Part shown: one piece after another, positions 1 through 40,085 of the stretch | How positions within the stretch are numbered: the stretch's first letter is position 1 | Layout of the letters: every line of letters starts with the position of its first letter | Translations under genes and position numbers: made by a program | The notes under the pieces: generated by a model | The model's database searches: none | Told to the model about the DNA's origin: nothing | Seen by the model: the letters and a program-made list of their open reading frames with translations, nothing else | DNA from: an uncultured Clostridia bacterium | GTDB lineage: Bacteria > Bacillota > Clostridia > TANB77 > CAG-508 | Assembly: GCA_947624735.1 (NCBI GenBank) | Contig: CANQLM010000002.1 | Span: 1-40,085 of the forward strand | Direction: 5' to 3' | Length of the DNA: 40,085 nt

Positions 1-420
1 ATAGCAGCTTTATTTTTAGAAACAGCTGAAAATGAAAAAGAGCATGCTAAAATTTGGTTTAAATTATTAAATGGTGGAGATATATCTTCAACACAAGAAA
101 ATTTAAAAGCAGCAGCTGCTGGAGAAAATTTTGAATGGACAGATATGTATGACAGAATGGCAAAAGAAGCAAAAGAAGAAGGATTTGACAAAATTGCATA
201 TCTATTTGAAGCAGTTGGACAAATTGAAAAAGAGCATGAAGCAAGATACTTAAAATTATTAGAAAATGTTAAAGATGGATTAGTATTCAGTAAAGATGGA
301 GATAGAATTTGGAAATGTAGAAATTGTGGACATATAGTAGTTGGAAAATCAGCTCCAGAAGTATGCCCAGTTTGTAGCCATCCACAATCTTATTTTGAAG
401 TAAAAGCAGAAAATTATTAA
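1..420 (+). CDS. rbr: rubrerythrin, C-terminal part (5' end lies outside the window)
   Basis: Frame 1 is open from base 1 ([19 protein letters not shown]...), so the tracked ORF 145..420 is only the tail. Ferritin-like EKEH helices are followed by a rubredoxin-type CRNCGH...CPVCSH pair. Stop TAA at 418-420. Confidence 0.9.
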
Positions 421-432
421 AATACAATAAAA

Positions 433-457
433 GGCCAGCTTTAAAACTGGCTTTTTT
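433..457 (+). terminator. intrinsic terminator after rbr
   Basis: GCCAG (434-438) / CTGGC (447-451) stem with an 8-nt loop, followed by T6 (452-457). Confidence 0.6.
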
Positions 458-543
458 ACGTAGTTTATGAAAGTTATTCTAATGTAAAAATATTTTAATT
501 ACAAAAGATACATAAAAATTAAATTTAGCATAAGGAGATAATT

Positions 544-999
544 TTGATGAATGTAGGATTTACAATAGGAAAATTTGCACCACTACATAAAGGACATGAG
601 GCTTTAATAGAAAAAGGTATTAAGGAAAATGATGAATTTTATATTCTAATAAATGATACAGAAAAAACTAGTGTTCCATTAGAAACAAGAGCAAATTGGC
701 TAAAAGAATTATATCCAACTGCACATATTATCTTAGGAACAAACCCACCAAAACAAATTGGAATGGATGAGAAATCAGTAAAAATTCAAACTGATTATTT
801 AAAAAATATTTTTAAAGATATTCCAGTTAATAGATTTTATTCAAGTGAAGAATATGGAAAATATGTTGCAAGAGATTTAAATGTTGAAAATATAAAAGTC
901 GAAAAAGTAATTCCAATTAGTGGAAGTATTATTAGGAAAAATCCTAAAGAAAATAAAAAGTATATGGAAGATATTGTATATAAAACATTTATGTGTTAG
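544..999 (+). CDS. small nucleotidyltransferase of the cytidylyltransferase/NMNAT (NadR-type) superfamily
   Basis: SD AAGGAG at 532-537; start TTG 544 or ATG 547. GKFAPLHKGHEALI matches the (H/T)xGH signature and ISGSIIR near the C-terminus matches the ISxxxxR motif. The substrate cannot be assigned from sequence. Confidence 0.7.
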   Translation: MMNVGFTIGKFAPLHKGHEALIEKGIKENDEFYILINDTEKTSVPLETRANWLKELYPTAHIILGTNPPKQIGMDEKSVKIQTDYLKNIFKDIPVNRFYSSEEYGKYVARDLNVENIKVEKVIPISGSIIRKNPKENKKYMEDIVYKTFMC

Positions 1000-1030
1000 A
1001 ATAAATAAAAAGTTTCAAGGAGAAAACATT

Positions 1031-2239
1031 ATGAATATATTAGAAGAATTAAGACAAAGAGACTATATTGAACAAACAATATACGAAGATAAATTAGAAG
1101 AATTATTAGAAAAAGAAAAAGTACCATTTTATATTGGAATAGATCCAACAGCTGATAGCTTACACGTTGGACATTTTGTATCATTAATGGTAGCATCATA
1201 TATGCAAAAAGCAGGACACAAACCTATAATATTAATGGGCGGAGGAACTGCTACTGTTGGAGATCCATCTGGTAAAACAGATATGAGAAAAATGTTGACA
1301 AGAGAAGAAATAAATCATAATGTAGAATGTATTAAAGCCCAAGTTAGTAAATTTGTTAGCTTTGAAGGAGATAATGGAGCAATAATAGTAAACAATGCAG
1401 ACTGGTTAATAGACTTAAAGTTTGTAGAATTTATGAAAGAAATTGGCTCACAATTTTCTATAAATAAAATGCTTTCAGCAGATTGTTATAAAACAAGACT
1501 AGAAACAGGATTAACTTTTTTTGAAATGGGTTATATGCTTCTTCAATCTTATGACTTTTTAACACTTTACAATAAGTATGGATGTAAGTTACAAATTGGT
1601 GGAAATGACCAATGGTCTAATATAATAGGAGGAGTAAACTTAATAAGAAAATTTGGCCATGACGATTCTTTTGCATTTACTTTCAAACTTCTTACAAATA
1701 AAGAAGGAAAGAAAATGGGAAAAACAGAAAAAGGAGCATTATGGCTAGATAAAGATAAAACAACTCCATATGAATTTTACCAATATTGGAGAAATATAGA
1801 TGACAATGATGTAAAAAAAGTTTTATGTATGTTGACATTTTTGCCAATGGACGAAATTAATAGATTAACAAATGTAGAAGGAGAAGAAATAAATAAGGCT
1901 AAAAAAATTGCAGCATATGAAATAACAAAATTAGTACATGGAGAAGACGAAGCTAAAAAAGCTGAAGAATCAGCAGAAGCACTATTCTCTGGAAATGGCA
2001 TAGCAGAAAATATGCCAACAGTAGAAGTAGCAGATGGCATAGGAATATTAGATGCTATAATATCAGCAGGATTTGCACCATCAAAAGGTCAAGCAAGAAC
2101 CTTAATAGTTCAAGGTGGAATTACATTAAACGATAAAAAAGTAGAAGAGCAAAATCTAAATTTATTAAAAGCAAATCTAGGTGAAGAACTAATATTAAAA
2201 AAAGGTAAAAAAAGTTATTGTAAAATAATTTTAAAATAA
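1031..2239 (+). CDS. tyrS: tyrosyl-tRNA synthetase
   Basis: HVGH (HIGH) and KMGKT (KMSKS) class I motifs and a C-terminal S4-like domain. SD GGAG at 1019-1022, 8 nt before ATG 1031. The tracked ORF start at 920 overlaps the upstream gene and was not used. Confidence 0.95.
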   Translation: MNILEELRQRDYIEQTIYEDKLEELLEKEKVPFYIGIDPTADSLHVGHFVSLMVASYMQKAGHKPIILMGGGTATVGDPSGKTDMRKMLTREEINHNVECIKAQVSKFVSFEGDNGAIIVNNADWLIDLKFVEFMKEIGSQFSINKMLSADCYKTRLETGLTFFEMGYMLLQSYDFLTLYNKYGCKLQIGGNDQWSNIIGGVNLIRKFGHDDSFAFTFKLLTNKEGKKMGKTEKGALWLDKDKTTPYEFYQYWRNIDDNDVKKVLCMLTFLPMDEINRLTNVEGEEINKAKKIAAYEITKLVHGEDEAKKAEESAEALFSGNGIAENMPTVEVADGIGILDAIISAGFAPSKGQARTLIVQGGITLNDKKVEEQNLNLLKANLGEELILKKGKKSYCKIILK

Positions 2240-2281
2240 AAAGGAAAGGAGATATGATACTAAAGTATCATAAAAAAGAAA

Positions 2282-2701
2282 ATGGATTATAGAAAATTTA
2301 ATAATTATTATGTTGTAAGAATAGATAAAGGAGAAGAAATTCTAGAAAAAATAAAAGAAATTGCGTTAAAAGAAAATATAAAGTTAGCTAAAGTAAGCGC
2401 ATTAGGTGCTACAAATGACTTTACAGTAGGAGTATTTAAAACAGGAGAAAAGAAATACTATTCAAATACATTTACAGGAGACCATGAAATTGTTTCACTT
2501 ACAGGAACAATAAATACATTTAATGGAGAATTCTACACACATATTCATATGAGTGCAGGAAATGATAAAGGAGAAGTCTTTGGAGGACACTTAAATAGAG
2601 CAATAGTTAGTGCTACTTGTGAAATGATTATAGTAGAAATACCAGGAAAAGTAGATAGAAAATTTGATGAAGAAGTTGGACTAAATTTATTTGAATTTTA
2701 A
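2282..2701 (+). CDS. PPC/DUF296 domain protein (PCC1-like DNA-binding fold)
   Basis: 139-aa ORF. The pattern ...VVRIDKGEEILEKIKEIA...LGATNDFTVG...EIVSLTGTI...HIHMSAG...GGHL... is typical of DUF296. No good SD lies directly before ATG 2282. Confidence 0.7.
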   Translation: MDYRKFNNYYVVRIDKGEEILEKIKEIALKENIKLAKVSALGATNDFTVGVFKTGEKKYYSNTFTGDHEIVSLTGTINTFNGEFYTHIHMSAGNDKGEVFGGHLNRAIVSATCEMIIVEIPGKVDRKFDEEVGLNLFEF

Positions 2702-2714
2702 TGTAAAATATATG

Positions 2715-2743
2715 TTGAAAAAATGAATTGGTTTTGATATTAT
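2715..2743 (+). promoter_or_regulatory. possible sigma-A promoter for the giant surface-protein gene
   Basis: TTGAAA (2715-2720), 17-nt spacer, TATTAT (2738-2743). AT-rich context makes chance matches likely. Confidence 0.3.
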
Positions 2744-2774
2744 ATTATTAAGATTTTTTTACAGAGGTAAAAAT

Positions 2775-5700
2775 ATGAAATTACAGAATTTAGCTGTTAT
2801 TTTTATAGTAATTATAATGCCAATAGCATTAGTATTATCAATATATACAGGAAATTTAATAGATGTTGCAAATAAGCAAGCAGAATATGATTCACTTTTG
2901 CTTAATTCAACTTATGATGCAGTAAGAGCTTATCAAATGAATACATTAAACAATAGTTATGAAGCAGAAACAAATTCGAAGATAAGGGATATTAATGCAT
3001 CTGTTAACTCATTCTTTAATAGTTTAGCTGCAGGGCTTTCACAAAGTGGATTTGGAAAAGCTCAATTAACAGATTATGTTCCAGCAATGTTATATACATT
3101 ATATGATGGATACTATGTTTATGGAGTTTTTGACAATGTAGTTAATATTGATAAAGGTATTAAATATGATGAAAATAATAAAATAACAAAAGAACAATAT
3201 GGATTAAAACCATATATATATTATTCATGTGAATACGCATCGAATAATTATGATTTAATAGTAAATTATACTTTAGATAACTATATAACAGTATCAGGAA
3301 CATATAAAGATGAAACTGGAAAATGGATAAATATTGCACAATCAGGATACTTCATAAACTATAATAATGTAACAGTACCAGTAAATGGAGATGGACCAGC
3401 AGACTTTGCTAATAAGCAAGTAACATTATATAAAGGAAAAAGCAATGAAGTAGTAATAAAGCCAGAAAGACTAGGAGAAACAATTATTGCTTATGATCAA
3501 AAATTAACAAGAGATAATATAAATAACTATGATTATAAAGCAGTTCTTGATGAAAATGGAAAGGCAAAATATTTCAATTATATTATATATAATAATATAA
3601 AATATTATTTAGATACAGATATTATTCAAAATGGTTCACCAATAGAAGTAACTAGAGATGGAGTCAATAACACTAGTTTTAATATGACTTATGATGGAAT
3701 ACCAATATTCTTCTTAGATGGAAATGAGAGAACATATATAAGTAGAAGTACATTTGATGAACTTAAATCATTTCTAGGAGTTGGAAATGATAGTGATATG
3801 TATAGTAGCATTGAAGGAGAAGGTTGTTACAGAGATGTAAATGCATATTATTATTATTATAGGTCAGTTAAATTTAGTAGAAGTGTTGAACCTGCATTAA
3901 AGCAAATAGATTTAGGAGAGACCAAAATTACAGATGAATTAGGTAATAATATATCAGTTATAGCATCAAATATTCCATATGATGAGAATGGAAATTTAAA
4001 TAGTAAAAACGTTATAAAAACTGAATCATATCATATAAAATATACCAATGAAAAAGGGGTAGAAAGTCATACAAAAACAACATATGATAATTCTAAAATA
4101 TTTGATTTAGAAGATACATCTAATGATCCAGAACTAGAGTCATCATCATTTAACTTACATAGAGTTGATGTAATTATAAGTTCAATAGAATCAAGTTTAA
4201 TTACTACAATAGCAAACTTTAATAGCCATATGGGAGCAACATATGATTATGCTATGCCAACTCTTACAGAAGAAGAATGGGATAGAATATGTAATAACAT
4301 AACAGTAATTTCATTTATGCAAGGACTTACAATAGGAAATTATAAATACTATAGTAGTTATGCTATTGTTGCAAATACTAAAGTAAAAGACTATATAAAT
4401 AAAAATACAATTTATGTTCAAGAAGATAATAATGAAGATAGTAATTTAGAATATCATAATCCTAGATGTGAAGAATTTAATGAAGAATTTAATTCAAATG
4501 AGGATAAAAGAGCAATCGGATATAAAAGTTTAGACTATGATAGACAAGGAGCAGTTGTACCTTCTGCAGAAGGTAGTGGAGGACAACAATATTATTTTTA
4601 TTTACAGCAAAAAACTGGAGGATATGAATGTATAGTAAGCCTTAATGGCAATAGTTATAGCACAGATGAATTACTAAGTGGAAAAAAAGTTCAGCAAACA
4701 ACTCAAAAAGAGGTAAATAATGAAATAAGAAGAGCATATATAACAGCATTAGCAAGAGAAAAGGGCAGTTCATATAAAACATATGGATTTTTAAATGAAA
4801 GCCTTCAAGTAAAAACAACAGCATCTGCTGGAGAAGCAGTGTATACAGTACATTATTATTATCAAGACTATAACTATGAAACTAATACACCACTATCTAC
4901 ATATTCAGAATTAAATAATACATATACATCAACAGCATTAATAGGAACTAATATAGCAAGACTTAATATGAATACAACTCCTAATACAGGTTATACATGG
5001 GATAATCAGATAAGAGTATATAACCAAGACACAGAAAAATATGACTATTTAAATAATGGCAATAATACATTACAAGCTAATAAAGCTACAGACATAGGAT
5101 TGTATTTTAATGTAAATTTAAATAATAAAAAAGATTTATATTATAATATAGAAACATATTTATGGAATAAAGATATAGTAAAATTTGATTTTATAAAAAC
5201 AGATACAATAACTGAACAAAAATGGATAAATGCAAATAATGAACTAGATGTAAATATACCAGAAATGTATCAAGGAATAAACTTGATATATACTAATCCA
5301 GCAGGCTATGAAGGTGTAACAAAGAAAATAGCAACAGGTTCAAATATACAAGCATATTACTCAGATGAAGCAGAATTTCTAAATAGAACATATACTGTAA
5401 GATATCATTCAAATAATGGAACAGGAACTATGGAAGAAAATACCTATAGATTTTTTGAAAGAAATTCATTAAGAATGAATCGATTTAGTATGGAGGGATT
5501 TGGATTTAAAGGATGGTCTTTAAACCCTGATGATAGTGAAATAAAATATAAAGATACAGAAGTAATTGTTTATTTAGATGATACAGATATGAAAGTAGAA
5601 AATGGTGAATATTATCTAGATTTATATGCACAATGGGAAAAATCTTCATATCAAATAAGTTACCAACCAAATGGAGCAACAGAAGGAGTAATGGAAAACT

Positions 5701-8090
5701 CAACCCACGAATATGGTGTTAGTTCAAAATTAAGAAAAAATGAATATAGAAAAATATATAATATAAAAATAAATATAGGACCAGCTAATACAAACTTTTA
5801 TACAGGAAATTTTGGAGTATGGGGCGATGCTACAACAAAACTTACATATGACCAATCTAGTAACGAATATACACTTGAATTTCCTAATAATTCAGCTAGA
5901 TATACAGGAATGTATTACACAGATAATAATGCAATAATAAAAGCAGGAAAAACAGCAACAATAAGTTATGAAATTTATCCTAATAGAGATGTAACAATAG
6001 CATTAAAATATCAAAATTCTATTGTAGGACAACCTATTAATCAGAATCAACAAAATTTAACTCCTGAATTAATAAAAATTCCTGCTAATCAGTGGAGTAC
6101 AGTATATTTTACATATACAAACAATAGTAACAATAATATTTATGATTATAGTATATTAGGTATTGAAGATACGAATAGTAGCTGTATATTAAAAATAAAA
6201 AATCCAAAAATAGAAATGACAAATGCACAAATGACACGTATAGATGAACAAACAATAATGGCAAAAATTGAAGGAAATTTCTTAAATTGGACATATAATA
6301 ATAAAACATACCAAGATGAAGAAGAAATATTAAATTTAACAACCCAAAATAATAGTTTATTAAATATGACAGCACAATGGGATAAAATGGAATTTTATTT
6401 ACCTGAATTAGTACCATCTGGATATGAATTTGTCGGATGGGTAGATAAGAATGGAAAAGAAGTTGATGAAGATAAACCAATAGATGTTACAGGAGACGAT
6501 GAATTTTCAGTAAAAATGGTAGATGAGGTGCCACCAGAAGTAAAATTAAATGTAATTAGTACAACAACAAGAACAATAACGGTAAGAGCAGAAGCAAACG
6601 ATATTGGTTCGGGAATGATTGATGCACCAAGATATATCTATTCTATAAAGAAATTAGGTGAACCAGATAGTTTATATAAAACATTTGAGGGAGGAGAACT
6701 GGCAGAATATACATTTAATAACTTAGATGAAGGAACATCATATAATTTAAAAGTAGAAGTAATATCTGATAGAGAGGAAAATAATGGTATAGCAACCAAT
6801 ATTGCAACAACAAGAAATTTAACAGGAAGTACAATAATAAAACGACAATTCTGGAATAAAAATGAAAATGATGAAGGAACAGCATATATAGAATTTGCAA
6901 TAAATCCTCCACAAGAAGGAGTGTACATAGAATATAGGCTTGGAATAAATGGTACTTGGACAAAGGGAGATACTATAAATGGAGTACATCATCAGGATAC
7001 AATATATACAAGATTGACAGATGGAGTAAATTATTTAAATAGTGCAAGTTTCTTAATATTAGACCAGATACAGCCAAGCTTAGATATAATAGATGTTACT
7101 GCGGTAGAAAATAGACCTAATAGTGTGGCAGTTAATGTTAATGCATATGATGGAGAAACTGGACTTGGAAAAGAACCTAAATATATATATTCAATCAAAA
7201 AGCAAAATGAACAAAATTATAGAGTAGTAACAGAAACAACAAGTAGAAGCTATAATTATACTGGATTAGAGCAAAATACTACTTATAATATAAAAGTTGG
7301 AATTAAAGATTTAGCAGGTAATTTAAAGGAAACAGTAATAACTGTTACTACAACATATACATATAAGATATTCTTCAACGGAAATGGTTCAACTAGTGGA
7401 AATATGACAGAGATGAATTGTATAAAAGATATAGCAGTTACATTAAATAAAAATGAATATCTAAGAAGTGGATATAAATGGTTATATTGGGAATATAATG
7501 GAAATACATATTTTGATATGCAACAAGTTATGAATTTATCAGAACATGGAGAAAATGTAACATTAAATGCGACTTGGAAGATTAATAGAGTATATATTGT
7601 ACAAAATGGAGTTCCTCAAGTTCGTTGGGAAATAGCTCAAATATCAGGATGTAATAGTGCTAGAATTGAATGGGCATCAGGTGGTCAGTATGGATTTTCA
7701 CATGTAGGACAAACTGCTGATGATGGATATGGTACAGGAAGAATAGATGTAATGGGATTAGTTACGTCTTCACCAGTTGATTTAACTGAATTTACAAAAG
7801 TAGTATTTGCTTTTTCAAGATGGGCAAGAGATGGTGGAGCAAATGGATATTATAGGACATGTGCAGGAATATATAGCAATAAAGTTGTTGGAGAAGGTGC
7901 TTATTCTTCATGGCAATCTCGACCTCCATCAATGATTGCAGGATGGTTATGTAATCAGATAGTAGCATCAACACAAACTTTACAAATTCCAGCAGGAGTA
8001 ACATCAGCATATATAGGAATGGCTTCTGGAGGAGGATGGTACGGTAATGGCTCTATAGCTGTAACTGATATTTACTTAACATCTGATTAA
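2775..8090 (+). CDS. giant (1771 aa) N-terminally anchored mosaic surface protein: unknown N-domain, Listeria-Bacteroides (Flg_new) repeats, CBM-like jelly-roll, two FN3-like domains and a Gly/Trp-rich C-terminal domain
   Basis: Single uninterrupted ORF. N-terminal hydrophobic helix LAVIFIVIIMPIALVLSIY. Flg_new-type repeats (YTVRYHSNNGTGTM...GFKGW...LYAQWEK at 5391-5642; YKIFFNGNGSTSGNM...LNATWKIN at 7356-7586). FN3-like units at about 6522-6821 and 7062-7355 share the pattern D.G(S/T)G...P(R/K)YIYSIKK...Y.(F/Y)..L...T.YN.KV. Confidence 0.85.
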   Translation: MKLQNLAVIFIVIIMPIALVLSIYTGNLIDVANKQAEYDSLLLNSTYDAVRAYQMNTLNNSYEAETNSKIRDINASVNSFFNSLAAGLSQSGFGKAQLTDYVPAMLYTLYDGYYVYGVFDNVVNIDKGIKYDENNKITKEQYGLKPYIYYSCEYASNNYDLIVNYTLDNYITVSGTYKDETGKWINIAQSGYFINYNNVTVPVNGDGPADFANKQVTLYKGKSNEVVIKPERLGETIIAYDQKLTRDNINNYDYKAVLDENGKAKYFNYIIYNNIKYYLDTDIIQNGSPIEVTRDGVNNTSFNMTYDGIPIFFLDGNERTYISRSTFDELKSFLGVGNDSDMYSSIEGEGCYRDVNAYYYYYRSVKFSRSVEPALKQIDLGETKITDELGNNISVIASNIPYDENGNLNSKNVIKTESYHIKYTNEKGVESHTKTTYDNSKIFDLEDTSNDPELESSSFNLHRVDVIISSIESSLITTIANFNSHMGATYDYAMPTLTEEEWDRICNNITVISFMQGLTIGNYKYYSSYAIVANTKVKDYINKNTIYVQEDNNEDSNLEYHNPRCEEFNEEFNSNEDKRAIGYKSLDYDRQGAVVPSAEGSGGQQYYFYLQQKTGGYECIVSLNGNSYSTDELLSGKKVQQTTQKEVNNEIRRAYITALAREKGSSYKTYGFLNESLQVKTTASAGEAVYTVHYYYQDYNYETNTPLSTYSELNNTYTSTALIGTNIARLNMNTTPNTGYTWDNQIRVYNQDTEKYDYLNNGNNTLQANKATDIGLYFNVNLNNKKDLYYNIETYLWNKDIVKFDFIKTDTITEQKWINANNELDVNIPEMYQGINLIYTNPAGYEGVTKKIATGSNIQAYYSDEAEFLNRTYTVRYHSNNGTGTMEENTYRFFERNSLRMNRFSMEGFGFKGWSLNPDDSEIKYKDTEVIVYLDDTDMKVENGEYYLDLYAQWEKSSYQISYQPNGATEGVMENSTHEYGVSSKLRKNEYRKIYNIKINIGPANTNFYTGNFGVWGDATTKLTYDQSSNEYTLEFPNNSARYTGMYYTDNNAIIKAGKTATISYEIYPNRDVTIALKYQNSIVGQPINQNQQNLTPELIKIPANQWSTVYFTYTNNSNNNIYDYSILGIEDTNSSCILKIKNPKIEMTNAQMTRIDEQTIMAKIEGNFLNWTYNNKTYQDEEEILNLTTQNNSLLNMTAQWDKMEFYLPELVPSGYEFVGWVDKNGKEVDEDKPIDVTGDDEFSVKMVDEVPPEVKLNVISTTTRTITVRAEANDIGSGMIDAPRYIYSIKKLGEPDSLYKTFEGGELAEYTFNNLDEGTSYNLKVEVISDREENNGIATNIATTRNLTGSTIIKRQFWNKNENDEGTAYIEFAINPPQEGVYIEYRLGINGTWTKGDTINGVHHQDTIYTRLTDGVNYLNSASFLILDQIQPSLDIIDVTAVENRPNSVAVNVNAYDGETGLGKEPKYIYSIKKQNEQNYRVVTETTSRSYNYTGLEQNTTYNIKVGIKDLAGNLKETVITVTTTYTYKIFFNGNGSTSGNMTEMNCIKDIAVTLNKNEYLRSGYKWLYWEYNGNTYFDMQQVMNLSEHGENVTLNATWKINRVYIVQNGVPQVRWEIAQISGCNSARIEWASGGQYGFSHVGQTADDGYGTGRIDVMGLVTSSPVDLTEFTKVVFAFSRWARDGGANGYYRTCAGIYSNKVVGEGAYSSWQSRPPSMIAGWLCNQIVASTQTLQIPAGVTSAYIGMASGGGWYGNGSIAVTDIYLTSD

Positions 8091-8116
8091 AATAACATAT
8101 AAAATTTAATAAATCC

Positions 8117-8145
8117 TTGACAAAATCTATAAAACACAGTATAAT
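8117..8145 (+). promoter_or_regulatory. sigma-A promoter for rpmF-rpmE
   Basis: Consensus TTGACA (8117-8122), 17-nt spacer, TATAAT (8140-8145), about 60 nt upstream of rpmF. Confidence 0.6.
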
Positions 8146-8207
8146 AGATAAGTGACTAAGAAAAAGAGATAAATATATATACTTATAAGCATAAGGAGGG
8201 ATGAAAG

Positions 8208-8390
8208 ATGGCACAACCAAAAAGAAGATGGTCAAAAGCTAGAACACATCTAAAAAGATCTACATGGAAGCTAGAAAACAAAAATTTAGTAGAATGTCCA
8301 CATTGCCACAAATTAACAATGCAACATAGAATTTGCCCAAACTGTGGATACTATGATGGAACAGAAATTATAGCTAAAAAAGCAGAATAA
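8208..8390 (+). CDS. rpmF: 50S ribosomal protein L32 (zinc-ribbon form)
   Basis: MAQPKRRWSKARTHLKR... with CPHC...CPNC. SD AAGGAGG lies upstream. Confidence 0.95.
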   Translation: MAQPKRRWSKARTHLKRSTWKLENKNLVECPHCHKLTMQHRICPNCGYYDGTEIIAKKAE

Positions 8391-8441
8391 AAATAGTAAA
8401 AGTAAATAATAAAGCTATAAAATAAGAAAGAGGTGAATACA

Positions 8442-8642
8442 ATGAAAGAAGGAATACACCCAGAATACCAAGAAGCAACAATGACTTGTGCTTGCGGTAA
8501 TGTTATGAAAACAAACTCAACAAAAAAAGAATTAAAGGTTGATGTATGCTCAAAATGTCATCCATTTTGGACAGGTAATTTAAGAAAAGAAACAACAGGT
8601 GGAAAAGCTGATAAATTTAAGAAAAAATATGGATTACAATAA
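8442..8642 (+). CDS. rpmE: 50S ribosomal protein L31 (Cys-containing type A)
   Basis: MKEGIHPEY..., CACG...[13 protein letters not shown] 8442 is preferred over the tracked GTG 8433 because the SD GAAAGAGGTG (8426-8435) overlaps 8433. Confidence 0.93.
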
Positions 8643-8699
8643 GTTTAAGTTAAAGTTGCCGAAAACATAATTTCGCTCCAACTTTACTTGCTGTACAAA

Positions 8700-8739
8700 A
8701 TAGACTCTGTAGTATACTGCTATGGAGTCTATATTTTTT
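8700..8739 (+). terminator. intrinsic terminator after rpmE
   Basis: ATAGACTC (8700-8707) / GAGTCTAT (8725-8732) stem with further inner pairs, then T6 (8734-8739). Confidence 0.65.
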
Positions 8740-8761
8740 AGTATAAAGGTTGGAATAAAAT

Positions 8762-10198
8762 ATGAATAATATAAAACAAGCAGATACAAAAATATGGACT
8801 GAAAAAATAAGAGAGTTAAATAAAGGAAAAGAAAAAAAGTTTCATATAATGACAATGGGATGTCAATTAAATGAAAATGATTCTGAAAAATTAGCAGGAA
8901 TATTAAATGAAGCAGGATATATAAAAACAGAAAATATAGAAGATGCGGATATTATAATATTTAATACTTGTTGCGTAAGAGAAAACGCAGAAGAAAAGCT
9001 ATTTGGAAAACTTGGAGAAGTAAAAAAATATAAGGAAAAAGGCGTGGTCATTGCAATAGGTGGTTGTATGATGCAAGAAAAACATATAACCAAAAAGCTA
9101 AATGAAAGCTATAAATTTGTAGATATAATATTTGGACCTCATACTTTAGAGCAATTTCCAAAGGACTTATATGAAAAACTATCTGAAAATAAAAAGATAG
9201 AAGATATATTAGATATAGACGGACAAATATTTGAGGGAGTTCCTGTTTTAAGAGAAGATAAAATAAGAGCATCAGTTTCTATTATGAATGGATGCAATAA
9301 TTTCTGTACATATTGTATAGTTCCATATGTAAGAGGAAGAGAAAGAAGCAGAAATCCACAAGATATAATAAATGAAGTAGAAAGATTAGCATCAGAGGGC
9401 TACAAGGAAATAACCCTTTTAGGCCAAAATGTTAATTCTTATTTAGTAAGTCAAAAAGAAAAAGGTGAAGATGTTAACTTTAAGGTAAAAGTACAAGCAA
9501 AAGAAATGATAGTTAATTCATTTGCAACTCTTCTAATAGCACTTAATGAAGTAAATGGAATAGAAAGAATTAGATTTATTTCACCACATCCAAAAGATTT
9601 TACAGATGATGTAATATCTGCAATAAAACAATCTAAACACGTATGTAAACTAATACACTTACCACTTCAATCAGGTAGCACAAAAATATTAAAATCAATG
9701 AATAGAAAATATACAAAAGAAGAATATATTAATTTAGCAAATAAAATAAAAAAAGAAATACCAGAGATAACATTTTCTACGGATATAATAGTAGGCTTTC
9801 CAGGTGAGACTGAGGAAGATTTTGAAGATACTTTAGATGTAGTAAAAAAGATTAATTTTGAGCAAGTATTTATGTTTATATATTCAAGAAGAGTAGGAAC
9901 TGTAGCAGATAAAATGGAAAATCAAATTCCAGAAGAAATAAAACATAAAAGATTCAACAAATTAAAGGAATTAGTAGAAAAGCAGATAGAAGTTCAAAAT
10001 AAAACTTATGTTGGCAAAAGTGTATCTATTCTAGTAGAAGGAAAAAGTAAAAACAATAAAGACATTTTAACTGGTAGAACAGAATCTAATAAAGTAGTTA
10101 ACTTTGAAGGAACAGAAGATTTAATAGGAAAAATAATTGATTTAAAAATAGTTTCACAGCATATGTGGTATTTAAAGGGATTTTATGATAAAATATAA
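8762..10198 (+). CDS. miaB: tRNA-i6A37 methylthiotransferase (radical SAM MiaB family)
   Basis: N-terminal MTMGCQLNENDSE (UPF0004 domain), radical-SAM CNNFCTYC, C-terminal TRAM-like segment. Located directly upstream of mutS. Confidence 0.9.
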   Translation: MNNIKQADTKIWTEKIRELNKGKEKKFHIMTMGCQLNENDSEKLAGILNEAGYIKTENIEDADIIIFNTCCVRENAEEKLFGKLGEVKKYKEKGVVIAIGGCMMQEKHITKKLNESYKFVDIIFGPHTLEQFPKDLYEKLSENKKIEDILDIDGQIFEGVPVLREDKIRASVSIMNGCNNFCTYCIVPYVRGRERSRNPQDIINEVERLASEGYKEITLLGQNVNSYLVSQKEKGEDVNFKVKVQAKEMIVNSFATLLIALNEVNGIERIRFISPHPKDFTDDVISAIKQSKHVCKLIHLPLQSGSTKILKSMNRKYTKEEYINLANKIKKEIPEITFSTDIIVGFPGETEEDFEDTLDVVKKINFEQVFMFIYSRRVGTVADKMENQIPEEIKHKRFNKLKELVEKQIEVQNKTYVGKSVSILVEGKSKNNKDILTGRTESNKVVNFEGTEDLIGKIIDLKIVSQHMWYLKGFYDKI

Positions 10199-10254
10199 AC
10201 GAAATAAAATGGCTTAAGTATACATAAAAATATATAAAAGTAGAAAGGAGAAAT

Positions 10255-10310
10255 GCTAGTAAAACTAGTGTGAACTAAAAAAGCTAGAAAAACTAGTATA
10301 AACTAAAAAT
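10255..10310 (+). repeat. two tandem 28-nt units in the mutS leader
   Basis: GCTAGTAAAACTAGTGTGAACTAAAAAA (10255-10282) and GCTAGAAAAACTAGTATAAACTAAAAAT (10283-10310), 24/28 identical. Unit 1 contains the palindrome CTAGT-AAA-ACTAG. Confidence 0.7.
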
Positions 10311-12954
10311 GGCAGAAGTAGTACCACAAGAAGAAAAAGATTTAGAATATGACAAATTTTCTCCTATGATGAAACATTATCTAGAAACCAAAGAAAAGTA
10401 CAAAGACTGTATTTTGCTTTATAGACTTGGAGACTTCTATGAAATGTTTTTTGAGGATGCAATAAATGTCTCAAAAGAGCTAGAATTAACTCTAACAGGA
10501 AAAAATTGTGGACAAGAAGAAAGAGCACCAATGTGTGGAGTTCCTTTTCATGCAGCAGACAGTTATATCAATAGATTAGTAGAAAAAGGATATAAGGTTG
10601 CTATTTGTGAACAATTAGAAGATCCTAAACTTGCTAAAGGAATTGTAAAAAGAGATGTAATAAAAATAGTTACTCCTGGTACTGTGCTAGACGGAAATAT
10701 GCTAGAAGAAAAGAAAAATAACTTTATAATGAGCATTTATAAAGAAGGCATTTTCTTTGGAATGGCAGTTTGCGACATATCAACAGGGGACTTTTATGCA
10801 ACAGAAATAAAAGAAGATAATAATTTTCAAAAATTGTTAGATGAAATATCAAGATATAATCCATCTGAAATGATTGTAAATAATATGCTTGGAGACTCTT
10901 TAGAAGAAATCAACCAAATAAAACAAAGATTTAATACATATATATCTGTAAAAGAAGATAATATATTTTTAGAAAATGTGCAAAATACATTAGGGACATT
11001 AGAAATAATTGATAGAGACGGAAAAGAATATAAAGATATAAACAAAAAAACATTATTAACATATGCAATTAGTGCTTTAATGTATTATATCGAAGACACT
11101 CAAAAGGAAAAACCAGAAAACTTAAATAAAGTAACAATATATGAATCTACAAAATATATGGCACTTGATATAAATGCCAGAAGAAATCTAGAACTAACTG
11201 AAAAATTAAGAGATAAATCAAAAAAAGGCACTCTTTTATGGGTACTTGATAAAACATCAACTTCAATGGGAGGAAGACTATTAAGAAGATGGATAAGTGA
11301 CCCATTAGTAGAAGTTTCAGACATTAATAATAGGCTAGATAGTGTTGAAGAATTAAAAGACAATGATATTTTAAGAGATGATATAATAAATTCTTTAAAA
11401 AATGTATATGATATAGAAAGATTATCTGGAAAAATTTCTTATGGTTCAGCAAATGCAAGAGACTTAATATCTCTTAAAAACTCTATATCACAACTTCCAG
11501 ATTTAAAAGAAATAATAAAGAATGCTAAATCTGGTTTATTATCAGAACTTTATAAAGAACTTGATACACTTGACGATATATATAATATAATAAATATTTC
11601 AATAGTAGATGATCCACCAATTACTATTAAAGAAGGTGGAATAATTAAAAAGGGCTATAATGAAGAAGTAGACCAATTAATAGATGTTACAACAAATGGA
11701 AAAAAGTATTTATTAGAAATTGAACAAAAAGAAAAAGAGCAAACAGGAATTAAAACATTAAAAATTGGATATAATAAAGTATTTGGTTACTATTTAGAAG
11801 TAAGTAAATCTTTTGTAAAAATGGTTCCACAAGACAGATTTATTAGAAAACAAACTTTAACAAACGGAGAAAGATATATTACAGAAGAACTTAAAAACCT
11901 AGAAAATCAAATTGTTGGTGCTCAAGAAAGAATAGTAAATCTAGAATATGAAATATTTTCAAATGTAAGAGAAGAGATTGAAAAAAATGTAAAAAGAATT
12001 CAATTAGCAGCAAGTATAGTATCAAAAATAGATGTACTATGCTCATTTGCACAAGTTGCAAAATCTCAAAACTATTGCAAACCTACAGTAGATAATTCTG
12101 ACATAATAGATATAAAAGGAGGAAGACATCCAGTAATTGAAAAAATACTTGATACAGGTGCATTTGTTGAAAATGATTCATATTTAGATAGTAATGATAA
12201 TAGACTAAATATAATAACTGGACCTAATATGGCAGGAAAATCAACTTATATGAGACAAGTCGCATTAATTACTCTAATGGCACAAATAGGAAGTTTTGTT
12301 CCTGCAAGTGAAGCACATATTGGAGTAGTAGATAAAATATTTACAAGAGTTGGAGCCTCAGACGATTTAAGTATGGGTGAAAGTACATTTATGGTGGAAA
12401 TGATGGAAGTATCAACAATACTTAATAATGCAACTAGCAAAAGCTTAGTAATACTTGACGAAATAGGAAGAGGAACATCAACATATGACGGAATGTCAAT
12501 AGCATGGGCAGTTGCAGAATATATATCCAAAATAAAAGCAAAAACTTTATTTGCAACTCATTATCACGAATTAATTAAACTAGAAGGTGTATTAGAAGGA
12601 ACTAAAAACTATCATGTTGCAGTAAAAGAAAGAGGAGAAGATGTAATCTTCTTAAGAAAAATACTAAGTGGAGGAACAGATGAAAGCTATGGTGTGCATG
12701 TTGCAAAACTTGCTGGAGTTCCAAAAGAAGTATCAAGCAGAGCAAATGACATTTTAAAAGGCTTAGAAAGAAAAAGCATACTAAAAGATACTGGAAAAAC
12801 TAAATCAGAAAGATTAGAAGAACAAGGACAACTTAGTATGTATAATTATAAACTAGCAGAAATAGCGCATGAATTAGATAAAATAAAATTAGAAGAAGTA
12901 ACACCAATAGATGCACTTAATATTTTATCTAAAATAAAAGAAAAAATGAAATAA
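10309..12954 (+). CDS. mutS: DNA mismatch repair protein MutS
   Basis: GDFYEMF mismatch-recognition motif, Walker A GPNMAGKST, DEIGRGTST, 881 aa. An in-frame TAG at 10294 rules out an upstream extension. There is no SD before ATG 10309. Confidence 0.95.
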   Translation: MAEVVPQEEKDLEYDKFSPMMKHYLETKEKYKDCILLYRLGDFYEMFFEDAINVSKELELTLTGKNCGQEERAPMCGVPFHAADSYINRLVEKGYKVAICEQLEDPKLAKGIVKRDVIKIVTPGTVLDGNMLEEKKNNFIMSIYKEGIFFGMAVCDISTGDFYATEIKEDNNFQKLLDEISRYNPSEMIVNNMLGDSLEEINQIKQRFNTYISVKEDNIFLENVQNTLGTLEIIDRDGKEYKDINKKTLLTYAISALMYYIEDTQKEKPENLNKVTIYESTKYMALDINARRNLELTEKLRDKSKKGTLLWVLDKTSTSMGGRLLRRWISDPLVEVSDINNRLDSVEELKDNDILRDDIINSLKNVYDIERLSGKISYGSANARDLISLKNSISQLPDLKEIIKNAKSGLLSELYKELDTLDDIYNIINISIVDDPPITIKEGGIIKKGYNEEVDQLIDVTTNGKKYLLEIEQKEKEQTGIKTLKIGYNKVFGYYLEVSKSFVKMVPQDRFIRKQTLTNGERYITEELKNLENQIVGAQERIVNLEYEIFSNVREEIEKNVKRIQLAASIVSKIDVLCSFAQVAKSQNYCKPTVDNSDIIDIKGGRHPVIEKILDTGAFVENDSYLDSNDNRLNIITGPNMAGKSTYMRQVALITLMAQIGSFVPASEAHIGVVDKIFTRVGASDDLSMGESTFMVEMMEVSTILNNATSKSLVILDEIGRGTSTYDGMSIAWAVAEYISKIKAKTLFATHYHELIKLEGVLEGTKNYHVAVKERGEDVIFLRKILSGGTDESYGVHVAKLAGVPKEVSSRANDILKGLERKSILKDTGKTKSERLEEQGQLSMYNYKLAEIAHELDKIKLEEVTPIDALNILSKIKEKMK

Positions 12955-12981
12955 CAACATTATTAGAAAGGAAAATTACTT

Positions 12982-14631
12982 ATGAAAATAATTTATCAAG
13001 GAAAAGAAGTGGGAATGGTAAAAGACATAAAAAAAGTTATAGATATGTTTAATGATAATGTCAAATTATCACCAAAACATGTTATAGCTTGTAAATGCAA
13101 TAATGAAGTAAAACCTCTTGACTATATAATAAATGAAGGCGATGAAGTTGAGATACTTGATATTACCAGCAAAGATGGAATGATGGTATATATTAGAGGT
13201 GCACTTTATATTATGGCAAAAGCATTTCATGAAGTATATCCAAAAGCACAAATAATTGTAAATTTTCAACTTTCAAATTCAATGTTTTGTGAAATAGATA
13301 ATATGGAAGTTACAGATGAAGTTATAGAAAAAGTTAGAAACAAAATGCTTGAAATTGTGCAAAAAGATTTACCAATTACAAGAAAGCAAATGACAAAAGA
13401 AGAAGCAAAAGAATTTTTTGAAAAAGAAAATACACTAAGAGGAATTTTACAATTAAGTAATGAAGAAAAAAAGGAAGTAACTCTTTATTTCTGCGAAGAC
13501 TATTATAACTATTTTTATGGAGTTATGCCACTTACTACAGGGTACATTGATATATTTGATTTAAAAAAATATAAAACAGGATTTTTAGTAAGATACCCAT
13601 CAAGAAGTAATCCAACTGAGCTAGGAGAATTCAAAGAAAGCAAAAAATTCCTAGCAACACTAAATGAGTATAATGACATAAATAGTTTAATGAATGTAAA
13701 AACAATATATCATATAAATAATCGTATAGAAAAAGATGATGGAAGAGAACTAATACTTACATCAGAAGCCTTAATAGAAAAGAAAATAGCAGAAATTGCA
13801 GATATGATTGCCAAAAAAAAGAATATAAAAATGGTACTTATAGCAGGACCTTCTTCATCTGGAAAAACAACATTTGCAAAAAGATTAGGAATACAATTAA
13901 AAGTAAATGGCTTAAAACCAGTAACAATAGGAACAGATAACTATTTTGTTGAAAGAAAAGATACACCAAGAGATGAAAATGGTGATTATGATTTTGAAAC
14001 AATAGATGCATTAGACTTAACATTGTTTAATGACCATTTAACAAGACTAATAAATGGTGAAACAGTTGAAATGCCAACTTTTGATTTTAAAGTTGGAACA
14101 AAAAGATATAATGGAAAAAACTTCTTGCACCTAGCAGAAGATGAAGTGCTAGTTATAGAAGGAATACATTGTTTAAATGATAGACTAACATCATCGATTC
14201 CTAAAGAAAATAAATTTAAAATATATATAAGCGATTTAACAGTATTAAATATAGATTATTATAATCGTATATCTACTACAGACACAAGACTTATAAGGAG
14301 AATAGTAAGGGATTATAATTATAGAAGCTATTCAGCATTAGACACGCTAGCAAGATGGCCATCTGTAAATAGCGGAGAAAATAAAAATATTTTTCCATAT
14401 CAAGAAGAAGCGGATGCAATGTTTAATAGTTCACTAGTATATGAACTAGCCGTTCTTGGCAAATATGCTATACCACTTTTAAAAGAAATAGGAAAAGATA
14501 AAAAAGAATATTCAGAGGCAAAAAGATTAGTTTCATTCTTAGAATATTTTAAACCAATCAAAGATGAAAGTACAATTCCAAACAACTCACTTTTAAGAGA
14601 ATTTATCGGTGGAAGTATCTTTGAGTATTAA
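12982..14631 (+). CDS. TGS/ThrRS-N-like domain fused to a uridine-kinase/PRK-family P-loop nucleoside kinase
   Basis: N-terminal ubiquitin-like TGS-type segment (GDEVEILD...), then GPSSSGKTTFAKRL Walker A and VLVIEGIH, typical of the udk/PRK family. 549 aa. SD AAAGGAAAA lies upstream. Confidence 0.75.
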   Translation: MKIIYQGKEVGMVKDIKKVIDMFNDNVKLSPKHVIACKCNNEVKPLDYIINEGDEVEILDITSKDGMMVYIRGALYIMAKAFHEVYPKAQIIVNFQLSNSMFCEIDNMEVTDEVIEKVRNKMLEIVQKDLPITRKQMTKEEAKEFFEKENTLRGILQLSNEEKKEVTLYFCEDYYNYFYGVMPLTTGYIDIFDLKKYKTGFLVRYPSRSNPTELGEFKESKKFLATLNEYNDINSLMNVKTIYHINNRIEKDDGRELILTSEALIEKKIAEIADMIAKKKNIKMVLIAGPSSSGKTTFAKRLGIQLKVNGLKPVTIGTDNYFVERKDTPRDENGDYDFETIDALDLTLFNDHLTRLINGETVEMPTFDFKVGTKRYNGKNFLHLAEDEVLVIEGIHCLNDRLTSSIPKENKFKIYISDLTVLNIDYYNRISTTDTRLIRRIVRDYNYRSYSALDTLARWPSVNSGENKNIFPYQEEADAMFNSSLVYELAVLGKYAIPLLKEIGKDKKEYSEAKRLVSFLEYFKPIKDESTIPNNSLLREFIGGSIFEY

Positions 14632-14693
14632 ATATAGAAAAAACTATTTTAAAAGTATGTAAAATTCTAAGTATAATAAAAAAAGAGGAAAAA

Positions 14694-15002
14694 ATGAAAC
14701 AATTTACTAAAAGAGACGAAGAATTTATTTGTGAAAACTGTGGCAATAAAGTTGAAAAATTAGGTTATACATCAAGAGACCACTGCCCTAAATGTTTATG
14801 TTCAAAACATGTGGATAAAATGCCAGGAGATAGAAGTGAAAGTTGTCATGGAATATTAAGACCAATAAAAGTTGAACTTAGCGCAAAAAAGGGATATGTA
14901 ATTATTTACAAATGTGATAAATGTGGAAAAATTAGAAAAAACAAATCAGCAGAAGATGATGATACAGAACTTTTAATAAAATTAACAGCAAAAGAAATAT
15001 AA
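14694..15002 (+). CDS. RNHCP-domain zinc-ribbon protein
   Basis: FICENCGN...RDHCPKCLCSKH...CHG...YKCDKCG matches the RNHCP family pattern (R[ND]HCP plus flanking Cys pairs). Confidence 0.7.
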   Translation: MKQFTKRDEEFICENCGNKVEKLGYTSRDHCPKCLCSKHVDKMPGDRSESCHGILRPIKVELSAKKGYVIIYKCDKCGKIRKNKSAEDDDTELLIKLTAKEI

Positions 15003-15019
15003 TAAGGAAGGAGAGCAAT

Positions 15020-16069
15020 ATGGAAAATAAAATAGAAGATGAAAAAATAAGTATAGAAGATATAAAACCAGATAAATCTCTTAGAATACTTACAGGAGAT
15101 AGACCAACTGGAAAACTTCATATAGGACACTATTTTGGTTCATTAAAATCAAGAGTAGAACTTCAAGATAAATTTGAAACCTTTATTGAAGTTGCAGATG
15201 TTCAAGCCCTAACAGATAATTTTAATAATCCAGATAAAGTAAAACAAAATGTTTCGCAAATTGTAATGGACTATTTATCAGTAGGAATGGATCCAAATAA
15301 GCTAACAATTTTTTTACAATCTCAAATACCAGAGATTGCAGAGCTTACAATATTTTATTCAAATTTAGTAACAATAGCTAGACTTCAAAGAAATCCTACT
15401 GTAAAAACAGAAATTGCACAGAAAAAAGAATTATTTGGAGAAAGTGTTACATATGGATTTCTAGGATACCCTGTAAGCCAAGCCGCAGATATAACTGCAT
15501 TTGATGCAAGTTATGTACCAGTTGGTGAAGACCAACTTCCATTAATTGAGCAATGTAGAGAAATAGTTAGAAAATTCAACTCAATATATGGAGAAACATT
15601 AAGAGAGCCAGTTGCAGTAATGAGTAATACAGGCAGAATAAAGGGACTAGATGGAAATGAAAAAATGGGTAAATCCTTAGGAAATGCTTTATACTTATCA
15701 GATGACTTGCAAACTATTACAGAAAAAGTAATGTCAGCCTTAACAGACCCAGCAAGAATAAAAAAAGATGATCCAGGAAATCCTAATATTTGTATGGTTT
15801 ACTATTACCATAAATTATTTAGTGACGAAGATACTTGTAAAAATGTATGCGAAGAATGTAAGGCTGGAAAAAGAGGTTGTGTTGCTTGTAAAAAACAACT
15901 AATAGAAAATATAAATAAAACTTTAGCACCAATTAGAGAAAAAAGACATTATTTTGAAGAAAGACCACAAGAAGTTATGGATATATTGATGAGCGGAACA
16001 TCTCATGCAAGAGAAATAGCAAAAGAAACAATGCAAAAAGTAAAAGAGGCAATGAAATTGAACTACTAG
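15020..16069 (+). CDS. trpS: tryptophanyl-tRNA synthetase with a Cys-rich C-terminal insert
   Basis: TGDRPTGKLHIGHYFG (HIGH) and KMGKSLGN (KMSKS). Six Cys between codons at 15791 and 15889. Confidence 0.93.
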   Translation: MENKIEDEKISIEDIKPDKSLRILTGDRPTGKLHIGHYFGSLKSRVELQDKFETFIEVADVQALTDNFNNPDKVKQNVSQIVMDYLSVGMDPNKLTIFLQSQIPEIAELTIFYSNLVTIARLQRNPTVKTEIAQKKELFGESVTYGFLGYPVSQAADITAFDASYVPVGEDQLPLIEQCREIVRKFNSIYGETLREPVAVMSNTGRIKGLDGNEKMGKSLGNALYLSDDLQTITEKVMSALTDPARIKKDDPGNPNICMVYYYHKLFSDEDTCKNVCEECKAGKRGCVACKKQLIENINKTLAPIREKRHYFEERPQEVMDILMSGTSHAREIAKETMQKVKEAMKLNY

Positions 16070-16103
16070 AAATGATTTGTCAAAGAAACTTTATACAGAA
16101 TAA

Positions 16104-16139
16104 TAAAAATACATCTTATAAGTAAAGATGTATTTTTTT
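16104..16139. terminator. bidirectional intrinsic terminator between convergent trpS and the M15 peptidase gene
   Basis: A-run (16104-16109), stem ATACATCTT (16109-16117) / AAGATGTAT (16125-16133), then a T-run (16133-16139). Confidence 0.7.
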
Positions 16140-16146
16140 CATTATT

Positions 16147-17358
16147 TTAACTATCACTTGGCTTGCTACTTAAACATTGAGTTAAATAATATCTTCCATT
16201 ACTACCTTTATCCTTAGTAAGTTCACGAGTATCTAGGTCATTAAAATGCCACCATTCAGAAGCAAGAGGTGTTAATCCATAAGAAGTGAAATAATTCTGA
16301 AGTTTCTTTGAAGCAGAATTCATTGAAGAAGCAAGACGAGCTTTTTGCCAATCTGTTTTCGACTTACTACTAACAGGAGTTGTAAAAGTAGCAGCAGCCT
16401 TGCTAAGTTCATGCATTCTAGTAGGCATTTTATATTCTTCATAATCAGACACAGTAAAATAAATGTATGAACCACAATACTTAAAATCTTTTTCTTTAAC
16501 TTTGCTAAGACTTACATCGAGAGCAATACCTCTTTGATGGTTAGATAATTGAACAGCAATAAACCAACTCTTATCCCATGGAGGAGCAGTAATTCCTTGC
16601 TTTACTTCTTCATTAGAATCCATAAGTTCAGTTAAAGCATCAGATACTTTCATTTGAACTTCATAAGGTCTAAACGTTTCATAAATTTTTAAACAATCAT
16701 TATTAGCCAATGCTTCTTTTTGAACTTTAGCTATTTTCTTTGCCATAGGATATAAAAGAGGCATTAAATATTGCTTTTGCTCAAGTCTGTCATTATAATA
16801 ATATACATTATATAGTGCCTTACCAGTTATATTATCTAAAGCATAACCAGAAGAACGGAAAATTGATTCATAACTATTAGTATCATCATATATAATAGAA
16901 GGAATTAAATCAGGTAAATTTACTAAACAATAGTTACTTTGAATATACCCATTAGTTGAATCTGAGAGTTGTACATAAAAATAATCATCAGATTCACTTA
17001 TTATTTTAAAGGCTTGTCCAGGACCTACTGTCTTAACAACTACGTCAGAACCTATTTCTTTATATAAAGGTAGTGAAACAGAAGCAAAAGCAGTAGCACC
17101 ATTTATTGGAAGCTCAAAATCTCCATTATATGGATTTTTATTATATTGAGTTTCTAATGATTCATTTTCACTTAAATTATTTGTTTCATCTATATCTACA
17201 ACAATTTTATTATTAACATCATTTGTGATAGTATTTAAATTACTTGTTTGTCCTAAAACAATTCCATTTGAAAAATATTTTATATAAATAAAAATAGCAA
17301 CCATCAATAATATTACAATTATAATAGATATAGTAGTTATAGCTTTTTTCATATTCAA
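16147..17358 (-). CDS. membrane-anchored SH3-like plus M15 (VanX/VanY-type D-Ala-D-Ala) zinc peptidase
   Basis: N-terminal TM helix (ITTISIIIVILLMVAIFIYI), SH3b-like segment (GPGQAFKIISESDDYFYVQL), SNHQRGIALDV (HxxxxxxD zinc site) and EWWHF. Confidence 0.8.
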   Translation of the reverse strand: MNMKKAITTISIIIVILLMVAIFIYIKYFSNGIVLGQTSNLNTITNDVNNKIVVDIDETNNLSENESLETQYNKNPYNGDFELPINGATAFASVSLPLYKEIGSDVVVKTVGPGQAFKIISESDDYFYVQLSDSTNGYIQSNYCLVNLPDLIPSIIYDDTNSYESIFRSSGYALDNITGKALYNVYYYNDRLEQKQYLMPLLYPMAKKIAKVQKEALANNDCLKIYETFRPYEVQMKVSDALTELMDSNEEVKQGITAPPWDKSWFIAVQLSNHQRGIALDVSLSKVKEKDFKYCGSYIYFTVSDYEEYKMPTRMHELSKAAATFTTPVSSKSKTDWQKARLASSMNSASKKLQNYFTSYGLTPLASEWWHFNDLDTRELTKDKGSNGRYYLTQCLSSKPSDS

Positions 17359-17421
17359 ATTCCTTTTACTAAAATCAAAATTATTATAACATAACTGTAA
17401 TAAAAATGCAAAAATATATAC

Positions 17422-17450
17422 TTGTATTTTAAGATAAAAGTGATTATAAT
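17422..17450 (+). promoter_or_regulatory. possible sigma-A promoter for the transglutaminase-like paralogue pair
   Basis: TTGTAT (17422-17427), 17-nt spacer, TATAAT (17445-17450). Confidence 0.4.
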
Positions 17451-17488
17451 AATCATATAGTTATGATAATTTGGAAGGAGCAGGTTAT

Positions 17489-19192
17489 ATGGCTAAGAAA
17501 GAAAAAAATGATGAAGAGTCGAAGAAAAAATTAGAAAAGCAAAAACAAAATAATAAGGAAGAAAAAAAGAAAAATGGTGAAAAGCCAAAGAAAAAGTTAA
17601 ATAAACAAAAAGACAAAAAAGTATTAATAAAAAAATTTGCTTTTTACATATTGATTGTCATTTCTATAGTTGAAATAGTATATGCAGGATTTATTTTATT
17701 TGAACATTATAAAAGAAAATTTAAAAGTATTGATATAGAAATGGGATATGATGGAACCCTAACATTAGAAAATTTTGTTAAGGACAAAAAATATATTAAT
17801 AACTCTAAACTAATATCTAATTTAGAAGGTATAGATTATATGAATGTTGGAGAATATACTGTTGTATTATCTCATGACAATAGAGAAGAAAAAGTTAATT
17901 TAAAAATAGTAGATACAACTCCTCCAAAAGTCGAATTCCAAGACATAACAAAATACATTGATTATATACCAAATGCAGAAGACTTTATTGTATCAAAAGA
18001 AGATTTATCAGAGATGACAGTAGAATTAAGTAACATACCAGAAATAAATGAGTTTAAAGAATATAATGTAAATGTTTTAGTAAAAGATTCACAGGGAAAT
18101 GTAACAAGTAAAATCTGCAAACTTTCGATAAAATGGATTAAAGATGAATTTACGATGGAAAAAGGACACACCCTTACAAAAGAAGATTTATTATATGGAT
18201 TAGAACAAGATGCAGATTTGATAGATAATAGCAAATTAGAAGAAATAACTAATTCAGAAATTGGTGAGTACGAAATAATTACAAATAAAAACGGAATTGA
18301 GAAAAGAACAACTATAAAAGTAACAGACTTAACTCCACCAGACCTAATTTTAAGAGACGTAAGTATTTATGATGATGAAAAGGTAAGTGGAAAAAATGCG
18401 TTTATAACTAGTGTAACTGATGCTTCAGGAGAAGTAACTACAACTATGAAAACAGAGATAAATTATTCTAAATTAGGAGCTCAAGAAATAGTTATAGAAG
18501 CAGTTGATAAATATGGAAATAAGATTGAAAAAACAGCAACACTTACTATTAGAAAAGACACAGTGGGACCTGTTATTTCAGGACTTTCTGCTATAACTGT
18601 AAATAAAGGTGCGACAATAGATTACAATAGAAATGTATCAGCTAGAGATGTAAAAGATGGACCATGTACTTTTGAGGTAAATAGTACTTCTGTAAATACT
18701 AGTGTGGCAGGTACATATTATGCTGTATATACTTCAAAAGATACTAAAGGAAATAAAACAACTTCTAAAAGAAAAGTAACTGTAAGGCATGACCAAGCAG
18801 ATGTAAATGCATTAGTAAATTCGATTGCATCAAGACTAAGCAACAATGTTGAAGAAATAAGGGATTATTGCAGAAATAATATAAAGTACAGTAGTAGCTA
18901 TGGAGATGGAGACGAAATCTGGTATGGATTTAATAACTGGAACGGAAATTGTTTAGTGCATGCAAAATGTTTTGAAGCATTATTAAGGGCTAAAGGTTAT
19001 GAAACACAACTAATATGGGTTACTAACTATACACATTATTGGAACTTAGTAAAATTAAATGGAGTATGGAGACATATGGACTCTACTCCAGATAGAAATC
19101 ATAGAAAAATTAGCATAATGACAGACAGTCAGAGATTATCAACTTTAAGTGGAAGAGATTGGGACCACTCAAATTGGCCTGCAGCAAATTAA
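17489..19192 (+). CDS. Lys-rich tail, TM anchor, three Ig-like (DUF5011-like) domains and a C-terminal transglutaminase-like Cys protease core (paralogue A)
   Basis: SD AGGAG at 17476-17480, 8 nt before ATG 17489 (the tracked TTG 17471 overlaps the SD). DTTPPKVEFQD / VTDLTPPDL / KDTVGPVISG domain starts. C-terminal NGNCLVHAKCF...THYWNLV...HMDSTP gives a Cys-His-Asp arrangement. Confidence 0.8.
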   Translation: MAKKEKNDEESKKKLEKQKQNNKEEKKKNGEKPKKKLNKQKDKKVLIKKFAFYILIVISIVEIVYAGFILFEHYKRKFKSIDIEMGYDGTLTLENFVKDKKYINNSKLISNLEGIDYMNVGEYTVVLSHDNREEKVNLKIVDTTPPKVEFQDITKYIDYIPNAEDFIVSKEDLSEMTVELSNIPEINEFKEYNVNVLVKDSQGNVTSKICKLSIKWIKDEFTMEKGHTLTKEDLLYGLEQDADLIDNSKLEEITNSEIGEYEIITNKNGIEKRTTIKVTDLTPPDLILRDVSIYDDEKVSGKNAFITSVTDASGEVTTTMKTEINYSKLGAQEIVIEAVDKYGNKIEKTATLTIRKDTVGPVISGLSAITVNKGATIDYNRNVSARDVKDGPCTFEVNSTSVNTSVAGTYYAVYTSKDTKGNKTTSKRKVTVRHDQADVNALVNSIASRLSNNVEEIRDYCRNNIKYSSSYGDGDEIWYGFNNWNGNCLVHAKCFEALLRAKGYETQLIWVTNYTHYWNLVKLNGVWRHMDSTPDRNHRKISIMTDSQRLSTLSGRDWDHSNWPAAN

Positions 19193-19217
19193 TGAAAGGA
19201 GTATATGTAAAGCCACT

Positions 19218-20906
19218 ATGACAGAAGACAATTTAAACGGAGAAGAAAAAGTAACTGACGAAAAAGATGAAGAAACTAGTAAAGAAAAATCAAGAGCAAA
19301 GCATTATAAAAAAGAAAAAAATAATAAAAAAATTTTCACTAAAATAATAATTATATTTATAGTTATTGCTGGCATTATAGAATTAATATATGGTGGATAC
19401 ATGATATATGAAAAATACAAAAGAAAGTTTAAAAATATAGATATAGAAATTGGTACAGTAAAAGAAATAAAAATGGAAAATTTTTTGATAGATTCAAAAT
19501 ACAAAGATAACTCACATTTATTAACAAATCTAGAACAAATAAATTTTTCAGAAGTAGGAGAACATAAGGTATTACTTTCACACGACGATAGAGAAGAAGA
19601 AGTTGTTTTAAGATTAGTAGACACAACTCCTCCAAAAGTTGAATTTCAAGATTTAACAAAATATATTGATTATAATCCTAATGCAGACGATTTTATCATA
19701 TCAAAAGAAGACTTATCAGAAATGAAAACAACAATTGAAAATATTCCTGCAATAAATAAGTTTGGCGAATATAATATCAATGTAATAGTAGAAGATGCAT
19801 ATGGAAATATAACCAACAAAATATGCAAATTGTGTATAAAATGGATAAAGGATTCTTATTCAATAGAAAGAGGACAAACTCTAAGAAAAGAAGATTTATT
19901 ATATAATGTAGAAGCAGATGGAGATTTATTAGACGAAAACAGGCTAAAAGAAATTGCAAATTCTGATATAGGTGATTATGAAATAGTTACAACTAAAGAT
20001 GGTATAGAAATTAAAACTATAATTAAAGTAACAGACTTAACACCACCAACTTTAGAATTAAAAAATATTACAATGTATGATGATGAAAAAATTAATGGTA
20101 AAGATAGTTTCATAGTAAATACATTTGATGCATCAGGAGAAGTTACAACAACATTAAAAAATGAAATTAATTATTCAAATATAGGTTCACAAGAAATTGT
20201 AATAGAAGCGGTAGATAAGTATGGAAATAAAACAGAAAAAACAGCAACATTAACAATAAAAAAAGATACAATAGGTCCAGTATTTTCAGGACTTTCTCAA
20301 ATTACCATCGCAAGAGGAGCAGGAATAAATTTTGAAAGTGGAGTAACTGCTAAAGACGATAGAGATGGTATTTGTGGATTTGATGTAGATAAAAGCAAAG
20401 TAAATACTAATGTTGCAGGCACATATTATGCAACATATACATCAAAAGACAAAAAGGGAAATACCACAACAAAAAAGAGAAAAATAGTAGTAAATCATAA
20501 TCAAGAAGACACAGAAAATAAATTCAATGAATACTACAATAATAATTTAGCAGGAAAAAGTGTACTTCAAATTGTTGAAACCATAAGAAACGGTATAGGT
20601 TATAATACTAATTGGGGAGGCGATGATCCTATATGGTATGGTTTAACTAACAGAAAAGGAAATTGTTATGTACATGCTTTATTAGTAAAAAAAGCACTAG
20701 ATAAAAAGGGTATATCTAGTATAATAATTCATACTACAGATAAAACACATTATTGGAATCTAGTAAATGAAGGAGGAAAATATGCACATTATGATTCAAC
20801 ACCTGGAAGTCACGATATTTATGATGCAACAGATGATGAAAAATTTAATAGTGCAGGAATGAAAGGTAGAAACTGGGATAGAAATGCATATCCTAAAGCA
20901 GGATAA
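19218..20906 (+). CDS. paralogue B with the same Ig-like plus transglutaminase-like architecture
   Basis: Collinear with paralogue A over the whole length (DTTPPKVEFQD, VTDLTPP, KDTIGPVFSG, KGNCYVHALL...THYWNLV...HYDSTP). ATG 19218 is the first ATG after the stop of A. The tracked start 19149 lies inside A. The SD AGGAG (19197-19201) is 16 nt away, so the start is uncertain. Confidence 0.78.
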   Translation: MTEDNLNGEEKVTDEKDEETSKEKSRAKHYKKEKNNKKIFTKIIIIFIVIAGIIELIYGGYMIYEKYKRKFKNIDIEIGTVKEIKMENFLIDSKYKDNSHLLTNLEQINFSEVGEHKVLLSHDDREEEVVLRLVDTTPPKVEFQDLTKYIDYNPNADDFIISKEDLSEMKTTIENIPAINKFGEYNINVIVEDAYGNITNKICKLCIKWIKDSYSIERGQTLRKEDLLYNVEADGDLLDENRLKEIANSDIGDYEIVTTKDGIEIKTIIKVTDLTPPTLELKNITMYDDEKINGKDSFIVNTFDASGEVTTTLKNEINYSNIGSQEIVIEAVDKYGNKTEKTATLTIKKDTIGPVFSGLSQITIARGAGINFESGVTAKDDRDGICGFDVDKSKVNTNVAGTYYATYTSKDKKGNTTTKKRKIVVNHNQEDTENKFNEYYNNNLAGKSVLQIVETIRNGIGYNTNWGGDDPIWYGLTNRKGNCYVHALLVKKALDKKGISSIIIHTTDKTHYWNLVNEGGKYAHYDSTPGSHDIYDATDDEKFNSAGMKGRNWDRNAYPKAG

Positions 20907-20911
20907 ACGAA

Positions 20912-20986
20912 TATAAAAGATAAACAACTATAAAAGAATAAAGCAGTATAAAAACTATAAAAGAGTAAACAAGTATAAAAGGAGAG
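20912..20986. repeat. degenerate 17-18 nt tandem repeat (TATAAAAGnnTAAACAAn) upstream of the MBOAT gene
   Basis: TATAAAAGATAAACAAC (20912-28), TATAAAAGAATAAAGCAG (20929-46), TATAAAAAC (20947-55, truncated), TATAAAAGAGTAAACAAG (20956-73), TATAAAAGGAGAG (20974-86, merges into the SD). Confidence 0.55.
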
Positions 20987-20993
20987 AAATCTA

Positions 20994-22274
20994 ATGAATG
21001 TACTAATATTAATACTAAGTGTAATAATTTATGCAAGTTTTGGACCAATAAATTTAGTATACATTTTATTTAGCAGTTTAACAAGTTTTTTTGTAGCTAA
21101 GTATACAAAAGAAAAAAATCGTAAATTAATATTTATTTTAGCAGTTGCCATAAATTTACTTATTTTAGTATTTTTCAAAATATGTTCACATTCAAAATTT
21201 ATTGGAACACCAGTTGAAAATATAATTGTTCCAATTGGAATATCATATTATACATTGCAAATTATTTCTTATTTAGTAGATGTATATAAGAAAAAATATG
21301 AACCACAAAAAAGTCTTATTAAATACTTAATGTATGTAATATATATTCCATACTTAATAATAGGACCAATAAACAGATACGATGACATATCAGAAAGTTT
21401 ATATGCAAAAAAACATTGGGATACAAGTAGAATATTATATGGAATATTAAGAACACTATGGGGACTATTTAAAAAATTTGTTATAGCAGGAAGAATATCA
21501 ATGATAATTTCTGTAATAACAGGAAACACATCAGAATATGTTGGAGCTTATGCACTTTTTGCTATGCTACTTTATTCAATACAAATATATGCTGATTTTA
21601 GTGGCGGTATAGATATGGTAATTGGAGTATCAAAAATGTTTGGAATAGATGTAAAAGAAAACTTCAATAGTCCATATTTAGCAGAGAGTATAAAGGAATT
21701 TTGGAGAAGATGGCATATTGGACTTAGCTCATGGCTTAAAGACTATGTATATATCCCATTAGGAGGAAATAGAAAAGGAAAAATTCGAACAAAAATAAAC
21801 TTGATTATAACATTTGTTGTATCAGGATTATGGCATGGAGCAAATTATATTTTATGGGGATTATTTAACGGAATTTTAGTGGCATTTTCTAAAAACAAAA
21901 CTACTAAATGGAAGACTTTAAATAGAATTATAAATTATTTAATAATATCAATATTGTGGGCATTTTTCATTTGGCCAACAACGACAGAGGCTTTACAAAT
22001 GATAGGATCAGTATTTACCACATTTAATTACGGAGCATTGTTTAGCAACTTATTAAATTTCAATTTAGATATAGCAAACATTGTAGTATTAATTATTTCT
22101 GTAATCTTACTTATAATAGTTGATTGCAAAAAAGATAAATTGGATGAAAAAGTAAAAAATATGCAAGTGGATACAAAAATACTTTTGATAGGAATATTAG
22201 GAATAATAATTTTAGTATTTGGAATTTATGGTATAGGATTTAACGTAAATGAATTCATATATAGCAAATTTTAA
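20994..22274 (+). CDS. MBOAT-family membrane O-acyltransferase (AlgI/DltB/PatA-like)
   Basis: Polytopic membrane protein. FWRRWHIGLSSWLKDYVYIPLGGNRKG and SGLWHG contain the conserved MBOAT His residues. Confidence 0.9.
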   Translation: MNVLILILSVIIYASFGPINLVYILFSSLTSFFVAKYTKEKNRKLIFILAVAINLLILVFFKICSHSKFIGTPVENIIVPIGISYYTLQIISYLVDVYKKKYEPQKSLIKYLMYVIYIPYLIIGPINRYDDISESLYAKKHWDTSRILYGILRTLWGLFKKFVIAGRISMIISVITGNTSEYVGAYALFAMLLYSIQIYADFSGGIDMVIGVSKMFGIDVKENFNSPYLAESIKEFWRRWHIGLSSWLKDYVYIPLGGNRKGKIRTKINLIITFVVSGLWHGANYILWGLFNGILVAFSKNKTTKWKTLNRIINYLIISILWAFFIWPTTTEALQMIGSVFTTFNYGALFSNLLNFNLDIANIVVLIISVILLIIVDCKKDKLDEKVKNMQVDTKILLIGILGIIILVFGIYGIGFNVNEFIYSKF

Positions 22275-22292
22275 GTAAAGGAGGAAGCAAAA

Positions 22293-23309
22293 TTGAAAAA
22301 AACAATTAAGACAATTAAGATATTATTTATAATATTAGTTTTAATTATAATATTTGTTCTTGTAAATAAATTACTTTCTCCTAAATATATGGAAAATTTA
22401 GTTGAAGGAAGTATGATTGCAGAATATTATGACGAAGAAAAAAATCATGAAGTTATATTTATTGGAGATTGTGAAGTTTATGCCAACTTTTCACCAATGG
22501 TAATGTATGAACAAGAAGGAATAAGTTCATATGTCAGAGGAACTTCTCAGCAACTTGTATGGCAATCTTATGGAATATTAAAAGAAACATTAAAATATGA
22601 AACACCAAAAGTTGTAGTATTTAATGTAAACTCTTTAAGATATAGTGAGCCAGTAAGTGAAGCATATAATAGACTTACTCTTGACAAAATGAAATGGTCT
22701 AAAGAAAAAGTAGAAATGATAAATGCATCAATGACAAAAGACGAAACATTTATATCATATGTATTTCCAATACTTCGCTATCATTCAAGATTTTCAGAAC
22801 TAAATAAAGAAGATTTTGAATATATGTTTAAAGAAAAGAAAAATACATTTAATGGATTCTTAATAAATAAAAAAGTTAAGCCAGCAGGAAATTTACCAAC
22901 AAAAAAAGTCTTACCAGACTATAATTTTTCAGAAAATTGCATAAAATATCTAGACAAAATGACACAAATATGTAAAGATAATAATATAAAATTAGTCTTA
23001 ATTAAGGCACCAAGTTTATATCCATATTGGTATGACGAATATAATAATCAAATAATACAGTATGCAGAAAAGAACAATCTGGATTTTTATAATTTAAAAG
23101 AAGTAGCTGATTTAGTAGGTATAGACTATGAAAAAGATACTTATGATGGAGGTTTACACTTAAATCTAACAGGAGCTACAAAACTTTCTACATATTTTTC
23201 TAAAATATTAAAAGAAAATTATGACTTGAAGGACTATAGAAAAGATGAAAGTGTAAACAAAATATATCAAGAAAAATTGAAATTATATAAACAAGCCATT
23301 AAAGACTAA
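22293..23309 (+). CDS. membrane-anchored SGNH/DltD-like partner of the MBOAT protein
   Basis: SD AAGGAGG at 22278-22284, 8 nt before TTG 22293. N-terminal TM helix. A block-I-like VIFIGDCEVY and a C-terminal DGGLHLN resemble SGNH blocks I and V. Its position directly after the MBOAT gene is the usual pairing. Confidence 0.6.
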   Translation: MKKTIKTIKILFIILVLIIIFVLVNKLLSPKYMENLVEGSMIAEYYDEEKNHEVIFIGDCEVYANFSPMVMYEQEGISSYVRGTSQQLVWQSYGILKETLKYETPKVVVFNVNSLRYSEPVSEAYNRLTLDKMKWSKEKVEMINASMTKDETFISYVFPILRYHSRFSELNKEDFEYMFKEKKNTFNGFLINKKVKPAGNLPTKKVLPDYNFSENCIKYLDKMTQICKDNNIKLVLIKAPSLYPYWYDEYNNQIIQYAEKNNLDFYNLKEVADLVGIDYEKDTYDGGLHLNLTGATKLSTYFSKILKENYDLKDYRKDESVNKIYQEKLKLYKQAIKD

Positions 23310-23361
23310 TTAAAAATCTTGAAGGAAAGGAGTTTCGTATTAAATATACGAGATAATAAAA

Positions 23362-23898
23362 ATGAAAAAAGGATTAATTATTGCATTAATTGTACTTGTA
23401 GTTATAGTAGGAGGAATAGAGATTGGAATAACATTAAATAAGCCAAAAAGCGTTAGTGACAATTCAAATGACGTTGCAAACAAAAATACTGAACAAGCAG
23501 AAGTATTTACTTTTAAAGATGGAGATAAACAAATGACTCCAGGAGAACTATTTTCAAAAGAAACAATTGGACTTGGAGATGAAGAATCATATTCAGAAAT
23601 TGCAAGCTGTGCTTTCGAAGGATTGGACAAGACATATACTTATCCAAATTATGAAATAACCACATTTCCAGATGGTGAGCAAGATAGAATTTATACAATA
23701 TATTTTTTAAATGAAGAAATGACAACACAAGAAGGTGTAAGAGTATCAGATAGTATGGAAAAAATGGTACAAACATATGGAGAAGATTACAAAGTACAAG
23801 GAAATCAATACACATACACCAAAGGCAAAACAAACTTAGAATTTATAGTTGAGAACGAAACAATAACAAGTATACAATACTCATATGTAACAGAATAG
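23362..23898 (+). CDS. small N-terminally anchored extracytoplasmic protein, function unknown
   Basis: 178-aa ORF with a TM/signal anchor (LIIALIVLVVIVGGIEIGI). No motif recognised. Confidence 0.55.
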   Translation: MKKGLIIALIVLVVIVGGIEIGITLNKPKSVSDNSNDVANKNTEQAEVFTFKDGDKQMTPGELFSKETIGLGDEESYSEIASCAFEGLDKTYTYPNYEITTFPDGEQDRIYTIYFLNEEMTTQEGVRVSDSMEKMVQTYGEDYKVQGNQYTYTKGKTNLEFIVENETITSIQYSYVTE

Positions 23899-23922
23899 TG
23901 AATCAAAGGAAGGATATAATAA

Positions 23923-25203
<1,281 letters not shown>

Positions 25204-25234
25204 ATAAATATTTATTTAGATAATAATCAAAAAG

Positions 25235-25267
25235 CGACAAAATTTTTATGAATTTTGTCGTTTTTTA
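25235..25267 (+). terminator. intrinsic terminator after obg
   Basis: CGACAAAATT (25235-25244) / AATTTTGTCG (25251-25260) 10-bp stem followed by T7 (25261-25267). Confidence 0.8.
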
Positions 25268-25299
25268 TTTACATTTTAGTACAGTTGTATTAAAATGTA
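25268..25299 (+). promoter_or_regulatory. promoter of the TetR-headed operon, overlapped by a 30-bp palindromic operator
   Basis: TTTACA (25268-73), 17-nt spacer, TAAAAT (25291-96). Palindrome TACATTTTAGTACA-GT-TGTATTAAAATGTA (25270-25299), with 13 of 14 arm positions complementary. Confidence 0.55.
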
Positions 25300-25328
25300 C
25301 AATAGAAAAATAATAAGGAAGTGAAAAA

Positions 25329-25946
25329 ATGCGTCTAATTACTCATAAAAGCAAAGTAAGAAAGAAAAAAATGCAAGTTAAAGATAACATAAAACAGGCA
25401 ACAATCGAACTACTTGCCGAAAAAGGCTATGCATCAGTCTCAACTAGAGACATTGCAAAAAGAGCAGACACAGCAGTTGGACAACTAACTTATTATTATA
25501 AAACAAAAGACGCACTTATACTAGAAGTAATAGACGAGATAATAGAAGGTTTTATTTCTGAATTAGAAGAAATATCAAATACTTCAAATAATAGAGTAGA
25601 ATCGATGAGAGAATACTTAAATAAAATGATTGAAAAGGAAAATAAAACTTCAAGAATAATCATTGACTTAATATCACAGTCACTTTATAGTAACATTCTA
25701 AGTATAAAGTCAAAAAATATGATTGATAGAATTATTAATATATTTGCAAAAATCTTGATAGAAGAAAATGAAAACATAGTCAATCCAATTAATGAAGCAG
25801 AAAATTATGTAAATTATTTTCTAGGAGCAATAATTAGAAAAAATATTAGCAATAATGCATTAGAAAAAGAAAATTATGCATTTAATTTGGTAAAGGGTAA
25901 TAAAATTAAACAAAAAAGCTTATCCGCAAAGGTAGCATATAATTAA
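25329..25946 (+). CDS. TetR/AcrR-family transcriptional regulator
   Basis: N-terminal HTH (KGYASVSTRDIAKRADTAVGQLTYYYKTKD). SD AAGGAAGTGA lies before ATG 25329. An internal ATG at 25371 is an alternative start. Confidence 0.85.
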   Translation: MRLITHKSKVRKKKMQVKDNIKQATIELLAEKGYASVSTRDIAKRADTAVGQLTYYYKTKDALILEVIDEIIEGFISELEEISNTSNNRVESMREYLNKMIEKENKTSRIIIDLISQSLYSNILSIKSKNMIDRIINIFAKILIEENENIVNPINEAENYVNYFLGAIIRKNISNNALEKENYAFNLVKGNKIKQKSLSAKVAYN

Positions 25947-25964
25947 AAGTAGAAAGCTAAGAAT

Positions 25965-26729
25965 ATGAAGGAAAAAGTAATTTATTATGAAGATGAACTA
26001 AATGACGATTTTGTAGAAGGAAAAATTGATACAGTAAAAATTGATGGAAATTATAAATATATTCACAAAAATCCAATTTGGAATATATCTGCATTTATTG
26101 TTTATAGAATAATGCTATTATTTCCAGCTTATCTTTATTCCAAAATCAAATTTAGTATGAAAGTAGTAAATAAAGAAAAGTTAAAAGAAGTTAAAGATAA
26201 AGGATATTTCATATATATTAATCATACACAAGAAATATTAGATACACTTCTTCCAACACTTTTTTGCTTTCCAAAAAAAGCATATATTATAGCACATCCA
26301 AACAATGTATCAATAAAAGGTATGAAAACTTTAAACAAAATGCTTGGAGCCTTACCTATACCAGGAGATATAGAAAGTAGCAAAAATTTCTTAGATGCAA
26401 TACAACACTATATAAACAAAAAAAACGTTATTGCAGTATATCCAGAAGCACATGTGTGGCCATATTACACTAAAATAAGAGACTACAAAGAAGTATCTTT
26501 TAGATATCCAGTTAAATTAAATGCTCCAGTATACTCAGCAACAATTACATATAAAAAGAATAAAAGGAATAAACCAAAAATTGTAGCATACATAGATGGT
26601 CCATTTTATCCAAATGAAGAAATAAAAGTAAAAGAAGCAGAAAAACTTTTAAGAGACACTATTTACAATAAGATGATTGAAAGAAGCAAGGAAAATAATA
26701 TAGAATTCATCAAATATATAAGAAAATAG
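25965..26729 (+). CDS. lysophospholipid (PlsC/LPLAT-family) acyltransferase 1
   Basis: INHTQEILD (an H..D block with one extra residue relative to HX4D), VYPEAHVWP (block III-like), one N-terminal hydrophobic segment. Confidence 0.7.
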   Translation: MKEKVIYYEDELNDDFVEGKIDTVKIDGNYKYIHKNPIWNISAFIVYRIMLLFPAYLYSKIKFSMKVVNKEKLKEVKDKGYFIYINHTQEILDTLLPTLFCFPKKAYIIAHPNNVSIKGMKTLNKMLGALPIPGDIESSKNFLDAIQHYINKKNVIAVYPEAHVWPYYTKIRDYKEVSFRYPVKLNAPVYSATITYKKNKRNKPKIVAYIDGPFYPNEEIKVKEAEKLLRDTIYNKMIERSKENNIEFIKYIRK

Positions 26730-26740
26730 AGGGATAATTA

Positions 26741-27574
26741 ATGATTAATTTAATGTTCTGCGGAAATAATAAAGTTTTTGACGGAATGATAATAAGCCTT
26801 TTATCCATTGCAAAACATACAAATGAAGCACTTAATGTATTCATACTAACAATGGATTTAAGAGATATAAACAAAGAATATTTACCAGTAACACAAGACC
26901 AAATAGATATACTAGAAAAGATTGTAAAAAGTAAAAATGAAGAAAGCAAAGTTACACTTATTGATACAACAGAGTTAATAAAAAACGAAATAATAAACTC
27001 TGCAAATATCAAAACTCACTATACACCATACATTTTTATAAGACTTTTTAGTGATAAAGTAAAAGAACTTCCAAATAAAATATTATACTTAGATTGTGAT
27101 ATAGTTTGTTATAGAGACATAAAAGAAATATTTGAAAATGATATGGAAGGCTATGAAATAGGAGTTGCAACAGACTATATTGGAAGAAAAGTAATTAACA
27201 AAAAGTATATCAACTCAGGTGTGGTACTAATGAATCTTGAAGAAATTAGGAAAAATGGTAGCTTTGAAAAAGCTAGGAAAATTGCTAAAACCAGAATAAT
27301 GGCTATGCCAGACCAAACAGCTTTATACAGAGCATGTAAGGAAAAATTATATTTACCAGATAAATGCAATGAACAAAAAAGTCGAAAAGAAGATACAATA
27401 ATAAGACATTTTAGTATGACAATAAAGCTATTACCATTTTTCAGACTAGTAAATATAAAACCATGGCATATAGATAGAGTACATAATGAATATAAAATAT
27501 TTGATTATGAAGATATTTTAGAAGAATATTTGAAAATAAAAGAAGAATCAAAAAAGGAAACTGTAAAAATATAA
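26741..27574 (+). CDS. family 8 (retaining) glycosyltransferase 1
   Basis: LYLDCDIVCYRDI (DxD), NSGVVLMNL, KPWH: the GT8 (LgtC/GspA-like) signature set. Confidence 0.85.
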   Translation: MINLMFCGNNKVFDGMIISLLSIAKHTNEALNVFILTMDLRDINKEYLPVTQDQIDILEKIVKSKNEESKVTLIDTTELIKNEIINSANIKTHYTPYIFIRLFSDKVKELPNKILYLDCDIVCYRDIKEIFENDMEGYEIGVATDYIGRKVINKKYINSGVVLMNLEEIRKNGSFEKARKIAKTRIMAMPDQTALYRACKEKLYLPDKCNEQKSRKEDTIIRHFSMTIKLLPFFRLVNIKPWHIDRVHNEYKIFDYEDILEEYLKIKEESKKETVKI

Positions 27575-27685
27575 ATTGAAAATAATAGGGTTAAAAATAT
27601 GAAAAATTATAAAAGTAAATTAATAAAAGAAATAGTAGGATTTGTACAAAAGGGTAAAGATATGATGCCAAAGATGGAGGGGATT

Positions 27686-28690
27686 ATGAAAAAAATAAAA
27701 ACGGAGATACCAATATTCTTTTCGACAGACGATAATTATATACCATGCTTGTCAGTTGCAATACACTCACTTAAAGCAAATGCAAGTAGTGAAAATAATT
27801 ATAGAATAATAATTTTGCATACAGGAATGAGTTTAAGAGGAAAAGCAGAAGTAAAAAAATTAGAAGACGATAACGTAAAAATAAGTTTTCAAAATATAAG
27901 TCATATAACTACAAAACTTACTAAGGATTTAGCATTAAGGCTAAGAGACTATTACTCTGAAACAATCTACTATAGAATGTTTATACCATCAATGTTTCCT
28001 GAATATGAAAAAGCAATATATTTAGATGCAGACGTTGTTTTACAAGACGATGTAGCTAAATTATATGATTTAGACTTAGGAAATAATTTAATAGCAGGAG
28101 TAACTGACCAAGTAATAAACTCTGTTCCAGAGTTTAGAGTTTATTCAAAAGAAGGTCTTGGAATTGAACCTAAAAAATACTTTAACTCTGGTGTATTAGT
28201 TATGAATTTAAGGGAAATGAGAAAAGCTAAAATAGAAGAAAAATTCTTATATAGACTTTTAAATTATAACTTAGATACAGCAGCTCCTGACCAAGACTAC
28301 TTAAACACACTTTGTAAAGATAGGGTACTTTATTTACCAGAAACATGGAATAAAATGCCTGATTATGGTGAAAAAGTTGATGTAAATGAAATTCATTTAA
28401 TACATTATAATATGTATAGAAAACCTTGGCATTATGAGGATGTTCCATATGCAGAAAGCTTTTGGAAATATGCTAAGGAAACTAAATATTATGATGAATT
28501 AAAGGAAACTTTAGCAAACTATTCTGAAGAATCTAAAAAAGAAGACCTAAAAGCAGGAGATAAACTAGTTGAATACACAAAACAAATAGTAAAACAAGAA
28601 TTTAAATTTGCAGACATTGAAGATGATGATTTAGATTATGAAGAAGATAGTAATGTAAGTGATATGCAAACAACTGACGAAACAGTTTAA
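27686..28690 (+). CDS. family 8 glycosyltransferase 2 with an acidic C-terminal tail
   Basis: IPIFFSTDDNY, IYLDADVVLQDD (DxD), NSGVLVMNL, HYNMYRKPWH. GGAGGGG at 27676-27682 favours ATG 27686 over the tracked ORF start 27599. The tail is ...DIEDDDLDYEEDSNVSDMQTTDETV. Confidence 0.85.
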   Translation: MKKIKTEIPIFFSTDDNYIPCLSVAIHSLKANASSENNYRIIILHTGMSLRGKAEVKKLEDDNVKISFQNISHITTKLTKDLALRLRDYYSETIYYRMFIPSMFPEYEKAIYLDADVVLQDDVAKLYDLDLGNNLIAGVTDQVINSVPEFRVYSKEGLGIEPKKYFNSGVLVMNLREMRKAKIEEKFLYRLLNYNLDTAAPDQDYLNTLCKDRVLYLPETWNKMPDYGEKVDVNEIHLIHYNMYRKPWHYEDVPYAESFWKYAKETKYYDELKETLANYSEESKKEDLKAGDKLVEYTKQIVKQEFKFADIEDDDLDYEEDSNVSDMQTTDETV

Positions 28691-28715
28691 GTGGGATGTA
28701 TAAAAGGAGTAAAAG

Positions 28716-29594
28716 GTGGAAAAAAGTAAGGATAGATTAGCTGTAATTGAAAATATTAAAAAGAATATAAGCGAAAATAAGCTTAACTCTAAAGTTGAAA
28801 TTGGAGATCCAGAAATTACAGAAGATTTTTTCAAAAAGCGTGTACAAAATTATGATATTTTTAAAAGAAATCCAATAAACAAAATTAAAAATATTATAAC
28901 TAGAAAAATTGTAGATAATTATGTAGAAATGTTTAATAGTGATACAGAAATAGTCGGACTAGAAAATCTTGAAAAAGTAGACACAGGAGCAATTATAACA
29001 TCTAATCATTTTAGCCCACAAGATAGTACACCAATTACTTATGCAATAAAAAAAATAAATAAGTATAATAAATTAAACATTGTAATTACTGAAACAAACT
29101 TAGCAATGGAAGGACATCTAGGTTTTATAATGAACAACTTTAATATGATTCCATTAAGTATAAATAAAGAATACACAGAAAAAAAATTCATGCCAGCAAT
29201 ACAAAAATTATTAAAAAGAAAACATTTAATTTTAATTTATCCGGAGCAAGAAATGTGGTTTAATTACAGAAAAGTAAGAAACTTAAAACCGGGAGCATAT
29301 CACATAGCTGCTAAATATAAAGTTCCAATAATTCCTTGCTTTATAGAAATGCAGGAAAAAGATGGACAATATGAAGATAATGGATTTAATAAATTAAAAT
29401 ATACATTACATATAATGCCTCCAATATTTCCGGACGAACATAAATCTTTAAAAGAAAATAAAGATTTTATGAGACAAAAAGATTATGAACTAAAAAAAGA
29501 TGCTTATGAAAAAGCTTATGGAAAAGAACTTACATATGATTTCACAGATGAAGATATTGCGGGATTTGTAGAAAAGGAAAAAGTTAAAGTATAA
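28716..29594 (+). CDS. lysophospholipid (PlsC/LPLAT-family) acyltransferase 2
   Basis: SD AGGAG at 28704-28708 before GTG 28716. SNHFSPQD (HX4D) and IYPEQEMW (block III-like). Confidence 0.78.
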   Translation: MEKSKDRLAVIENIKKNISENKLNSKVEIGDPEITEDFFKKRVQNYDIFKRNPINKIKNIITRKIVDNYVEMFNSDTEIVGLENLEKVDTGAIITSNHFSPQDSTPITYAIKKINKYNKLNIVITETNLAMEGHLGFIMNNFNMIPLSINKEYTEKKFMPAIQKLLKRKHLILIYPEQEMWFNYRKVRNLKPGAYHIAAKYKVPIIPCFIEMQEKDGQYEDNGFNKLKYTLHIMPPIFPDEHKSLKENKDFMRQKDYELKKDAYEKAYGKELTYDFTDEDIAGFVEKEKVKV

Positions 29595-29608
29595 GTTTTT
29601 ATAAATTA

Positions 29609-29786
29609 AACAATAAAAAAATATTGTAAATTCGGCAGTGGCGCGTAGCGACCAAGCGAAGCGCGAATTAAGCTGTTGTCGAAAACTTGTTTTCGCAACA
29701 ACAGCTATATGCGTTAGCTGGAACGAGCAATTGTAAAATTGCGAAGTGACAACAAGCCACAGAGAATTACAATATTTTTTATTGTT
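29609..29786. other. GC-rich intergenic element bracketed by an inverted repeat (candidate structured RNA, MITE-like insertion or elaborated terminator)
   Basis: Arms AACAATAAAAAAATATTGTAAATTC (29609-33) and GAATTACAATATTTTTTATTGTT (29764-86). The core is about 48% G+C (hand count 64/132). Nested helices at 29636-42/29756-62, 29671-29706 and 29727-42. No ORF. Strand undetermined. Confidence 0.5.
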
Positions 29787-29803
29787 AAGAATAAAAAGTT
29801 TCC

Positions 29804-29858
29804 CAAACAAAAATTTTTCAAACTTTTGTTTGACAAACTTTTATTTTTATGTTATATT
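29804..29858 (+). promoter_or_regulatory. lexA promoter with a phased CAAAC array and a palindromic candidate SOS box
   Basis: TTGACA (29830-35), 17-nt spacer, TATATT (29853-58). CAAAC at 29804, 29819 and 29834 (15-nt phasing). Palindrome CAAAC-TTTT-GTTTG (29819-29832) overlaps the -35 element. Confidence 0.55.
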
Positions 29859-29900
29859 GTTATTGGAAAATTTTAAGAGATGGCAAAGGAGGAAATATTA

Positions 29901-30578
29901 ATGAATAAATCAAGAAGAGATGAAAATGGATTAAACAAGAGGGAAAGGGCAATATTAAAATACATTGAAAAGGAGATTATACTTAAAGGATATGCCCCAT
30001 CAGTTAGAGAAATATGTAAAGTTGTAGGACTTAATTCTACTGCAACAGTGCAAGGATATTTAAAAACACTTGAAGAAAGAGGATTTATTAAAAAAGAAAG
30101 TAAAAAAGGAAGAACTCTAAGACTTCTTAAAAATGCTAAAGGTGCTGAAGTAATTACAGACAGAGATGGAATAGCATCTACAAAACAATTCTATTCTAAT
30201 AAAGAAATGATTAATGTACCAGTTATCGGAAAAATAACAGCTGGCCAACCAATCCTAGCAATAGAAAATATAACAGATACATTTCCTATTCCACTAGACT
30301 TTGTTGGTAATTCAGAATGCTTTATGCTTACAGTTAGAGGCGAAAGCATGATTGAAGCAGGTATTTTTGATGGAGACTATATTTTAGTAAAAAGACAAAA
30401 TACTGCAGAAAACGGAACAATTGTAGTAGCACTTATTGATGATGAAGCAACAGTAAAAACATTTTACAAAGAAAAAGACCATATTAGATTACAACCAGAA
30501 AACAGTACAATGGATCCTATCATAGTACCTGACTGTAAAATACTTGGAAAAGTTGGTGGAGTATTTAGAAAAATATAA
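29901..30578 (+). CDS. lexA: LexA repressor (S24 autopeptidase)
   Basis: wHTH ([13 protein letters not shown]...GYAPSVREI), Ala-Gly cleavage site (KITAGQPI), Ser (RGESM) and Lys (TVKTF) dyad. SD AAGGAGG at 29886-92, 8 nt before ATG 29901. The tracked ATG 29880 lies upstream of the SD. Confidence 0.93.
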
Positions 30579-30649
30579 TATTTACTTAAGATAGAAAATT
30601 TAGAGAAAATAATTGCAAGAGTAATTATTATAAAAAAGGATGTATTAAA

Positions 30650-31138
30650 ATGAAAAGAATGAAAACATTTTTTATGTATTTTTTAGCATTTGTTATATTG
30701 TATGTAGTAGTAGACTTAGGTTCATATTTAACACTTAAATCTACATATATAGCAAGAAACTATGAGGTTAATTTAGAGAGTCCTAAAGTCACAGTAAATG
30801 AATTCAAATCTACTATATTAAATGGATATATTAATGGAACAATTACAAACGATACAGATGAAGTAATAACAGGCAAAGCACTTAAATTTGATTATTATAG
30901 CAAAAATAATGTTTTAATGGGAACCAAATATTCAAAAATTGATAATTTTTTAATTGGAGAGACCAAAGATTTTGAATCAAAATTTAACTTTGATAATGTT
31001 GAAAATGTAAAGGTATCTTTAGTAGATAGTCTTGAATTACAGGATGTAGATGATTTAGATTTTGCATTAGATGATTTTTCAAAAGATCCAATTAATTGGT
31101 TCGTTCTTCTTGGAGCATTAATAGTAGTTTTTGGATAA
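30650..31138 (+). CDS. small bitopic membrane protein, possibly an FxLYD-like beta-sandwich
   Basis: N- and C-terminal hydrophobic helices. The central segment (LKFDYYSKNNVLMG...GETKDFE) loosely resembles FxLYD-domain proteins. Confidence 0.5.
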   Translation: MKRMKTFFMYFLAFVILYVVVDLGSYLTLKSTYIARNYEVNLESPKVTVNEFKSTILNGYINGTITNDTDEVITGKALKFDYYSKNNVLMGTKYSKIDNFLIGETKDFESKFNFDNVENVKVSLVDSLELQDVDDLDFALDDFSKDPINWFVLLGALIVVFG

Positions 31139-31155
31139 TATTTTGAAGTAAATAT

Positions 31156-31193
31156 AAAAAAGTTAAATAATATTATGTATTATTTAACTTTTT
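31156..31193. terminator. bidirectional terminator between convergent genes
   Basis: A5 + AGTTAAATAATA (31161-72) / TATTATTTAACT (31178-89) + T-run (31189-93), with a 5-nt loop. Confidence 0.7.
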
Positions 31194-31196
31194 AAA

Positions 31197-32036
31197 TTAT
31201 TTTAAATTCAAAATTTTATATGCATTACAAAGATTACATCCATGACAAAATTCTACTTTATCACCAAAAATTAATTCAATTGTTTTAATAAAATTATCTT
31301 TAGGGCTAACTAAATGCAAATAAATCTTATTTGGTATTAATCCAACTAAAGTATTTAAAACATAGTCATTATTACTAAAAGTAATATCAGAGAGATATTT
31401 TGAGTCAAATTCATCAAGAGCAATAATATTACCATCTTGAGATAAAAGTATAGCTTCATTATTTACATATATTAAATTAATTGATTCAAAACTGGGAACT
31501 TTTGAATCTACATATCCCTTTAATAAATTTACAAATTCAATATATTCTTTGTCCAATATAAATTGATTTACAGCTTCTTGTAAAAGTTCTCTTAAATATG
31601 CAACATAGTCTCTTAATACAAAATTAACAAATCCTTCTAAAACAACCACTTTATGATTTTTTATATAACTTCTTAATGGACTATAAACTAAAGCAAACTT
31701 TTGTTGTTTCTCAAAATCAGAAATTTTTTGAATTAATAATTTATATTCATCAAAAATAATATCTTTATCATTTTTATCAAAATAAAAATAATCAAAATGT
31801 ATTAATCTTTTGGCCTTTATAGGCTCATAAAAAAGAATAATAGCATTTGCTAATATATTACTTAGAAAATCAAAAAAAGAATCTTCATTTTCGCCGAGAT
31901 AATGAATAATTAAATTTTCATATACTTTAAAAGAATGTTTTGAATACTTTATATTATCAAAATTTGATTTATTAATTTCACTAATTAAATAATCTTGTAT
32001 TTTTAAGTTATTTTCTTTAATGCAAACCGAGTTCAT
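31197..32036 (-). CDS. ytxC: YtxC-like putative sporulation protein
   Basis: 279 aa. LEGFVNFVLRDY...EYIEFVNLLKGYV matches the core pattern I recall for the YtxC family (EGFxxFRLxxY). Size matches B. subtilis YtxC. Confidence 0.6.
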   Translation of the reverse strand: MNSVCIKENNLKIQDYLISEINKSNFDNIKYSKHSFKVYENLIIHYLGENEDSFFDFLSNILANAIILFYEPIKAKRLIHFDYFYFDKNDKDIIFDEYKLLIQKISDFEKQQKFALVYSPLRSYIKNHKVVVLEGFVNFVLRDYVAYLRELLQEAVNQFILDKEYIEFVNLLKGYVDSKVPSFESINLIYVNNEAILLSQDGNIIALDEFDSKYLSDITFSNNDYVLNTLVGLIPNKIYLHLVSPKDNFIKTIELIFGDKVEFCHGCNLCNAYKILNLK

Positions 32037-32134
32037 AAATCCTCCATACTTTTATGGTACCCATAATTGCTTTATTCATACGCATTAGTATTTACCTGTT
32101 ATACATATATTATTCATTAAAAAGAATTCTGCTA

Positions 32135-32163
32135 TTGATTTTATAAATTAAATAAGATATAAT
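32135..32163 (+). promoter_or_regulatory. possible sigma-A promoter for ftsK
   Basis: TTGATT (32135-40), 17-nt spacer, TATAAT (32158-63), about 100 nt upstream of ATG 32267. Confidence 0.45.
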
Positions 32164-32266
32164 TTATTTGTAAAAAAATGCTTGAAAATTAAGCTACATA
32201 AAACAATAAATTTATTACCTAAAATAATAAATTTTCAATAATATAAAAACACTGGAGGAATTTTAA

Positions 32267-34711
32267 ATGCCTAGAACAAAAGGAGCAAAATCGCTTAAAG
32301 AACAAAAAAGAAAAGAAAAAGAATTACAAAGAAAATTAAATACAACAGTAATGATAATTATTGTTGTAAGTATTGTACTTGCAATTTTAATTTATTCTAA
32401 ATCTGGATATTTAGGTAAAACTTTAAGCCCAGCTCTTGGAGGAGTTTTTGGATATATAAAATATTTAATACCAGTAGGATTATTGTGTATGGGATTATAT
32501 ATTGCACATGAAAGAGATACGAAATATTATTCAACAAAACTTATTATGTTTTTGGTGTTATTAGTGCTTGTTGATGTTGTACTTTCTTGTTATCAAGCAT
32601 CAACAGGAAATATAGATATTAATGATTCACTAGAAAGTGCTTTATCTCGTTCATACGATTTAGGAAAAACAGATATAGGTGGAGGAGTAGTAGGAACAAT
32701 TTTAGCTTATCCATTAATTAAATTTATCGGAACTCCTGCAGCTATAATAGCATCTATAGGTATAGCATTAATATTAATTGTATTTATTTTTAGCTTACAT
32801 CCAGCAGACACAATTTCTAAATGTATGGACAAGTTCTTAAATAAAAAAGAAGAAGAACAAGATGAAGAAAATGAAAAAGTAGTTGAAGAACAAAATGTTA
32901 AAGAAAGTTGGCTTGAAAGAAGACATAGAGAAAAATTAGAAAAGGAACAAGCTAAATCTAATGAACCTCTTGAAGAACAAATAACAATTAATCTAAAAGA
33001 AACTAAAAAATATGACCATACTAATGATGGACTAGATGTTCCAAATTTTAAATCAGGAAAATTAGCAAATAAACCTTCAGCAAGTGAAAATGTAACTTCA
33101 AAACAAGGAGATGGACAGGGATTATTCTCTAGTCAAGAAGTAGAAAAAGAAGCTAGAACTAAAGAGGTACTTCAATTAGAACATACTCTTAGAGTAGAAG
33201 ACGAAAAATATGAATTTCCACCAATAGAGCTTTTAGCACAGGGCAAAGGAAATGATGAAGCAGGCAGTAGAAAACAATTATTAGCAACTGCAGAAAAATT
33301 AAGAAGAACTTTATACAGTTTTGGAGTATCTGCAAAAGTAGAAAATGTATCAGTAGGTCCAGCAATTACAAGATATGAATTAGCTCCAGCAGAAGGCGTA
33401 AGAGTAAGCAAAATAGCAAACTTAGCAGATGATATTGCCTTAAGTCTAGAAGCAGAAACAATTAGAATAGAAGCACCAATTCCAGGGAAACATACTGTTG
33501 GAATAGAAGTCCCAAATAAGGCAAAAGAAGTTGTTGCATTAAGAGATATAATTGAATCAGATAAATTTACAGAACAAAAATCTAAAGTATCATTTGCACT
33601 TGGAAAAGATGTAGCAGGAGATGCAGTAGTTACAGATATTGCAAAAATGCCTCACTTACTTATTGCAGGAAGCACAGGATCTGGAAAATCAGTATGTATA
33701 AATACTTTAATTACAAGTATAATTTATAAAGCAAAACCAAGTGAAGTAAAACTTCTTATGGTTGATCCAAAAGTCGTTGAACTTTCTGTATATAATGGAA
33801 TACCGCATCTACTTATTCCAGTTGTAACAGATCCTAAAAAAGCAGCAGGAGCATTAGCTTGGGCAGTTCAGGAAATGGTAAATAGATATAGTTTATTCGC
33901 ACAAAAAAATGTTAGAGATGTTAAAGGATATAATGAAGCAGCAGGAAAAAATGGAGAACCAAAACTTCCTCAAATAGTTATAATAATTGATGAGCTTGCA
34001 GACCTTATGATGGTTGCAGCAAAAGAAGTTGAAGATGCAATTTGTAGATTGGCACAGATGGCCAGAGCAGCAGGAATGCACTTAGTAATTGCAACTCAAA
34101 GACCATCAGTTGATGTAATCACAGGAATAATAAAAGCTAATATCCCATCAAGAATAGCATTTGCAGTATCTTCACAAGTAGATTCTAGAACAATTTTAGA
34201 CGGAGCAGGTGCAGAAAAATTACTTGGAAAAGGTGATATGCTATTTTTCCCAACAGGAGCAACTAAACCAACTAGAATTCAAGGAGCATTTATATCAGAT
34301 AAAGAAGTAGAAAATATAGTTAAATTTATACAAAGAGATGGTGAAGGTCAATACGATGAAAGAATAATAGAATCTATTGAAAGAGCTGATGAACCAGAAA
34401 AAGTTACTAAGAGTGATGAAGAAGATGAAGGAGTAGATGAACTTTTAGATGAAGCAATAGAAATGTGCATAGAAACAGGACAAGCATCAACATCATTTAT
34501 CCAAAGAAGGTTTAAGGTTGGATATGCAAGAGCTGGAAGAATAATTGACCAAATGGAAGAAAGAGGTATTATTTCAGGATACCAAGGAAGTAAACCAAGA
34601 GAAGTACTTATGTCTAAAGAAAGATGGCAAGAGTTAAAAATGGCACCAACACAAGCAGTAGATATGCAGGGATCAAATGCTGAAGATAATAGTGTAGAAG
34701 AAAATGAGTAA
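32267..34711 (+). CDS. ftsK: DNA translocase FtsK/SpoIIIE
   Basis: N-terminal TM helices and a charged linker. Walker A GSTGSGKSV, Walker B IVIIIDELADL, C-terminal gamma wHTH (ASTSFIQRRFKVGYARAGRIIDQME). Confidence 0.95.
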   Translation: MPRTKGAKSLKEQKRKEKELQRKLNTTVMIIIVVSIVLAILIYSKSGYLGKTLSPALGGVFGYIKYLIPVGLLCMGLYIAHERDTKYYSTKLIMFLVLLVLVDVVLSCYQASTGNIDINDSLESALSRSYDLGKTDIGGGVVGTILAYPLIKFIGTPAAIIASIGIALILIVFIFSLHPADTISKCMDKFLNKKEEEQDEENEKVVEEQNVKESWLERRHREKLEKEQAKSNEPLEEQITINLKETKKYDHTNDGLDVPNFKSGKLANKPSASENVTSKQGDGQGLFSSQEVEKEARTKEVLQLEHTLRVEDEKYEFPPIELLAQGKGNDEAGSRKQLLATAEKLRRTLYSFGVSAKVENVSVGPAITRYELAPAEGVRVSKIANLADDIALSLEAETIRIEAPIPGKHTVGIEVPNKAKEVVALRDIIESDKFTEQKSKVSFALGKDVAGDAVVTDIAKMPHLLIAGSTGSGKSVCINTLITSIIYKAKPSEVKLLMVDPKVVELSVYNGIPHLLIPVVTDPKKAAGALAWAVQEMVNRYSLFAQKNVRDVKGYNEAAGKNGEPKLPQIVIIIDELADLMMVAAKEVEDAICRLAQMARAAGMHLVIATQRPSVDVITGIIKANIPSRIAFAVSSQVDSRTILDGAGAEKLLGKGDMLFFPTGATKPTRIQGAFISDKEVENIVKFIQRDGEGQYDERIIESIERADEPEKVTKSDEEDEGVDELLDEAIEMCIETGQASTSFIQRRFKVGYARAGRIIDQMEERGIISGYQGSKPREVLMSKERWQELKMAPTQAVDMQGSNAEDNSVEENE

Positions 34712-34727
34712 AAGGGAGTAGATTAAT

Positions 34728-36182
34728 TTGAAAAGCAAAATTTTAGCAAGAGATTATAAAGATGAATTAGCTAATATTGCAGAACAAAAAAGATTTTCGC
34801 AAACTGCTGGAAACCTACTACTTAGTATGCTTTATAAAACTGAGGACAGTTTTAACAATTATGAAAAAGTAAAAAGAGATGTTCCGGCAAGAGAAGATTT
34901 TTTACGAGAGATAGTCGAAAATGTTAAAGAATATGTAGAAAATATAAAAATAGCAGAACCAAACTCAGAAATAGCAAAAACACTTAATAAAAATAAATGC
35001 AACATTATCTCAAATGGAAATAAAAAAGCAAAAACAGTAATAGCTTTTCCAAATGAGAAAAATCTACTATATGCGATATCCAAAGCTAGTATTACTCCAA
35101 TTGACGAAAGACTAACAACTACTGAAAAAGCAATTCTTACAGTAATTTCTATAGGAAAATGTATCTCTATTTCAGAGGTAATAAGAGATTTTAATGGTTG
35201 GTCTTGGTCAATACTACCAAAAGAAATTGAGAGCACAGAATGTAATATAATATATGAGCTACTTGTGTACTTATATGGATATAAATTTATAAACAATATT
35301 AATAGTAACAATTTAAAAACTTTAAAAGCTAATATGCCAGAAAAATTATGGAGTGAACTTGAAAAAGTAGCAACTCAATTCTACTTATCTTATGATAAAG
35401 CTGAAAATGAGCAAGTCTTAAAAATGCTTGCAACCTATAAAACAAAATTAAATAAAATGAAAGACCAAAAAGCATTTATAGAAGAAACAACAGAAGAAAA
35501 GAAAGAAAAATTAATTGAAATTAGAAAAATAGATGAAATAATAAGCAATCCAGCAGAGTTAAAAAGACAATATTTAGCTTATAATAGCAAACTTCCTAAA
35601 GAGAAAAAAGTTTTTAGCGTAAGCAGATATGAAGAACTTTTACAAAAAAGAAGACAAGATGCTGTAGACCAAATAGCTTTGTTTAACAGAATGCAAAATC
35701 CTACAGAATTTATTAATTATAGAGATGAATTAAAATTAAAAGTAAAATTTTTCGAAACGAAAACAGACATAAGCAAATTTCAAAAAGAATTTTTGAAATG
35801 CTTTGAAAAGAAAATAGAAGCAACCAATGATAAAAAAGGAATACTTGATATAATTTATGAAATAAGATATTTAAACTTTATTCCTAATTGCAAAATGAAA
35901 TTAACTGACCTTCAAAGAATGGTAATTCCTAAAGCAATTAATGCACGAGTAATAAACCCAATATCAAACAATGATGACTTAGATTATAGAATTCTAAAAG
36001 GAATTTTTGATACAGGAGTTGTGTCACTAGAAGGACTTTATATTAAATTAAGTGCATTAAATTCAGGAATAAATGTTATAATATATGATGGAGACAATGT
36101 TGAGCAAAAATATGAGGTATCTTTGCCAGAAGGAAGTAATATACAAATAAGAAAAGCAAAGAAAACCAAGATATTTGAATAA
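34728..36182 (+). CDS. hypothetical 484-aa soluble protein with a Lys/Glu-rich helical middle, no recognisable family
   Basis: SD GGGAG at 34714-18, 9 nt before TTG 34728. Uninterrupted ORF packed tightly between ftsK and the beta-CASP gene. I found no catalytic or binding motif. Confidence 0.6.
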   Translation: MKSKILARDYKDELANIAEQKRFSQTAGNLLLSMLYKTEDSFNNYEKVKRDVPAREDFLREIVENVKEYVENIKIAEPNSEIAKTLNKNKCNIISNGNKKAKTVIAFPNEKNLLYAISKASITPIDERLTTTEKAILTVISIGKCISISEVIRDFNGWSWSILPKEIESTECNIIYELLVYLYGYKFINNINSNNLKTLKANMPEKLWSELEKVATQFYLSYDKAENEQVLKMLATYKTKLNKMKDQKAFIEETTEEKKEKLIEIRKIDEIISNPAELKRQYLAYNSKLPKEKKVFSVSRYEELLQKRRQDAVDQIALFNRMQNPTEFINYRDELKLKVKFFETKTDISKFQKEFLKCFEKKIEATNDKKGILDIIYEIRYLNFIPNCKMKLTDLQRMVIPKAINARVINPISNNDDLDYRILKGIFDTGVVSLEGLYIKLSALNSGINVIIYDGDNVEQKYEVSLPEGSNIQIRKAKKTKIFE

Positions 36183-36200
36183 GAAAGGAAAAATTAACTA

Positions 36201-37866
36201 ATGAAAATAACTTTTTTAGGAGCTACAAAAGGAGTTACAGGCTCAAACTTTTTAGTAGAAGGAGCAGGAAAAAGATTTTTAGTAGACTGTGGACTTTACC
36301 AAGGAAGAATGGAAGAGGAATTATTAAATGACAGACCATTTGATTTTGACGTAAATTCTATAGATTTCATGCTTCTTACACATGCACATATAGACCACTC
36401 AGGAAGAATACCAAAATTATATAAAGATGGATATAGAAATCCAGTATATGCTACAAAGGCAACAGTAGACTTATGTGAAATAATGCTTCCAGATAGTCGG
36501 ACATATACAAGAAACAGAAAACGAAATAAAAAATAAAAAACGCAAAAGAGCAGGACAAAAAATATTACTTGAACCACTTTACACTGCAAAAGATGCCATA
36601 GATTGTATGGAAATATTTAAAGGTGTAAAATATGATGAAATCGTAGAAATAACTAAGGATATACAGGTAAGATTTAATGATGCAGGTCATATGCTTGGTT
36701 CTAGCATTATTGAGGTATGGATTACTGAGAATAAAGAGCAGAAAAAAATTGTATTTTCAGGAGACCTTGGAAATAATGACATACCACTTTTAGCAAGTCC
36801 AACTATGATAGATAGTGCGGATTTCCTAGTAATGGAATCTACTTATGGAAGTAGACTTCATTTGAGGAATGATGATAAAGCTGAAATGTTCTTAAATATT
36901 GTATCAGAAACAATTGACAATGGTGGAACAGTTGTAATACCATCTTTTGCAGTAGGAAGAACACAAGAAATCTTATATGAATTAAATAAAATAAAAGACC
37001 AACATAAAAATGATGAAGAATTCCAAAAGAAATATCAAACTTTAATGAGTATACCGGTTTATGTTGATAGTCCTTTAGCAGTATCAGCAACAGAAGTTTT
37101 TAGAAAAAATATGGACCTTTTTGATGATGAAATAAAAGAATTTATCTCAAGAGGCGATAATCCACTTGAATTTCCAGGACTTCATTTTACTAAATCAGTA
37201 GATGAATCAAAGGCATTAAATGAATCAAATGAACCATGTATTATAATTTCAGCAAGTGGAATGTGTGATGTTGGAAGAATAAAACATCATTTAAAACATA
37301 ATATATGGAATCCATTAAGTACAATTCTTTTTGTTGGATATCAAGCACCAGGAACACTTGGTAGAAGAATAATTGATAAAGAACCAAAAGTTAAAATATT
37401 AGGAGAAGAATTTGCCGTAAAAGCAAGGATTGAATATATAGAAGGATATTCTGGACATGCAGACCAAGAAGGATTACTTTCTTTTGTAGCATCATTTAGA
37501 GAAAGAATGCCAAAACATATATTTTTAGTTCATGGAGAACCAGAATCTCAAGAAGTATTAAAAGGCAAAATTGTTGAAGAAACTGGCATAGATGTATCAA
37601 TTCCAAGTTATGGAGAAGAATACGTATTAGATGATACATTAGAAATGACACAAAAATATGTAAATCCTATCAAAAAACAATTTGATAGATTAGAGTTAAT
37701 AGATAAGATGCAATCTTTAGAAGACGAACTAGAAGATATGAAACATGCATTAAAAGAAAATGTAAGACTACAATCTAGTTCAGACGAAGATTTAGCAAAA
37801 CTAAATAATAGAGTAACAGACTTAAGAAAACAAATAGTAGAAATAATGAATAAAGGGGAAAACTAA
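36201..37866 (+). pseudogene. MBL-fold beta-CASP ribonuclease (RNase J/CPSF-like) split by a +1 frameshift
   Basis: ORF 36201..36536 carries HAHIDHSGRIP (MBL motif 2). The family-typical continuation ...GHIQETENEIKNKKRKRAGQKILLEPLYTAKDAIDCMEIF... is read in the next frame from 36499 and runs into ORF 36607..37866 (beta-CASP and the C-terminal HGE). One extra base (C at 36498, between AGT and GGA) accounts for the shift. Confidence 0.8.
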
Positions 37867-39824
37867 TGAAAAAGAAATATTATAATGATGCATTTATTGG
37901 AAATAAAAATATAATAGCAAGTTTTAGTAAATATGGAGAATTACTTAGACTTTATTATCCACTACCAGATTACAGGCAGTATTCAAGCTTCTTCCATATA
38001 GGTATAAAAGTAAACGATTCAAATATTATTTATTTGCATAATGATATAAATAATAAATATAAACAATATTATAATGAAAAATCTAATGTTTTAAATACTG
38101 AAATAGAAAACACATACTTTAATTTAAAAGTAAAACAAACAGACTGTGTAATGATTAATCAAGATGTTGTATTGAAAAAATATGTTTTTAAAAACGAAAA
38201 TTCAATAGACTTAAGTATAAAATTTTTAGCACATTCTAGTGTTTTATCTTCATATAACAATATGGCAGGAGGAATGATTGAAAACGATGCATTAATCCAA
38301 TATAGCCATAGTTTTACTTGTGCAATCTTTTCAGATGAAAAATTATATAGCCACCAAATTAACAATGTTGAAAGAAATATTGTGTCAGGTGAAATATATG
38401 ATAAAGACTATATAGGAATGTCTGAAAACTCAGCAATAAGCTATGATTTAGGAACTTTAAAACCTGGAGAAAAAAGAGAATTTACACTTATAATGTATCT
38501 AAAATATGATGAAGTTAAAATTGCAGAAGTATCAGAAAAAATTACTAAACTAAGAAAAATAAATGTAGATAAAGAAATAGATAAAGTAGACAAATATTGG
38601 GCGAAATTTTTAGATGAACATGACACTTTAAAATTAAAAAAAGACGGCACAGAACTTGGTAACAAATTAGTAGAAATTTATCAAAGAACGATTTTATTTA
38701 TGCCTTTATTAGTCAATGAAAAAACAGGAGCAATTACAGCATCATTGGAGGTTGACGAGGAAAGAGATAAATGTGGTAAATATGCGTACTGTTGGCCAAG
38801 AGATGGAATAATGATATTAAATAAATTAGACCATTTAGGATTTGATGATTTAACAGAAAAATTTTATAGTGTATTCTTAAAAAATACACAATGCAAAAAT
38901 GGAATGTGGGAGCAAAGATTTTATTCAGATGGAAGACTTGCACCATGCTGGGGTTATCAAGTAGATGAAACAGCAATAGTTGTTTGGGAAGCTTATGAAC
39001 ATTATAAATTAATGGAAAAACGCACAGGAAAGAAAAACAAGAAATTTCTAAAAGATAACTTAAAAATGTTAGAACTAGCAACTAGATTTTTAGAAAGATA
39101 CATAAATAATATTTTAGGAAAAGAAGAAAAAGAAGACTTAGTTAGAATTGAACTAGAAAAGAAATATAATTATAAAGAAAGAGATGAAATTTACAAACAC
39201 CCAAGTTATGATATATGGGAAGAAAACGAAGGAATACATTTATACTCTTTATCAAGTATATTTGGAGCATTTTCTGCAATGATAAAAATATATGATGAAT
39301 TATCAGATCTTTATACAAATAACAGATTAAAACAAGATGACATCATATTAAATAAAGCAAGATATGAAAGCTATTTAAGAGAAATCAAAGAATATATATT
39401 AGAACATTTAGTTGATAAAGAAAGAAAAGTATTATTAAGAAATACTACTGATAGATTAGCTGATATAAGTGTATTAGGTTCAGTTATTCCATTTGAAGTA
39501 TTTAAGCCAGAAGAAAAGTTAGTAAAAAATACAGTAGAGCAAATTAATATGACAATAAGAACATATTTAGGTGGATACTTAAGATATCAAGACGATAGCT
39601 ACATAGGAGGAAATAATCCTTGGATAATTGCAACTGCTTGGATGGGAATGTACTACAAAAAAATTGGAGATAAAAAGCAAGCAAATGAATGTTTAAGATT
39701 TATTATAAATAGTGCAACTCCATTAGGACTTTTACCAGAACAAGCAAATAGTGATTTAAATCAAACTTGGGTAATAGGACTTGGTTGGTCACATGCAATG
39801 TTTATAGGAATGTTAATTGATTAA
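37866..39824 (+). CDS. glycoside hydrolase family 15 protein (glucoamylase/glucodextranase/trehalase-like)
   Basis: YCWPRDG and WEENEG catalytic-region motifs with (alpha/alpha)6 barrel-type spacing. The start overlaps the previous stop (TAATG at 37864-68). Confidence 0.85.
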   Translation: MKKKYYNDAFIGNKNIIASFSKYGELLRLYYPLPDYRQYSSFFHIGIKVNDSNIIYLHNDINNKYKQYYNEKSNVLNTEIENTYFNLKVKQTDCVMINQDVVLKKYVFKNENSIDLSIKFLAHSSVLSSYNNMAGGMIENDALIQYSHSFTCAIFSDEKLYSHQINNVERNIVSGEIYDKDYIGMSENSAISYDLGTLKPGEKREFTLIMYLKYDEVKIAEVSEKITKLRKINVDKEIDKVDKYWAKFLDEHDTLKLKKDGTELGNKLVEIYQRTILFMPLLVNEKTGAITASLEVDEERDKCGKYAYCWPRDGIMILNKLDHLGFDDLTEKFYSVFLKNTQCKNGMWEQRFYSDGRLAPCWGYQVDETAIVVWEAYEHYKLMEKRTGKKNKKFLKDNLKMLELATRFLERYINNILGKEEKEDLVRIELEKKYNYKERDEIYKHPSYDIWEENEGIHLYSLSSIFGAFSAMIKIYDELSDLYTNNRLKQDDIILNKARYESYLREIKEYILEHLVDKERKVLLRNTTDRLADISVLGSVIPFEVFKPEEKLVKNTVEQINMTIRTYLGGYLRYQDDSYIGGNNPWIIATAWMGMYYKKIGDKKQANECLRFIINSATPLGLLPEQANSDLNQTWVIGLGWSHAMFIGMLID

Positions 39825-39846
39825 TAGAATATGAAAGGACTATCAT

Positions 39847-40085
39847 ATGGCTAAGACAAAAACTATATTTGTGTGTAGTAGTTGTGGATATGAATCTCAA
39901 AAATGGCTAGGAAAATGTCCTGCTTGTAACGAATGGAATACATTTTATGAAGAAAAAATGCAGCTTACAACAGGAAATGGTGCAAATGTAAAACTAAAAG
40001 AAACTGCCAAACCACTTGCACTAAATAGTGTTGAAGGAAAAGAAGCAATAAGAACCAAAACAGGAGTAGAAGAACTTGATAGAGT
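39847..40085 (+). CDS. radA: DNA repair protein RadA/Sms, N-terminal part (3' end lies outside the window)
   Basis: MAKTKTIFVCSSCGYESQKWLGKCPACNEWNTF matches the RadA zinc-finger N-terminus. The ORF is open to the window end. Confidence 0.9.
   Translation, partial: MAKTKTIFVCSSCGYESQKWLGKCPACNEWNTFYEEKMQLTTGNGANVKLKETAKPLALNSVEGKEAIRTKTGVEELDR

Follow-up and report, generated by a model that had tools for sequence, protein, structure and literature searches.

Correia elements (CREE), MITEs of Neisseria, are about 100-200 bp long, have no ORF, end in inverted repeats of about 26 bp and are dispersed in intergenic DNA near genes; their transcripts form long hairpins, RNase III cleaves at the inverted repeats, and promoter-like hexamers lie at their ends (PMC10969869). 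The family that we describe here resembles them in size, in the lack of an ORF, in its terminal inverted repeats and in its intergenic dispersal, and a promoter-like match, not above the shuffle background, recurs at its 3′ end. Correia elements are present in more than 100 copies per genome, have conserved repeats around a variable interior and duplicate TA, whereas the present family has few copies and a conserved G+C-rich three-way junction as its interior in a 27% G+C genome; its sole measurable duplication is about 9 bp, and no sequence similarity between the two was found. The pneumococcal SPRITE, BOX and RUP are likewise small, non-coding, structured repeats of Firmicutes, of which SPRITE is terminator-like and BOX is modular, with optional internal modules that can be compared with the short and long forms of the present family (PMC10969869). 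All three differ from it in sequence and in host and are far more numerous. None of them is known to have a near-invariant hairpin that is common to another phylum.

REP/REPIN sequences, mobilised by RAYT, are also extragenic palindromes; they are enriched in convergent gaps and at the 3′ ends of genes, and have GTAG beside a hairpin. REPINs form symmetric doublets, reach hundreds of copies and are tied to a RAYT gene, whereas the present family has an asymmetric core, few copies and a probable target duplication, and no RAYT was seen. Retron msr/msd RNAs likewise have inverted repeats on both flanks and two kinds of hairpin between them, one conserved at the 5′ side and one long and variable; the present family differs from them in its multiple dispersed copies, the absence of an adjacent reverse transcriptase and the absence of an Rfam match. 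The “mobile/repeat sequence candidates” from the Breaker laboratory's screens of GC-rich intergenic regions are structured motifs with several copies per genome and an inconsistent orientation with respect to their neighbours (PMC11109978). The present element fits this definition, and a G+C-rich intergenic criterion would detect it, but such candidates are usually backed by association with a transposase or integrase, and none was seen for this element.

The element upstream of lexA

Within the window, by which we mean the whole stretch of 40,085 nucleotides analysed, positions 29609-29786 hold AT-rich inverted repeats of about 25 bp that enclose a core of 48.5% G+C (64/132, 29633-29764), the G+C maximum among all 130-nt stretches (mean 27.6%, sd 4.9). 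We favour, with moderate confidence, the reading that this feature is one copy of a previously unannotated, MITE-type family of small non-coding insertions in AT-rich uncultured gut Clostridia. The first-pass annotation had singled out the locus as a G+C-rich island bracketed by an imperfect inverted repeat and free of ORFs, and this description stands: re-read against the sequence, all of its coordinates and strings are exact, the repeat has a 14-nt perfect core (29616-29/29767-80) within arms of 23-25 nt, and no ORF is credible, the one frame across the element (106 aa, TTG start) being spurious. The inverted repeat extends outward with a 78% match (29598-29620/29775-29797), and the size of the window copy is about 180-190 bp. 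No second copy was found within the window by BLAST or by the covariance model described below, with filters off.

Read on the forward strand, the element opens with its left terminal inverted repeat (29609-29633; AACAATAAAAAAATATTGTAAATTC, with an A7 run), the 5′ arm of an outer AT-rich stem, P0, that pairs with 29764-29786. The 5′ strand of P1, CAGTGGC (29636-29642), pairs with GCCACAG (29756-29762) and is followed by the hairpin P2 (29643-29664; GCGTAGCGACCAAGCGAAGCGC, GCGU-AG-CG[ACCAAG]CG-AA-GCGC), the signature of the family, identical in 9/10 Clostridia-type members, which is partly ascertainment as the search pattern lay inside P2. Next come a junction, GAAUUA (29665-29670), which reads GAAUGG in short-form members in the family alignment, and a 15-bp hairpin with a CUUG loop (29671-29706), an extra module found only in the long variant, represented by the window copy and the copy at the ffh-rpsP locus (L020). 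A linker conserved between these two copies (29707-29726; AUAUGCGUUAGCUGGAACGA) bears a UGGA...GA motif that, from the family alignment, we read as the equivalent of the short-form GAAUGGAGC, which directly follows P2. The hairpin GCAAUU[GUAA]AAUUGC (29727-29742), the equivalent of the variable P3 of short forms, is flanked by tandem G.A (CGAGC/GCGAAG). A 3′ conserved block (29743-29756; GAAGUGACAACAAG, family consensus GCGACAACAAG) leads into the 3′ strand of P1, and the right terminal inverted repeat, the 3′ arm of P0 (29764-29786; GAATTACAATATTTTTTATTGTT, with a T6 run), completes a terminator-like layout.

On the same strand, the upstream acyltransferase gene (28716-29594), the final gene of a TetR/acyltransferase/GT8/GT8/acyltransferase block, has its stop codon 5-14 nt before the element. 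Downstream lies the lexA operator/promoter (29802-29858), also on the forward strand and conserved in all relatives compared, where a palindrome, CAAAC-N4-GTTTG (29819-32), overlaps the -35 TTGACA (29830) and the -10 TATATT ends at 29858; the lexA ORF occupies 29901-30578. The boundary upstream of lexA is a synteny breakpoint across the clade. Relatives with LexA at 92-96% identity have other genes upstream, and in two related species different family members lie upstream of lexA in opposite orientations.

Dispersed copies and empty sites

A genome scan with a core 20-mer, a string for which about one chance match is expected in 596 Gb, recovered 8 Clostridia-type homologous copies in 6 MAGs. 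Counted as exact 20-mer matches in MAGs only, the copy number is 1-3 per MAG, with three in CALYAE01 and two in CANPZY01. A covariance model (R1) recovers all 8 of these, scores the window copy at 76.5 bits (E 3e-12) and adds a tenth on the minus strand upstream of lexA in a relative (L008:2174-2369; 54 bits, E 8e-8). These ten members, to which all family analyses refer, come from eight genome bins or assemblies and each occupy a different, unrelated locus.

Members are 108-196 nt long, the short forms (108-122 nt) being those without the extra 15-bp hairpin module, and they follow a common plan in which an A-run, an AT stem, a short P1 and the 22-nt hairpin GCGUAGCGACCAAGCGAAGCGC make up the 5′ half, and a variable hairpin, GCGACAACAAG, P1′, an AT stem and a T-run make up the 3′ half. 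The core fold is a three-way junction of the closing helix P1, the near-invariant 22-nt P2 and the variable P3. Across the family the terminal inverted repeats are AT-rich and 18-30 bp long, and in all ten members the arms of 11-25 bp are 98% paired. As the repeats recur in copies from separate genomes and loci, they belong to the repeated unit; the alternative that the outer stem is palindromic target DNA was rejected on the same ground. The non-palindromic core appears better conserved than the terminal repeats, unlike in a typical MITE, although a core-based search accounts for part of this. An outward promoter-like match, GCGACA-N16-18-TATAAT, recurs at the 3′ end of family members; promoter-like matches in the family are not above the shuffle background in such AT-rich DNA.

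The element is a discrete unit that occurs at unrelated housekeeping loci in either orientation and is absent from orthologous sites. Its neighbours include pknB-like, rpe, bactofilin, pth, MucBP, ffh|rpsP, clpC-like, spoIIIAE|AF, SDR and PBP genes; of the ten copies, five have convergent neighbours, five have tandem ones (2 sense, 3 antisense) and none has divergent ones. At two convergent loci (L014 and L026) the element occupies nearly the entire spacer, leaving no space for a further terminator, and another copy (L023) lies within the spoIIIA operon, 33 nt from the next gene. The ffh-rpsP spacer measures 247 nt with the element (L020) and 55 nt without it on eight contigs of a close relative (L040-L047), whose flanks are 94-96% identical. 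A single GTTATTAAA in the empty site corresponds to ATTATTAAA and GTTATCAAT flanking the inserted copy, a duplication of about 9 bp in which the two 9-mers agree with each other at 6/9 positions. This probable target duplication, which is AT-rich, fits transposition by a staggered cut.

By analogy with that site, weak candidate duplications can be proposed for the window copy in TATAAATTA on its left (29600-29608, forward strand) and TAAGAATAA on its right (29786-29794, forward strand), the latter being the start of the ancestral DNA upstream of lexA; the two match at 6/9 positions only. Three relatives (L038, L010 and L037) keep the GT8-acyltransferase-lexA order and lack the element. In L038 the stop codon adjoins sequence equivalent to that after window position 29786, and rightward from 29786 the window aligns with the element-less relatives L038, L005 and L035. 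The window insertion boundaries rest on L038, as no near-identical empty site was found for this copy (the closest acyltransferase homologue is 79% identical).

Rfam searches agree with the first-pass impression that the element belongs to no recognised RNA family. Rfam 15, whose models cover riboswitches, ribozymes, 6S, SRP, 5S, tRNA-like, retron and RT-associated RNAs among others, gave no match at the gathering score across the whole window and nothing relevant at E<=10 on 29550-29900, and nothing on the elements in 8 member loci, on relatives' loci including L008, or on the Elusimicrobia repeats discussed below; weak Rfam matches to CRISPR-DR34 and Transposase-2 were dismissed as chance (E 4-5). 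In plasmids, phages and E. coli genomes, BLAST with the element or with a conserved 37-mer returned only chance-level matches inside coding genes, a metagenome scan returned only Elusimicrobia-type copies, and the core string occurred in no paper in a full-text search of the literature. Viral contigs scanned with several core patterns gave 0 matches, and a link to phages is therefore without any sign. By Pfam, which was applied to 29 of the larger window ORFs and the flanks of eight other copies and taken precomputed for the L008 flanks, neither the window nor the neighbourhood of any family member contains a transposase, reverse transcriptase or HUH gene, and no element with matching ends around an ORF was found. 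Several likenesses were considered and dropped: to 5S rRNA helix I/loop A (GUGGCG.UAGCGAAG) and to strings of the SRP Alu domain (no match to the 5S or SRP model of Rfam); to the R″/R′ boxes of integron attC (6/7 in the window, absent from other members); to T-box, hammerhead, twister, pistol and hatchet RNAs (no Rfam matches); and to a K-turn (tandem G.A loops without the 3-nt bulge).

Folding and compensatory change

As RNA of the forward strand the whole window element folds at -62 kcal/mol (z -6.8), compared with z -6.0 for RNA of the reverse strand and z -6.9 for the DNA fold, and 0/200 shuffles fold as well. The core alone gives z -3.0 on the forward and z -2.1 on the reverse strand, with fold energies of -44 kcal/mol sense against -37.7 kcal/mol antisense. 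Outside P2 the stems are nearly all Watson-Crick, while P2 contains a U.G pair that is possible on the sense strand only, and the CUUG and GUAA (GNRA) loops are likewise found on the sense strand.

In the alignment of the ten members 97% of cells are paired, compared with 80% in shuffles; 21/33 pairs have changed on both sides, 14/17 within P0 alone; slid controls give 37-52%. P1 occurs in the compensatory variants GTGGC/GCCAC, GCGCC/GGCGC, AGCC/GGCT, GTCC/GGAC and AAGCC/GGCTT, P3 differs in sequence and keeps its pairing in every member, and the long hairpin of L020 is the window hairpin with two compensatory pair changes. Copies within one genome also differ compensatorily, at 3 pairs between L023 and L027 and at 1 between L013 and L014. 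Judged from sequence comparison, the way in which P1 and P3 vary with their pairing preserved points to selection on a folded single strand, as do the U.G pair and the loops, which favour one strand.

The suggestion of the first-pass annotation that the island marks a structured non-coding RNA thus proves sound as to structure, which is real and conserved with covariation, but the evidence favours the alternative that it had offered, a MITE, in the unrelated loci, both orientations, 2-3 copies in some genomes and filled and empty sites. It had also proposed that many near-identical copies without compensatory change would mark a selfish repeat. Copies were found, but they are few and do carry compensatory changes, which leaves room for a functional RNA core.

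Explanations and wider significance

In this lineage the element landed after the stop codon of the acyltransferase gene and ahead of the lexA operator; as a MITE-type insertion it would be mobilised in trans by a transposase encoded elsewhere. Its structured core probably acts, on the folding model, as a terminator-like hairpin: in transcripts of the upstream operon the two repeats would pair into a stem of about 25 bp that closes the core and is followed by U6, and the resulting (bidirectional) terminator-like hairpin, likely a substrate of RNase III, would insulate the SOS-regulated lexA promoter from read-through. The conserved core may serve the element's own propagation, or may be an independent RNA module. 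The lack of a detected autonomous partner, the low copy number and the weak target duplication in the window count against the MITE reading. A simple scan called no canonical intrinsic terminator in 29300-30000, and set against terminator criteria the element has the T6 run, a stem that is AT-rich, not G+C-rich, and a “loop” of 130 nt instead of 3-8 nt. The L023 copy also counts against a terminator role, as strong termination within the spoIIIA operon would do harm. Were the MITE-type reading true, it would add a MITE-like family for the poorly studied uncultured gut Clostridia of 25-30% G+C and show how small elements remodel the regulatory boundary in front of lexA, the SOS repressor gene; it would also caution that G+C-rich islands in AT-rich genomes, a standard cue in riboswitch and ncRNA discovery, can be mobile repeats.

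A purely local origin, with neither mobility nor a family, either through growth of the loop of a resident bidirectional intrinsic terminator or as a terminator remnant, would account for the A7, AT-rich stem and T6 directly after a stop codon, and the ordinary terminators of relatives have the same style of A-run, stem and T-run. Homologous copies at ten unrelated loci, stem included, and empty orthologous sites contradict it, and we regard it as very improbable; the first-pass idea of a terminator with an insert in its loop was right about the architecture, but the stem belongs to what is repeated from locus to locus and is not a pre-existing local terminator. A retron-type msr/msd RNA with its reverse transcriptase encoded elsewhere, a likeness also raised in the first pass, would explain the flanking a1/a2 repeats, the UAGC near the 5′ stem, the conserved 5′ hairpin and the variable long one, yet seems to us scarcely credible: no Rfam retron or RT-associated RNA matches, dispersed multiple copies are not a retron trait, and the Pfam survey leaves the likeness unsupported. 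The element might instead work as folded single-stranded DNA, recognised by an HUH-type enzyme (REP/RAYT- or IS200/IS605-like) or serving as a priming or single-strand-origin-like signal. GC-GNA-GC heptamers form very stable DNA mini-hairpins, and the core holds two, GCGTAGC and GCGAAGC, as well as a GTAG beside a small hairpin, as in REPs, and a TAGCGA that resembles the CS-6 motif of ssoA; the DNA fold and the almost purely Watson-Crick stems would also suit such a role. These motifs are short, however, orientation shows no bias with respect to the prevailing direction of genes, taken as a stand-in for replication (2 vs 3 in a small sample of 5 tandem contexts), copy number is far under that of REP families, no HUH gene is nearby, and the probable duplication of about 9 bp at L020 fits insertion of the DDE type, not the HUH type, all of which makes a single-stranded DNA role improbable.

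Doubtful but of more substance is the reading that the core functions as a structured RNA, be it in protein binding, processing or catalysis, and that the AT-rich stem is a stalk at which an enzyme such as RNase III acts in processing. On this account, which stays unlikely, the stalk would free an RNA of about 80-130 nt from any read-through transcript, and the dispersed copies, far from being junk, would make up a small multigene family or represent a mobile RNA gene. Its attraction lies in the three-way junction with its near-invariant hairpin and conserved junction strands, in compensatory changes in P1, P3 and the extra hairpin, even between copies of one genome, in the sense-only pair and loops of a core that folds better as sense, and in the recurrence of the 22-nt hairpin, GAA(A)UGGAG and the following hairpin in an Elusimicrobia repeat. 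Orientation is random with respect to neighbouring transcription, with 3/5 tandem cases antisense, and the spoIIIA copy, 33 nt from the next gene, has no space for its own promoter; near-purely Watson-Crick stems outside P2 are expected of DNA-level inverted repeats or young hairpins. Against it, too, are the lack of any gene association or Rfam family, and relatives without the element at the same sites do well.

The conserved asymmetric core and the 22-nt hairpin shared with Elusimicrobia nonetheless make transposition alone insufficient as an explanation, and offer a concrete lead towards an RNA or single-strand DNA module of a new kind. As a bolder conjecture, which we advance only very tentatively, the core (P1, GCGUAGCGACCAAGCGAAGCGC, GAAUGGAG with its hairpin, and GCGACAACAAG) could be a new functional RNA class, a mobile structured RNA found across phyla instead of a passive MITE, perhaps a ribozyme that processes itself or a module that binds a universal host factor; a small mobile element would carry it, and as a module it would be common to the Elusimicrobia repeat and a proteobacterial locus. 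The P2 22-mer does occur in an Elusimicrobia repeat family of about 165 nt. The Elusimicrobia repeat always lies just upstream of gene starts and tRNAs.

The lexA-proximal element and its family

On the forward strand, the acyltransferase gene (stop codon at 29594) is followed by an AT-rich left arm (29609-29633), a 132-nt core (29633-29764), a complementary right arm (29764-29786) and the lexA operator/promoter, in which the -35 TTGACA is at 29830 and the -10 ends at 29858; the real lexA start is the ATG at 29901. Core G+C content is 48.5%, against a window mean of 27.6% (sd 4.9, 130-nt stretches), making the core the most G+C-rich 130 nt anywhere in the 40 kb. A repeat finder matches the arms perfectly over 14 nt, and at 78% when they are extended to 23 nt. 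Fold z-scores are -6.8 (RNA, + strand), -6.0 (RNA, - strand) and -6.9 (DNA) for the whole element, and -3.0 (+) and -2.1 (-) for the core. The first-pass annotation's description of a G+C-rich, folding element bracketed by inverted repeats before lexA thus agrees with coordinates, composition and fold statistics alike, well beyond chance; the third hairpin it drew (29727-29742) is also present, and corresponds to the variable hairpin P3 of the family. Four metagenome contigs from the same strain were identical over this region.

Comparison with Rfam, which that annotation had proposed, matched the element to no known family: Rfam 15 gave no match across the whole window at the gathering score, and nothing meaningful on the element itself at E ≤ 10. 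BLAST and covariance searches found no second copy within the 40 kb, the plasmid, phage and E. coli collections held nothing similar, and no database, Rfam family or paper among those searched describes the element. Scanning one genome per species (596 Gb) with the core 20-mer GCGTAGCGACCAAGCGAAGC recovered 15 loci, of which eight lie in six AT-rich 'uncultured Clostridia' MAGs (three copies in CALYAE01, two in CANPZY01, one each in CANRBH01, CANRLA01 and CAKOXK01) and seven in G+C-rich genomes (six Elusimicrobia MAG loci and one proteobacterial MAG). Among side observations, tyrS (920-2239) and trpS (15020-16069) are present in the window, yet Rfam calls no T-box leader anywhere in the window at the gathering score; such a lack beside aminoacyl-tRNA synthetase genes is unusual for a Firmicute. 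For a 1771-aa ORF (2775-8090), Pfam gives no domain at E ≤ 1e-5.

The Clostridia-type copies are all built alike: an A-run, an AT-rich outer stem P0 (11-25 bp), a short closing helix P1, the hairpin P2 (GCGU-AG-CG[ACCAAG]CG-AA-GCGC) and GAAU, then (U)GGA..GA-GC, P3, GC-GA-C, AACAAG, P1', P0' and a T-run. Short forms span 108-129 nt, while the long form (the window copy and L020, at an ffh-rpsP locus) adds a hairpin module of ~55 nt after GAAU (window 29671-29726). R1, a covariance model derived from six short forms, gives the window copy 76.5 bits (E 3e-12) and finds a diverged and enlarged tenth member, L008:2174-2369 on the minus strand (54 bits, E 8e-8), located between rpmA and the lexA promoter. 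L008 covers lexA in a relative (89% LexA identity), so two related species have different members of the family in front of lexA, pointing in opposite directions.

In an alignment fitted to the model and comprising only ten sequences, 97% of pair cells hold standard pairs, versus 80% when shuffled and 37-52% with slid partners, and both sides change at 21 of 33 pairs. P1 covaries (GTGGC/GCCAC, GCGCC/GGCGC, AGCC/GGCT, GTCC/GGAC, AAGCC/GGCTT), and P3 changes sequence with pairing kept even among copies within one genome (three pairs differ between L023 and L027, one between L013 and L014); the extra hairpin differs between the window and L020 by two compensatory pairs. Ascertainment accounts for part of the identity of P2 among members: the search pattern falls inside this hairpin.

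The matches outside Clostridia are mostly one ~165-nt repeat, present in Elusimicrobia MAGs and metagenome contigs (L016, L017, L018, L019, L022, L024, L028-L033), 80-90% identical between MAGs and also absent from Rfam; several copies occur per 15 kb, and L032 has at least two full ones in 15 kb. What it has in common with the Clostridia family is the 22-nt P2 sequence together with a GAA(A)UGGAG-plus-hairpin segment, and the remainder differs; R1 gains only a few bits beyond P2 at these loci. Since ~1.1 chance 20-mer matches are expected in 596 Gb (2 x 5.96e11 / 4^20), and more for a G+C-rich word, the connection depends on the 22-nt extension and the second shared segment, and is suggestive, short of proof. 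In eight of eight copies examined the repeat ends at most ~30 nt before a tRNA or a same-strand gene start, the downstream genes including rpoD, serA-like, accB-like, ssb and lipoprotein genes and two tRNAs. Its 3' end reads ...GGGGUGCGACAG, and a solitary terminal hairpin plus GCGACAG is also found after gene ends.

Occupied and empty sites

The ffh-rpsP spacer of L020 is 247 nt long with the element, whereas in a close relative (S16 97% identical) the spacer measures 55 nt and lacks it on eight contigs, with flanking coding DNA 94% and 96% identical. The empty site reads ...TAAAATAA ATTA GTTATTAAA TTTTTAAAC..., and the element's borders are ATTATTAAA (left) and GTTATCAAT (right), a direct AT-rich duplication of ~9 bp in which each copy agrees with the empty site at 7-8 of 9 positions. 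For the window copy, the GT8/acyltransferase/lexA order is kept without the element in L038 (LexA 90% identical), L010-L012 (84%) and L037 (92%), and in L038 the stop codon continues directly into sequence starting at window 29786; the window therefore holds an insertion of ~190 nt, whose candidate duplication (TATAAATTA / TAAGAATAA) agrees at only 6 of 9 positions. The insertion abuts the acyltransferase stop codon and might have altered the gene end. That protein ends in FVEKEKVKV after the conserved DIAG motif (29565-29594), and its homologues end variously soon after DIAG (LKA, LN or a 16-aa tail).

The inverted repeats are common to copies at different loci and in different genomes and so are part of the unit, not a pre-existing local terminator. 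Neighbouring genes are ordinary, unrelated housekeeping genes: PASTA kinase; rpe and bactofilin; pth and a MucBP surface protein; ffh and rpsP; a ClpC-like ATPase; spoIIIAE and spoIIIAF; SDR; and PBP. In the window they are an acyltransferase gene and lexA. With gene direction judged by the longest ORFs, convergent genes flank five of the ten copies, tandem genes the other five and divergent genes none. Relative to the flanking genes, the tandem cases comprise two sense and three antisense copies, a mixed orientation that makes a strand-specific cis-regulatory mRNA role unlikely. The element is a discrete, dispersed unit, occurs in both orientations, is missing from orthologous sites in relatives and has one measurable, though imperfect, target duplication.

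Probable mode of spread and possible roles for the core

A non-autonomous, MITE-like insertion element is the best-supported reading. By definition it falls among the 'mobile/repeat sequence candidates' of G+C-rich-intergenic screens (PMC11109978), and it behaves similarly to Correia, SPRITE and BOX elements, from which it differs in its low copy number, conserved structured core, ~9-bp duplication and possible cross-phylum module. No reverse transcriptase, transposase or integrase was found among the 29 larger window ORFs scanned or adjoining any copy (L008 flanks being assessed via precomputed Pfam), and mobilisation would be by a transposase encoded elsewhere. In read-through RNA, A7-stem...stem-U6 would form a terminator-like hairpin and a probable RNase III substrate; in the window, this would protect the LexA-controlled promoter from the operon before it. 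There are precedents in Correia MITEs, whose repeats are cut by RNase III, and in SPRITE, a repeat resembling a terminator (PMC10969869). The A-run/AT-rich stem/T-run style is also that of ordinary terminators in these genomes. Two observations speak against strong termination: a simple scan calls no canonical terminator at the element, and the L023 copy lies inside the spoIIIA operon. At L014 and L026 the element makes up nearly the whole spacer between convergent stop codons, and must there either supply termination for both genes or be compatible with it. The 3' ends of members repeatedly show a promoter-like GCGACA-N16-18-TATAAT, no more often than background in DNA this AT-rich.

The MITE-like reading leaves the core unexplained, as a plain MITE has no need of a G+C-rich three-way junction that is conserved and asymmetric. 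Selection acting on one folded strand is indicated by several features: compensatory changes in core stems, a strand-specific U.G pair, CUUG and GNRA loops on the sense strand, and a sense core that folds better than the antisense. A functional RNA, carried by the element or excised from it, consequently retains appreciable weight, although we consider it unlikely; apart from the U.G pair conserved in P2, the stems consist almost entirely of Watson-Crick pairs, the pattern expected of inverted repeats preserved as DNA. Were the core a functional RNA shared across phyla, its significance would be clearly higher. A possible role as single-stranded DNA, suggested by a GTAG plus hairpin, GC-GNA-GC mini-hairpins and a CS-6-like TAGCGA, is disfavoured by the target duplication and the absence of orientation bias.

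The lexA 5' boundary

Among close relatives (L005-L012, L034-L039) the gene upstream of lexA varies (acyltransferase, AAA ATPase, DUF362, DUF4363, rpmA, an unknown 122-aa ORF or, in L034, an unidentified truncated ORF), and a 160-163-aa ORF downstream is conserved in all except L034; this makes the lexA 5' boundary, where the elements sit, a synteny breakpoint in the clade. The operator is conserved in the window (29802-29832) and these relatives as a palindrome, CAAAC-N4-GTTTG, overlapping the -35 TTGACA and preceded by (C/G)C(C/G/A)AAC-AAAAATTTTT-C. Its sequence suggests that this clade has AAAC-N4-GTTT as its SOS box in place of the usual Firmicute GAAC-N4-GTTC. In L037 (1970-2500), ~100 bp of the operator/promoter is duplicated, the copies flanking a ~380-nt AT-rich insert with inverted ends of its own (TTTAACAG... 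/ ...CTGTTAAA), which may reflect a further type of insertion or faulty assembly.
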